Shown piece by piece: positions 1 through 64,000 of a stretch of 64,000 nucleotides of DNA. Below the pieces are notes generated by a model that saw only the letters and a program-made list of their open reading frames with translations, had not been told where the DNA came from and ran no database searches. Numbering within the stretch: the first letter of the stretch is position 1; each line of letters opens with the position of its first letter. Origin of the DNA: Eledone cirrhosa (lineage: Eukaryota); the NCBI GenBank assembly GCA_964016885.1, contig OZ024760.1, forward strand, positions 2,418,001 through 2,482,000. Direction: 5' to 3'. The position numbers and the translations under genes are program-made.

Positions 1-90
1 TACACATATATATGTCATCATCACCGTTTTACATCCATTCTTCCACTATAGCATGGGTTAGACAGTATATATATATATATATATATATAT

Positions 91-169
91 AACAATCTGG
101 CAGGAAGGTATACGTTGCTGAGGATAGCTAATAAGCTTGAAACTAGTACAGCGTTCCTTTGTCAGTGTT
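91..169 (+). ncRNA. Type I hammerhead ribozyme motif in a (TA)n-flanked insert (insert ~91-272)
   Basis: Stem I acgttg(112-117)/cagcgt(149-154), core CTGAGGA(118-124), stem II agc-taataa-gct, GAAA(139-142), palindromic stem III A-CTAG-T, GUA cleavage triplet. Stem I extends imperfectly (aacaatctggcaggaagg / cctttgtcagtgtt). Confidence 0.8.
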
Positions 170-403
170 GAACAAACGAGCAACGATGGTTGCTAGACAC
201 TACGGCTTAATATGGGATGTTTGTTTACAAACACACCGAGCATTATAATAAATGTTCGGTGAATCCATACGTACATATATATGTGTGCATGTATGTATAT
301 ATATATACATACTACTGTACGTCTGTATACATATATGTACATACTTAAATTTAAGTAACAGCCGTACTAAGAGTGGGAAATGAAATTTCGTTTCATTTTT
401 TCC

Positions 404-440
<37 letters not shown>

Positions 441-469
441 AATAAGGGCGCTGCGGAGTTGCAAATGGG

Positions 470-1272
470 TTACATATGGTTTTCTTCTGGTATGAATATA
501 TTTGTCTCCAGTATAATTACATTGATGAGTAGTTAAGTTATGGTTCAGTGAGAGTGATTTGCCAGATATCACAGTGAAATGGTTTCTCAAGTATGAAAGT
601 TTTTGAGATTAAGCAGCTTGCTACTGAGAATGATTTACCCCAGATATCACAATGATATGATAGTTCTCCTGTATGAATTCATTTATGAATTATTAAGTGG
701 CCTTTTTGAGAGAATGATTAGCCACTGGTATCACTGCGATAAGGTTTCTTTCAAGTATGAATATGTTTATGAGTAGTAAAGCTGCTTGCTTGAGAGAATG
801 ATTTACCACAGATATGGCAGTGATATAGTTTCTCTCCTGTATGAATTTGTTCATGATTTGTTAAGTGGCCTTTTTGAGATAATGATTTACCACAGATATC
901 ACAGTGATATGGTTTCTCTCCTGTATGAATTTGTTCATGATTTGTTAAGTGGCCTTTTTGAGATAATGATTTACCACAGATATCACAGTGATATGGTTTC
1001 TCTCCTGTATGAATTTGTTCATGATTTGTTAAGTGGCCTTTTTGAGAGAATGATTTACCACAGATATCACAGTGATATGGTTTCTCTCCTGTATGAATTT
1101 GTTCATGATTTGTTAAGTGGCCTTTTTGAGAGAATGATTTACCACAGATATCACAGTGATATGGTTTCTCTCCTGTATGAATATATTTGTGAATTGTTAA
1201 GTTGCCTGCTTGAGAGAATGATTTACCGCAGATATCACAGTGATATGGTTTCTCTCTTGTATGAATATGTTT
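470..1272 (-). pseudogene. Tandem C2H2 zinc-finger array (6 open fingers at 751-1272 plus ~3 decayed fingers); pseudogene or eroded terminal exon
   Basis: Repeated [28 protein letters not shown] with an 84-bp period. TGA at 751 replaces the linker Gly. Fingers at ~470-750 have stops, frameshifts and lost Cys. The 5' side runs into (TA)n with no real start. Confidence 0.85.
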
Positions 1273-1286
1273 ATATATATATATAT

Positions 1287-1552
1287 ATGTAATAAATAAC
1301 ACAATATAATTATTCCATTACCCAAGGTTTCATGAAGACAGGCGACCCCAACAGAGGCATCCAAAGTCGTTCATCAGAAGGAAAATTTAATATTAAATTT
1401 TCCTTCTGATGAACGACTTTCGACGCCTCTGTTGGGGTCGCCTGTCTTCATGAAACCTTGGGTAATGGAATAATTATATTGTGTTATTTATTACATAATT
1501 GAATAACTCTGTACTATACATAGAGAACTCCTCTTTCCCAAGGAAATACTTT
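1287..1552 (+). mobile_element. PLE-like end: ~105-bp inverted repeat plus ~55-nt tail, carrying an HHR-like motif with long stem II
   Basis: Near-perfect palindrome 1287-1496 centred ~1391. CTGATGA(1406-1412)...GAAA cc-ttg-gg TA atggaa(1452-1470). Unpaired tail, (TA)n on both sides. Homologue at 26573-26790. Confidence 0.7.
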
Positions 1553-1571
1553 ATATATATATATAGAAAGG

Positions 1572-1826
1572 AATGTGGCTGAGTGGTTAGAGAATTGGAT
1601 TCACAAACATGAGGTTGTGAGGTTCATTCCCGGACTGGGCAATGTGTTATGTCCTTGAGCAAGACACTTTATTTCACATTGCTCCTTCTACCTGGATTTG
1701 CGACTGATAGATAGTATTAGCAATTGGAAAGACCAATGGAAACATTGTTTCCTTGGTCCGATTTGACGAGCTCCACCCCACTTGTTAAGTGAATGAGGTC
1801 TGGGATCTCGTTGATCAACTGTCGAT
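1572..1826 (+). mobile_element. tRNA-derived SINE with CORE-like body (also ~10490-10740 minus, ~12398-12490 partial)
   Basis: A box tggctgagtgg, B-box-like ggttcattcc, body tgtccttgagcaagacactttatttcacattgctc. Homologous copies elsewhere in the window. Confidence 0.75.
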
Positions 1827-1839
1827 ATATATATATATA

Positions 1840-1994
1840 TAGGAAAAAGTATGACCCCGACGGCAGAGCTCAAGCCGTTTTGACAGCTATTTTTAGTTCA
1901 GAAATAGCCGTCGAAACGCATTGAGCTCTGCCGTCGGGGGTCATACTTTTTCCTATTTCCCACTCTACTACTCTAAGTATTGAGTACTCTGGTG
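1840..1994 (+). mobile_element. PLE-like palindrome plus tail (same family as 46655-46850)
   Basis: aggaaaaagtatgaccccgacggcagagctcaa ... ttgagctctgccgtcgggggtcatactttttcct, then a tail shared with the 46.7 kb copy. Confidence 0.65.
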
Positions 1995-2824
1995 CCTTTC
2001 TCACTCTCTACTCTGTATCTATTCCTTAGTTTTCTCTCCTCCTTGTTCTCTCTTTCACAGCCTCTCACTCTCTGTCGCTTTCCTTCTCTCTCTCCATCTC
2101 ACTGCATCTCTCTTCTCTTTTCTTTCTCTCTCTCTCTCTCCCTTTCCCCCTTCTCTCTCATATTCTCTTTTTCCCTTTTTCTCACTCACCTCTTCTCTCT
2201 CTCTCTGCCTCTTTCCCTCTCCCACCATCCCACTGTCTCTCCTCTTTTTTCTCTCTCCACCCCACCCAACCTCACCTTATCTATCTTTAGTAGTTTCCTT
2301 ATCTCTTTCTCTCTCTCTCCCTCCCATTCCATCTCACTGCCTCTCTCACCTCTTTCCCCCTCTCTCACCAGTCCACAACCCCTCTCTCCCTCTATCCTAT
2401 CTTTTTCTCTTTCCACCCTACCCCACCTCACCTTATCTATCTTTAATGGTTTCAACTCAAAATTATTTGAAAGCAAGGTTAAATTATATATAATATCACT
2501 GCACTATATTTTTCCATGTTGTTATTGTTGCCATTATTTATTTGATAGTGTTTTGCAACATTGCCTTACATCCATGAAACTTATATAGAATTAATTTAAG
2601 CTGACTGCAGTGATTCTCAATTGAATTTTAACATTTTACTACAGTATATCACCACAAATGAAATATTTGATCAAAGTTTAGCTTGATTCAATGTAAATCT
2701 CATTGTACATCCATGCGTGTGTTTGTGAAAATAAACACACACATAGCGTGAACCTAATAAAGTTTTATTTGTATTGCCTCTCTGTTTTTGTTCCCATCCA
2801 AATTTTCACTATATATATGCAGAG

Positions 2825-3060
2825 GTTATATTTAATTTGTTGGGATTCAACAAGCTTAAAAATTTTTATAACTGATATAAAGCACTCAACAATTAGTGTA
2901 GTAAATATACAATATATTAACAAATGGAAACTATATTTATAAAACCATATTTATTTTATTATACATATTTCAAGGGCCACCAAGGCAAATTATGGTGCGC
3001 TTTCATCAGATAAAATACAATACAGATTTGTTTTATAAATAAATATTGACATGCCCTGAA
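2825..3060 (-). mobile_element. PLE-like 3' end with type I HHR (HHR at 2952-3017)
   Basis: Minus strand: tattttat CTGATGA aagcgcacca-taatttgcct-tggtggccctt GAAA tatgta TA ataaaata, with an 8-bp stem I. Related copies at ~12650, 16190, 22175, 26400. Confidence 0.75.
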
Positions 3061-3379
3061 AAATATAAATATATACACACACATATATATATATACACAC
3101 ACACATATATATACACACACACATATATATATATATACACACACACATATATATACACACACACATATATATATATGTGTGTGTGTATATATATATGTGT
3201 GTGTGTGTGTGTGTGCGTATATATATATATGTATATATATATATACACACACATATACATATATATATGTTCCACCCTTGCAAGCAGGGAAAAGCTAATG
3301 TATGATGATGATGATGTATATGAGTGTGTGTGTATGTATGTATATATATATATATATATCCTGGTATGTGTATATGCAT

Positions 3380-4243
3380 TTTTCCTTCTAACTTTAATTT
3401 TATACCTAATTGTGTATGGTTGACGATATATTTAATCAATTTCCACGTGCTATTGAAATGTTGGGTAAATATTCTATAGCTATTGATCACGAATAGATGG
3501 CTGTCGTTTATTTATCTATTATTTCTTCATAGGTGCCTTTTAATCTTATAGCCTGGTTTAATTGGTTTTTTGTGTGGTTGATTATGCTAATTAAGAGAGG
3601 AGATGGTGTACATATCTTATCAAATGATTCTATGGACATAATTTATAGTAATGTTTGTATTTATCTCCAGACTCTAGCTATTGACCAGTTAATTTTCTTG
3701 ATTTTTTAGTTGATTCTATTGACTGATGAATAGCTTATGTTAATTTTAACCCTTCTGTTGAGAACTCTATTCGATTTGTGATGTTTTTGCATTCTTGCAA
3801 AAATATACACAACTGAATTTATTCGCCTGATATAGGGGCTGCCTCCCTTGCCGATCCCCACGTGGAGTCAGCAATAGTCAGTCCTTGTATTAACATTGAA
3901 CTAAAACCTGTTGAGAAAGTGGCTTCCTTGTTCAATCATCTTACCAGAAGCCTGACATTATTTATGTAAGCGGACGGTACTTGATTTAGGAGCCACAGAA
4001 ACCCAAATACTGGATTTTACCAACCTTCCAGGGGTCCGGGTAAATTTTCAATACCTGAATTACTTGATCGTTTTTTTTGGCTATGCGAATGATTCTTTAA
4101 CCATCGTCTCAGTGTGTTTGGCCTTTAACGTTTGTTATAGCTCTGGTTCATCTGAATCATTGAGCACTTGCCTCACATCTCGGAGGTTGTTTTTCATTAT
4201 TTCGTGGGCCGAAATGCGAATCTCGATAATTTGTGTTTGTTTT

Positions 4244-4245
<2 letters not shown>
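3380..4245 (-). pseudogene. Heavily decayed Penelope-like ORF remnant (RT thumb/linker/GIY-YIG region)
   Basis: Manual translation gives KIQYLGF..KYRP, EAAPI, HHKSNRVLNRRVKINISYSS and NSTWKLIKYIV. These resemble PLE motifs (H.LHKIFNRNTIKISYS; ST.LSKYIW) from memory. Lies upstream of, and co-oriented with, the HHR end at 2825-3060. Confidence 0.4.
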
Positions 4246-4300
<55 letters not shown>

Positions 4301-4354
4301 GGGGAGAGAGAGACAAAAAAGACATGAATCTGATGTCCTCCGCATTCAATAATA

Positions 4355-5190
4355 ATTATCTCTACTTTTGGCACAAGGCCAGCAATTTTGAACTGAAGGG
4401 AGACTTAACCAACTTTCCCCTTCCACCAAAACTGTTGGCCTTGGGCTCAAATCAGAAACCATTATTATCTCCCTGAAGCAGAGAGTTACGTCCCTTTATG
4501 ATCTGAGTTCAAATCCCGCCGAGGTTAACTTTGCCTTTCATCCTTACGGGGTCGATAAAATAAAGTACCAGTAATGTACTGGGTAATTGCTGGCCTTGTG
4601 CCAAAAATAGAAACAATTATTATCTCCCTGAGGTTAGCTTTGCCTTTCATCCTTTCAGGGTTAATAAAATAAAGTACCTGTAACGCACTGGGGTTGATTT
4701 AGTAAACTTTCCTCCTCGCCACAAAAATGTGTTGGCCTTGTGTCTAAATCAGAAACCATTATTATTATTTGTGAGGGTGGTGGATTGGCAGGTAGAGCGT
4801 CGGACAATATGCTTTCCAGCATAGTTACGGCCCTTTACGTTCTGAGTTAAAATCCTACCGAGGTTAGCTTTGCCTTTCATCCTTACGGGGTCGATAAAAT
4901 AAAGTACCATTAATGCAGTGGGGTCGATTTAATCAACTTTCCCTACCCCCAAATTGCTGGCCTTGTGCCTAAATCAAAAACCATTATTATTGGTAGCAGG
5001 GCAGTGGATTGGCAGTATCGGTAGAGAGTCGGACGCCATGCTTTCCAGCATAGTTACTTCCCTTTACGGTCTGAGTTCAAATCCCGTCGAGGTTAACTTT
5101 GCCTTTCATCCTTACGGGGTCGATAAAATAAAGTACCAGTAATGTACTGGGTAATTGCTGGCCTTGTGCCAAAAGTAGAAACAATTATTA
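4355..5190 (+). mobile_element. Cluster of 4-5 tRNA-derived SINE copies/fragments with Deu/Nin-like domain
   Basis: Repeated gttcaaatcccgccgaggttaactttgcctttcatccttacggggtcgataaaataaagtacca...ttgctggccttgtgcc..aaa.tagaaac(att)n. Confidence 0.8.
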
Positions 5191-5424
5191 TTGGTAGTAG
5201 TAGTAGTACCAATGATTATTTCCCCCTAGCATTGTACTTTACCAGCTTTCTCAGTAATTAATAACGTTTTCTTCTGACAAGATTTTCCACTAAATGTTAT
5301 TTGCCTGTTATTCTAAATCTTTAATAACCTCATCAATAATTCTGCAGATGTTTGTAAATAAAGTAGATCTCCTAAAAGCATTCCAATATCCATTTTGGTC
5401 AGTATCCTAGCTAAACCATTTCTC

Positions 5425-5640
5425 TTAACCTTCTAGCACATAAATTACTCTATATTTACTATTGTATTTTCATGGTAAAGGCTTTATCTCACATAATATT
5501 GAAGCTATGAGATTTTGATGATATTTATTTTGAGATCAATACCTTAATATCAGTATGAGCAGCCAGTTACAGCCAGTTTGAACAGAAAGAATTGAGAGAA
5601 TTCTGACCGAATATGGTTGACTTAAATGCTAAAGGGTTAA
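5425..5640. mobile_element. ~215-bp TTAA-flanked MITE (piggyBac-like); copies at 30898-31100, 31745-31973, 37872-38292, partial 13340-13686
   Basis: TTAA at both ends, short TIR ccctttagcattta/taaatgctaaaggg, shared internal sequence among copies. Confidence 0.65.
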
Positions 5641-6555
5641 AAATAACACACCATTCCTTTGAGAACCACACAAGTTAACTTTACTCTTTTGATACAAACC
5701 CAACCAAAACCAGTTTTAGTTCTATAAAACAAAGCTACCCATTTTAAAGTGTTCCTATTCAACCCTTTTGATACAAACCCAGGTAAAACCAGCTCTGGTT
5801 CTATGAAACAAAACCACCCATTTTAAAGGGTTCTTTTTAAACCCTTTTGATATCAACCCAGCCCAAACCAGTTCTAGTTCTATGAAACAAAGCCACCTAC
5901 TTTAAAGGGTTCCTTTTTAACCCCTTTCATACCAACCTGGCCCAAACCACCCAATTTAAATTGAAATATCCCAACATAATTTCATATAAGAACCATCTTA
6001 GTAATGAAATAATCAGATATTTTTAGTAAATCTCTTGAAATCTTTCATTAATTAATCCCGCCGAGGTTGACTTTGCCTTTCATCCTTACAGGGTCGATAA
6101 AATAAAGTACCAGTAATGCACTGTGTAATTGCTGGCCTTGTGCCTAAAGTAGAAACAATTATTTAATAGAAATACATGGTTCCTATCTAAATCAAAAATC
6201 TTCCAATATACTTCTATATATAAGAAGTGTTGTGTAACTATTTTAGTAACAAATAATAATTAATTTTAGTAAACCCCTCAAAATCTTTTAAATAGGGTCA
6301 GAATTATTGATTATTTTTAAAATCATGAGTAGAGTCTTTTATTAAAAATATGATAACGAAAGAGTTAAAATGTTTATATTTATCTTAAAACATTTCAGCT
6401 CAATGTTATCATAAAGCTTGTTATATTACTAAATCCCTCAACATTCTTGATTACTTTGAAAATCTTGGGTAAAGTTTTTTTATTAGAAAAAATATGACAA
6501 CCAAAGAGTTAAAATATTTATATTTATGTAAAATATTCCATTATGAGTTTAGAAC

Positions 6556-6607
<52 letters not shown>

Positions 6608-6774
6608 GATAGATATATATATATATAGAGAGAGATAGATAGGTATAGATATATAGATATATATATATATATATAGAGAGAGATAATTTTAATAAAGGTA
6701 TAACCGTCAACATAATATTACAAATAGAAAGAGAAAGAAAAGAAAGAAAAGGGAAAGGAAAAAGGAAAGAAAAA

Positions 6775-7852
6775 ATACACAAGCAGGTAATACGCACATC
6801 TAGGACCACATACAACACATAAACAGGTAATACGCACATCTAGGACCACATACAACACACAAGCAGGTAATACACACATCTTGGACCACATACAACACAC
6901 AAACAGGTAATACACACATCTAGGACCACATACAACACACAAGCAGGTAATACACACATCTTGGACTACATACAACACATAAGTAGGTAATACACACATC
7001 TAGGACCACATACAACACACAAGCAGGTAATACACACATCTAGGACCACATACAACACATAAGCAGGTAATACACACATCTAGGACCACATACAACACAT
7101 AAGCAGGTAATACACACATCTAGGACCACATACAACACACAAGCAGGTAATACACACATCTAGGACCACATACAACACATAAGCAGGTAATACACACATC
7201 TAGGACCACATACAACACACAAGCAGGTAATACATACATCTAGGACCACATACAACACATAAGCAGGTAGTACACACATCTAGGACCACATACAACACAC
7301 AAGCAGGTAATACACACATCTAGGACCACATACAATACATAAGCAGGTAATACACACATCTAGGACCACATACAACACCCAAGCAGGTAATACACACATC
7401 TAGGACCACTACAACACATAAGTAGGTAATACACACATCTAGGACCACTACAACACACAAGCAGGTAATACACACATCTAGGACCACTACAATACATAAG
7501 TAGGTAATACACACATCTAGGACCATATACAACATACAAGCAGGTAATACACACATCTTGGACCACATACAACACACAAACAGGTAATACACACATCTAG
7601 GACCACATACAACACACAAGCAGGTAATACACACATCTAGGACCACATACAACACACAAGCAGGTAATACACACATCTAAGACCACATAAAACACACAAG
7701 CAGGTAATACACACATCTAAGACCACATAAAACACACAAGCAGGTAATACACACATCTAAGACCACATAAAACACACAAGCAGGTAATACACACATCTAA
7801 GACCACATAAAACACACAAGCAGGTAATACACACATCTAAGACCACATAAAA
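6775..7852. repeat. 40-bp minisatellite, ~27 copies
   Basis: Unit aagcaggtaatacacacatctaggaccacatacaacacac. Confidence 0.95.
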
Positions 7853-9014
7853 CAAAAGAATGGAAAAACGAACCGCTGCCTGAGCAAAAGACAACAGTAT
7901 CTCACGGGGCACTGGGAAACCTCTCTAATGTTTTTTGAGGGAAGCTAGCATGCTCACAGCATTAAATTAATTGACTTCCAAATTCTTCTTATTCTGACAA
8001 TCATAAGATAGAATGTCTAATTAGTAATATGGTAATGAAAGGGTTTAAATGTTTATATTTATCTAGAACATTCCATTGTGATTTTATGATAAAGTTAGTT
8101 ATATTACTAAATACTTCCAAATTTTTCTTTATTTTGACAACCATTGGAAAGAACCTATTATCAGAAACACGGTAACAAAAGGGTTAAACCTGGATAAGCA
8201 TAAAGGATAAAGATCCCATAACTCTTTGTGCAGTTGTAGAGGCACCGTCATATGGTGTGTCTAGGGCACTTTTAAACCTGGTGGAGCCCAACCCTCTCCA
8301 CGTCTGAACACAGCCGATTTTTTCTACAGAGAAAGAATCGACCCCAGTACTGGACTGGTACTTTTTTATCGACCTTGAAAAGATGAAAGAATAAGTTGAC
8401 TCCAGCTGGATTTGAACTCTGAGCACGCAATGAGGTCAGACAAATTATTAGAAATATGGTAAGGATAACGACCCTGTAGCCCCTTGTAGAGGTGTAGAGG
8501 TACCGTCATACGGTGTGATTAGGGCACTTCTAAATCTGGAGAAGCCCAACCCTCTCCAGGTCTGAACACAGCTGATTTTTTTCTATAGAGGAAGAATCAA
8601 CGCCAGTACTGGACTGGTACTTTTTTTTATCAACCTCGAAAGGATGGAAGGTAAAGTTGACCACGGTGGGATTTGAACTCAGAACACGCACTGAGGTGAG
8701 ATGAATACCGTAAAGCATTCTATCTGATGTCTCAACGACTCTGCCAATTCACTGTCTTGATACAAAAGGGATTATTATTCGAAGTAAGAAAAAAGACATT
8801 AAATAAAACCTCTTGGAGCACTCAATGAAATTGATTTTTTTCCTAAGTACAAGGAGGCCTCTGATGGAATGGTAGGATGTGTCGTATTGGGACATGGAAT
8901 GGTATGGTATGTAGTGTTGAAATATGGAATGCTATGAGGAGAGGAATCAAAATAGTTCTCAAGGGAATTAGTAATGTAGTGACATAACTAAAGCATGGTT
9001 AATTGATTATTGTC

Positions 9015-10197
9015 AATGGTGGTGGTGTGAAGTGGTGGTGGTGGTGGTGGGTGTGGTGGTTGGTGGGTGTGGTGGTTGGTGGTTGTGGGGGTTGGTGGTT
9101 GTGATGGTGGTGGTGGGTGTGGTGGTTGGTGGTGGTGGTGGGTGGTTGTGGTGGTTGGTGGTTGTGATGGTGGTGGTGGTTGTGGTGGTTGGTGGTTGTG
9201 GTGGTGTGGTGGTGGTAGTGGTGGTGGGTGTGGTGGTTGGTAGTGGTGATGGGTGTGGTGGTTGGTAGTGGTGGTGGGTTGGTGGTGGCTTTGGTGGTTG
9301 GTGGTTGTGGTGGTTGGTGGTTGTGATGGTGGTGGTGGTTGTGGTGGTTGGTGGTTGTGGTGGTGTGGTGGTGGTAGTGGTGGTGGGTGTGGTGGTTGGT
9401 AGTGGTGGTGGTTGGTGGTTGGTGGTGGTGGTGGTGGTGGTGGTTGGTGGTTGGTGGTGGTTTTGGTGGTTGGTGATTGTGGTGGTTGGTGGTTGTGATG
9501 GTGGTGGTGGTTGGTGGTGGTTGGTGGTTGTGGTGGTGTGGTGGTGGTAGTGGTGGTGGTGGTTGGTGGTGGTGGTTGTGGTGGTTGGTGGTGGTTGTGG
9601 TTGTGTGAAGTGGAAGTGGTGTTGGTAGTTGGTGGTGGTGGTGGTGGTTGTGGTGGTGGTGGTGGTTGTGGTTGTGGTGTTGGTGGTTGTGGTGGTTGTG
9701 GTGGTGGTACTGGTTGTGTGAAGTGAAGGTGGTGTTGGTGGTGCTTTGAAGTGGTTGGTTGGTGTTGATGGTGGTGGTCGTGGTAGTAGTGGAGGTGTAG
9801 TGCTGATGCTGGTGGTGTGTGAAGTGATGCGTGAACTGGTGATGGTGGTGGGGATTTGTGAAGTGATGTGTGAAGTGCTGTGTGGTGGTGGTGGTTGTAT
9901 GTGAAGTGCTGTGTGGTAATGGTGGTATGTGATGTGGTTGTTGTGAAGGTGGTATGTAAACTGGTGGTAGTGGTGATTTGTGAAGCGGTGGTGATGGTCG
10001 TGATGGTATGTGAAGTGGTGTAGTGGTGATATGTGAAGTGATGGTGGTAGTGAAGTTGGTATGTGAAGTGGTGTTGGTGGTGGTGGTGAAGTTGGTATGT
10101 GAAGTGGTGGTGGTGGTAGTGGTGATATGTGAAGTGGTGGTGGTGGTGGTATATAAAGCGGTGGTGATGGTGAAGTTGGTTTGTGAAGTGGTGTGTG
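9015..10197. repeat. Degenerate (GGT)n low-complexity tract
   Basis: Direct inspection. Confidence 0.95.
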
Positions 10198-11176
10198 ACA
10201 ACAACCAGGAATGACAGCTAAACCACGTACATATTTAACCATTAACTCTCCACAACTCTTAAGATATTTACCACTAAGTCAATATTGATTTACATTCTAT
10301 CTTCTCATTCTTTATTTTACTTTTATTTCTATTTTAACCCCTTTGATACCAAACCACAAAAAAGCAACCCTTGCTCAGCATCATAAAATTGTTTATGTTT
10401 AAGTGTTTGTATTTATCTAACACCCTTCCATCATATTTCTATGCAAGAAAGTCTTGTTTGAACATCATAGACAGTGTTTTCATTAATGACAGTTGATTGA
10501 CAGGATCTCAGAGCTCGCTCACTTAACGAGTGGTGTGGAGCTCGTCAAATCGGACCAAGGAAACAATGTTTCCATTGGTCTTTCCAATTGCTAATACTAT
10601 CTGTCGGTCGCAAATCCAGGCAGAAGGAGCAACATGAAATAAAGTGTCTGCTCAAGGACATAACACATCGCCCTGCCTGTCTGGGAATTGAACTCACAAC
10701 CTCACGATTGCGAATCCAATTCTCTAACCACTCAGCCACGCTGTATAGTAACAAACAAGTTAAAGTGTTTATATTTATCTAAAAAATTTTCCATTATAAT
10801 TTTATGTAAGAATCGTTAAGTTATGTTCCAAACACAGTGTTAATAATGAGGAAATTATTTATATCTCTAAATCAGAATCAATGTTAAGTTATGTTCCAAA
10901 CACCAGCTCAATGTTGAGAAAGTTAGTTATATTATTAAACCTCTTAAAATGTTCGGTTATTTTTCAAACTTATTTGAAAATCAAAGAGAGTGTCTTTCAG
11001 TAGAACTATAGCAACAGAAGAGTTATGATGATGATGATGATGATGGTGGTGGTGATGGTGGTGGTGGTGGTGGTGGTGGTGGTGGTGTCTTTCATTAGAA
11101 ATATGGTAATTAAAGTGCTTATTATTATCATTTTTTATTTTATGTCTGTTTTCCACACTGCCATGTTTCACCTTTC

Positions 11177-11655
11177 ACCATAATTTTATGTAAGAACCTT
11201 TGTTAAGTTATGTTCCAGACATCAGCTTAACCTATTTGATACCAAAATGCTTGAAACCACCCCCTGGTTCTATGATACAAAACTACTTATTTTAAAGTGT
11301 TTATATTTATCTAAAATCTTCTACCATAATTTTATGTAAGAACCTTTGTTAAGTTATGTTCCAGACATCAGCTTAACCTATTTGATACCAAAATGCTTGA
11401 AACCACCCCCTGGTTCTATGATACAAAACTACTTATTTTAAAGTGTTTACATTTATCTAAAATCTTCTACCATAATTTTATGTAAGAACCTTTGTTAAGT
11501 TATGTTCCAGACATCAGCTTAACCTATTTGATACCAAAATGCTTGAAACCACCCCCTGGTTCTATGATACAAAACTACTTATTTTAAAGTGTTTACATTT
11601 ATCTAAAATCTTCTACCATAATTTTATGTAAGAACATTTGTTAAGTTATGTTCCA
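11177..11655. repeat. 146-bp tandem repeat, ~3.3 copies
   Basis: accataattttatgtaagaac recurs at 11177, 11323, 11469 and 11615. Confidence 0.9.
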
Positions 11656-12649
11656 AACCGCAGCTTAATAGTGAGAAAATTTGTTATATTACTAAATCCA
11701 GCCACTTTCTTAATTATTTGTATGCGATAAATTATATGCGATAAATTTTCATTAGTAATATTCTATCTTATCCTTGGTCACTAACGGAAACGAAGTTAAA
11801 CTTGTTTTACCTTTATTAATGAAATATTTCAAGAATGGCTTAGGTCAGGCACTGAATAATGAAATACATTTTGATAAACAGTTTCTTCTGACATCATTCA
11901 AACTCGACATATATATATCTGACCGCCATAATGCTATCATTGGACAGGGACCAACAGATGCAGTGACATAGAATAGACATTTCCAACTTAGTAAGTATTT
12001 TTATCCCACAGACAATAAACGGAAAGAAATCAAATTTGTTATAAAATCTAAAAACCAACAGAAATAGCATTTCCTCAAATAATTTCCTGTAATATCAGGC
12101 TAGTTTCAAAATATAAATGTCTGCTATATAATTCCATGGCTGCTATAAGTTGATGCACAAACATAGATAGACTTCACCTTTCAAGGTAAAGTTATACTGA
12201 AGCTGAGAAAATATATAAGGAATGATTACAGCAACATCCCTGTTATGCGTTATGCAGCACTTGGCAACAAACCTATTAAGTGTATGTCAGAGATCACCTT
12301 CCTATGAGTTACATAGTAACATGTCATCCAACCCTTACCTTTGGGTCATGAATCTTCCTTAAACACTTCAGCATTTACATTACTCTATATTCACTGAAGG
12401 TACGTGGCTGAGTAGTTAGAGAATTGGATTTGCAATCATGAGGTTGTGAGTTCGATTCCCGGACCAGGCGATGCATTATGTCCTTGTTCAATTTACATGA
12501 CTACTATCACCTTCTTTCATCTTGCTGTCCCTCACATCCCTCTTTCTGCCAGTTAAAACCAGCCAAAATATTCTTCTCTGAGTGTATATACATACACACA
12601 CATATATACATACACACATATACATATATATACATATATATATATATAT

Positions 12650-12932
12650 ACAATATATTAACAAATGGAAATCATATTTATAAAACCATATTTATTTCAT
12701 TATACATATTTCAAGGGCCACCAAGGCAAATTATGGTGAAATAATGATGAAAGCGCACCATAATTTGCCTTGGTGGCCCTTGAAATATGTATAATGAAAT
12801 AAATATGGTTTTATAAATATAGTTTCCATTTGTTAATATATTGTATATTTACTCCAATAATTTGTTGAGTGCTTTATATCAGTTATAAAAATATTTGCTT
12901 GTTGTATACCAACAAATTAAATATAACCTCTA
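12650..12932 (+). mobile_element. PLE-like inverted repeat plus tail (family of 2825-3060); HHR cut at C3
   Basis: Arms 12650-12738 and ~12756-12845, tail to ~12932. aTGATGA(12744-50)...GAAA tatgta TA. Confidence 0.7.
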
Positions 12933-13051
12933 CATATTTAACACATACAAGCACACAAACACACACAAAAAGGAACATCAAAAAAACTTTAGATAAATCT
13001 TGTTATAGGACACGAATAAATGATTTACAACAAACATTATTTCTTATTCCA

Positions 13052-13243
13052 AGGGCGGTGGATTGGCAGTATCGGTAGAGGGTCGGACGCCATGCTTTGA
13101 AGTATAGTGTTACATCCCTTTACGATCTGAGTTCAAATCCCGCCGAGGTTGACTTTGCCTTTCATCCTTACGGGGTCGATAAAATAAAGTACCAGTAATG
13201 CACTGGGTAATTGCTGGCCTTGTGCCTAAAGTAGAAACAATTA
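13052..13243 (+). mobile_element. Full-length Deu/Nin-like tRNA SINE with ~15-bp TSD
   Basis: A box tggcagtatcgg, B box gttcaaatcc. TSD attatttcttattcc on both sides. Confidence 0.85.
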
Positions 13244-14247
13244 TTTCTTATTCCTGTTTTTAAAGTAGACACCATTTTAACCCACTTCACTTCCTAAATT
13301 GAACAATCTTTATTTAAGACTCTTCACCACAACAATAAACACTTTAGCTCACATAATTATGTCACATAATATTGAATCTATGAGATTTTGATATTATTAA
13401 TTTTGAGAACAATACCTTAACATAAGTATGAGCAACCAGTTACAGCCAGTTTGAACAGAAAGAGGTAACAGAATTCTAGCTGGATAAGACTGGTTTAAAT
13501 GCTAAAGGATTAAGGCCTTTCACCACAACAACAAACACTTCAGCTCACATAATATCGAATCTACAAGATTTCAATGTCTATTTTGAGAACAATACCTTAA
13601 AATAAGTAGTGGTTATAGCTGGTTTGAACAGAAAAAGGTGAGAGAATTCTGGCCGGATACGGGCAGTTTAAAAGCTAAATGGTTAAGGCCCTTCACCACG
13701 ACAACAAGAAATTTCGCCAATTCCATTATGGCGTTGTTAATAATGGTGTGAAAAAAAATTTTTTTTTTCTCCCGTACAGTTATTATTAGCTTTTGGAGGG
13801 GAAAGAAAAAATGAAAAGAAAATAATAGGAAAAATAATAAAATAGTAATAAAATTAAAAGAGAGAGAAGAGCGGGAGGTAATGGCTGGTGGAATTGCTAT
13901 TTTTGGGAAATATAATGAAAATAGCTGAAAAATTAATTCCGACAACCTGAAGATATTGTGTGAAATCAATTTTTAGCAAAACAGATGTTCAATGGTGGCG
14001 AATGCGTGTGTGTTAGTGAGTGTGTGTGTGTTTGTGTTTGTGCATGTGTGGTGTATGGATACATGAGTGTGTAAGAGTTCCCAACAATGCTTATATAAAT
14101 ACACACACACTCACACATATATACATATACATATATGTATATATATATATAAATCTTCATCAGCATTTTACATTTGCTATGCATATGTATAATTATGTTA
14201 TTAATGTATATGTGTATACATATACACATATACATGCATGTGTGCGA

Positions 14248-14304
<57 letters not shown>

Positions 14305-14492
14305 TGTGTGTGTGTATATATATACATATGTATATATATATATGTTCTGTTGTGGGCAATGACAGGTCAGGTGACCTTGTCTTGCTCATACAGGAAGTGA
14401 TTTGGATTGATATATATACATATATATATACATACATATATATATATTCATATATACATATATATATACATACACATATACATATATATATG

Positions 14493-14524
<32 letters not shown>

Positions 14525-14526
<2 letters not shown>

Positions 14527-15813
14527 ATAAAAATAATAAAGAATTCATATCTAGTAACATATATATACATACAGATGCATATCAATGCAAGCAAATATAT
14601 AGGTTTTGTCTTAATAACAGTGTGGTTCAATGCATGGGGTTGCAGAACAATAATATAAGAGACGTAAAATAAGAAAATTATAAAATTAACTTACTTACTA
14701 AAATATCACTCCCAACTAATTAGTTTCTGGAATGGAGTAAATATATTTTCCGAAGAATAATATGGAGAAGCATTCCGTCGTCAGGAAAGTCTTTTCTCAT
14801 GTAAGTTTCCAGGCAAAGCGAGGACACTGGAAACTTATTAAAAAATAATTCGGTGGATAGGAAATAGCAAAGCGTGGACTGAATTCCAAGCCATTGAGAA
14901 AATCACTGCCGCTACGTCTGTGGCAAATTCAAAAAGAATCGAACACATGACATCGAGGTCAATCAGTGGAAAGTGGTTTGTTAATAAGACAGCGGCCTGC
15001 CTACAACCGTAGCAGCAGTCATGGCCAATATTGCTCGACAAATAATTTGGAGATAATAATAAAGAATTCATATCTAGTAACATATATATACATGCAGATG
15101 CATATCAATGCTAGCAAATATATAGGTTTTGTCTTAATAACAGTGTGGTTCAATGCATGGGGTTGCAGAACAATAATATAATTTACTCCATTCCAGAAAC
15201 TAATTAGTTGGAAGTGATATTTTAGTAAGTAAGTTAATTTTCTTATTTTCTAATTTTCTAATTTTCTAATTTTCTTATTTTACGTCTCTTATATTATTGT
15301 TCTGCAACCCCATGCATTGAGCCACACTGTTATTAAGACAAAACCTATATATTTGCTAGCATTGATATGCATCTGCATGTATATATATGTTACTAGATAT
15401 GAATTCTTTATTATTATCTCCAAATTATTTGTCGAGCAATATTGGCCATGACTGCTGCTACGGTTGTAGGCAGGCCGCTGTCTTATTAACAAACCACTTT
15501 CCACTGATTGACCTCGATGTCACGTGTTCGATTCTTTTTGAATTTGCCACAGACGTAGAGGCAGTGATTTTCTCAATGGCTTGGAATTCAGTCCACGCTT
15601 TGCTATTTCCTATCCACTGAATTATTTTTTAATAAGTTTCCAGTGTCCTCGCTTTGCCTGGAAACTTACATGAGAATAGACTTTCCTGACGACGGAATGC
15701 TTCTCAATATTATTCTTCGGAAAATATATTTACTCCATTCCAGAAACTAATTAGTTGGAAGTGATATTTTAGTAAGTAAGTTAATTTTATAATTTTCTTA
15801 TTTTACGTCTCTT
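14525..15813. mobile_element. Head-to-head partial tandems of a 523-nt HHR-bearing unit (retrozyme/non-autonomous PLE-like)
   Basis: Period 523 in both arms (14647 vs 15170; 15291-15813). Inversion point ~15180. (TA)n flanks. Confidence 0.75.
15680..15762 (+). ncRNA. Type I hammerhead motif (mirror copy ~14708-14790 minus; 3' half also ~15181-15215)
   Basis: actttc CTGACGA c-ggaatg-(36 nt)-cattcc-a GAAA ctaattag TT ggaagt. Stem III is the perfect palindrome ACTAATTAGT. Confidence 0.75.
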
Positions 15814-15818
15814 ATATA

Positions 15819-15875
<57 letters not shown>

Positions 15876-16189
15876 GCACGTGTGTGTGTGTGTACATCTT
15901 TATATATATGTCATCATGATATATATTATATATATGGTAGGTGTTAAGAAGGGTATCCATCTACATAAGCCATCCTCCCTGTACAGACCACCAAGCTGAA
16001 CATGAAATGTACGAGAAAGACATGGACACCTGACTAGTCTAGCCATAAAACATGACAGCCTATAAACCCAATCGTGGAGTATATATCATCATCATCATCA
16101 TCATCAATTACCCAGTGTATTACTGGTACTTTATTTTATCGACCCCGTAAGGATGAAAGGCAAAGTTAACCTCGATATATACCAAGATA

Positions 16190-16295
16190 ATAATAAATGG
16201 AAACTATATTTATAAAACCATATTTATTTTATTATATATATTTCAAGGGCGACCAAGCAAATCTTGGTGCGTTTTCATCAGATAAAATACAAAAT
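16190..16295 (-). mobile_element. PLE-like HHR end fragment (family of 2825-3060)
   Basis: tattttat CTGATGA aaacgcaccaag..cttggtcgccctt GAAA tatata TA ataaaata (16225-16289). Confidence 0.7.
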
Positions 16296-16670
16296 ATATA
16301 TAAAATACAAAATATATATATGTATATATATGCAAGTTATACAGTCATCAATATATCATCATGATCATCTTTATCAGACATACACATAGGCATACACATA
16401 TACATACATATACATAGATATACACACATACATACTCATAGATATACACACATACAAACACATAGATATACACATAGATATACACATAGATATACACACA
16501 TACAAACACATAGATATACACATAGACGTACACACATACAAACATATATACATACATACACACATACAAACAGACATACACATAGACATTCACACATACA
16601 TACACATATATACACAGACACACACATACATCCACAGACACACACATACAGACGTATTATTATTATATAC

Positions 16671-17250
16671 ATGGTGGCTGCCAACTCGTTTTCGAGTACG
16701 GCCACTACTTTATATCCATGTAGGAGAACCCCTACCGATGCGCTGAACGAGTGTGACTTTTTAGTCCAGCCAGCGACTTGAAAACTCTGGTACAAACACT
16801 ACACTTGTGACAATTATTGACACATAGTGCTGGGCCCATGGTACCATGTGACGACAAGTGCAGAGAGATCTCCAGATATAAAGCAATGCCTGTGCCGTGA
16901 AGCTTTTATAGTGAGCAAAGGCACTGCACAAAGCCAGTCCCACTCTCTTAACCAAGATGATATTTACCAAAAAGAAGAACAAGTCAACATCATTGGATAC
17001 CATCAGAGTTGCAGGTGTTATATCAGAGTTTTCCTTCTCCTAGAATTCTGCCTTGACAAAGGCTAAGGGGTCATCTCTCCCGGTGATTTTGGATGGCCAT
17101 TGACTCTTAAGAGCTCCTTTGCCCTTTGACAGGTTTTGTTTTTAGTCCTGCAGGATGTCCAAAGTCACCCTCCTCACCAAGAAACCTTGGTGGAGTTGCC
17201 AGTTTAGTCGCCAACGACCCGACCATGAGACAGGTTGTACAGGGATACAT
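16671..17250 (-). mobile_element. Internally deleted (bipartite) RTE-type non-autonomous element; second, 5'-truncated copy at 17316-17635
   Basis: 5' part has the RTE-5'UTR-like aggagaaggaaaactctg. 3' part encodes CSVCTRVFKSLAGLKSHTRSAHR* (16732-16812), then a short UTR hairpin. 320 bp are duplicated with a 645-bp period. Confidence 0.6.
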
Positions 17251-17259
17251 GTTACATAT

Positions 17260-17290
<31 letters not shown>

Positions 17291-18284
17291 CACATATACA
17301 TATATATATACATACATGGTGGCTGCCAACTCATTTTCGAGCACGGCCACTACTTCATATCCATGTAGGAGAACCCCTACCGATGCGTTGAACGAGTGTG
17401 ACTTTTTAGTCCAGCCAGCGACTTGAAAACTCTGGTACAAACACTACACCTGTGACAATTATTGATACACAGTGCTGGGCCCATGGCACCATGTGACGAC
17501 AAGTGCAGAGAGATCTCCAGATATAAAGCAATGCCTGTGCCGTGAAGCTTTTATAGTGAGCAAAGGCACTGCACAAAGCCAGTCCCACTCTCTTAACCAA
17601 GATGATATTTACCAAAAAGAAGAACAAGTCAACATACATACAGACATACATAGACATACACACATGCACACACATATACATACACACAGACATACACACA
17701 CATAGACATATATATATATATATATACATACACATATACACACAGACCACACGCATGCACACACACACATGCACACACACACATACATACACACATACAC
17801 AGACATACACACACAGACATATATATGCATACACATATACACACAGGCACACACAGACATAGATACACACACACAGACATAGATACACACACACATACAT
17901 ACATACACACACACAGCCATACACACAAACACACACAGACAGACACACACAGACATACACACACAGACATACACACACACACAGACATACACACACACAC
18001 AGACATAGATATACACACACAGACAGACACACACAGACATACATACACACAGCCATACACACAAACACACACAGACAGACGCACACAGACATACATACAC
18101 AGACATAGATACACACACACATACATACATACACACAGCCATACACACAGCCATACACACAGACAGACGCACACAGACATACACACAGGTGTGTGTTTAG
18201 GTTACAAGTCCTTCAAGATTGATTACAGGTTAGTGTGCAGCTTGTCTTGTAAAGTGCATCTCATCCATTTGATAATGCATTGAT

Positions 18285-19040
18285 GCAGGAAAACGATAGC
18301 AATGATGACAATGGTGGTGGTGGTGGTGGTGGTGGTGGTGGTGGTGGTGGTGGTGGTGGTGGTGGTGACGAAGATGACAGGAAAACGATAGCGAATGTGG
18401 TGATGTTGAAAGTGGTGGTGGTGGTGGTGGTGGTGGTGGTGGTGGTGGTGACGATGATGACAGGAAAACGATAGCGAATGTGGTGATGATGATGATGGTG
18501 GTGGTGGTGGTGGTGGTGGTGGTGGTGGTGGTGGTGACGATGATGACAGGAAAACGATAGCGAATGTGGTGATGATGATGATGGTGGTGGTGGTGGTGGT
18601 GGTGGTGGTGGTGGTGGTGGTGACGATGATGACAGGAAAACGATAGCGAATGTGGTGATGATGATGATGGTGGTGGTGGTGGTGGTGGTGGTGGTGGTGG
18701 TGGTGGTGACGATGATGACAGGAAAACGATAGCGAATGTGGTGATGATGATGATGGTGGTGGTGGTGGTGGTGGTAGTGGTGGTGGTGGTGGTGGTGGTG
18801 GTAATGATGATGATGGTGGTGGTGGTGGTGGTGATGGTGGTGGTGGTGGTGGTGGTGGTGGTGGTGGTGGTGGTGGTGGTGGTAGTGGTGGTGGTGGTGG
18901 TGGTGGTGGTAATGATGATGATGGTGGTGGTGGTGGTGGTGATGGTGGTGGTGGTGGTGGTGGTGGTGGTGGTGGTGGTGGTGGTAGTGGTGGTGGTGGT
19001 GGTGGTGGTGGTGATGGTGGTGGTGGTGATGATGATGATG
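18285..19040. repeat. (GGT)n tract with ~5 copies of gacgatgatgacaggaaaacgatagcgaatgtg
   Basis: Direct inspection. Confidence 0.9.
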
Positions 19041-19094
19041 AATATGAGGATGTGATGATGATGCTAATAATAATATATATATATTTTCTTTCTT

Positions 19095-19279
19095 TCTACT
19101 TTTGGCACAAGGCCAGCAATCAACCCAGCGCATTACTGGTATTTTATTTTATCGACCCCGTAAGGATGAAAGGCAAAGTTAACCGCGGCAGGATTTGAAC
19201 TCAGCCCGTAAAGGGACATAACTCTATGCTGCAAAGCGTGGTATCTGACGCTCTACCGATTCTGTCAATCCACCACCCT
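19095..19279 (-). mobile_element. Deu/Nin-like tRNA SINE (other minus copies ~27482-27660, 33186-33367, 37991-38172, 44490-44690, 61095-61278)
   Basis: Reverse complement of the 13052 family. Confidence 0.8.
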
Positions 19280-19289
19280 GTGGTAATAG

Positions 19290-20250
19290 TAATGAAGTTT
19301 GCATGCTTTGATGGATGTGTAATAGTAATATATGTGAATAACAAAGCATAAACGAACTGAGAAAGAAACTAGGCATAAAAGGAATCAGATGCAGTGTGCA
19401 GGACAGGAGAATGTGTTGGTATGGACATGTGATGTGCATGAAGGATGACAGCTGTATAAAAAGGTGAAGGGTCTCAAGGTTGATGGAAGCTACTGTACAG
19501 GAAGACCTAGAAAGACTTGAGATAAGGTGATAAAAGCTGACCTTGCAGAATTGAGATCTTTGGTGTTATGAAGTAATACAGAAGATCCGCCTTCCCATGT
19601 GCACAACTGTAAAGTTGTCATGATTGCAGTCTTGTAGGTGATACAACAAAAAGCACAGCCCACACTGTAAAGTTGTCATGTTGTCGACACAACAAAAAGT
19701 GCCCAGTCTACACTGTAAAGTGGTCATGTAGGTAACATGGCTAAAAGCCCCCAGCCACACAGTAAAGCCGTCATGTAGGTGATACAACAAAAAGCTCCCA
19801 TCACACACTGTAAAGCAGTCTTGTATGTGACACAAAAAAATTGCACACAGCCCACACTGTGGAAGTGACATGACAAAAAGCACCCAGCACACACTGTATA
19901 TGTGGTTGGCGTTAAGAAGGGCATCCAGCCATAGAAACCAAGCCCAAACCAGTACTGTATGAGCAAGTCATGGTTATCAGACATAGCTTGCCTCACAACA
20001 GGGCAACTCGTCTAACCCATGCTAGCATGGAAAATGAACATTAAACATATATATATATATATATGCCAGTTGAAGGAAGACGTGGTAGAGGTAGACCACG
20101 AAAAACATGGGCGGAGGTGGTGAGAACAGACCTCAGATCATTGAAGCTCACGGTGGAGATGACGAGGGACCGTGACGAGTGGAGAGATGCTGTGCTGAAT
20201 AAGACCCGTCCCACCCTTGCAAGCAGGGAAAAGCGGACGTAAAATGATGA
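19290..20250 (+). mobile_element. Decayed RTE 3' fragments (ORF end plus 3' UTR with ~48-bp internal repeats)
   Basis: Homologous to the C-terminus (LRWMC...WYGHVMRM...GRP.KTW) and 3' UTR of the RTE at 24 kb. Ends in (ATG)n tails. Confidence 0.7.
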
Positions 20251-20259
20251 TGATGATGA

Positions 20260-20292
<33 letters not shown>

Positions 20293-20296
<4 letters not shown>

Positions 20297-20540
20297 GGAG
20301 GTGAGTTTTATTGTAGTACAATAAAGCAATGCAGATATCGGATAAGAAGCACTCTACAGTTTGTAGGACTGGAGTATACATAATATATAAGATCAAAAGA
20401 TGGTTAAAGGAGTTCCATGTATTTTATTATGCGCATTTCAAAACACAAATATTTATTGCATGATGATGTTTGTTTTTGAAATGCGCATAATAAAATACAT
20501 GGAACTCCTTTAACCATCTTTTGATCTTATATATTATATA
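20293..20540 (-). mobile_element. PLE-like palindrome plus tail with HHR 3' half
   Basis: Arms ~20376-20450 and 20468-20540. GAAA tgcgca TA ataaaata (palindromic stem III). Tail on the left, (TA)n flanks. Confidence 0.65.
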
Positions 20541-21104
20541 TATATATATGTATATATGTATGTATCCCCACCACCACAACCTACAACAACACCACCACTA
20601 CCACCACCATCACCACTGTCACCACCACCACCACCACCACCACCACCACCATCACCGCCATCACCACTATCCCCACCCCCACCACCCCCACCACCACCAT
20701 CACCACCATTTATGTTCAATTAATTCTTCAACAATAACTTGTTTATTTTAAACATTACTTCAACATTGTTCTTGTTTTGATTTCATGTTTTTCTTTGTTG
20801 TTTGTGTTTGTGTTTTTCATGAATGCTATGTTTCTGGTGTGATTAGACATTTCTTCAGGGATATATGTGTACATACACACACAGACGCACACATACAGAT
20901 ATACCCACACACACACACACATACACACATTCACATATATTCATACTAATACACTTGCACACACATACTCAAACACACAGACACACACACATATTCTTTC
21001 AAGACATTTTCATCATCATCATCATTTATATATACATATATATAGACACACATATATACATATATATAGACATATACATATTCATTCATTTCATTTCATT
21101 TCAT

Positions 21105-21420
21105 TTTATGTCCGCTTTTTTCCCTGCTTGCAAGGGTGGGACGGGAACTGATTCTGGCTTGATTTCTACAGCTGGATGCCCTTCCTAACACCAACCTCAT
21201 TTAAAGTGAGTGCTGGGTGCTTTTTTGCCGTGGCACCTCCACGACCACTTTGCAGTGGAATGATAGGAACCCCAGTCCCTATCATCTCATTTCTACAGCT
21301 GAGTAAACTGGAGCAATGTGAAATAAAGTGCCTTGCTCAAGGAAACAACACATCACCCGGTGTGAGAATTGAACTCACAACCTTTTGATTGCAAGGCCAA
21401 TGCTCTAACCACTAAGCCAT
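21105..21420 (-). mobile_element. tRNA-head, CORE-like-body, RTE-tail SINE (copies 35420-35762 plus, 45880-46023 partial)
   Basis: tggcttagtggttagagc...gttcaattc head. The 3' half matches the RTE 3' UTR (gaagggcatccagctgtagaaa...(ATG)n). Confidence 0.8.
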
Positions 21421-21816
21421 GATGATATATATATATATATATCATCATCATCATCATCGTTTAACATCTATCTTCCACGCTATCTATGTATCTTTATATA
21501 TATACATATATAAAGATACATAGATATATCAACTCAGGTATGCTTGATTTGAAAGCAAGGCATGGAACTGTGTAATTTTATTTATTGGCAGATGGTCAAT
21601 TTAATTTATTCATACGGATCTTATGAAACAACGGTGAATTCTCTCCCTTGTCTACCTTGAAATTCATTTAATCTCATTTCATTTCACAGCAATTTAATTA
21701 AATTACTCTAAATTAATGGAGGGTGGTGATATGGGCTGAATCAGTAAAGCATGGGTGCTAAATACAATATATTAATGATACAATATTAAATACAATATAT
21801 TAATGATTCTCATCCA

Positions 21817-21889
<73 letters not shown>

Positions 21890-21893
<4 letters not shown>

Positions 21894-22090
21894 GGAAAAA
21901 TTTGCACAGGGACAAAACAGAGAGGCAGTACAACGAATGTTTATTAATTTCACGCTCTGGAGAGTGGGGTGTTAGTGGGGGACGACGTTTCGGGCATAAG
22001 CCCTTCCTCAGATGAGAAGTGTGTGGGAACAGAGTTCAAAGGGTGTGTAGGGGAGTGGTGGAGAGACATATAGCGAAAGGAAACGGTGCG
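21890..22090 (-). mobile_element. PLE-like end with minimal HHR motif (21982-22013)
   Basis: at CTGAGGA a gggc-ttat-gccc GAAA cg TC gt. The 3' end abuts (TA)n. Stem I is very short. Confidence 0.6.
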
Positions 22091-22174
22091 AATGAAAAAA
22101 TAAAAAATAAAGATAAAAATAAAAATAAAAATAAAGATAAAAATAAAAATAAAGATAAAAATATATATATATAT

Positions 22175-22350
22175 ACAATATTAACAAATGGAAACTATAT
22201 TTATAAAACCATATTTATTTCATTATACATATTTCAAGGACACCATGGTGTGCTTTCATCAGATAAAATATAATATAGAGCAGTTTTATAAATAAATATT
22301 GACATACCCTTAAAGAATGCAACCATTACTGTTGGAAGCTCCCGGATATT
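22175..22350 (-). mobile_element. PLE-like HHR end (family of 2825-3060) with shortened stem II
   Basis: tattttat CTGATGA aagcacacc-at-ggtgtcctt GAAA tatgta TA atgaaata (22216-22270). Confidence 0.7.
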
Positions 22351-22397
22351 ATATATATATATAATATAAAATCAGAAGATGGTTAAAAGAGTTCCAT

Positions 22398-22846
22398 CAT
22401 CATCATCATCATCATCACCGTTTTACGTCCGTTCTTCCACGCTAGCATGGGTTAGACGGGTTGTCCTGTTGTGGGCAGTGTCTGGTCGGCTGACCATGCC
22501 TTGCTCATACAGGAACTGATCTGGCTTGATTTCTACAGCTGGATGCCCTTCCTAACACCAACCTCATTTACAGTGAGTGCTGGGTGCTTTTTCGTGGCGC
22601 CTACACGTCCACTTTACAGTGTGGGCTGGGTGCTTTTTTGCCGTGGCACCTCCACGACCACCTTGCGGTGGGGGGGGGGGGGGCATATTGTTTATATGCT
22701 TCAGCATGTACCCATGGGAGGTCGGGTACCCTGTATTACTGCGTGACGCCAGAAGTCACGGTCGTGTGTCATTGACTTTGAGAGGTGTAGTTGGGTAAGG
22801 TCGGCTTTTATCACCTCATCCCAAGTCATCTTGGGATGAGGTGATA
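22398..22846 (-). mobile_element. Near-identical duplicate of the 3' ~440 bp of the adjacent RTE LINE
   Basis: Matches 23716-24155 and ends in a 17-bp fold-back (22809-22846). Confidence 0.9.
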
Positions 22847-22878
22847 TTATATATATATATATATATATGAGGTCATAT

Positions 22879-22909
<31 letters not shown>

Positions 22910-23037
22910 TATATATAATATATATAATATATATATATATAATATATATAATATATATATATATAATATATATAATATATATAATATATATAATATATAT
23001 AATATATAATATATATATATATAATATATATATATAT

Positions 23038-23348
23038 TTCGTTTCTGAATTTGTTTAGCAAGATTCTTTATCTGAAATCGTGTGTTGAAACCGATATTGT
23101 TATACTTTGGGAGGGTCATGTTGCCAATAAGAAACACACGCACCAGTTGCTTTCACTTCAATTTAATTTAATATATATTTATAAATTTACAAATTTATAA
23201 ATTTCTGGTTGGTTGGTTGGTTCCACAACCAGATAGTTGTTTATATATATATAGTCATAGTTCTTTCGTCACACACTCTGTGACCTCTTCAGTGACTGGG
23301 GATTTCTTTCTTCGTTTCTGTGCCTTTCCTTTCTTCTATCCTACGCCA
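23038..23348 (-). mobile_element. PLE-like end with HHR (23254-23296); family of 36342-36882
   Basis: gtca CTGAAGA g gtcaca-gagtg-tgtgac GAAA gaac TA tgac, embedded in (TA)n. Confidence 0.7.
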
Positions 23349-23552
23349 TATATATAATATATATATATATAATATATATATATATAATATATATATATAT
23401 AATATATATATATATAATATATAAATATATAATATATATAATATATATATATATAATATATAATATATATATATATAATATATATATATATATAATATAT
23501 ATATATATAATATATAATATATATATATATAATATATATATATATATAATAT

Positions 23553-23584
<32 letters not shown>

Positions 23585-23715
23585 ATATATATATATATAA
23601 TATATATAATATATATATAATATATATATATATGTATATATAATATATATATATAATATATAAATATAATATATATATATAATATATATTTAATATATAA
23701 TATATATATATAATA

Positions 23716-26387
23716 TCATCATCATCATCATCATCACCGTTTTACGTCCGTTCTTCCACGCTAGCATGGGTTAGACGGGTTGTCCTGTTGTGGGCAGTGT
23801 CTGGTCGGCTGACCATGCCTTGCTCATACAGGAACTGATCTGGCTTGATTTCTACAGCTGGATGCCCTTCCTAACACCAACCTCATTTACAGTGAGTGCT
23901 GGGTGCTTTTTCGTGGCGCCTACACGTCCACTTTACAGTGTGGGCTGGGTGCTTTTTTGCCGTGGCACCTCCACGACCACCTTGCGGTGGGGGGGGGGGG
24001 GGGCATATTGTTTATATGCTTCAGCATGTACCCATGGGAGGTCGGGTACCCTGTATTACTGCGTGACGCCAGAAGTCACGGTCGTGTGTCATTGACTTTG
24101 AGAGGTGTAGTTGGGTAAGGTCGGCTTTTATCACCTCATCCCAAGTCATCTTGGGTCTCCCCACTCCGCGGTTTCCATCAACTTCTAGTGCTCTGCACCT
24201 TTTTATGCAGCTGTCATCCTTCATACGCATCACATGTCCATACCAGCGTAACCGCCTCTCCTGCACGCAGCATTTGATTCCTCTTATGCTCAGTCTCTCT
24301 CTCAATTCATTTATGCTTTGTCGTTCACGTATATTACTGTTACACATCCATCGGAGCATGCAGGCTTCGTTTCTCTCTAATCTACGTAAGTCTTCCACCT
24401 TCAGCGCCCAGGTCTCACTACCATGCAACATCGCTGTTCGGATACACGCATCATACAGTCTGCCTTTCATTCTGAGGGAGAAGCCTTTTGCAGCTAGCAG
24501 TGGTAGTAGTTCCCTAAACTTCTTCCATCCCGTTCTTACCCTAGTTATTGTACTTTCTGAGCACCCACCTCCGTTGCTAATTCGGTCACCTAGGTAGCAG
24601 AAGCTGTCTACTGTTTCTACAGGGCCCTCCCAGAGATTGGTGGTACTTGTTTCCTGTGGCTGTTTGCTTGCTGTTTCAGCACAGCTGCTGCATGTGAATC
24701 CTACATTCTTAATTAAGCTTCCTGAGATCCCGCTACATCTCTTGTGTACCCATTGTTTGCATTTGGGGCAAAGAATGGAGTTCCTACCTACACCTTTCCT
24801 ACATACTGAGCAAGGCCATTTCCCTGAGGGGATCTGGGTTCTGTTTTCTCGTCTACTTATAAGGACCTTAGTCTTTGTCATGTTGACTTTGAGGCCCTTT
24901 CTCTCTAGTCCCTGCTTCCAGGTTTGGAATTTATTCTCTAGTTCTACCATAGATTCAGCTATGAGTGCGAGGTCATCAGCATACAGGAGTTCCCATGGGC
25001 ATCCGGTCTTAAACTCCTCCGTTATTGCCTGCAGGACTATGATGAACAGGAGAGGGCTAAGAACAGAGCCCTGGTGGACCCCAACCTGTACGCTAAATTC
25101 CTCGCTATACTCATTGCCAATCCTAACTTTGCTGACTGCTCCCCTATACATGGCTTGTACCGCTTTCACAAGCCATTCATCTACTCCTAGTTTTCTAAGA
25201 GCCCACCAGATTACTGCACGTGGAACTCTGTCAAAGGCTTTCTCAAGGTCGACAAATGCCAAGTAGAGTGGCTTACTTTTAGCTAGGTACTTTTCCTGTA
25301 ATTGCCTCACAAGGAAGAGCGCATCAGTGGTGCCTTTCCCTGGAACAAACCCAAATTGCATCTCGTCTATATTCACCCGGTCCCTAATCAGCTGTGCTAT
25401 AACTCTTTCTGTTACTTTCATGACCTGGTCCATCAACTTTATACCTCTATAGTTTCCTCTATCTAGTGCATCGCCTTTACCTTTGTAGCAGTTGACAATG
25501 ATGCTACTGCACCAATCTTTTGGTATGGCCCCCTCTAGTATTACCTGGTTAACGATACGTGTGGTTATAGTGTGACCTACAGACCCAGATGCCTTCAGCA
25601 TCTCGGCAGCTATACCCGATGGACCGGTTGCCTTCCCTATCTTCATATCTCTGATTGCCTTACTTACTACGCTGCCGCTGACTTGTACTGCTGGTCCCTC
25701 TATAGGGTCTACGTGGGGTAGGGTCTCTTCTTCCCATGCATTCTCCTCATTTAGTAATCTATCATAATGACTCTTCCATGCATCTTTCTTCTCAGCACTT
25801 GTGAGGGCAAGCTCACCTTTATCATTCCGGATACACTTCTCTCCAATGACATCACAACTATCTCTGACACACTGCCTCGCAATCTTGAATACCTCCTGTT
25901 TCTGGTCCTCACGTTGTAAAACATGCTTGAATTTTCTATCCTCTGCTTCCCTCCTAGCTAAGTATACTTGTCGCCTAGCTTCCCTCTTGGTCTCTATGTA
26001 ATGTACCCTGCTCCCCCCGTTCTTCCATTCTTTCCATGCCTGTCTCTTGGCCTTGACTGCTTCATCTACCTTATTGTTCCACCACCAAGTCACTCTCCTC
26101 CTGCTTGAGGTCTTACTCCAGCCACAAACCTCATCCGTCGCCTCTAGTAAGTTATTTTTTAGGAACTCCCAGTTCTCTTCTACGTTAAATGTCTCTATCT
26201 GTTCTTCTTTACTGTCGTAGGCGTTGAGTAAAATATCTTTAAATCTGTTACTGGTTGAGGGGACTTTCAGCTTCCAGATCTTTCTTCTCCAGGTTGGCCT
26301 CTGTTTCAGGGCTCGTCTAGTTCTGACCGTGAGGTCGCTGACAACTAAGCTATGTTGGGATGTACATTCCTCACTAGGGAAGGCTTT
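23716..26387 (-). mobile_element. 5'-truncated RTE-clade LINE
   Basis: End of the AP endonuclease (QHSLVV, frameshift near 26260), then the RT ORF, a 3' UTR and an (ATG)n tail. Confidence 0.95.
24021..26093 (-). CDS. RTE reverse transcriptase (partial ORF) with inserted PHD-like Cys/His finger
   Basis: NYRGIKL, QFGF, FVDLEKAFD, GVHQGSVLSP, LYADD, YLG, RLRWYGHV, GRPKMTW. Insert CSVC...CPKC..WVHKRC...CSSC. Confidence 0.93.
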   Translation of the reverse strand: MTWWWNNKVDEAVKAKRQAWKEWKNGGSRVHYIETKREARRQVYLARREAEDRKFKHVLQREDQKQEVFKIARQCVRDSCDVIGEKCIRNDKGELALTSAEKKDAWKSHYDRLLNEENAWEEETLPHVDPIEGPAVQVSGSVVSKAIRDMKIGKATGPSGIAAEMLKASGSVGHTITTRIVNQVILEGAIPKDWCSSIIVNCYKGKGDALDRGNYRGIKLMDQVMKVTERVIAQLIRDRVNIDEMQFGFVPGKGTTDALFLVRQLQEKYLAKSKPLYLAFVDLEKAFDRVPRAVIWWALRKLGVDEWLVKAVQAMYRGAVSKVRIGNEYSEEFSVQVGVHQGSVLSPLLFIIVLQAITEEFKTGCPWELLYADDLALIAESMVELENKFQTWKQGLERKGLKVNMTKTKVLISRRENRTQIPSGKWPCSVCRKGVGRNSILCPKCKQWVHKRCSGISGSLIKNVGFTCSSCAETASKQPQETSTTNLWEGPVETVDSFCYLGDRISNGGGCSESTITRVRTGWKKFRELLPLLAAKGFSLRMKGRLYDACIRTAMLHGSETWALKVEDLRRLERNEACMLRWMCNSNIRERQSINELRERLSIRGIKCCVQERRLRWYGHVMRMKDDSCIKRCRALEVDGNRGVGRPKMTWDEVIKADLTQLHLSKSMTHDRDFWRHAVIQGTRPPMGTC

Positions 26388-26399
26388 TGTGTATTTTAT

Positions 26400-26490
26400 T
26401 TTCCATGTATTTTATTATGCATATTTCAAAAACAAATATCATCATGGGATGATATTTGCGTTCTCATCATATAAAATAGGGAGACATGAT
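26400..26490 (-). mobile_element. HHR-end fragment with mutated core, abutting the RTE truncation point
   Basis: tattttat aTGATGA gaacgcaaatatcatc..gatgatatttgttttt GAAA tatgca TA ataaaata (26408-26478). Confidence 0.6.
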
Positions 26491-26572
26491 ATGAAGCTTA
26501 AAAAAACACTTGCAAGCAGTGAAGTGTTAAATCAACATATATATATATATATATCAACATATATATATATAT

Positions 26573-26787
26573 AATTAGAAAGTGAACAACACAATATATA
26601 ACTACTCCATTACCAAAGGTTTCTGGATCACAGACAATATTAATATACGTCTGGGTCGTTCATCAGACAGGATCCAGAAACCTTTGGTAATGGAGCAGTT
26701 ATATATTGTGTTGTTCACTTTCTAATTAAATAGCTCTGTTCTATACATAGAGCACTCTTTTTTCCTTTGCTTTTGCTTTGGAGTTAC

Positions 26788-26790
<3 letters not shown>
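26573..26790 (+). mobile_element. PLE-like inverted repeat plus tail (family of 1287-1552)
   Basis: Arms 26573-26629 and 26671-26727. Minus arm reads CTGATGA acgac...GAAA cc-ttt-gg TA atggag (26605-26670). (TA)n flanks. Confidence 0.7.
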
Positions 26791-26873
<83 letters not shown>

Positions 26874-26969
26874 ATGAAGTTGGAAATAGCACGGAATATT
26901 TATTTTAGGGCTGTTTCTCTTTTTTTCCCTTTCTTTGATTCGTCAAAGTGACATTATTGAAAAAGTGAG

Positions 26970-27160
26970 AGGGCAGTGGATTGGCAGTATTGGTAAAGGG
27001 TCGGACACCATGCTTTCCAGCATAGTTACGTCCCTTTACGATCTGAGTTCAAATCCCGCCGAGGTTGACTTTGCCTTTCATCCTTACGGGGTCGATAAAA
27101 TAAAGTACCAGTAATGCACTGGGTAATTGCTGGCCTTGTGCCTAAAGTAGAAACAATTAT
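26970..27160 (+). mobile_element. Full-length Deu/Nin-like SINE with ~20-bp TSD
   Basis: TSD attattgaaaaagtgagaggg on both sides. Confidence 0.85.
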
Positions 27161-27225
27161 TGAAAAAGTGAGAGGGACAATTCTTTTAAAAAAGAGTTTT
27201 ATAAAGTATATAAAGTATATAAAGT

Positions 27226-27270
27226 ATAACCGGTTTCGATGTATAAGTAAAATTCATCTTATCAAATGTT
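27226..27270 (-). ncRNA. HHR-like motif with U3-A8 core
   Basis: caacat TTGATAA gatg-(13 nt)-catc GAAA ccgg TT at. Confidence 0.5.
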
Positions 27271-28559
27271 GAGTATTACAATTAAAAATAATTAATAAGA
27301 ACTCATAAGAATTAAAAACTAAAAATTAAAGATTTAAAATTAAGAGGTAAGTTTTTTTTCATCTTCTTTGATATGTATGTATTTATGTATATACAGGGTT
27401 ATATATATATGTATGTGTATATGTATAAACACGCCTTGATTTCAAATACTTATGATATCAAAACATAAATGAATATTTGTGTCTACTTTAGGCACAAGGC
27501 CAGCAATTACCCAGTTCATTACTGGTACTTTATTTTATCGACCCCGTAAGGATGAAAGGCAAAGTCAACCTCGGCCGGATTTGAACTCAGATCGTAAAGG
27601 GACGTAACTCTATGCTGCAAAGCATGGCGTCCGACCCGCTACCGACACTGCCAATCCACCTATTGTTACAATATTGGTGGCTACAGTTGCATAAACTAAC
27701 AAAGTTTTATGTGGTATTGATTGATATCATAGACATTTGATGTGGGCCCCTTTTGTTGCTCAGCAAACATCAATGCGATAATTAAGCCCGGAGTGTTTTT
27801 ATGGTCACCCTGTGTATATATATATGTGTGTGTGTCATCATCATCATCATCATCGATTAACATCTATCTTCCACGCTAGCATGGGTTAGACAGGTTTGTC
27901 CCATTTAGAGGCATGTTGGGTCAGGTAACCGTATCTCGCTTATATAGGAGTGTTTCTGGCTTGTTTTCTACTGCTGGATGCCCTTCCTAACTTCCTATCG
28001 ACAGTCGATCAACAAGATCCCAAGTTGACATTTTTATATATTGATATTTTCATTATATATACAATATCATCATCATCGTTTAACGTCCATTTTGCAGGGG
28101 ATAGCGGGGTTGTCATGCTATGAGACAAGTCAGGTCCAGAGATTATGTCTTGCTCATATGGATCTGAATTTTGCTTCAGTTTCTATGGCTGGATGCCCTT
28201 CCTAATGCCAAACATGTTACAGTGCGGTCTGGGAACTTTGTGTCATGTCACCAACACGACCACTTTACAGTGTGGATAGGGTGCATTTTGTCATGTCACC
28301 AACACGACCACTTTACAGTGTGGACAGGGTGCATTTTGTCATGTCACCAACACGACCACTTTACAGTGTGGACAGGGTGCATTTTGTCATGTCACCAACA
28401 TGACTGCTTTACAGTGTGGACAAGGGTGCATTTCGTCATGCCACTAAAATGACCACTTTACAGTGTGGACTGGGTGTTTTTTGTCATGTGACCAGTTAAA
28501 CCACCTTACAGAATGAACTGGGTACTTTTTGTCGTGTCACCAGCATGACCACACGGTAG

Positions 28560-29085
28560 CCACGGAGTAGGCAGACCCAGAAAAACCTGGGACGAGCTGA
28601 TAAACTCCGACCTCACACACTTACACCTCTCCAAGACAATGTCACTGGACCGAGATCTTTGGCGGTACTCAGTAATAGAGAAGACCCGCCTTACCTAAAT
28701 ACAAAGTAAAACCTACTACAGTCAGTAGGCATCTCTAACAAAATACACCCCCGTCCCACTACCCCCACCCCATCCACACCACCCCTTTCAATGTAAAGTT
28801 ATGTTGGTGCCAACATCCAGACCGAAACAAATGAGGTCGTGTAGGTGTCACGACAAAAAAAACACACAGTCCACGCTGTAATGTAGCCATGTAGGTAACA
28901 CGGTAAAAACCTCCCAGTCCACACTGTAAATGTGGTTGGTGTTAGGAAGGGCATCCAGCTGTAGAAAACCCGCCAGACAGTCCTATGCGAGCAAGACAAC
29001 CACTCTTGCCTCAAGTGGGAAAACTCCCGTCCAAACCCATGCAAGCGTGGAATATGGACGTTAAACGATGATGATGATGATGATG
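28560..29085 (+). mobile_element. RTE 3' end, second subfamily (also 38500-39452 minus, 46135-46648 plus, 32925-33072 partial)
   Basis: GVGRPRKTWDELINSDLTHL... followed by a shared 3' UTR and (ATG)n tail. Confidence 0.85.
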
Positions 29086-29249
29086 ATGTCCTCTTAGGTT
29101 CGAACGTGCGTATAACACATACCCAGGTATACGTACATTCACACATATAGCTCTATATACAAAACGTTTTTTTTTCCCATTTCAGATAGACGCACTCCAT
29201 CATCTACTAAAATGTATATCATACATAAAATGCCAGCATCAACAGTTTT

Positions 29250-29380
29250 CCAAGAGATGCAGCATGAATGAACCTGTTATTTTTTTCTATAAATATTTTT
29301 TTTCCAATACCACCCTGCCCGTCCCTTCAATCTTTTAAATTTCTCATTCTTTCTTCTGATGAAGGACAAGGGTCCGAAAC
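29250..29380 (+). mobile_element. PLE-like fragment with HHR 5' part; family of 37205-37435
   Basis: ctt CTGATGA a ggac-aagg-gtcc GAAAc (29353-29380), cut by (CCA)n. Upstream sequence is homologous to 37335-37435 minus. Confidence 0.6.
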
Positions 29381-30480
29381 CACCACCACCTCCAGCAAAC
29401 ACATCAACATACTCATCAACATCACAACCAGTATCACCACCAACAACATTATCACCATCATCAACAACATCACCATCAACATCACCATCAACATCACAAG
29501 CAACACCATCAACAACACCACCACCACCACCAACAACATCACCACTATCAACAACAACATCACCACCACCACCAACATCACTTGTAACATCACAACACTA
29601 CCAAAAACAATAGCACCAACATCAACAACATCACCCCACCACCACCAGCATCAGTACCCACCACCACCACCGCCGCCATCATCATCATCATCATCATCAT
29701 CACTACCACCACCATCACCAACATCAACAACATCACCACCACCAACAACATCATCACCATCAAGACCACCAACATCATCACATTCAACATCACAACACCA
29801 CTATCACCAACAACACCACTACAACCACCACCATCATCACCACCAACATCACAACACCACTATCACCACCACCAACATCACAACACCACTATCACCAACA
29901 ACACCACTACAACCACCACCATCATCACCACCAACATCACAACACCACTATCACCACCACCAACATCACAACACCACTATCACCAACAACACCACTACAA
30001 CCACCACCATCATCACCACCAACATCACAACACCACTATCACCACCACCAACATCACAACACCACTATCACCAACAACACCACTACAACCACCACCATCA
30101 TCACCAACAACACCACTACCACCACCATCACCACCACCACCAACATCACATTCAACATCACAACACCACTATCACCAACAACACCACTACAACCACCACC
30201 ACCACCACCACCACCACCATCACTTTCAACATCACAACACCACTATCACCAACAACACCACTACAACCACCACCATTACCACCACCACCACCAACATCAT
30301 CACTTTCAACATCACAACACCACTATCACCAACAACACCACTACAACCATCACTATCACCACCAACACCATCACCATCACCACCACCAACAACAACAACA
30401 CCATCAACAATATCACCACCACCAACACCACCACCACCACCACCACCACCATCACCACCAACAACAACAACAACAACACG
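29380..30480. repeat. (CAC/CAA/CAT)n low-complexity tract
   Basis: Direct inspection. Confidence 0.95.
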
Positions 30481-30802
30481 AGAAAGTAAATCATTTGATG
30501 ACGACACTTGATTGCAGCAGACTTATAACACCTGCTTCTTTAGTCTGGGAATTAATTTATGCTTTGGGAAAGTCTGTATATTCTATAGAAATACCATTTT
30601 TGGTATTTACAAGTTGAAATAGTAAAATAGTTTTTAACTACACGGGAATGTGTGATTAGTGGCAACCATTCTTCCAAAATTACCAAAAATATACAATATA
30701 TGTTGCCATTTTGAAGCATTGAGAATACAGAATTGATATAATGGATGATGAGGCCATGTGCAGAAATGCTATGAAGTAGTTTATATATTAATGTGAAGAT
30801 CC

Positions 30803-31318
30803 TTAACCTGTTGACTGCCACATATATTTTACACAGCTATAGTTGTTGTGCCCGGATTTTTTTCTTCTTCTATAAAATGACTATTGTTTTTAACCATTTA
30901 ACCCTTTAGCATTTAAACTGGCTGTATCACCTCTTTCTGTTCAAACTGGCTGCTCATATTTATGTTAAGGTATTGTTCTCAAAATAAATAACATCAAAAT
31001 TTTGTAGATTTGATATTATGTGAGATAATTATGTGAGATAAAGCCTTTACCACAAAAATACAATAATAAATATAAAGTAATGTAAATGTTAAATGGTTAA
31101 ACAAACATTTATTAACAACATATATCTGAATGATTGACAGATGTCACATCAATAAACTAGTAACCCCATCTAGCTTTGAAGTGATGAACTGTTGGAACTG
31201 AGTTCATAACTTTGAAGTTATGAACTGTTGGAAACGATTTCATAACTTTGAAGTTATGAACTGTTGGAAACGATTTCATAACTTTGAAGTTATGAACTGT
31301 TGGCACTGAAGAGGTTAA
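30803..31318. mobile_element. TTAA-flanked element with nested MITE and internal 36-bp repeats; short version at 32111-32241
   Basis: ttaacctgttgactg...actgaagaggttaa ends in both copies. Confidence 0.55.
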
Positions 31319-32807
31319 AAGGCCGGTATCTGAGAGATATGAGGTTCAATTCTTCATAGCAGCCGATGGCAACTTCTTTTTCTGTCTTTTAAGGGTCATG
31401 CCCCTATTTTATAAACTATTTTATTGTATCTCTACACATGAGCATATCATCATCTTATTTTCAAAAATATGGGCAGTGTCTTTCATTAGAAATATAATGA
31501 TGAAATGGTTAAAATGGGTGGGTTTGTTTCATAAAACCAGAACCAATTTTAGCCAGGTTAGTATGAAATTTTATGTAATTCTATGGAAGAACCTTTGTTG
31601 AGTTGTTTATATTCATCTAAATATCTTTGATCATAATTCTATGTCAAAAACTTTGCTATGTTCCAGGAAACACCAACTTGAGACGAGGAAGATAGTTATA
31701 TTACTAAATCCCTCCAGATTCTTAATTCTATGTAAAAACCTTTGTTAATCCTTTAACATTTACATTACAGTATATTTACTATTGTATTTTCACTATAAAG
31801 ACTTTATCTCACATAATTATCTCACATAATATCGAATCTATGAGATTTCGATATTATTTATTTTGAGAACAATACCTCAAGATCAGTATGAGTGGCCAGT
31901 AACAGCAGGTTTGAACAGAAAGAGGTGAAAGAATTCTGGCCGGATATAGCCGGTTTAAATGATAAAGGATTAAGTGGTATTTCAGTCAGATTATTAATGA
32001 ACAAAGTTTAATTATTTTATTAAATTTCTCCAAATTTGTGGTTATTTTCAAAACTGAAATTAATTAACGAACCTGTTTATAAATATATTCTGCTAAATCA
32101 TTACAGGACATTAACCTGTTGACTGTCGCATATATTTTACACAGCTGCAGTTGCTGCGCTGGGTTTTTTTTTTCAGTAAAATGAAGTTATGAACTGTTAG
32201 GTTAAAACGAGTTATCTTGTCTATGGTACTGAAGAGGTTAAGTATTAAACAGAGATGAGATGATCAAAGTTTCGAAAGATTTTATTGAAAGACTGTATAT
32301 ATAAAGCTGTGTGTGAGTATGTTTGTGCATGCATGTGTATGTGCGAACATAAAGAAAGAGATTGGAGGAGGGATAAATGGGAATTCTGTAAGTGATGATA
32401 TAAGCAATACAGGCAACCAATCTAGAATAACAGTGACTCCAAATAAAATTGATTAAATAAGTGCTCCTTGTTTCAGTCTTACATTAAACAGACACCGTAT
32501 TGGTGGTGACATGATTAAATACATCGACTCCAGGGAGTAAAATGGCTGTGCCTAGTAATGGCATCCAGCCATAAAAAAAAATATTTTAAGTAAACATTGC
32601 GATTTTCTTGCCTGTTGCTGTGCATGTGTGTGTGTCTGAGTGTGTATATATGTGCTTATAATGTATTTTATGTGTGTGGATATATATATATATATACAGT
32701 CCTATATGAGCAAGACACAGTCACCTGATCAATCTTGACTCAAATGGGACAATTCCAGTCTAACTAATGCCAGCATGGAAGATAGATGTTAAATGATGAT
32801 GATGATG

Positions 32808-32842
<35 letters not shown>

Positions 32843-32883
32843 CAATTAAATGTATTATGCAAAAATTTGATTGTTTTAGATTT

Positions 32884-32924
<41 letters not shown>

Positions 32925-33565
32925 TCATCATCATCATCGTTTAACGTCCATGTTCCATGCTTGCATGGGTTTGGACGGGAATTTTCCCACTTGAGGCAAG
33001 AGTGGTTGTCTTGCTCGCATAGGACTGTCTGGCGGGTTTTCTACAGCTGGATGCCCTTCCTAACACCAACCACATATATATATACATGTATATATATACA
33101 TGTATATATATACATGTATATATATACATATACACACACACATCCATGCCAGCATAGAAAAGTGAATGCAAACATGATGATAAAAATTGTTTCTACTTTA
33201 GGCACAAGGCCAGCAATTACCCAGTGTATTACTGGTACTTTATTTTATCGACCCCGTAAGGATGAAAGGCAAAGTCAACCTCGGCGGGATTTGAACTCAG
33301 ATCGTAAAGGGACGTAACTCTATGCTGGAAAGCATGGCGTCCGACACTCTACCGATACTGCCAATCCAAATGACATATACTTATACACGCACATACATAA
33401 GCATGTATGTGCGTGTGTATATATACATATATATATGCACGCACAAACACATGCATTTATATATGTGTGCAGGCGGATATGTGTATGTGTATAGCACGCC
33501 ATTTTTCATTCACATATATATATATATATACACACACACACAAATATGTATATATATATACACAT

Positions 33566-33598
<33 letters not shown>

Positions 33599-33693
33599 CA
33601 CGCACACACATATATGTATATATATACACATACACACATATATATATATATATATATATACACGCACACACATATATGTATATATATACACAT

Positions 33694-33741
<48 letters not shown>

Positions 33742-33752
33742 GCACATATATG

Positions 33753-33784
<32 letters not shown>

Positions 33785-34074
33785 CATTGGTTTGCTTTTG
33801 ATTCCTGTTAAACCAACCAATGAACAGAAATGAATTTCCTGTGGGAGAATTCATTTGTGTTGAAGCACTGCTCAATATAATTCACTATCTTTCGATATCT
33901 GAATAGCGTAAAGGTGTCACTGTCTCTGTGTGTGTGTGTGTGTAGGTGTGGTTGTGTGTGTGTGTGTAGGTGTGGTTGTGTGTGTGTGTAGAGGTGGTTG
34001 TTTGTGTATGTGTGTGTGTGTACATATATATATATATATATACATCTGTGTCAGTGTGTGTATATATATATATA

Positions 34075-34568
34075 GGTAAACGGAATAGAAAATGCTGACA
34101 AATTGTTCACAGTTGAAAAATGGTTTAATTAGGACCAATCAAAATTGTTTTGACCACAAGAATTTTTGCTGGAGCCACTTTTTTAACATAAAAACAGTCT
34201 TGGCGCAAAATCAATTTTTTACATTCACATGACCTCTACCGACCAATCAAAATTGTTTTGACCACAAGAATTTTTGCAAATTGGAGCCACTTTTTTAACA
34301 TAAAAACAGGTAGAATTCCCAAAACTAATCAGATCAGAGCAAACAGCACGGACACTCTATCTCAAAATTATTTTTGAAAAGCATTTAGAAATGCGCAACC
34401 GGTAAAAACTTAAAAACTTAAAACCACAACTGAATACTAACCCATACAATCACTAATACTCTTTTATTCCTAATTAAACCATTTTTCAACTGTGAACAAT
34501 TTGTCAGCATTTTCTATTCCGTTTACCAATATATAATAACTTGTGTGTTACACCTCTATTCTTTTAAC
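34075..34568. mobile_element. Element with 60-bp perfect inverted repeats plus a ~40-nt tail in (TA)n (PLE end or MITE)
   Basis: IR 34075-34134 / 34468-34527. Internal ~65-bp direct repeat. Confidence 0.6.
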
Positions 34569-34746
34569 TATATATATATATATATATTTATTAAATAACA
34601 GATTAAAGTTTAAGCAAAGAATCGCTGCTTTCACCCTTAATGGGATCTTCTGAAACTAACAAAGTCAATCTGTAAACGCAGAAGTGGATATTCCAAAAAA
34701 CGTTGCAACCGGAGGAAGACAGGAAGACGATACATTTATGTTGGTG

Positions 34747-34791
<45 letters not shown>

Positions 34792-34794
<3 letters not shown>

Positions 34795-35224
34795 AAAAGT
34801 GTAAGTTTCTACACAAAACGAAGGTTATAGAAAAAATTGAGGTTGGTAATGGCACATGGAATATATAAGAGACAGAATACTTTTTTTGTGAAAAAACATA
34901 TAATTTTATAAGGTAAGGAAAGAATAAAGGGTATAAAAAATGACCGGTTTCGATAGGTCTGCAAAAGCCATCTTTTCAAATGTTGATTAATATTAAGAAA
35001 AATTAATAATAAGAAGAGTTAAAATTTCAAATTTTAACTCTTCTTATTATTAATTTTTCTTAATATTAATCAACATTTGAAAAGATGGCTTTTGCAGACC
35101 TATCGAAACCGGTCATTTTTTATACCCTTTATTCTTTCCTTACCTTATAAAATTATATGTTTTTTCACAAAAAAGTATTCTGTCTCTTATATATTCCATG
35201 TGCCATTACCAACCTCAATTTTCT
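34792..35224 (-). mobile_element. ~195-bp-arm palindrome plus tail, with a U3-A8 HHR motif in each arm
   Basis: Centre ~35028. aacat TTGAAAA gatgg...ctatc GAAA ccgg TC atttt (35072-35119; mirror 34937-34984). Confidence 0.7.
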
Positions 35225-35249
35225 CTCTCTCTCTATATATATATATATA

Positions 35250-35400
35250 TAGTGGTGGAACACTGGAAGGTAATATCCGTAGTGGTAGAGCACTCAGTCC
35301 AAGGGACGAGTTAAATAGAAGTGGTTACACAACAGTTAGTTCACCATACCGAGAACAATTGTTTCACCTTCGCGGATCTTCAGCAGGGGTGCACTCTGCA
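35250..35400 (-). mobile_element. Short (TA)n insert with HHR motif (35349-35388)
   Basis: g CTGAAGA t cc-gcgaa-gg t GAAA caattg TT c. Palindromic stem III, weak stem I. Confidence 0.55.
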
Positions 35401-36077
35401 TATTTATATACATATATAAATATGGAGGCACATGGCTTAGTGGTTAGAGCATTGGCCTTGCAATCGAAAGGTTGTGAGTTCAGTTCTCAGACCGGGTGAT
35501 GTGTTGTTTCCTTGAGCAAGACACTTTATTTCACATTGCTCCAGTTTACTCAGCTGTAGAAATGAGATGATAGGGACTGGGATCCTTATCATTCCACTGT
35601 GAAGTGGTCGTGGAGGTGCCACGGCAAAAAAGCACCCAGCACTCACTGTAAATGAGGTTGGTGTTAGGAAGGGCATCCAGCTGTAGAAATCAAGCCAGAA
35701 TCAGTTCCCGTCCCACCCTTGCAAGCAGGGAAAAGTGGACGTAAAATGAAATGATGATGATGAAATGATATATAAATATGCACAGTGCAACCCTGCCGTT
35801 TGGTTTTCACGGTCCTGGTTTTTCACGGAATTTTCCTTAGAATCTAATTGATTATTGTTCGTAAATATCTCCCATGAATTTTTTATGGCTTTTTTAACGC
35901 TAAATTATTAATATCAATAATAATCGAATTTGCCTTCCTATTGGATGCCCCTTCGCATAAGATGCTCCCTCGGGTGCTCTAGGAACATAACTACCCGCAA
36001 ATACTAGGGGACAATTGTATATATATATATCATCATTGTCGTTTTAACGTCTGCTTTCCCTGCTAGTATATATATAA

Positions 36078-36132
<55 letters not shown>

Positions 36133-36300
36133 TTATATATTTATTAAAATAACAGATTAAAGTTTAAGCAAAGAATCGCTGCTTTCACCCTTAACGGGAT
36201 CTTCTGAAACTAACTATTTGCTCTACGGTTCTTATATATTTGATATATATTTATCCTTATCGAGCCCTCTTTGGATTTTAGTCTTCAAATTTATTATTAT

Positions 36301-36341
<41 letters not shown>

Positions 36342-36344
<3 letters not shown>

Positions 36345-36882
36345 CGTTTCTGAATTTGTTTAGCAAGATTCTTTATCTGAAAACGTGTGTTGAAACCGAT
36401 ATTGTTATACTTTGGGAGGGTCATGTTGCCAATAAGAAACACACTCACCTGTTGCTTTCACTTCAATTTATTATAATAAATTTATAAATTTCCGGTTGGT
36501 TGGTTGGTTCCACAACCAGATGGTTGTTTATATATTGTCAAAGTTCTTTCGTCACACATTCTGTGACCTCTTCAGTGACTGGGGATTCTTTTCTTTGTTT
36601 TTTGTGCCTCCCCTTTGTTCTGTCATCTTCTGAAGATGGCGTAGGACAGAACAAAGGAGAGGCACAAAAAACAAAGAAAAGAATCCCCAGTTACTGAAGA
36701 GGTCACAGAATGTGTGACGAAAGAACTTTGACAATATATAAACAACCATCCGGTTGTGGAACCAACCAACCAACCGGAAATTTATAAATTCCTAAATTTA
36801 TAAATTTATTATAATAAATTGAAGTGAAAGCAACTGGTGCGTGTGTTTCTTATTGGCAATATGACCCTCCCAAAGTATAACA
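36342..36882 (-). mobile_element. PLE-like inverted repeat (~225-bp arms) plus tail, with an HHR in each arm
   Basis: HHR plus at 36690-36732 (gtta CTGAAGA g gtcaca-gaatg-tgtgac GAAA gaac TT tgac) and minus at 36537-36579. Tail 36342-36402. Confidence 0.75.
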
Positions 36883-37052
36883 AAATATATATATACATAT
36901 ATATATATATATATGACGAGTAAGTATGTTTTGAAACAGTGAGCAGGTTTGAAATTAGAAAATAGAATAGCTTTCACCGTATTTTTAACTAAAGAGATTT
37001 TAGCCTGATAATGGGGTTTAGAACCCTCAGATAAATGGAAAAAGATGAGTAT

Positions 37053-37120
37053 TGATGTACATGGGAGTCGAACCCACATCTTTGGTTATTCAGACCACTG
37101 TGCTACCATTACACCAACAC

Positions 37121-37123
<3 letters not shown>
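37053..37123 (-). tRNA. tRNA-like cloverleaf (nominal GAA anticodon, atypical); probable pseudogene or SINE head
   Basis: Acceptor GATGTGT/GTACATC, D arm GTGT-AATGGTA-GCAC, anticodon arm GTGGT-CTGAATA-ACCAA, T arm GTGGG-TTCGACT-CCCAT. T5 run ~9 nt downstream. U37 and a stem mismatch are non-canonical. Confidence 0.5.
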
Positions 37124-37204
<81 letters not shown>

Positions 37205-37209
<5 letters not shown>

Positions 37210-37435
37210 AAAGGTAAGTAAACACAAATAACAACACAATTGGTACAGTATATGGAAGGTATATATATTAGTTTAACGCTTGATATAGCAGGAAGTGGGT
37301 CTTAACGTTTCGGACGCTAGTCGTTCATCAGAAGCAAGAATGAGAAATAAAAAAGATTGAGGGGACGGGCGGAATGGAATTGGAAAAAATGTCTTTAGAT
37401 AAAAATAACAGGTCCATTCATGTTGACATCTCTTG
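37205..37435 (-). mobile_element. PLE-like end with minimal HHR (37301-37334)
   Basis: ctt CTGATGA a cgac-tagc-gtcc GAAA cg TT aag. The 3' end abuts (TA)n. Confidence 0.65.
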
Positions 37436-38499
37436 CAATAAGTTTTGCTCCACTAGACACCAGCTAAATATTTTGATTAATTTATAAGCAGTGCTGTTCA
37501 TTAAAAGAAATATGGTAATGAAAGAGTTAAAATGAAAGTGTTTGTATCATAGAACTAGGTGTGGTACTCTCAGCTGGGTTGCTATTAAGAACAATTGATT
37601 CTTTGATGATACAATATAGAAAAATACAAAATAATAAAATAAAAAAAAATCTATGAGTTAATGTCACTAAAAAGATTGGCTTTTGGTTGAAGAATCAGTC
37701 ATCATATCACATCCTGTTACACATTCTTCATATCCTGTTGCTTCACTTCTCCTCTATCTAAGTAAAAGAGCTTCTACATGGTCACTCAACCTGCTAAAAG
37801 TAGCACCCAAATATCCCTCAAATCATTTGAAAAGTCTGGATGCTCATCAGCCCAATCATCATCATATAATTTTAACCCTTTAACATTTAAAACTGACCCT
37901 AGCCGGTCAGAATTCTCTCACTTCTTTCTGTTCAAACAGGCTGTAACCAGCTGCTCATACAGATGTTGAGGTATTGTTCTCAAAATAAATAATTGTTTCT
38001 ACTTTTGGCACAAGGCCAGCAATTACCCAGTACATTACTGGTACTTTATTTTATCGACCTCTGTATGGATGAAAGGCAAAGTTAACCTCGGCGGGATTTG
38101 AACTCAGCTCGTAAAGGGACGTAACTATGCTGGAAAGCATATCCGACCCTCTACCGATACTGCCAATTCACCAAAATAAATAATATCAAAATCTCATAGA
38201 TTCAATATTATGTGAGATAATTATGTGAGGTAAAGTGTTTACCACGGAAATATAATAGTAAATATAGAGTAATGTAAATGGTAAAGAGTTAAAAAGCCTG
38301 TTCCATGCCTGGAGACTCATCAGCTGAGAGCATATCCTGATTTCATTGGTGTTAAGTAACTAAACTAGAATACAACTCAACATTCCACCACCCACCCAAA
38401 CATGACAGGATGCGAGTCCGTTTGCAGGGTTAACCCCCAGCTAGTGCTGTCACACATTTTCAGTTGAGTGTCAACTGGAACAATGTAAAGTGTGTGTAT

Positions 38500-38530
<31 letters not shown>

Positions 38531-39550
38531 ACGTTTAACGTCCATGTTCCACGCTTGCATGGGTTTGGACGGGAGTTTTCCCACTTGAGGCAAGAGTGGT
38601 TGTCTTGCTCGCATAGGACTGTCTGGCGGGTTTTCTACGGCTGGATGCCCTTCCTAACACCAACCACGTTTACAGCGTGGACTGGGAGGTTTTTACCGTG
38701 TTACCTACACGGCCACATTACAGCATGGACTGTGTGTTTTTTTGTCGTGACACCTACACGACCTCATTTATTTCGGCCTGGATGTTGTGGTACCAACATA
38801 ACTTTACATTGAAAGGGGTGGTGTGGATGGGGTGGGGGTAGTGGGACGGGGTGTATTTTGTTAGAGATGCCTACTGACTGTAGTAGGTTTTACTTTGTAT
38901 TTAGGTAAGGTGGGTCTTCTCTATTACTGAGTACCGCCAAAGATCTCGGTCCAGTGACATTGTCTTGGAGAGGTGTAAGTGTGTGAGGTCGGAATTTATC
39001 AGCTCGTCCCAGGTTTTTCTGGGTCTGCCTACTCCGTAGCTACCGTCTATCTTTATTGACCTGCAATTTGTTATACAGCTGTCGTCTTTCATGCGCATCA
39101 CGTGACCATACCAATGTAGCCTTCTCTCGAGTAAACAACATCTGATCCCTCTTATTTCTAATTTTTTCCTTAGTTCGTTTATGCTTTGCCGTTCACGTAT
39201 ATTACTATTACACATCCAGCGGAGCATGCAAGCTTCGTTCCTCTCTAGTCTGCGTATATCCTCTGCACACAATGCCCAGGTCTCACTGCCATGTAACATT
39301 GCTGTTCGTATGCAGGCATCATACAACCTGCCTTTCATTTTTAGGGAGAACCCTTTAGCGGCTAATAGTGGTATAAGCTCTCTGAACTTTTTCCATCCAG
39401 TTCTGACTCTAGCTACTGTACTTTAAGAGCACCCTCCCCCACTTTGTCACCCAGGTGACGGAAGGAGTCCACAATTTCTATATATATATTTCTATATATA
39501 TGTATATATATGTATATATATGTATATATGTATTTATATATATATATATT

Positions 39551-39652
<102 letters not shown>

Positions 39653-39664
39653 CATATATATATT

Positions 39665-39855
<191 letters not shown>

Positions 39856-39907
39856 ATATATATAACAATGTTGTCTCTGATTGAGATGAAGTAAGAGTGT
39901 ATTTGAA

Positions 39908-40675
39908 ACATTTGTTCACGCTCAGAGTTGCTGAAGCATGGAACAAACTGCCTGCGTCAGTTGTCAGCTGCCGAGACACTGCATCCTTTACAACCCCCAT
40001 GGAACAAACTGCCTGCATCAGTTGTCAGCTGCCAAGACACAGCATCCTTCACAACCCCCATGGAACAAACTGCCTGCGTCAGTTGTCAGCTGCCGAGACA
40101 CTGCATCCTTTACAACCCCCATGGAACAAACTGCCTGCATCAGTTGTCAGCTGCCGAGACACTGCATCCTTTACAACCCCCCATGGAACAAACTGCCTGC
40201 ACCAGTTGTCAGATGCCGAGACACAGCATCCTTTACAAACCCCATGGAACAAACTGCCTGCATCAGTTGTCAGCTGCCGAGACACAGCATCCTTTACAAA
40301 CCCCATGGAACAAACTGCCTGCATCAGTTGTCAGCTGCCGAGACACAGCATCCTTTACAACCCCCATGGAACAAACTGCCTGCATCAGTTGTCAGCTGCC
40401 GAGACACTGCATCCTTTACAACCCCCATGGAACAAACTGCCTGCATCAGTTGTTAGCTGCCGAGACACTGCATCCTTTACAACCCTCATGCTTCCCGAAA
40501 TTCGCCAAAACTACACCTGATGTACCCCTTCCATACACATGCACACATGTGTATATCATGACTTATGCACTGTTCATTTTCCTGACGTTTGTACATTTCC
40601 CTATGTACTATACATACACTTTTTGATGAGTTGTAGTGCACCTGAGCACTGTACACAATATTTTCATTATTATTA
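39908..40675 (+). mobile_element. CR1-type LINE 3' end with a ~61-bp segment amplified ~9 times (39938-40485)
   Basis: FTLRVAEAWNKLPASVVSCRDTASF matches the CR1 ORF2 C-terminal RV...WN.LP..VV....F motif. Ends in (ATT)n. Confidence 0.75.
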
Positions 40676-40731
40676 TATAAAAATGAGAAAACTCATTGCT
40701 AGAACAGCCGTTAAAACAGCAATGGGCAAAG

Positions 40732-42935
40732 ATGCCTCAGAGACAAGAGACCAGCGGCCAGGGGTTGACCAAGAGACAATACACAAGGTGGGTGACAGGC
40801 AGATGAAATATAATGCCTCAGAGACAAGAGACCAGCCGCCAGATGTTGCAGAGAGACAATACACAAGGTGGGTGACAGGCAGATGAAATATAATGCCTCA
40901 GAGACAAGAGACCAGCGGCCAGAGGTTGACCAAGAGACAATACACAAGGTGGGTGACAGGCAGATGAAATATAATGCCTCAGAGACAAGAGACCAGCCGC
41001 CAGAGGTTGACAGAGGGACAATACACAAGGTGGGTGACAGGCAGATGAAATATAATGCCTCAGAGACAAGAGACCAGCCGCCAGAGGTTGACAGAGGGAC
41101 AATACACAAGGTGGGTGACAGGCAGATGAAATATAATGCCTCAGAGACAAGAGACCAGCCGCCAGAGGTTGACAGAGGGACAATACACAAGGTGGGTGAC
41201 AGGCAGATGAAATATAATGCCTCAGAGACAAGAGACCAGCCGCCAGATGTTGCAGAGAGACAATACACAAGGTAGGTGACAGGCAGATGAAATATAATGC
41301 CTCAGATACAAGAGACCAGCGGCCAGAGGTTGACCAAGAGACAATACACAAGGTGGGTGACAGGCAGATGAAATATAATGCCTCAGAGACAAGAGACCAG
41401 TGGCCAGAGGTTGCAGAGAGACAATACACAAGGTGGGTGACAGGCAGATGAAATATAATGCTTCAGAGACAAGAGAACAGCGGCCGCCAGAGGTTGACAG
41501 AGGGACAATACACAAGGGGGGTGACAGGCAGATGAATTATAATGCCTCAGAGACAAGAGACCAGCGGCTGCCAGAGGTTGACAGAGGGACAATACACAAG
41601 GTGGGTGACAGGCAGATGAAATATAATGCCTCAGATACAAGAGACCAGTGGCCAGAGGTTGCAGAGAGACAATACACAAGGTGGGTGACAGGCAGATGAA
41701 ATATAATGCTTCAGAGACAAGAGACCAGCGGCCGCCAGAGGTTGACAGAGGGACAATACACAAGGTGGGTGACAGGCAGATGAAATATAATGCCTCAGAG
41801 ACAAGAGACCAGCGGCTGCCAGAGGTTGACAGAGGGACAATACACAAGGTGGGTGACAGGCAGATGAAATATAATGCCTCAGATACAAGAGACCAGCGGC
41901 CAGAGGTTGACCAAGAGACAATACACAAGGTGGGTGACAGGCAGATGAAATATAATGCCTCAGAGACAAGAGACCAGCGGCCAGAGGTTGACAGAGGGAC
42001 AATACACAAGGTGGGTGACAGGCAGATGAAATATAATGCCTCAGAGACAAGAGACCAGCCACCAGAGGTTGACCAAGAGACAATACACAAGGTGGGTGAC
42101 AGGCAGATGAAATATAATGCCTCAGAGACAAGAGACCAGCGGCCAGAGGTTGACAGAGGGACAATACACAAGGTGGGTGACAGGCAGATGAAATATAATG
42201 CCTCAGATACAAGAGACCAGTGGCCAGAGGTTGCAGAGAGACAATACACAAGGTGGGTGACAGGCAGATGAAATATAATGCTTCAGAGACAAGAGACCAG
42301 CGGCCGCCAGAGGTTGACAGAGGGACAATACACAAGGTGGGTGACAGGCAGATGAAATATAATGCCTCAGAGACAAGAGACCAGCGGCTGCCAGAGGTTG
42401 ACAGAGGGACAATACACAAGGTGGGTGACAGGCAGATGAAATATAATGCCTCAGATACAAGAGACCAGCGGCCAGAGGTTGACCAAGAGACAATACACAA
42501 GGTGGGTGACAGGCAGATGAAATATAATGCCTCAGAGACAAGAGACCAGCGGCTGCCAGAGGTTGACAGAGGGACAATACACAAGGTGGGTGACAGGCAG
42601 ATGAAATATAATGCCTCAGATACAAGAGACCAGCGGCCAGAGGTTGACCAAGAGACAATACACAAGGTGGGTGACAGGCAGATGAAATATAATGCCTCAG
42701 AGACAAGAGACCAGCGGCCAGAGGTTGACAGAGGGACAATACACAAGGTGGGTGACAGGCAGATGAAATATAATGCCTCAGAGACAAGAGACCAGCGGCC
42801 AGAGGTTGACCAAGAGACAATACACAAGGTGGGTGACAGGCAGATGAAATATAATGCCTCAGAGACAAGAGACCAGCCACCAGAGGTTGACCAAGAGACA
42901 ATACACAAGGTGGGTGACAGGCAGATGAAATATAA
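40732..42935. repeat. 80/81/84-bp satellite, ~27 copies
   Basis: Unit gcctcagagacaagagaccagcggccagaggttgaccaagagacaatacacaaggtgggtgacaggcagatgaaatataat. Confidence 0.95.
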
Positions 42936-45900
42936 AAAAGATCTGCGCCGACACACTTCTTCTTGACCTCCTCCTCTTTCAATCTTTTCTATATTTCATC
43001 TGCCCACCTTGTAGATCGTCTCTCTACTGACCACTGGCCACTGGTCTCTGTCCTCTGAGGCTCTTTTGGCCCAAGCTGTGGTGACTTAATGGCTGTTCTA
43101 GCAAATTTTTATATATTCAAATACACACTCTCACCTCATCTTGATCAGAGACAACATTGCTTTTTTATTATATATACACATATACAAATATATTTACACA
43201 CACACACACACATATATTTACACATACACACATATTTACACATACATATATATTTACACACACATACATATATTTACACATACACAGACACACACATATT
43301 TACACATACAAATATATTTACACACACATACATATATTTACACATACACGGACACACACATATTTACACATACATATATATTTACACACATATATATATT
43401 TGCACATACACACAGACACATACATATTTACACATACATATATATTTACACACATATATATATTTGCACATACACACAGACACACACATATTTACACATA
43501 CATATATATTTACACACATATATATTTGCACATACACACAGACACACATATTTACACAAACATACATATATATTTACATACACGTATGTATATATATAAA
43601 TATATATATTTACACTTACACACACACACATATTTACACATACGTACATACATATTTACACACACATATTTTTACTAGCAAATTTACATTGCTTTTTCAT
43701 TATATATATACACATATACAAATATATTTACACATACACACACACACACATATTTACACATACATATATATTTACACATATATATATTTGCATAGACACA
43801 CATATTTACACATGCATACATATATATATTTACATACACGTATGTATATATATATATATATATATATTTACACTTACACACTCACACATATTTACACATA
43901 CATAAATATTTACACACACATATTTTTACATACAAATGCACTAGAACAGTTATCATATATATATATATATATATATATACCCTCTCTCCAAATTCTATCC
44001 ACTTCGGTACTTGAAGAAAAAAAAAAAACACAAAAAAAATAACAAACAAATGTACAACATCAAATATACAAATTTTTCTTTCTTTAAATCTAAAGAATTC
44101 TCGTTGAGTTTTGTTTTCGAAAACACAACAAAAACAACTACAACAGGAAAAACAACAACAACTGCAAAAAAACAACAATGATTAAAAAAAAAGTGGTAAA
44201 CTTCCGTATTGTCTGTTTTCATGTCAGTGAAAGCTGTAGAGACTAGTTGAAGCTGTATAGTGAGAGGAGAGTGCTTAATGCTTTGTAAAGAGTAGAGAAA
44301 GAAGAATAAGACAGAAATACTAGAAATTTAGAAATATAAAAGAATTTATTTTCAAATATAATTATCATGATGAAAAAAACAAAATGGCTGAAATGTTGAC
44401 TAATGGTTGAAAAGAGTGTAAAGATTTGAAAGAAACAAACAATAAACTTAGGAGGAGATTTCCAGAAATACTAAATAAGGCAGACTATAAATATTGTTTC
44501 TGATTGAGGCACAAGCCTACAATTTTGGGGGAGGAGAAAGTCGATTAAATCGAATCCAGTGCATTACTGGTACTTCATTTTATTGAACCCTGTAAGGATG
44601 AAGGCAAAGCTAACCTTGGCGGGATTTGAATTCAGAACATAAAGGGACATTACTTTATTTTATTGACCCCCGTAGGGATGAAAGGCAAAGCAAAACTCAA
44701 AGTTGATTAAATTGACCTCAGAGTACAGTGATTGTTGGTCTATGTTGGTTAGTTGATTTTATTGTGGTGTTGATTTGTTTGTTGCGTGCGGGCTCACTGG
44801 TAGCTTTCTGTGTGGTGTGGTGTGGCCACTGTTGTGTGGTTCAGCATGACTAGAGGTTGCATGGGTGCAGGTAAATGAGTAAGTGTTCAATAAGATGATG
44901 ATGATATGATAGTTCCTTGATCCCACAGGAAATGAATACATATAAATGAACCACGATGACACCAAACCACTATATTATTAATTTATTGAAAATAACTCAC
45001 ACCGGAGCTATACGAAAAATAGACAAGAATTATGGACGTTATTTGTTTGTTTGTAAAAGTAGAATTAAATTGTATTTACCAAGAAAACTTCATGAACTTC
45101 ACTGGCTTGGTTAAGAGAGAGAGACCAAGAGATAGAGATTGAGTGAAAGAGAGAGAGTAAGAGTCTGTAAGAGTCAGTAAGACCCCAAAAGGGGTCTGTA
45201 GAAAGCAAATGTTTTACATGTTTACTCTATCAAGAACTGCTTCAAACTGCTTCCCGCTTCATCTAAGACAGGCTATTTATATCTGTCACTTACTCTGTCC
45301 CCTGGTCGTCCACTCTCAGACTTGTTTACGCCCGAAAGGAGATAACCCCCCAAAAATGACCGTTAAATGTCAACCAGGGGTGAAGGTGTGGACAGATCTC
45401 ACTACAAGAGAGCAGAGAGCCAGGATGAATACCACAAATGAATACCACAGAATGAATACCACAAAACATTCTGTCCGATATTCTAATGACTCTGACAATT
45501 TGCCGTCATATGGCAGACGCAAGCCCAATTCCAACAAGAGACTCTGTCCAATTTTTTCCATCTCTTCAACTATTTCATTCTTAACCTTCTGTACCACATG
45601 AAACCACATTAGCAAGACATTCTTGAAAAGTGCAGAAAAGTGCAGAAATGGCTCCAGCGACCCCTGGACCTTCTCAATCCTTCCCCCTGGGGGAAGGAAG
45701 GTAGTAGGACCCACTTTAAGAACTTCTGCTTTACACAATGTACTTCATCATCACTGTTTTACATATATCATCCATGCTTGCATGGGTTGGACAGGTTGTT
45801 TTATTCTGAATCTAGATATATCAAATGACCATGTCTCATTGATACCAGCCATTCTGACAGGGCTAGGGTTAGGGTTGGGGTTGGCCTTGCAATCGAAAGG

Positions 45901-46654
45901 TTGTGAGTTCAATTCTCAGACCGGGTGATGTGTTGTTTCCTTGAGCAAGACACTTTATTTCACATTGCTCCAGTTTACTCAGCTGTAGAAATGAAGATAA
46001 TAGGGACTGGGGTCCCTATCATTAAATCACCTAAGACACCTCCAGCGAGATATACCTTGGAGGAGGCCAGCTAAACTTGCATAGGTGTGAGCTGTCACAA
46101 CATATATATATATATATATAATATATATATATATAGGCAGACCCAGAAAAACCTGGGACGACTTGATAAATTCCGACCTCACACACTTACACCTCTCCAA
46201 GACAATGTCACTGGACCGAGATCTTTGGCGCTACACAGTAATAGAGAAGACCCGCCTTACCTAAGTACAAAGTGAAACCTACTAGAGTCAGTAGGCACCT
46301 CTAACAAAATACACCCTGTCCCACTACCCCCACCCCATCCACACCACCCCTTCAATGTAAAGTTATGTTGGTGTCACAACATCCAGCCCGAAACGAATGA
46401 GGTCGTGTAGCTGTCACAACAAAAAAACACACAGTCCACGCTGTAATGTGGCCGTGTAGGTAACACGATAAAAACCTCCCAGTTCCACACTGTAAATGTG
46501 GTTGGTGTTAGGAAGGGCATCCAGCCGTAGAAAACCTGCCAGACAGTCCTATGCGAGCAAGACAACCACTCTTGCCTCAAGTGGGAAAACCCCCGTCCAA
46601 ACCCATGCAAGCGTGGAATATGGACGTTAAACGATGATGATGATGATATATATA

Positions 46655-46850
46655 ACAAATGAATTGTGGTAAGGAACCAGATGGACCATAACCCACCAGA
46701 GTACTCAATACTTAGGGTAGTAGAGTGGGTAATAGGAAAAAGTATGACCCCGACGGCAGAGCTCAAGACGTTTCGACGGCTATTTCTGGACTCCAGAAAT
46801 AGCCGTCGAAACGTCTTGAGCTCTGCCGTCGGGGTCATACTTTTTCCTAT
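46655..46850 (-). mobile_element. PLE-like perfect palindrome (46732-46850) plus tail, with HHR 3' half
   Basis: gtc GAAA cg TC ttgagc in both arms. The CUGANGA half is absent at the inversion centre. Confidence 0.7.
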
Positions 46851-46911
46851 AAATATATATATGTTAAACTTTGTCTGATTTACTCATTTTATTTACAATC
46901 CTTTAAAATTT

Positions 46912-49900
46912 ATAATGGTATTAGAATGAAATAGTATGGTAGAATATTAAATGTTATATATATAATGGTATTAGAATGAAATAGTATGGTAGAATATTAA
47001 ATGTTATATATATATAATGGTATTAGAATGAAATAGTAGGGTAGAATATTAAATGTTATATATATATAATGGTATTAGAATGAAATAGTATGGTAGAATA
47101 TTAAATGTTATATATATAATGGTATTAGAATGAAATAGTATGGTAGAATATTAAATGTTATATATATATAATGGTATTAGAATGAAATAGTAGGGTAGAA
47201 TATTAAATGTTATATATATATAATGGTATTAGAATGAAATAGTATGGTAGAATATTAAATGTTATATATATATAATGGTATTAGAATGAAATAGTATGGT
47301 AGAATATTAAATGTTATATATATATATAATGGTATTAGAATGAAATAGTATGGTAGAATATTAAATGTTATATATATATATAATGGTATTAGAATGAAAT
47401 AGTATAGTAGAATATTAAATGTTATATATATAATGGTATTAGAATGAAATAGTATGGTAGAATATAAAATGTTATATATATATATAATGGTATTAGAATG
47501 AAATAGTATGGTAGAATATTAAATGTTATATATATATATATAATGGTATTAGAATGAAATAGTATAGTAGAATATTAAATGTTATATATATAATGGTATT
47601 AGAATGAAATAGTATGGTAGAATATAAAATGTTATATATATATATAATGGTATTAGAATGAAATAGTATGGTAGAATATTAAATGTTATATATATATATA
47701 TATAATGGTATTAGAATGAAATAGTATAGTAGAATATTAAATGTTATATATATAATGGTATTAGAATGAAATAGTATGGTAGAATATTAAATGTTATATA
47801 TATATATAATGGTATTAGAATGAAATAGTATGGTAGAATATAAAATGTTATATATATATATAATGGTATTAGAATGAAATAGTATGGTAGAATATTAAAT
47901 GTTATATATATATAATGGTATTAGAATGAAATAGTATGGTAGAATATTAAATGTTATATATATATATATAATGGTATTAGAATGAAATAGTATGGTAGAA
48001 TATTAAATGTTATATATATATATATAATGGTATTAGAATGAAATAGTATAGTAGAATATTAAATGTTATATATATAATGGTATTAGAATGAAATAGTATG
48101 GTAGAATATAAAATGTTATATATATATATAATGGTATTAGAATGAAATAGTATGGTAGAATATTAAATGTTATATATATATATATATAATGGTATTAGAA
48201 TGAAATAGTATAGTAGAATATTAAATGTTATATATATAATGGTATTAGAATGAAATAGTATGGTAGAATATTAAATGTTATATATATATATAATGGTATT
48301 AGAATGAAATAGTATGGTAGAATATTAAATGTTATATATATATATATAATGGTATTAGAATGAAATAGTATGGTAGAATATAAAATGTTATATATATATA
48401 TAATGGTATTAGAATGAAATAGTATGGTAGAATATTAAATGTTATATATATATATATAATGGTATTAGAGTGAAATAGTATGGTAGAATATAAAATGTTA
48501 TATATATATATAATGGTATTAGAATGAAATAGTATGGTAGAATATTAAATGTTATATATATATAATGGTATTAGAATGAAATAGTATGGTAGAATATAAA
48601 ATGTTATATATATATATAATGGTATTAGAATGAAATAGTATGGTAGAATATTAAATGTTATATATATATAATGGTATTAGAATGAAATAGTATGGTAGAA
48701 TATAAAATGTTATATATATATATAATGGTATTAGAATGAAATAGTATGGTAGAATATTAAATGTTATATATATATATATATAATGGTATTAGAATGAAAT
48801 AGTATGGTAGAATATTAAATGTTATATATATATATATATAATGGTATTAGAATGAAATAGTATGGTAGAATATAAAATGTTATATATATATATATAATGG
48901 TATTAGAATGAAATAGTATGGTAGAATATTAAATGTTATATATATATATAATGGTATTAGAATGAAATAGTATGGTAGAATATTAAATGTTATATATATA
49001 TGTATATATATAATGGTATTAGAATGAAATAGTATGGTAGAATATTAAATGTTATATATATATATAATGGTATTAGAATGAAATAGTATGGTAGAATATT
49101 AAATGTTATATATATATATATATAATGGTATTAGAATGAAATAGTATGGTAGAATATTAAATGTTATATATATATAATGGTATTAGAATGAAATAGTATG
49201 GTAGAATATTAAATGTTATATATATATAATGGTATTAGAATGAAATAGTATGGTAGAATATTAAATGTTATATATATATAATGGTATTAGAATGAAATAG
49301 TATGGTAGAATATTAAATGTTATATATATAATGGTATTAGAGTGAAATAGTATGGTAGAATATTAAATGTTATATATATATACATAATGGTATTAGAATG
49401 AAATAGTATGGTAGAATATTAAATGTTATATATATATATAATGGTATTAGAATGAAATAGTATGGTAGAATATTAAATGTTATATATATATGTATATATA
49501 TAATGGTATTAGAGTGAAATAGTATGGTAGAATATAAAATGTTATATATATATATAATGGTATTAGAATGAAATAGTATGGTAGAATATTAAATGTTATA
49601 TATATATACATAATGGTATTAGAATGAAATAGTATGGTAGAATATAAAATGTTATATATATATATAATGGTATTAGAATGAAATAGTATGGTAGAATATT
49701 AAATGTTATATATATATATATAATGGTATTAGAGTGAAATAGTATGGTAGAATATAAAATGTTATATATATATATAATGGTATTAGAATGAAATAGTATG
49801 GTAGAATATTAAATGTTATATATATATACATAATGGTATTAGAATGAAATAGTATGGTAGAATATAAAATGTTATATATATATATAATGGTATTAGAATG

Positions 49901-52900
49901 AAATAGTATGGTAGAATATTAAATGTTATATATATATATATAATGGTATTAGAGTGAAATAGTATGGTAGAATATAAAATGTTATATATATATATAATGG
50001 TATTAGAATGAAATAGTATGGTAGAATATTAAATGTTATATATATATAATGGTATTAGAGTGAAATAGTATGGTAGAATATTAAATGTTATATATATATA
50101 TAATGGTATTAGAGTGAAATAGTATGGTAGAATATTAAATGTTATATATATATATAATGGTATTAGAATGAAATAGTATGGTAGAATATAAAATGTTATA
50201 TATATATATAATGGTATTAGAATGAAATAGTATGGTAGAATATTAAATGTTATATATATATATATAATGGTATTAGAATGAAATAGTATAGTAGAATATT
50301 AAATGTTATATATATAATGGTATTAGAATGAAATAGTATGGTAGAATATAAAATGTTATATATATATATAATGGTATTAGAATGAAATAGTATGGTAGAA
50401 TATTAAATGTTATATATATATATATAATGGTATTAGAATGAAATAGTATAGTAGAATATTAAATGTTATATATATAATGGTATTAGAATGAAATAGTATG
50501 GTAGAATATAAAATGTTATATATATATATAATGGTATTAGAATGAAATAGTATGGTAGAATATTAAATGTTATATATATATATATAATGGTATTAGAATG
50601 AAATAGTATAGTAGAATATTAAATGTTATATATATAATGGTATTAGAATGAAATAGTATGGTAGAATATAAAATGTTATATATATATATAATGGTATTAG
50701 AATGAAATAGTATGGTAGAATATTAAATGTTATATATATATATATATAATGGTATTAGAATGAAATAGTATAGTAGAATATTAAATGTTATATATATAAT
50801 GGTATTAGAATGAAATAGTATGGTAGAATATTAAATGTTATATATATATATAATGGTATTAGAATGAAATAGTATGGTAGAATATTAAATGTTATATATA
50901 TAATGGTATTAGAATGAAATAGTATGGTAGAATATTAAATGTTATATATATAATGGTATTAGAATGAAATAGTATGGTAGAATATTAAATGTTATATATA
51001 TATAATGGTATTAGAATGAAATAGTAGGGTAGAATATTAAATGTTATATATATATAATGGTATTAGAATGAAATAGTATGGTAGAATATTAAATGTTATA
51101 TATATATAATGGTATTAGAATGAAATAGTATGGTAGAATATTAAATGTTATATATATATATAATGGTATTAGAATGAAATAGTATGGTAGAATATTAAAT
51201 GTTATATATATATATAATGGTATTAGAATGAAATAGTATAGTAGAATATTAAATGTTATATATATAATGGTATTAGAATGAAATAGTATGGTAGAATATA
51301 AAATGTTATATATATATATAATGGTATTAGAATGAAATAGTATGGTAGAATATTAAATGTTATATATATATATATAATGGTATTAGAATGAAATAGTATA
51401 GTAGAATATTAAATGTTATATATATAATGGTATTAGAATGAAATAGTATGGTAGAATATAAAATGTTATATATATATATAATGGTATTAGAATGAAATAG
51501 TATGGTAGAATATTAAATGTTATATATATATATATATAATGGTATTAGAATGAAATAGTATAGTAGAATATTAAATGTTATATATATAATGGTATTAGAA
51601 TGAAATAGTATGGTAGAATATTAAATGTTATATATATATATAATGGTATTAGAATGAAATAGTATGGTAGAATATAAAATGTTATATATATATATAATGG
51701 TATTAGAATGAAATAGTATGGTAGAATATTAAATGTTATATATATATAATGGTATTAGAATGAAATAGTATGGTAGAATATTAAATGTTATATATATATA
51801 TATAATGGTATTAGAATGAAATAGTATGGTAGAATATTAAATGTTATATATATATATATAATGGTATTAGAATGAAATAGTATAGTAGAATATTAAATGT
51901 TATATATATAATGGTATTAGAATGAAATAGTATGGTAGAATATAAAATGTTATATATATATATAATGGTATTAGAATGAAATAGTATGGTAGAATATTAA
52001 ATGTTATATATATATATATATAATGGTATTAGAATGAAATAGTATAGTAGAATATTAAATGTTATATATATAATGGTATTAGAATGAAATAGTATGGTAG
52101 AATATTAAATGTTATATATATATATAATGGTATTAGAATGAAATAGTATGGTAGAATATTAAATGTTATATATATATATATAATGGTATTAGAATGAAAT
52201 AGTATGGTAGAATATAAAATGTTATATATATATATAATGGTATTAGAATGAAATAGTATGGTAGAATATTAAATGTTATATATATATATATAATGGTATT
52301 AGAGTGAAATAGTATGGTAGAATATAAAATGTTATATATATATATAATGGTATTAGAATGAAATAGTATGGTAGAATATTAAATGTTATATATATATAAT
52401 GGTATTAGAATGAAATAGTATGGTAGAATATAAAATGTTATATATATATATAATGGTATTAGAATGAAATAGTATGGTAGAATATTAAATGTTATATATA
52501 TATAATGGTATTAGAATGAAATAGTATGGTAGAATATAAAATGTTATATATATATATAATGGTATTAGAATGAAATAGTATGGTAGAATATTAAATGTTA
52601 TATATATATATATAATGGTATTAGAATGAAATAGTATGGTAGAATATTAAATGTTATATATATATATATAATGGTATTAGAATGAAATAGTATGGTAGAA
52701 TATAAAATGTTATATATATATATATAATGGTATTAGAATGAAATAGTATGGTAGAATATTAAATGTTATATATATATATAATGGTATTAGAATGAAATAG
52801 TATGGTAGAATATTAAATGTTATATATATGTATATATATAATGGTATTAGAATGAAATAGTATGGTAGAATATTAAATGTTATATATATATATAATGGTA

Positions 52901-55900
52901 TTAGAATGAAATAGTATGGTAGAATATTAAATGTTATATATATATATATAATGGTATTAGAATGAAATAGTATGGTAGAATATTAAATGTTATATATATA
53001 TAATGGTATTAGAATGAAATAGTATGGTAGAATATTAAATGTTATATATATATAATGGTATTAGAATGAAATAGTATGGTAGAATATTAAATGTTATATA
53101 TATATAATGGTATTAGAATGAAATAGTATGGTAGAATATTAAATGTTATATATATAATGGTATTAGAGTGAAATAGTATGGTAGAATATTAAATGTTATA
53201 TATATATACATAATGGTATTAGAATGAAATAGTATGGTAGAATATTAAATGTTATATATATATATAATGGTATTAGAATGAAATAGTATGGTAGAATATT
53301 AAATGTTATATATATATGTATATATATAATGGTATTAGAGTGAAATAGTATGGTAGAATATAAAATGTTATATATATATATAATGGTATTAGAATGAAAT
53401 AGTATGGTAGAATATTAAATGTTATATATATATACATAATGGTATTAGAATGAAATAGTATGGTAGAATATAAAATGTTATATATATATATAATGGTATT
53501 AGAATGAAATAGTATGGTAGAATATTAAATGTTATATATATATATATAATGGTATTAGAGTGAAATAGTATGGTAGAATATAAAATGTTATATATATATA
53601 TAATGGTATTAGAATGAAATAGTATGGTAGAATATTAAATGTTATATATATATACATAATGGTATTAGAATGAAATAGTATGGTAGAATATAAAATGTTA
53701 TATATATATATAATGGTATTAGAATGAAATAGTATGGTAGAATATTAAATGTTATATATATATATATAATGGTATTAGAGTGAAATAGTATGGTAGAATA
53801 TAAAATGTTATATATATATATAATGGTATTAGAATGAAATAGTATGGTAGAATATTAAATGTTATATATATATAATGGTATTAGAGTGAAATAGTATGGT
53901 AGAATATTAAATGTTATATATATATATAATGGTATTAGAGTGAAATAGTATGGTAGAATATTAAATGTTATATATATATATAATGGTATTAGAATGAAAT
54001 AGTATGGTAGAATATAAAATGTTATATATATATATAATGGTATTAGAATGAAATAGTATGGTAGAATATTAAATGTTATATATATATATATAATGGTATT
54101 AGAATGAAATAGTATAGTAGAATATTAAATGTTATATATATAATGGTATTAGAATGAAATAGTATGGTAGAATATAAAATGTTATATATATATATAATGG
54201 TATTAGAATGAAATAGTATGGTAGAATATTAAATGTTATATATATATATATAATGGTATTAGAATGAAATAGTATAGTAGAATATTAAATGTTATATATA
54301 TAATGGTATTAGAATGAAATAGTATGGTAGAATATAAAATGTTATATATATATATAATGGTATTAGAATGAAATAGTATGGTAGAATATTAAATGTTATA
54401 TATATATATATAATGGTATTAGAATGAAATAGTATAGTAGAATATTAAATGTTATATATATAATGGTATTAGAATGAAATAGTATGGTAGAATATAAAAT
54501 GTTATATATATATATAATGGTATTAGAATGAAATAGTATGGTAGAATATTAAATGTTATATATATATATATATAATGGTATTAGAATGAAATAGTATAGT
54601 AGAATATTAAATGTTATATATATAATGGTATTAGAATGAAATAGTATGGTAGAATATTAAATGTTATATATATATATAATGGTATTAGAATGAAATAGTA
54701 TGGTAGAATATTAAATGTTATATATATATATATAATGGTATTAGAATGAAATAGTATGGTAGAATATAAAATGTTATATATATATATAATGGTATTAGAA
54801 TGAAATAGTATGGTAGAATATTAAATGTTATATATATATATATAATGGTATTAGAGTGAAATAGTATGGTAGAATATAAAATGTTATATATATATATAAT
54901 GGTATTAGAATGAAATAGTATGGTAGAATATTAAATGTTATATATATATAATGGTATTAGAATGAAATAGTATGGTAGAATATAAAATGTTATATATATA
55001 TATAATGGTATTAGAATGAAATAGTATGGTAGAATATTAAATGTTATATATATATATATATAATGGTATTAGAATGAAATAGTATGGTAGAATATTAAAT
55101 GTTATATATATATACATAATGGTATTAGAATGAAATAGTATGGTAGAATATTAAATGTTATATATATATAATGGTATTAGAATGAAATAGTATGCTAGAA
55201 TATTAAATGTTATATATATATATAATGGTATTAGAATGAAATAGTATGGTAGAATATTAAATGTTATATATATATATATAATGGTATTAGAGTGAAATAG
55301 TATGGTAGAATATTAAATGTTATATATATATATATAATGGTATTAGAGTGAAATAGTATGGTAGAATATAAAATGTTATATATATATATAATGGTATTAG
55401 AATGAAATAGTATGGTAGAATATTAAATGTTATATATATATATAATGGTATTAGAATGAAATAGTATGGTAGAATATTAAATGTTATATATATATACATA
55501 ATGGTATTAGAATGAAATAGTATGGTAGAATATTAAATGTTATATATATATAATGGTATTAGAATGAAATAGTATGGTAGAATATTAAATGTTATATATA
55601 TATATAATGGTATTAGAATGAAATAGTATGGTAGAATATTAAATGTTATATATATATGTATATATATAATGGTATTAGAATGAAATAGTATGGTAGAATA
55701 TTAAATGTTATATATATATATAATGGTATTAGAATGAAATAGTATGGTAGAATATTAAATGTTATATATATATATATATAATGGTATTAGAATGAAATAG
55801 TATAGTAGAATATTAAATGTTATATATATATAATGGTATTAGAGTGAAATAGTATGGTAGAATATAAAATGTTATATATATATATAATGGTATTAGAATG

Positions 55901-57075
55901 AAATAGTATGGTAGAATATTAAATGTTATATATATATATATATAATGGTATTAGAATGAAATAGTATGGTAGAATATTAAATGTTATATATATATAATGG
56001 TATTAGAATGAAATAGTATGGTAGAATATTAAATGTTATATATATATATAATGGTATTAGAATGAAATAGTATGGTAGAATATTAAATGTTATATATATA
56101 TATAATGGTATTAGAATGAAATAGTATGGTAGAATATTAAATGTTATATATATATATAATGGTATTAGAATGAAATAGTATGGTAGAATATTAAATGTTA
56201 TATATATATATAATGGTATTAGAATGAAATAGTATGGTAGAATATTAAATGTTATATATATATATATAATGGTATTAGAGTGAAATAGTATGGTAGAATA
56301 TAAAATGTTATATATATATATAATGGTATTAGAATGAAATAGTATGGTAGAATATTAAATGTTATATATATATAATGGTATTAGAATGAAATAGTATGGT
56401 AGAATATAAAATGTTATATATATATATAATGGTATTAGAATGAAATAGTATGGTAGAATATTAAATGTTATATATATATAATGGTATTAGAATGAAATAG
56501 TATGGTAGAATATTAAATGTTATATATATATATAATGGTATTAGAATGAAATAGTATGGTAGAATATTAAATGTTATATATATATACATAATGGTATTAG
56601 AATGAAATAGTATGGTAGAATATTAAATGTTATATATATAATGGTATTAGAATGAAATAGTATGGTAGAATATTAAATGTTATATATATATATATATAAT
56701 GGTATTAGAATGAAATAGTATAGTAGAATATTAAATGTTATATATATATATATATAATGGTATTAGAATGAAATAGTATAGTAGAATATTAAATGTTATA
56801 TATATAATGGTATTAGAATGAAATAGTATGGTAGAATATTAAATGTTATATATATATATATAATGGTATTAGAGTGAAATAGTATGGTAGAATATTAAAT
56901 GTTATATATATAATGGTATTAGAATGAAATAGTATGGTAGAATATTAAATGTTATATATATATATATATAATGGTATTAGAATGAAATAGAATGGTAGAA
57001 TATTAAATGTTATATATATATATAATGGTATTAGAATGAAATAGTATGGTAGAATATTAAATGTTATATATAATG
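46912..57075. repeat. ~10.1-kb satellite, ~50-62-bp unit with variable (TA)n, roughly 185 copies
   Basis: Unit taatggtattagaatgaaatagtatggtagaatattaaatgt(ta)n. Confidence 0.98.
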
Positions 57076-57379
57076 GGGTAGAGAGAGGTAGTAGTTTAGC
57101 ATGCTTGGTATTTCACCTGTGAAGGAGTGAAGGAGTGAAGAAGGAATGAATGAAGGAAGGAGTGAAAAAGTGAAGGTGTGAAAGAGTGAAAAAGTGAATG
57201 AATGAAGGAAGCAATGAAGGAGTGAAGGAGTGAAAAAGTGAATGAAGGAAGCAGTGAAGGAGTGAAGGAGTAAAGGAGTGAAGGAGTAAAGGAATGAGGA
57301 CAGAAAGAGACCTGACTATGTAAATAGATTACCATAAAATGTGAGAAGCACAAATTTGGTGTATATGATCCCCTGAACA

Positions 57380-59625
57380 CTGTGGTGGTGGTGTGGTGGT
57401 GGTGGTGTGGTGGTGGTGGTGTGGTGGTGGTGTGGTGGTGGTGTGGTGGTGGTGTGGTGGTGGTGTGGTGGTGGTGGTGTGGTGGTGGTGGTGTGGTGGT
57501 GGTGTGGTGGTGTGGTGGTGTGGTGGTGGTGGTGTGGTGGTGTGGTGGTGTGGTGGTGGTGGTGTTGTTATTGGTGATGGTGGTGGTGTTGTGGAAGTGG
57601 TGTTGTGTTGGTGGTGTTATTGGTGGTGGGGATTGTATTTTTTATGTTGATGTTGTTGTTGCTGGTGTTTTGGAGGTGATGTTGTTGGTGTTGTAGTTGT
57701 TGGTGGTGGTGTTGTTGTTATGGTTGTGGTGGTGTTGTTGGTGGTGGGGATAGTATTTTTTGTGATGTTGTTGTTGTTGGTGGTGGTGGTGGTGGTGTTG
57801 TGGAGGTGGTATTGTTGGTGGTGGTGGTGGTGGTGTTGTGGAGGTAGTAATGTTGGTGGTGGTGGTGGTGATGTTGTGGAGGTGGTATTGTTGACGGTGT
57901 TGGTGGTGTTGTGGAGGTGGTATTGTTGGTGGTGGTGGTGTTGTGGAGGTGGTATTGTTGGTGGTGGTGGTGGTGGTGATGTTGTGGAGGTGGTATTGTT
58001 GGTGGTGTTGGTGGTGTTGTGGAGGTGGTATTGTTGGTGGTGGTGGTGGTGTTGTGGAGGTGGTATTGTTGGTGGTGGTGTTGTGGAGGTGGTGGTGGTG
58101 GTGGTGGTGATGTTGTGGAGGTGGTATTGTTGGTGGTGTTGGTGGTATTGTGGAGGTGGTATTGTTGGTGGTGGTGGTGTTGTGGAGGTGGTATTGTTGG
58201 TGGTGGTGGTGGTGGTGTTGTTGGTGGTGGTGGTGTTGTGGAGGTGGTTTTGTTGGTGGTGGTGGTGTGGAATAGGGTTGTAGTGGTGTTGGTGTAGTGG
58301 AGGTGGTGGCATTGTTGTTGTTATTGTTGTTGGTGGTATTAGTGGTGGTGGTGGTGGTGATGGTGGTGGTGGTGGGGTATGGGGTTCTTAGGTCAGCTGG
58401 TCTCTCTTAGCCGTTTGTTGTGTAGTGGTACTACTACCACCACTACTACCCCCACCACCACTAACACCACCACCACAACCATGACCACCACTATCATGAA
58501 TACCACTACTACTAATATTACTTCTACTACTACTACTACTACTACTACTACTAAGCCAACAGTGACCCCACCATCACCACAAACATGACAACTACTATTA
58601 CTACTACTATGACTACAACTACCATAAACATTACAATTACAACTACTACTACAATTACTACTACTACTATTATTACGACCACCTCTAACATGAGTACCAC
58701 CACCACTACTACAACTACTACAACCAGCACTGCTACCACAACCACTACTATCACTACCACCACCACCACTGCAACTACTACTACAACTAATATACTACTA
58801 CGGCCACCACTATCACCACCACCACTGCAACTACTACTTCGACCACCACTACCACAACTACTACTATTACAACCACCACTACCATCACCACCATCACTAC
58901 CACCACTATCACCACCACCACCACAACTACTACAACCAGCACCACTACCATCACCACCACTATCACTACCCCGACCACCACTGCAACTACTACTACAACT
59001 AATATACTACTACGACCACCATTACTACCACTACTACAATTAATATACTACTACCACCACTACCACCATCATCACCACCACTATAACTACTACTGCAACA
59101 ACTAATATACTACAACCACAACCACCACTACCACCACCATCTCCACCACTGCAACTACTACCACAACTAATATACTACGACCACTGCTACCATCACAACC
59201 ACCACTACAACTATGACCACCACTACCATCACTACCACCACCACCACCACTACAGCTACCATCACCACCACTATAACTACTACTACCATCACCACCTTTA
59301 CAACTACTACTACAGCCACCATCACCACCACAACTACAACCACCACTACCATCCTCACCTTTACAACTACTACTACAGCCACCATCACCACCACAACTAC
59401 AACTACAACCACCACTACCATCACCACCATCACCACCACTACTACAACCACCATCACTACCACCACCATCACCATCACCCCCACTATAACTACTACTACA
59501 ACCACCACCACTACCATCACCACCATTACAACTACTACAACTACGACAACTATTGACAGTTGGAAATACTCCCCCCGCCACCCACCACCACCACCACCGC
59601 CACCACCGCCACCACCACCACGCCA
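57380..59625. repeat. (GGT)n tract followed by (ACC/ACT)n tract
   Basis: Direct inspection. Confidence 0.95.
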
Positions 59626-60074
59626 CCCTTTCATATAGTCACAACAAAGTGATATAGAGCAGGTGCTTGCTGTTGTTTAGCCCTTGGTCAGCCTCAGCCC
59701 TGATCAAAGGCGCTCCAGCCATGACCACACCCTGAGGTGTGGCTTTGGCACTATTTCAAATAGGTCTTTCAATGTTGCTATGTCAGGCCAGTGGAGTGTG
59801 ATGATATGCATTGGCAAAGAAAACTGGCTGCTATTTCTAGCAGATTGAACGACCATGTCAGGGTTTCTTATTCTTTGATGAAGGCGACGACGGCGGTGGA
59901 ATATTATGGTGCAGTCAGCTGACATTCCAGTTTCATTCATGTTCACACAACCCCCCCCCACCTCGCACCCGCACCTCTCCAGCTCCACCTTGCCTGCAAC
60001 GCCCCACCCCTTCTCTCCTCCCCTACCATGTGATTAGGTCAGGTGTCATGTCTATATAGTGTCCACCAAATGTA

Positions 60075-60165
60075 TGTATAATATATACTATGTATATATA
60101 TATAATATATATAATGTATATATATATAATATGTATATATATATATAATATAATATATATATATT

Positions 60166-60245
<80 letters not shown>

Positions 60246-61095
60246 TATATATTCCAAGGGCGGTGCCCCAGCATGGCCTCAGCCGGATGGCTGAAACAGG
60301 TAAAAGAGTAAAAGAGTATATATAATATAATATATATATATAATATAATATATATATACATTATATATATAATATAATATATATATATATATATATAATA
60401 TAATATATTTATATATATATATATAATATATATATATAATATATATATATATATAATATGTATATATATATATAATATAATATATAATATAATATATATA
60501 TATAATATATTTATATATATATATATATATAATATATATATAATATATATATAATATATAATATATATATAATATATATATATATATAATATATAATATA
60601 ATATATATATATAATATATATATTTTATATTATATATTATATATATATATATAATATATATATATATAATATATATAATATAATATAATATAATATAATA
60701 TAATATATATATATAATATATATATATATAATATGTATATATATATAATATATATATAATATATATATATATATAATATATATATAATATATATATATAT
60801 ATAATATATATATAATATATATATATATATAATATATATATAATATATATAATATAATATAATATAATATATATATATATAATATATATATAATATATAT
60901 AATATAATATAATATATATATATATAATATATATAATATATATATAATATATATAATATATATATAATATATATATAATATATATAATATATATAATATA
61001 TATAATAATTATTATATATATATAATATATATAATAATGGAAAAAATGAAATTTCATTTCTCACTCTTAGTATAATAATATATATATAATATATA
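60075..61095. repeat. Degenerate (TA)n tract with small inserts
   Basis: Direct inspection. Confidence 0.95.
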
Positions 61096-61338
61096 ATTGT
61101 TTCTACGTTTGGCACAAGGCCAGCAATCACCCCAGTGTATTACTGGTACTTTATTTTATCAACCCCGTAAGGATGAAAGGCAAAGTTAACCACGGCGGGA
61201 TTTGAACTCAGACCATAAAGGGCCGTAACTCTTTGCTGCAAAGCATGGCGTCCGACCCTCTACCGATACTGCCAATCCATATAACATATATATATGTGGG
61301 GGTGGTTGTATAAATATATATATATATATGTATATATG

Positions 61339-61411
<73 letters not shown>

Positions 61412-61422
61412 GTGGGGGTGGT

Positions 61423-61462
<40 letters not shown>

Positions 61463-61483
61463 ACATATATATATATGTATATA

Positions 61484-61560
<77 letters not shown>

Positions 61561-61629
61561 GTAACATATATATGTATATGTATTTTGAGTTGGACTCAAG
61601 CATATACAAACACATAAATACACACACGT

Positions 61630-63847
61630 GTGTGTGTATTTATGTGTTTGTATATGTGTATGTGTGTATTTATGTGTTTGTATATATATGTATATGTGTG
61701 TGTGTGTATTTATGTGTTTGTATATATATGTATATGTGTGTGTGTGTGTATTTATGTGTTTGTATATATATGTATATGTGTGTGTGTGTATTTATGTGTT
61801 TGTATATATATGTATATGTGTGTGTGTGTATTTATGTGTTTGTATATATATGTATATGTGTGTGTGTGTATTTATGTGTTTGTATATATATGTATATGTG
61901 TGTGTGTGTATTTATGTGTTTGTATATATATGTATATGTGTGTGTGTGTATTTATGTGTTTGTATATATATGTATATGTGTGTGTGTGTATTTATGTGTT
62001 TGTATATATATGTATATGTGTGTGTGTATATTTATGTTTGTATATATATGTATATGTGTTTGTGTGTATTTATGTGTTTGTATATATATGTATATGTGTG
62101 TGTGTATATTTATGTGTTTGTATATATATGTATATGTGTGTGTGTATATTTATGTGTTTGTATATATATGTATATGTGTGTGTGTGTATTTATGTGTTTG
62201 TATATATATATGTATATGTGTGTGTGTGTATTTATGTGTTTGTATATATATGTATATGTGTGTGTGTATATTTATGTGTTTGTATATATATGTATATGTG
62301 TGTGTGTATATTTATGTGTTTGTATATATATGTATATGTGTGTGTGTATATTTATGTGTTTGTATATATATGTATATGTGTGTGTGTGTATTTATGTGTT
62401 TGTATATATATGTATATGTGTGTGTGTGTATTTATGTGTTTGTATATATATGTATATGTGTGTGTATTTATGTGTTTGTATATATATGTATATGTGTGTG
62501 TATTTATGTGTTTGTATATATATGTATATGTGTGTGTGTGTATTTGTGTTTGTATATATATGTATATGTGTGTGTGTGTATTTATGTGTTTGTATATATA
62601 TGTGTGTGTGTGTGTATTTATGTGTTTGTATATATATGTATATGTGTGTGTGTATATTTATGTGTTTGTATATATATGTATATGTGTGTGTGTGTATATT
62701 TATGTGTTTGTATATATATGTATATGTGTGTGTGTGTATTTATGTGTTTGTATATATATGTGTGTGTGTGTGTATTTATGTGTTTGTATATATATGTATA
62801 TGTGTGTGTGTGTGTATTTATGTGTTTGTATATATATGTATATGTGTGTGTGTGTATTTATGTGTTTGTATATATATGTATATGTGTGTGTGTGTGTATT
62901 TATGTGTTTGTATATATATGTGTGTGTATTTATGTGTTTGTATATATATGTATGTGTGTGTGTGTGTGTATTTATGTGTTTGTATATATATGTGTGTGTG
63001 TGTGTATTTATGTGTTTGTATATATATGTATATGTGTGTGTGTGTATTTATGTGTTTGTATATATATATATATATGTGTGTGTGTGTATTTATGTGTTTG
63101 TATATATATGTATATGTGTGTGTGTGTATTTATGTGTTTGTATATATATGTATATGTGTGTGTGTATATTTATGTGTTTGTATATATATGTATATGTGTG
63201 TGTGTATATTTATGTGTTTGTATATATATGTATATGTGTGTGTGTGTATTTATGTGTTTGTATATATATGTATATGTGTGTGTGTGTATTTATGTGTTTG
63301 TATATATATGTATATGTGTGTGTGCGTATTTATGTGTTTGTATATATATGTATATGTGTGTGTGTATATTTATGTGTTTGTATATATATGTATATGTGTG
63401 TGTGTATATTTATGTGTTTGTATATATATGTATATGTGTGTGTGTGTATTTATGTGTTTGTATATATATGTGTGTGTGTGTGTGTATTTATGTGTTTGTA
63501 TATATATGTATATGTGTGTGTGCGTATTTATGTGTTTGTATATATATATGTATATGTGTGTGTGTGTATTTATGTGTTTGTATATATATGTATATGTGTG
63601 TGTGTGTATTTATGTGTTTGTATATATATGTATATGTGTGTGTGTATATTTATGTGTTTGTATATATATGTATATGTGTGTGTGTATATTTATGTGTTTG
63701 TATATATATGTATATGTGTGTGTGTGTATTTATGTGTTTGTATATATATGTATATGTGTGTGTGTGTATTTATGTGTTTGTATATATATGTATATGTGTG
63801 TGTGTGTATTTATGTGTTTGTATATATATGTATATGTGTGTGTGTGT
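61630..63847. repeat. ~40-bp TA/TG compound satellite, ~55 copies
   Basis: Unit tatttatgtgtttgtatatatatgtatatgtgtgtgtgtg. Confidence 0.95.
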
Positions 63848-64000
63848 AAATTTACATGTATGGATATCAGCAGTCCAACCCATGCCAGCATGGAAAGGAG
63901 GTATAAAATGATGATAATGATGATGATGATGGTATGGTGGTGGTGGTGGTGGTGTGGTGATAGTAGTAATGATGATGGTGGTGGTGGTGGTGGTGGTGGT

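Follow-up and report, generated by a model that had tools for sequence, protein, structure and literature searches.

A young non-coding hammerhead repeat of Eledone cirrhosa inserts with two fixed ends and a PLE-type anatomy

We analyzed a 64,000-nt stretch of Eledone cirrhosa DNA (the window; assembly GCA_964016885.1, contig OZ024760.1, positions 2,418,001 to 2,482,000). The locus described here is probably one insertion of a young, dispersed, non-coding hammerhead repeat, the arms of which terminate at two fixed sites separated by 124 nt. The endonuclease and reverse transcriptase (RT) of a coding Penelope-like element (PLE) likely inserted it into (TA)n. Judged from its sequence, the 523-nt unit is likely a passenger of the non-LTR-retrozyme type, copied by a PLE enzyme from two internal start sites.

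In a self-comparison of the window, two inverted arms of 529 nt (14653-15181 and 15289-15817) were 99% complementary, and direct repeats with a 523-nt spacing were detected in each arm. The arms are arranged head-to-head, both reading outward from 15180/15181. Positions 15291-15813 were taken as the reference unit and numbered 1-523. The left arm consists of unit 1-523 (15179-14657, 7 mismatches) and unit 1-125 (14656-14532), and the right arm of unit 438-523 with a 24-nt TAATTTTC expansion, followed by unit 1-523. The right-arm start at 15181 corresponds to unit 438, on the 3′ side of the stem II extension. (TA)n flanks the locus on both sides (Table 1). The unit has a GC content of 35% and was more stable in folding than shuffled sequences (z -3.76, 0/100 shuffles). 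The longest frame on the circular 523-nt unit is 84 codons, and 0/5 tested frames matched Pfam. An ORF for RT and GIY-YIG, as expected of an autonomous PLE, was not found inside the 523-nt element, and a GIY-YIG-like antisense frame of the unit was rejected, as Pfam gave no support. A sequence-only reading of the window had described a 523-nt unit in partial tandem with outward, head-to-head arms, one complete type I hammerhead per unit, no long ORF and a location in (TA)n, and all of these points were borne out. It had also stated that the arms start at different phases. This holds for the inner ends, which vary, whereas the outer ends are the two fixed ends of the family.

Table 1. Features of the insertion (window positions, unless a locus is named)
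Feature	Position	Strand	Basis
(TA)n-rich target tract, outer end of left arm	14410..14531		sequence
124-nt tail (unit 1-124), ends left arm at second fixed end	14532..14656	-	83/179 young TA-flanked arms end here
Full unit of left arm, with 5′ end at unit 522/1	14657..15181	-	self-comparison
Complete type I hammerhead, left arm; core CTGACGA 14784-14778, predicted cut after GUU 14716-14714	14708..14790	-	motif
Right-arm 5′-truncated partial unit (438-523); hammerhead 3′ half (GAAA 15196, GUU 15207-15209); 24-nt TAATTTTC expansion	15181..15290	+	alignment
Right arm, one full 523-nt unit to first fixed end (unit 523)	15291..15813	+	90/179 young TA-flanked arms end here
Hairpin TGTTCTG...GAACCACA, candidate RT-binding signal	15295..15325	+	common to 520-540, 459 and 485-nt families
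Complete type I hammerhead, right arm; stem I 15680-15685/15757-15762, core CTGACGA 15686-15692, long stem II, GAAA 15743-15746, palindromic stem III, predicted cut after GTT 15754-15756 (unit 466)	15680..15762	+	motif, fold
Hypervariable site, unit 415-417; unit 416 is C in left arm, A in right arm	15705..15707	+	between-unit comparison
(TA)n target tract, outer end of right arm	15814..15875		sequence
459-nt and 485-nt hammerhead families	L062:6610-7520; L301:1498-1982		hairpin pattern

A motif scan of both window strands gave three type I hammerhead motifs, one in each arm and a third at position 118. The third motif (110-160, plus strand) belongs to another repeat family, of ~490 nt, a (TA)n-flanked piece of which occupies 90-410; at L071:7990-9900, at least four units related to that family form a tandem array. 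The Rfam covariance models gave no hammerhead match at E<=1 in window 13000-17500, and the output was only miRNA-model noise from (TA)n and the palindrome.

To describe the motif, we compared 242 distinct copies with an intact core and stem III, taken from the fetched loci. Stem II pairs 2, 4 and 5 swap among GC, TA and CG, which are compensatory changes, and stem I has 5 or 6 bp with a matched length change. The cleavage triplet is GUU in 238/242 copies, and 236/242 retain a C.A mismatch at the stem II base. Stem III is the palindrome AACUAAUUAGUU (duplex -10.8 kcal/mol). For the isolated 87-mer, an alternative fold was favoured (-12.2 vs -10.3 kcal/mol for the hammerhead), and the exact hammerhead fold had a probability of 0.0013 in the isolated motif. 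With regard to self-cleavage, the intact core and the covarying stems thus stand against the C.A mismatch and the predicted competing fold. The hammerhead is putatively active, and likely cuts weakly and as a dimer via the palindromic stem III. PLE hammerheads are described as weak dimers in which one more base follows the core (Cervera and de la Pena 2014, PMC4209133). Like these minimal hammerheads, the present motif has an extra base after the CUGANGA box, a G-C next pair, a long helix II, a palindromic helix III and a predicted dimer. Unlike them, it has a second extra base (A) before GAAA in 236/242 copies, and its helix II is extended by an internal loop and a distal hairpin.

A search of the 3.0-Gb genome with the 523-nt unit gave 2,812 candidates, and the 40 of these that were scored contained copies with 98-100% identity on many contigs and chromosomes. 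The exact core motif had 243 matches genome-wide and the exact 3′-end motif had 616, with 0 in the control for each. The unit is therefore multi-copy and not a single-locus sequence, in line with the sequence-only reading, which had taken it for a candidate retrozyme. Like the retrozymes, the family is dispersed and multi-copy without LTR structure, is a short head-to-tail repeat with one type I hammerhead per unit, and has no protein coding. Older siblings of 520-540 nt gave 1,284 and 1,423 motif matches and terminate at the same two sites as the young 523-nt family. Where the second end of an older sibling reads TCTCTA, a (TC)n run is often inserted between this end and (TA)n, as might result from RT slippage at initiation (tail ends of L249, L251, L255 and L260).

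We collected 125 non-redundant loci: 59 from the 3′-motif list (contig C1), 47 more from the core list (C1-C3) and 19 top BLAST loci, which are biased toward long arms. Four of the 125 had no hit of >=90%, leaving 121 young loci. Two complete hammerheads in one arm were found in 35/121 loci; the studied insertion has one complete hammerhead per arm and a 3′ half. The unit and the 523-to-1 joint were also present in independent public DNA contigs from a set of four runs, the two low-share runs not being used.

The young loci yielded 206 arms, of which 179 have a TA-rich 3′ flank. A canonical 3′ end was found in 173 of these 179 (90 at unit 523, 83 at unit 124), with 6 ending elsewhere, and the 5′ ends are scattered across the unit. 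The head-to-head arrangement was detected in 68/121 loci and the tail-to-tail arrangement in 0/121. From 70 pair rows, 18 with one non-canonical end (internal fragments, complex junctions, minor ends) were set aside, and the duplicate L183 and the internal fragment L193 were dropped, giving 50 distinct pairs. In 49/50 of these head-to-head pairs, the 523 end is paired with the 124 end (p 9e-14, computed for 48/49).

These insertions show a partial tandem, an inverted 5′-truncated copy, a tail on one arm and an AT-rich target, as do PLE-mobilised sequences. The insertion anatomy is PLE anatomy. PLE insertions form partial tandems with an inverted 5′-truncated copy and often a tail at one end only, and (TA)n is a preferred target of Naiad PLEs (Craig 2021, PMC8557442). 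A PLE protein cuts and extends both strands of AT-rich DNA, the PLE tail is the segment between two internal RT start sites, and uncut RNA is the dominant PLE substrate (Frangieh 2024, PMC11167929). Self-priming has been proposed for PLE inversions (PMC3846280). Since the outer ends are fixed on both arms, two target-primed starts would fit better than self-priming. The family resembles the endonuclease PLEs (Neptune/Nematis-type linker; PMC8557442, PMC11167929, PMC3846280) also in that the hammerhead lies upstream of the ends. It differs from them in having no ORF and a tail of 124 nt, vs 30-40 nt in the literature and 58-65 nt in two coding families of this genome.

We propose the following mechanism. 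A PLE protein would bind the RNA near the hairpin at unit 5-35 and cut both (TA)n strands. Priming would take place at unit 523 from one DNA end and at unit 124 from the other. The cDNAs would each extend upstream by ~450 nt on average to a random stop, and joining of the inner cDNA ends would give the head-to-head shape. In most events, the template would likely be an uncut, longer-than-unit transcript of one source locus, and new units may be regenerated occasionally by a circle or a template jump. The hammerhead itself would cut weakly. Against the PLE-partner step, no PLE with unit homology or the shared hairpin was found among the loci examined, and against the ribozyme stand the negative Rfam result and a hammerhead fold that is not the minimum-energy one.

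Coding PLEs were analyzed in the same genome, where 10,596 GIY-YIG candidates were found, 150 were scored and 50 were examined. ORFs of 938 aa and 1,096 aa match RT, the 938-aa ORF also matches GIY-YIG, and these ORFs have the CxxxxCxxC linker. Three coding PLE families have copies with 98-99% identity. The pairing of one long with one short end was also seen in these coding PLEs: in coding family B, 15/22 pairs were long plus short, 0 were same-class and 7 were other; in coding family A, 7/10 pairs were long plus short, and 2 pairs had both hits broken at an internal position. Two hairpin patterns searched for a coding partner gave none. Hammerhead repeats beside ORFs in L062, L069 and L071 were rejected, as they are separate insertions behind (TA)n. 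At L134:3161-4080 and L202:2634-2722, no TA spacer separates the unit arms from the 3′ end of another hammerhead-bearing element, to which they are joined; in L134, the unit is joined directly to a coding family-B end. Both chimeras were downgraded as proof of a partner. L134 is weak partner evidence and may be an older neighbour, because its PLE piece has only 95% relatives. One young coding PLE family (L061:4809-7622, minus strand; L062:6195-6235) has an open 938-aa frame and an apparently degenerate terminal hammerhead core (TTGAAAA for CTGANGA). Its sequence suggests that this family may be mobile without a canonical ribozyme.

Two other identities of the repeat have to be considered. The unit may be the terminal repeat of a long coding PLE, with the copies as its truncated ends. 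The ends, tail and inversions are PLE-like, and PLE families are many, the 50 examined loci representing a fraction of them. However, the arms run unit into unit at every phase, and no common upstream sequence was found at a fixed unit position among the 121 young loci and the 18 non-TA flanks. The unit was not the own terminus of a coding PLE at any of the 50 examined GIY-YIG loci. Two of the 50 contained unit-like matches, which are older copies: the first is set off by a (TA)n tract, the second is oppositely oriented, and neither is the terminus of the ORF; a unit match was found in 0/18 family-B loci. We regard this explanation as improbable. The sequence-only reading had considered whether the copies were simply ends of a long coding PLE, and none was attached to one in the loci examined. 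Its suggestion of PLE mobilisation is supported by the insertion anatomy; a homologous coding partner was not found among the same loci. The repeat may otherwise be a satellite generated at the DNA level, or an artefact of assembly, that matches a hammerhead by chance. Some arrays were indeed expanded at the DNA level, and Rfam was negative. Against this, the 3′ ends are fixed, the 5′ ends are random, the copies are dispersed, stem II shows compensatory changes, and the independent public contigs contain the unit and its head-to-tail joint. This reading is already largely refuted, and we give it hardly any weight.

The template of the copying was considered next to these identities. The predicted cut site is crossed by 159/177 canonical arms, with 5 stops vs 5.3 expected over ~227 passes, and no variation or scar was found at unit 466/467. 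Because of this crossing without a scar or excess stops, the template was continuous at the predicted cut, either ligated or uncut. No 5′-end pile-up was detected at the cut site, 523 or 124. One of 47 bins (unit 386-396) was high in 5′ ends (11 vs 4.4), which is nominal over 47 bins. Same-locus units share non-majority letters at 0.83-0.88 vs 0.12 per 100 nt in random pairs (seven times), and at five subfamily sites 171/174 locus-site comparisons agree within the locus. Thus, one source haplotype feeds both arms.

It is possible that the RNA is cut at two hammerheads and ligated to a 523-nt circle, around which a PLE RT runs from the two start sites. The unscarred crossing of the cut site fits a circle, as do the arms longer than one unit (31/84, in the set found by the 3′ motif) and the 35 loci with two complete hammerheads in one arm. 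The stop rate rises from 0.0020 to 0.0044 per nt beyond 523 nt (52 and 28 stops), and this doubling fits a circle or a finite template equally. Private variants are common to different-rank units in several loci (e.g. L129, L195, L208), as a circle predicts, and those of L219 occur in all passes. Because private variants cross ranks in this way, the units are homogenised at some step. Circular RNAs were shown for the retrozymes of coral, mussel and axolotl (PMC7229834). On the other hand, in a test of loci with three segments covering a rare variant (7 skipped for duplications or stacked insertions), 4 loci, namely the studied insertion with 86C, L129, L193 and L220, have the variant only in the same-rank unit of both arms and lack it in another unit. 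Of the others, L219 has it in all segments, 1 locus shows an offset pattern and 3 have it in one arm only. Furthermore, among 26 loci with both comparisons (9 skipped), different-rank units differ more (130/9,253 sites, 1.40%) than same-rank units (71/6,866, 1.03%; nominal p 0.037, non-independent pairs). The same-rank signal is predicted by a longer-than-unit linear transcript and not by a monomeric circle, and gene conversion between the inverted arms could mimic it. This signal is small, with 4 loci and p = 0.037 on non-independent pairs. In addition, cleavage failed in 8/9 dimers of Xenopus retrozymes (Li et al. 2026, bioRxiv 10.64898/2026.07.22.740005), and a PLE did not require cleavage in vitro (PMC11167929). 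The longest arrays, L187, L099 and L002, were rejected as evidence for many rounds of RT, as their private variants form the mosaic of a later DNA duplication; long arrays are partly later DNA duplications. We consider a circular template doubtful as the general route. The sequence-only reading had taken circular permutation as a sign of reverse transcription around a circle, and this argument did not stand, as the arms show two fixed 3′ ends and random 5′ truncation, which occur in coding PLEs too. Mostly linear uncut templates with occasional regeneration are favoured because of the same-rank variants and the rank difference. At L187:2328-7301, nine 521-nt units share private variants and a period-3 variant, a DNA-level expansion of one insertion into a minisatellite.

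A hot spot of variation was found at unit 415-417. Within-locus differences occurred at unit 416 (window 15706) in 32/68 loci, at 417 in 18/68 and at 415 in 15/67, the mean being 2.3%, and all four bases occur at 416. The site was discordant in 43/66 loci (younger half 21/33, older half 22/33) and in 14/22 loci that otherwise have <=1 difference (15 in 3,638 nt). Between the two arms, the first passes disagree there in 23/36 pairs, and the DNA-level duplicates L134/L135 and L111 retain their hot-spot alleles. Ongoing DNA decay is disfavoured as the cause, because the discordance does not depend on age and the most frequent allele has its lowest share (3/42) in the youngest third. The site is 50 nt away from the predicted cut and forms the base of the distal stem II hairpin. 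The public contigs showed a depth dip and loose ends near 15705-15713, which are not unique to that site, so that nothing firm on the hot spot was taken from them. At the homologous site of the older siblings the hot spot is absent (1/25). The PLE-A, PLE-B, 490-nt and 459-nt families offered too few pairs for this comparison or showed only indel-prone runs. Candidate hot spots were seen elsewhere in the older siblings (T>G) and in the 485-nt family (7/17).

The pattern of variants suggests that the hot spot likely arises during copying, at a base that is modified or damaged, at a second site of processing or through a template jump, a technical cause being the alternative. If so, it would label each reverse-transcription pass. 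One form of the jump would be a linear RNA from about unit 417 to the next hammerhead cut, with RT jumping the 50-nt terminal redundancy in every pass and leaving untemplated bases at 415-417. A scar is found at 415-417 and none at 466/467, and the base most often found at 416 is T (A in the cDNA). The site reads YYANWYY, which we take to be an initiator-like motif and counted in the same direction. However, there is no clear stop excess (6 vs 4.7 expected, with three stops at 417 confounded by AT microhomology or fold-back), the hot spot is missing from the same site in the older siblings, and 460T in L129 does not fit. We consider a jump in every pass very unlikely.

The hairpin TGTTCTG...GAACCACA is located at unit 5-35, just downstream of the first fixed end. 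Two further non-coding, hammerhead-bearing families, of 459 nt and 485 nt, have it directly after their first end. The hairpin pattern typical of the 485-nt family gave 1,590 matches, and nearly all of the 100 listed belong to the 485-nt family, which has a head-to-head layout like the 523-nt family and a 115-nt tail. Beyond the hairpin and layout, the 523, 459 and 485-nt families have little similarity. The conservation of the hairpin makes it a candidate RT-binding signal. A more speculative reading, which we hold to be rather unlikely, is that hammerhead RNAs of at least three distinct sequences (520-540, 459 and 485 nt; thousands of copies) form a guild that recruits PLE RT via this one hairpin, with a separate start site for each end of the DNA break. 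In the youngest family, U416, which lies apart from the ribozyme cut, would carry a covalent mark or be a second processing site, and RT would misread it in nearly one of two passes. If true, the genome would preserve a trace of RNA chemistry that took place in a template for retrotransposition.

Corals, mussels and amphibians are known to have non-LTR retrozymes, for which PLEs were proposed as movers (PMC7229834). Li et al. 2026 tie retrozymes to PLE terminal repeats in Xenopus; the four invertebrates that they sampled were three insects and a coral. Like the metazoan non-LTR retrozymes of these reports, the 523-nt unit is a non-coding tandem unit with one type I hammerhead, has low GC and a palindromic weak stem III, and co-occurs with PLEs. 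Its length exceeds the 150-450 bp given by Cervera and de la Pena 2020 (PMC7229834) and is within the 51-972 bp range of Li et al. These retrozymes differ from the present family, in which the arms mostly have 1-2 units, are placed head-to-head in (TA)n and end at two fixed sites; in contrast to those of Li et al., it showed no homology to a PLE terminal repeat in the loci examined (50 GIY-YIG and 18 PLE-B loci). Two consecutive complete hammerheads define an active copy in Li et al., and the studied copy has one complete per arm. The family is also similar to the Chlamys MRC1-type non-autonomous elements, which are non-coding PLE passengers with head-to-tail insertions; it differs in that the Chlamys clade is without canonical hammerheads and passengers generally share 3′ sequence with their partner (PMC8557442); no such shared sequence was found here.

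In the literature covered on octopus and cephalopod hammerheads and on retrozyme insertion, no description of the 523-nt family was found; subscription journals and Repbase lie outside this scope, and the supplement of PMC7229834 may list molluscan families. In the accessible text of an Octopus vulgaris repeat paper (PMC13282606), the words hammerhead, retrozyme and ribozyme occur 0 times. The papers covered leave it open by what route retrozymes are mobilised and whether the RNA copied by PLEs is circular or linear and uncut. The present family ties a retrozyme-type unit to PLE chemistry by insertion anatomy (the 49/50 pairs), beyond co-occurrence. For direct testing, the 523-nt unit can serve as a substrate with two start sites already mapped, and a hairpin as candidate binding signal and young coding PLEs are at hand. 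Even if all of this is routine, it is a family of young mobile elements for which no description was found in the literature searched.

Some minor features were also observed. Just 3′ of the predicted cut, at window 15770-15780 (plus strand), a conserved AG/GTAAGT-like motif is present, which presumably resembles a 5′ splice site consensus. PLEs keep introns. The same motif is conserved in the 485-nt family. Near the locus, tandem repeats of 173 nt and 146 nt (13314-13726 and 11177-11668) and a 192-nt direct repeat with a 645-nt spacing (16664-16855 and 17309-17500) were detected.
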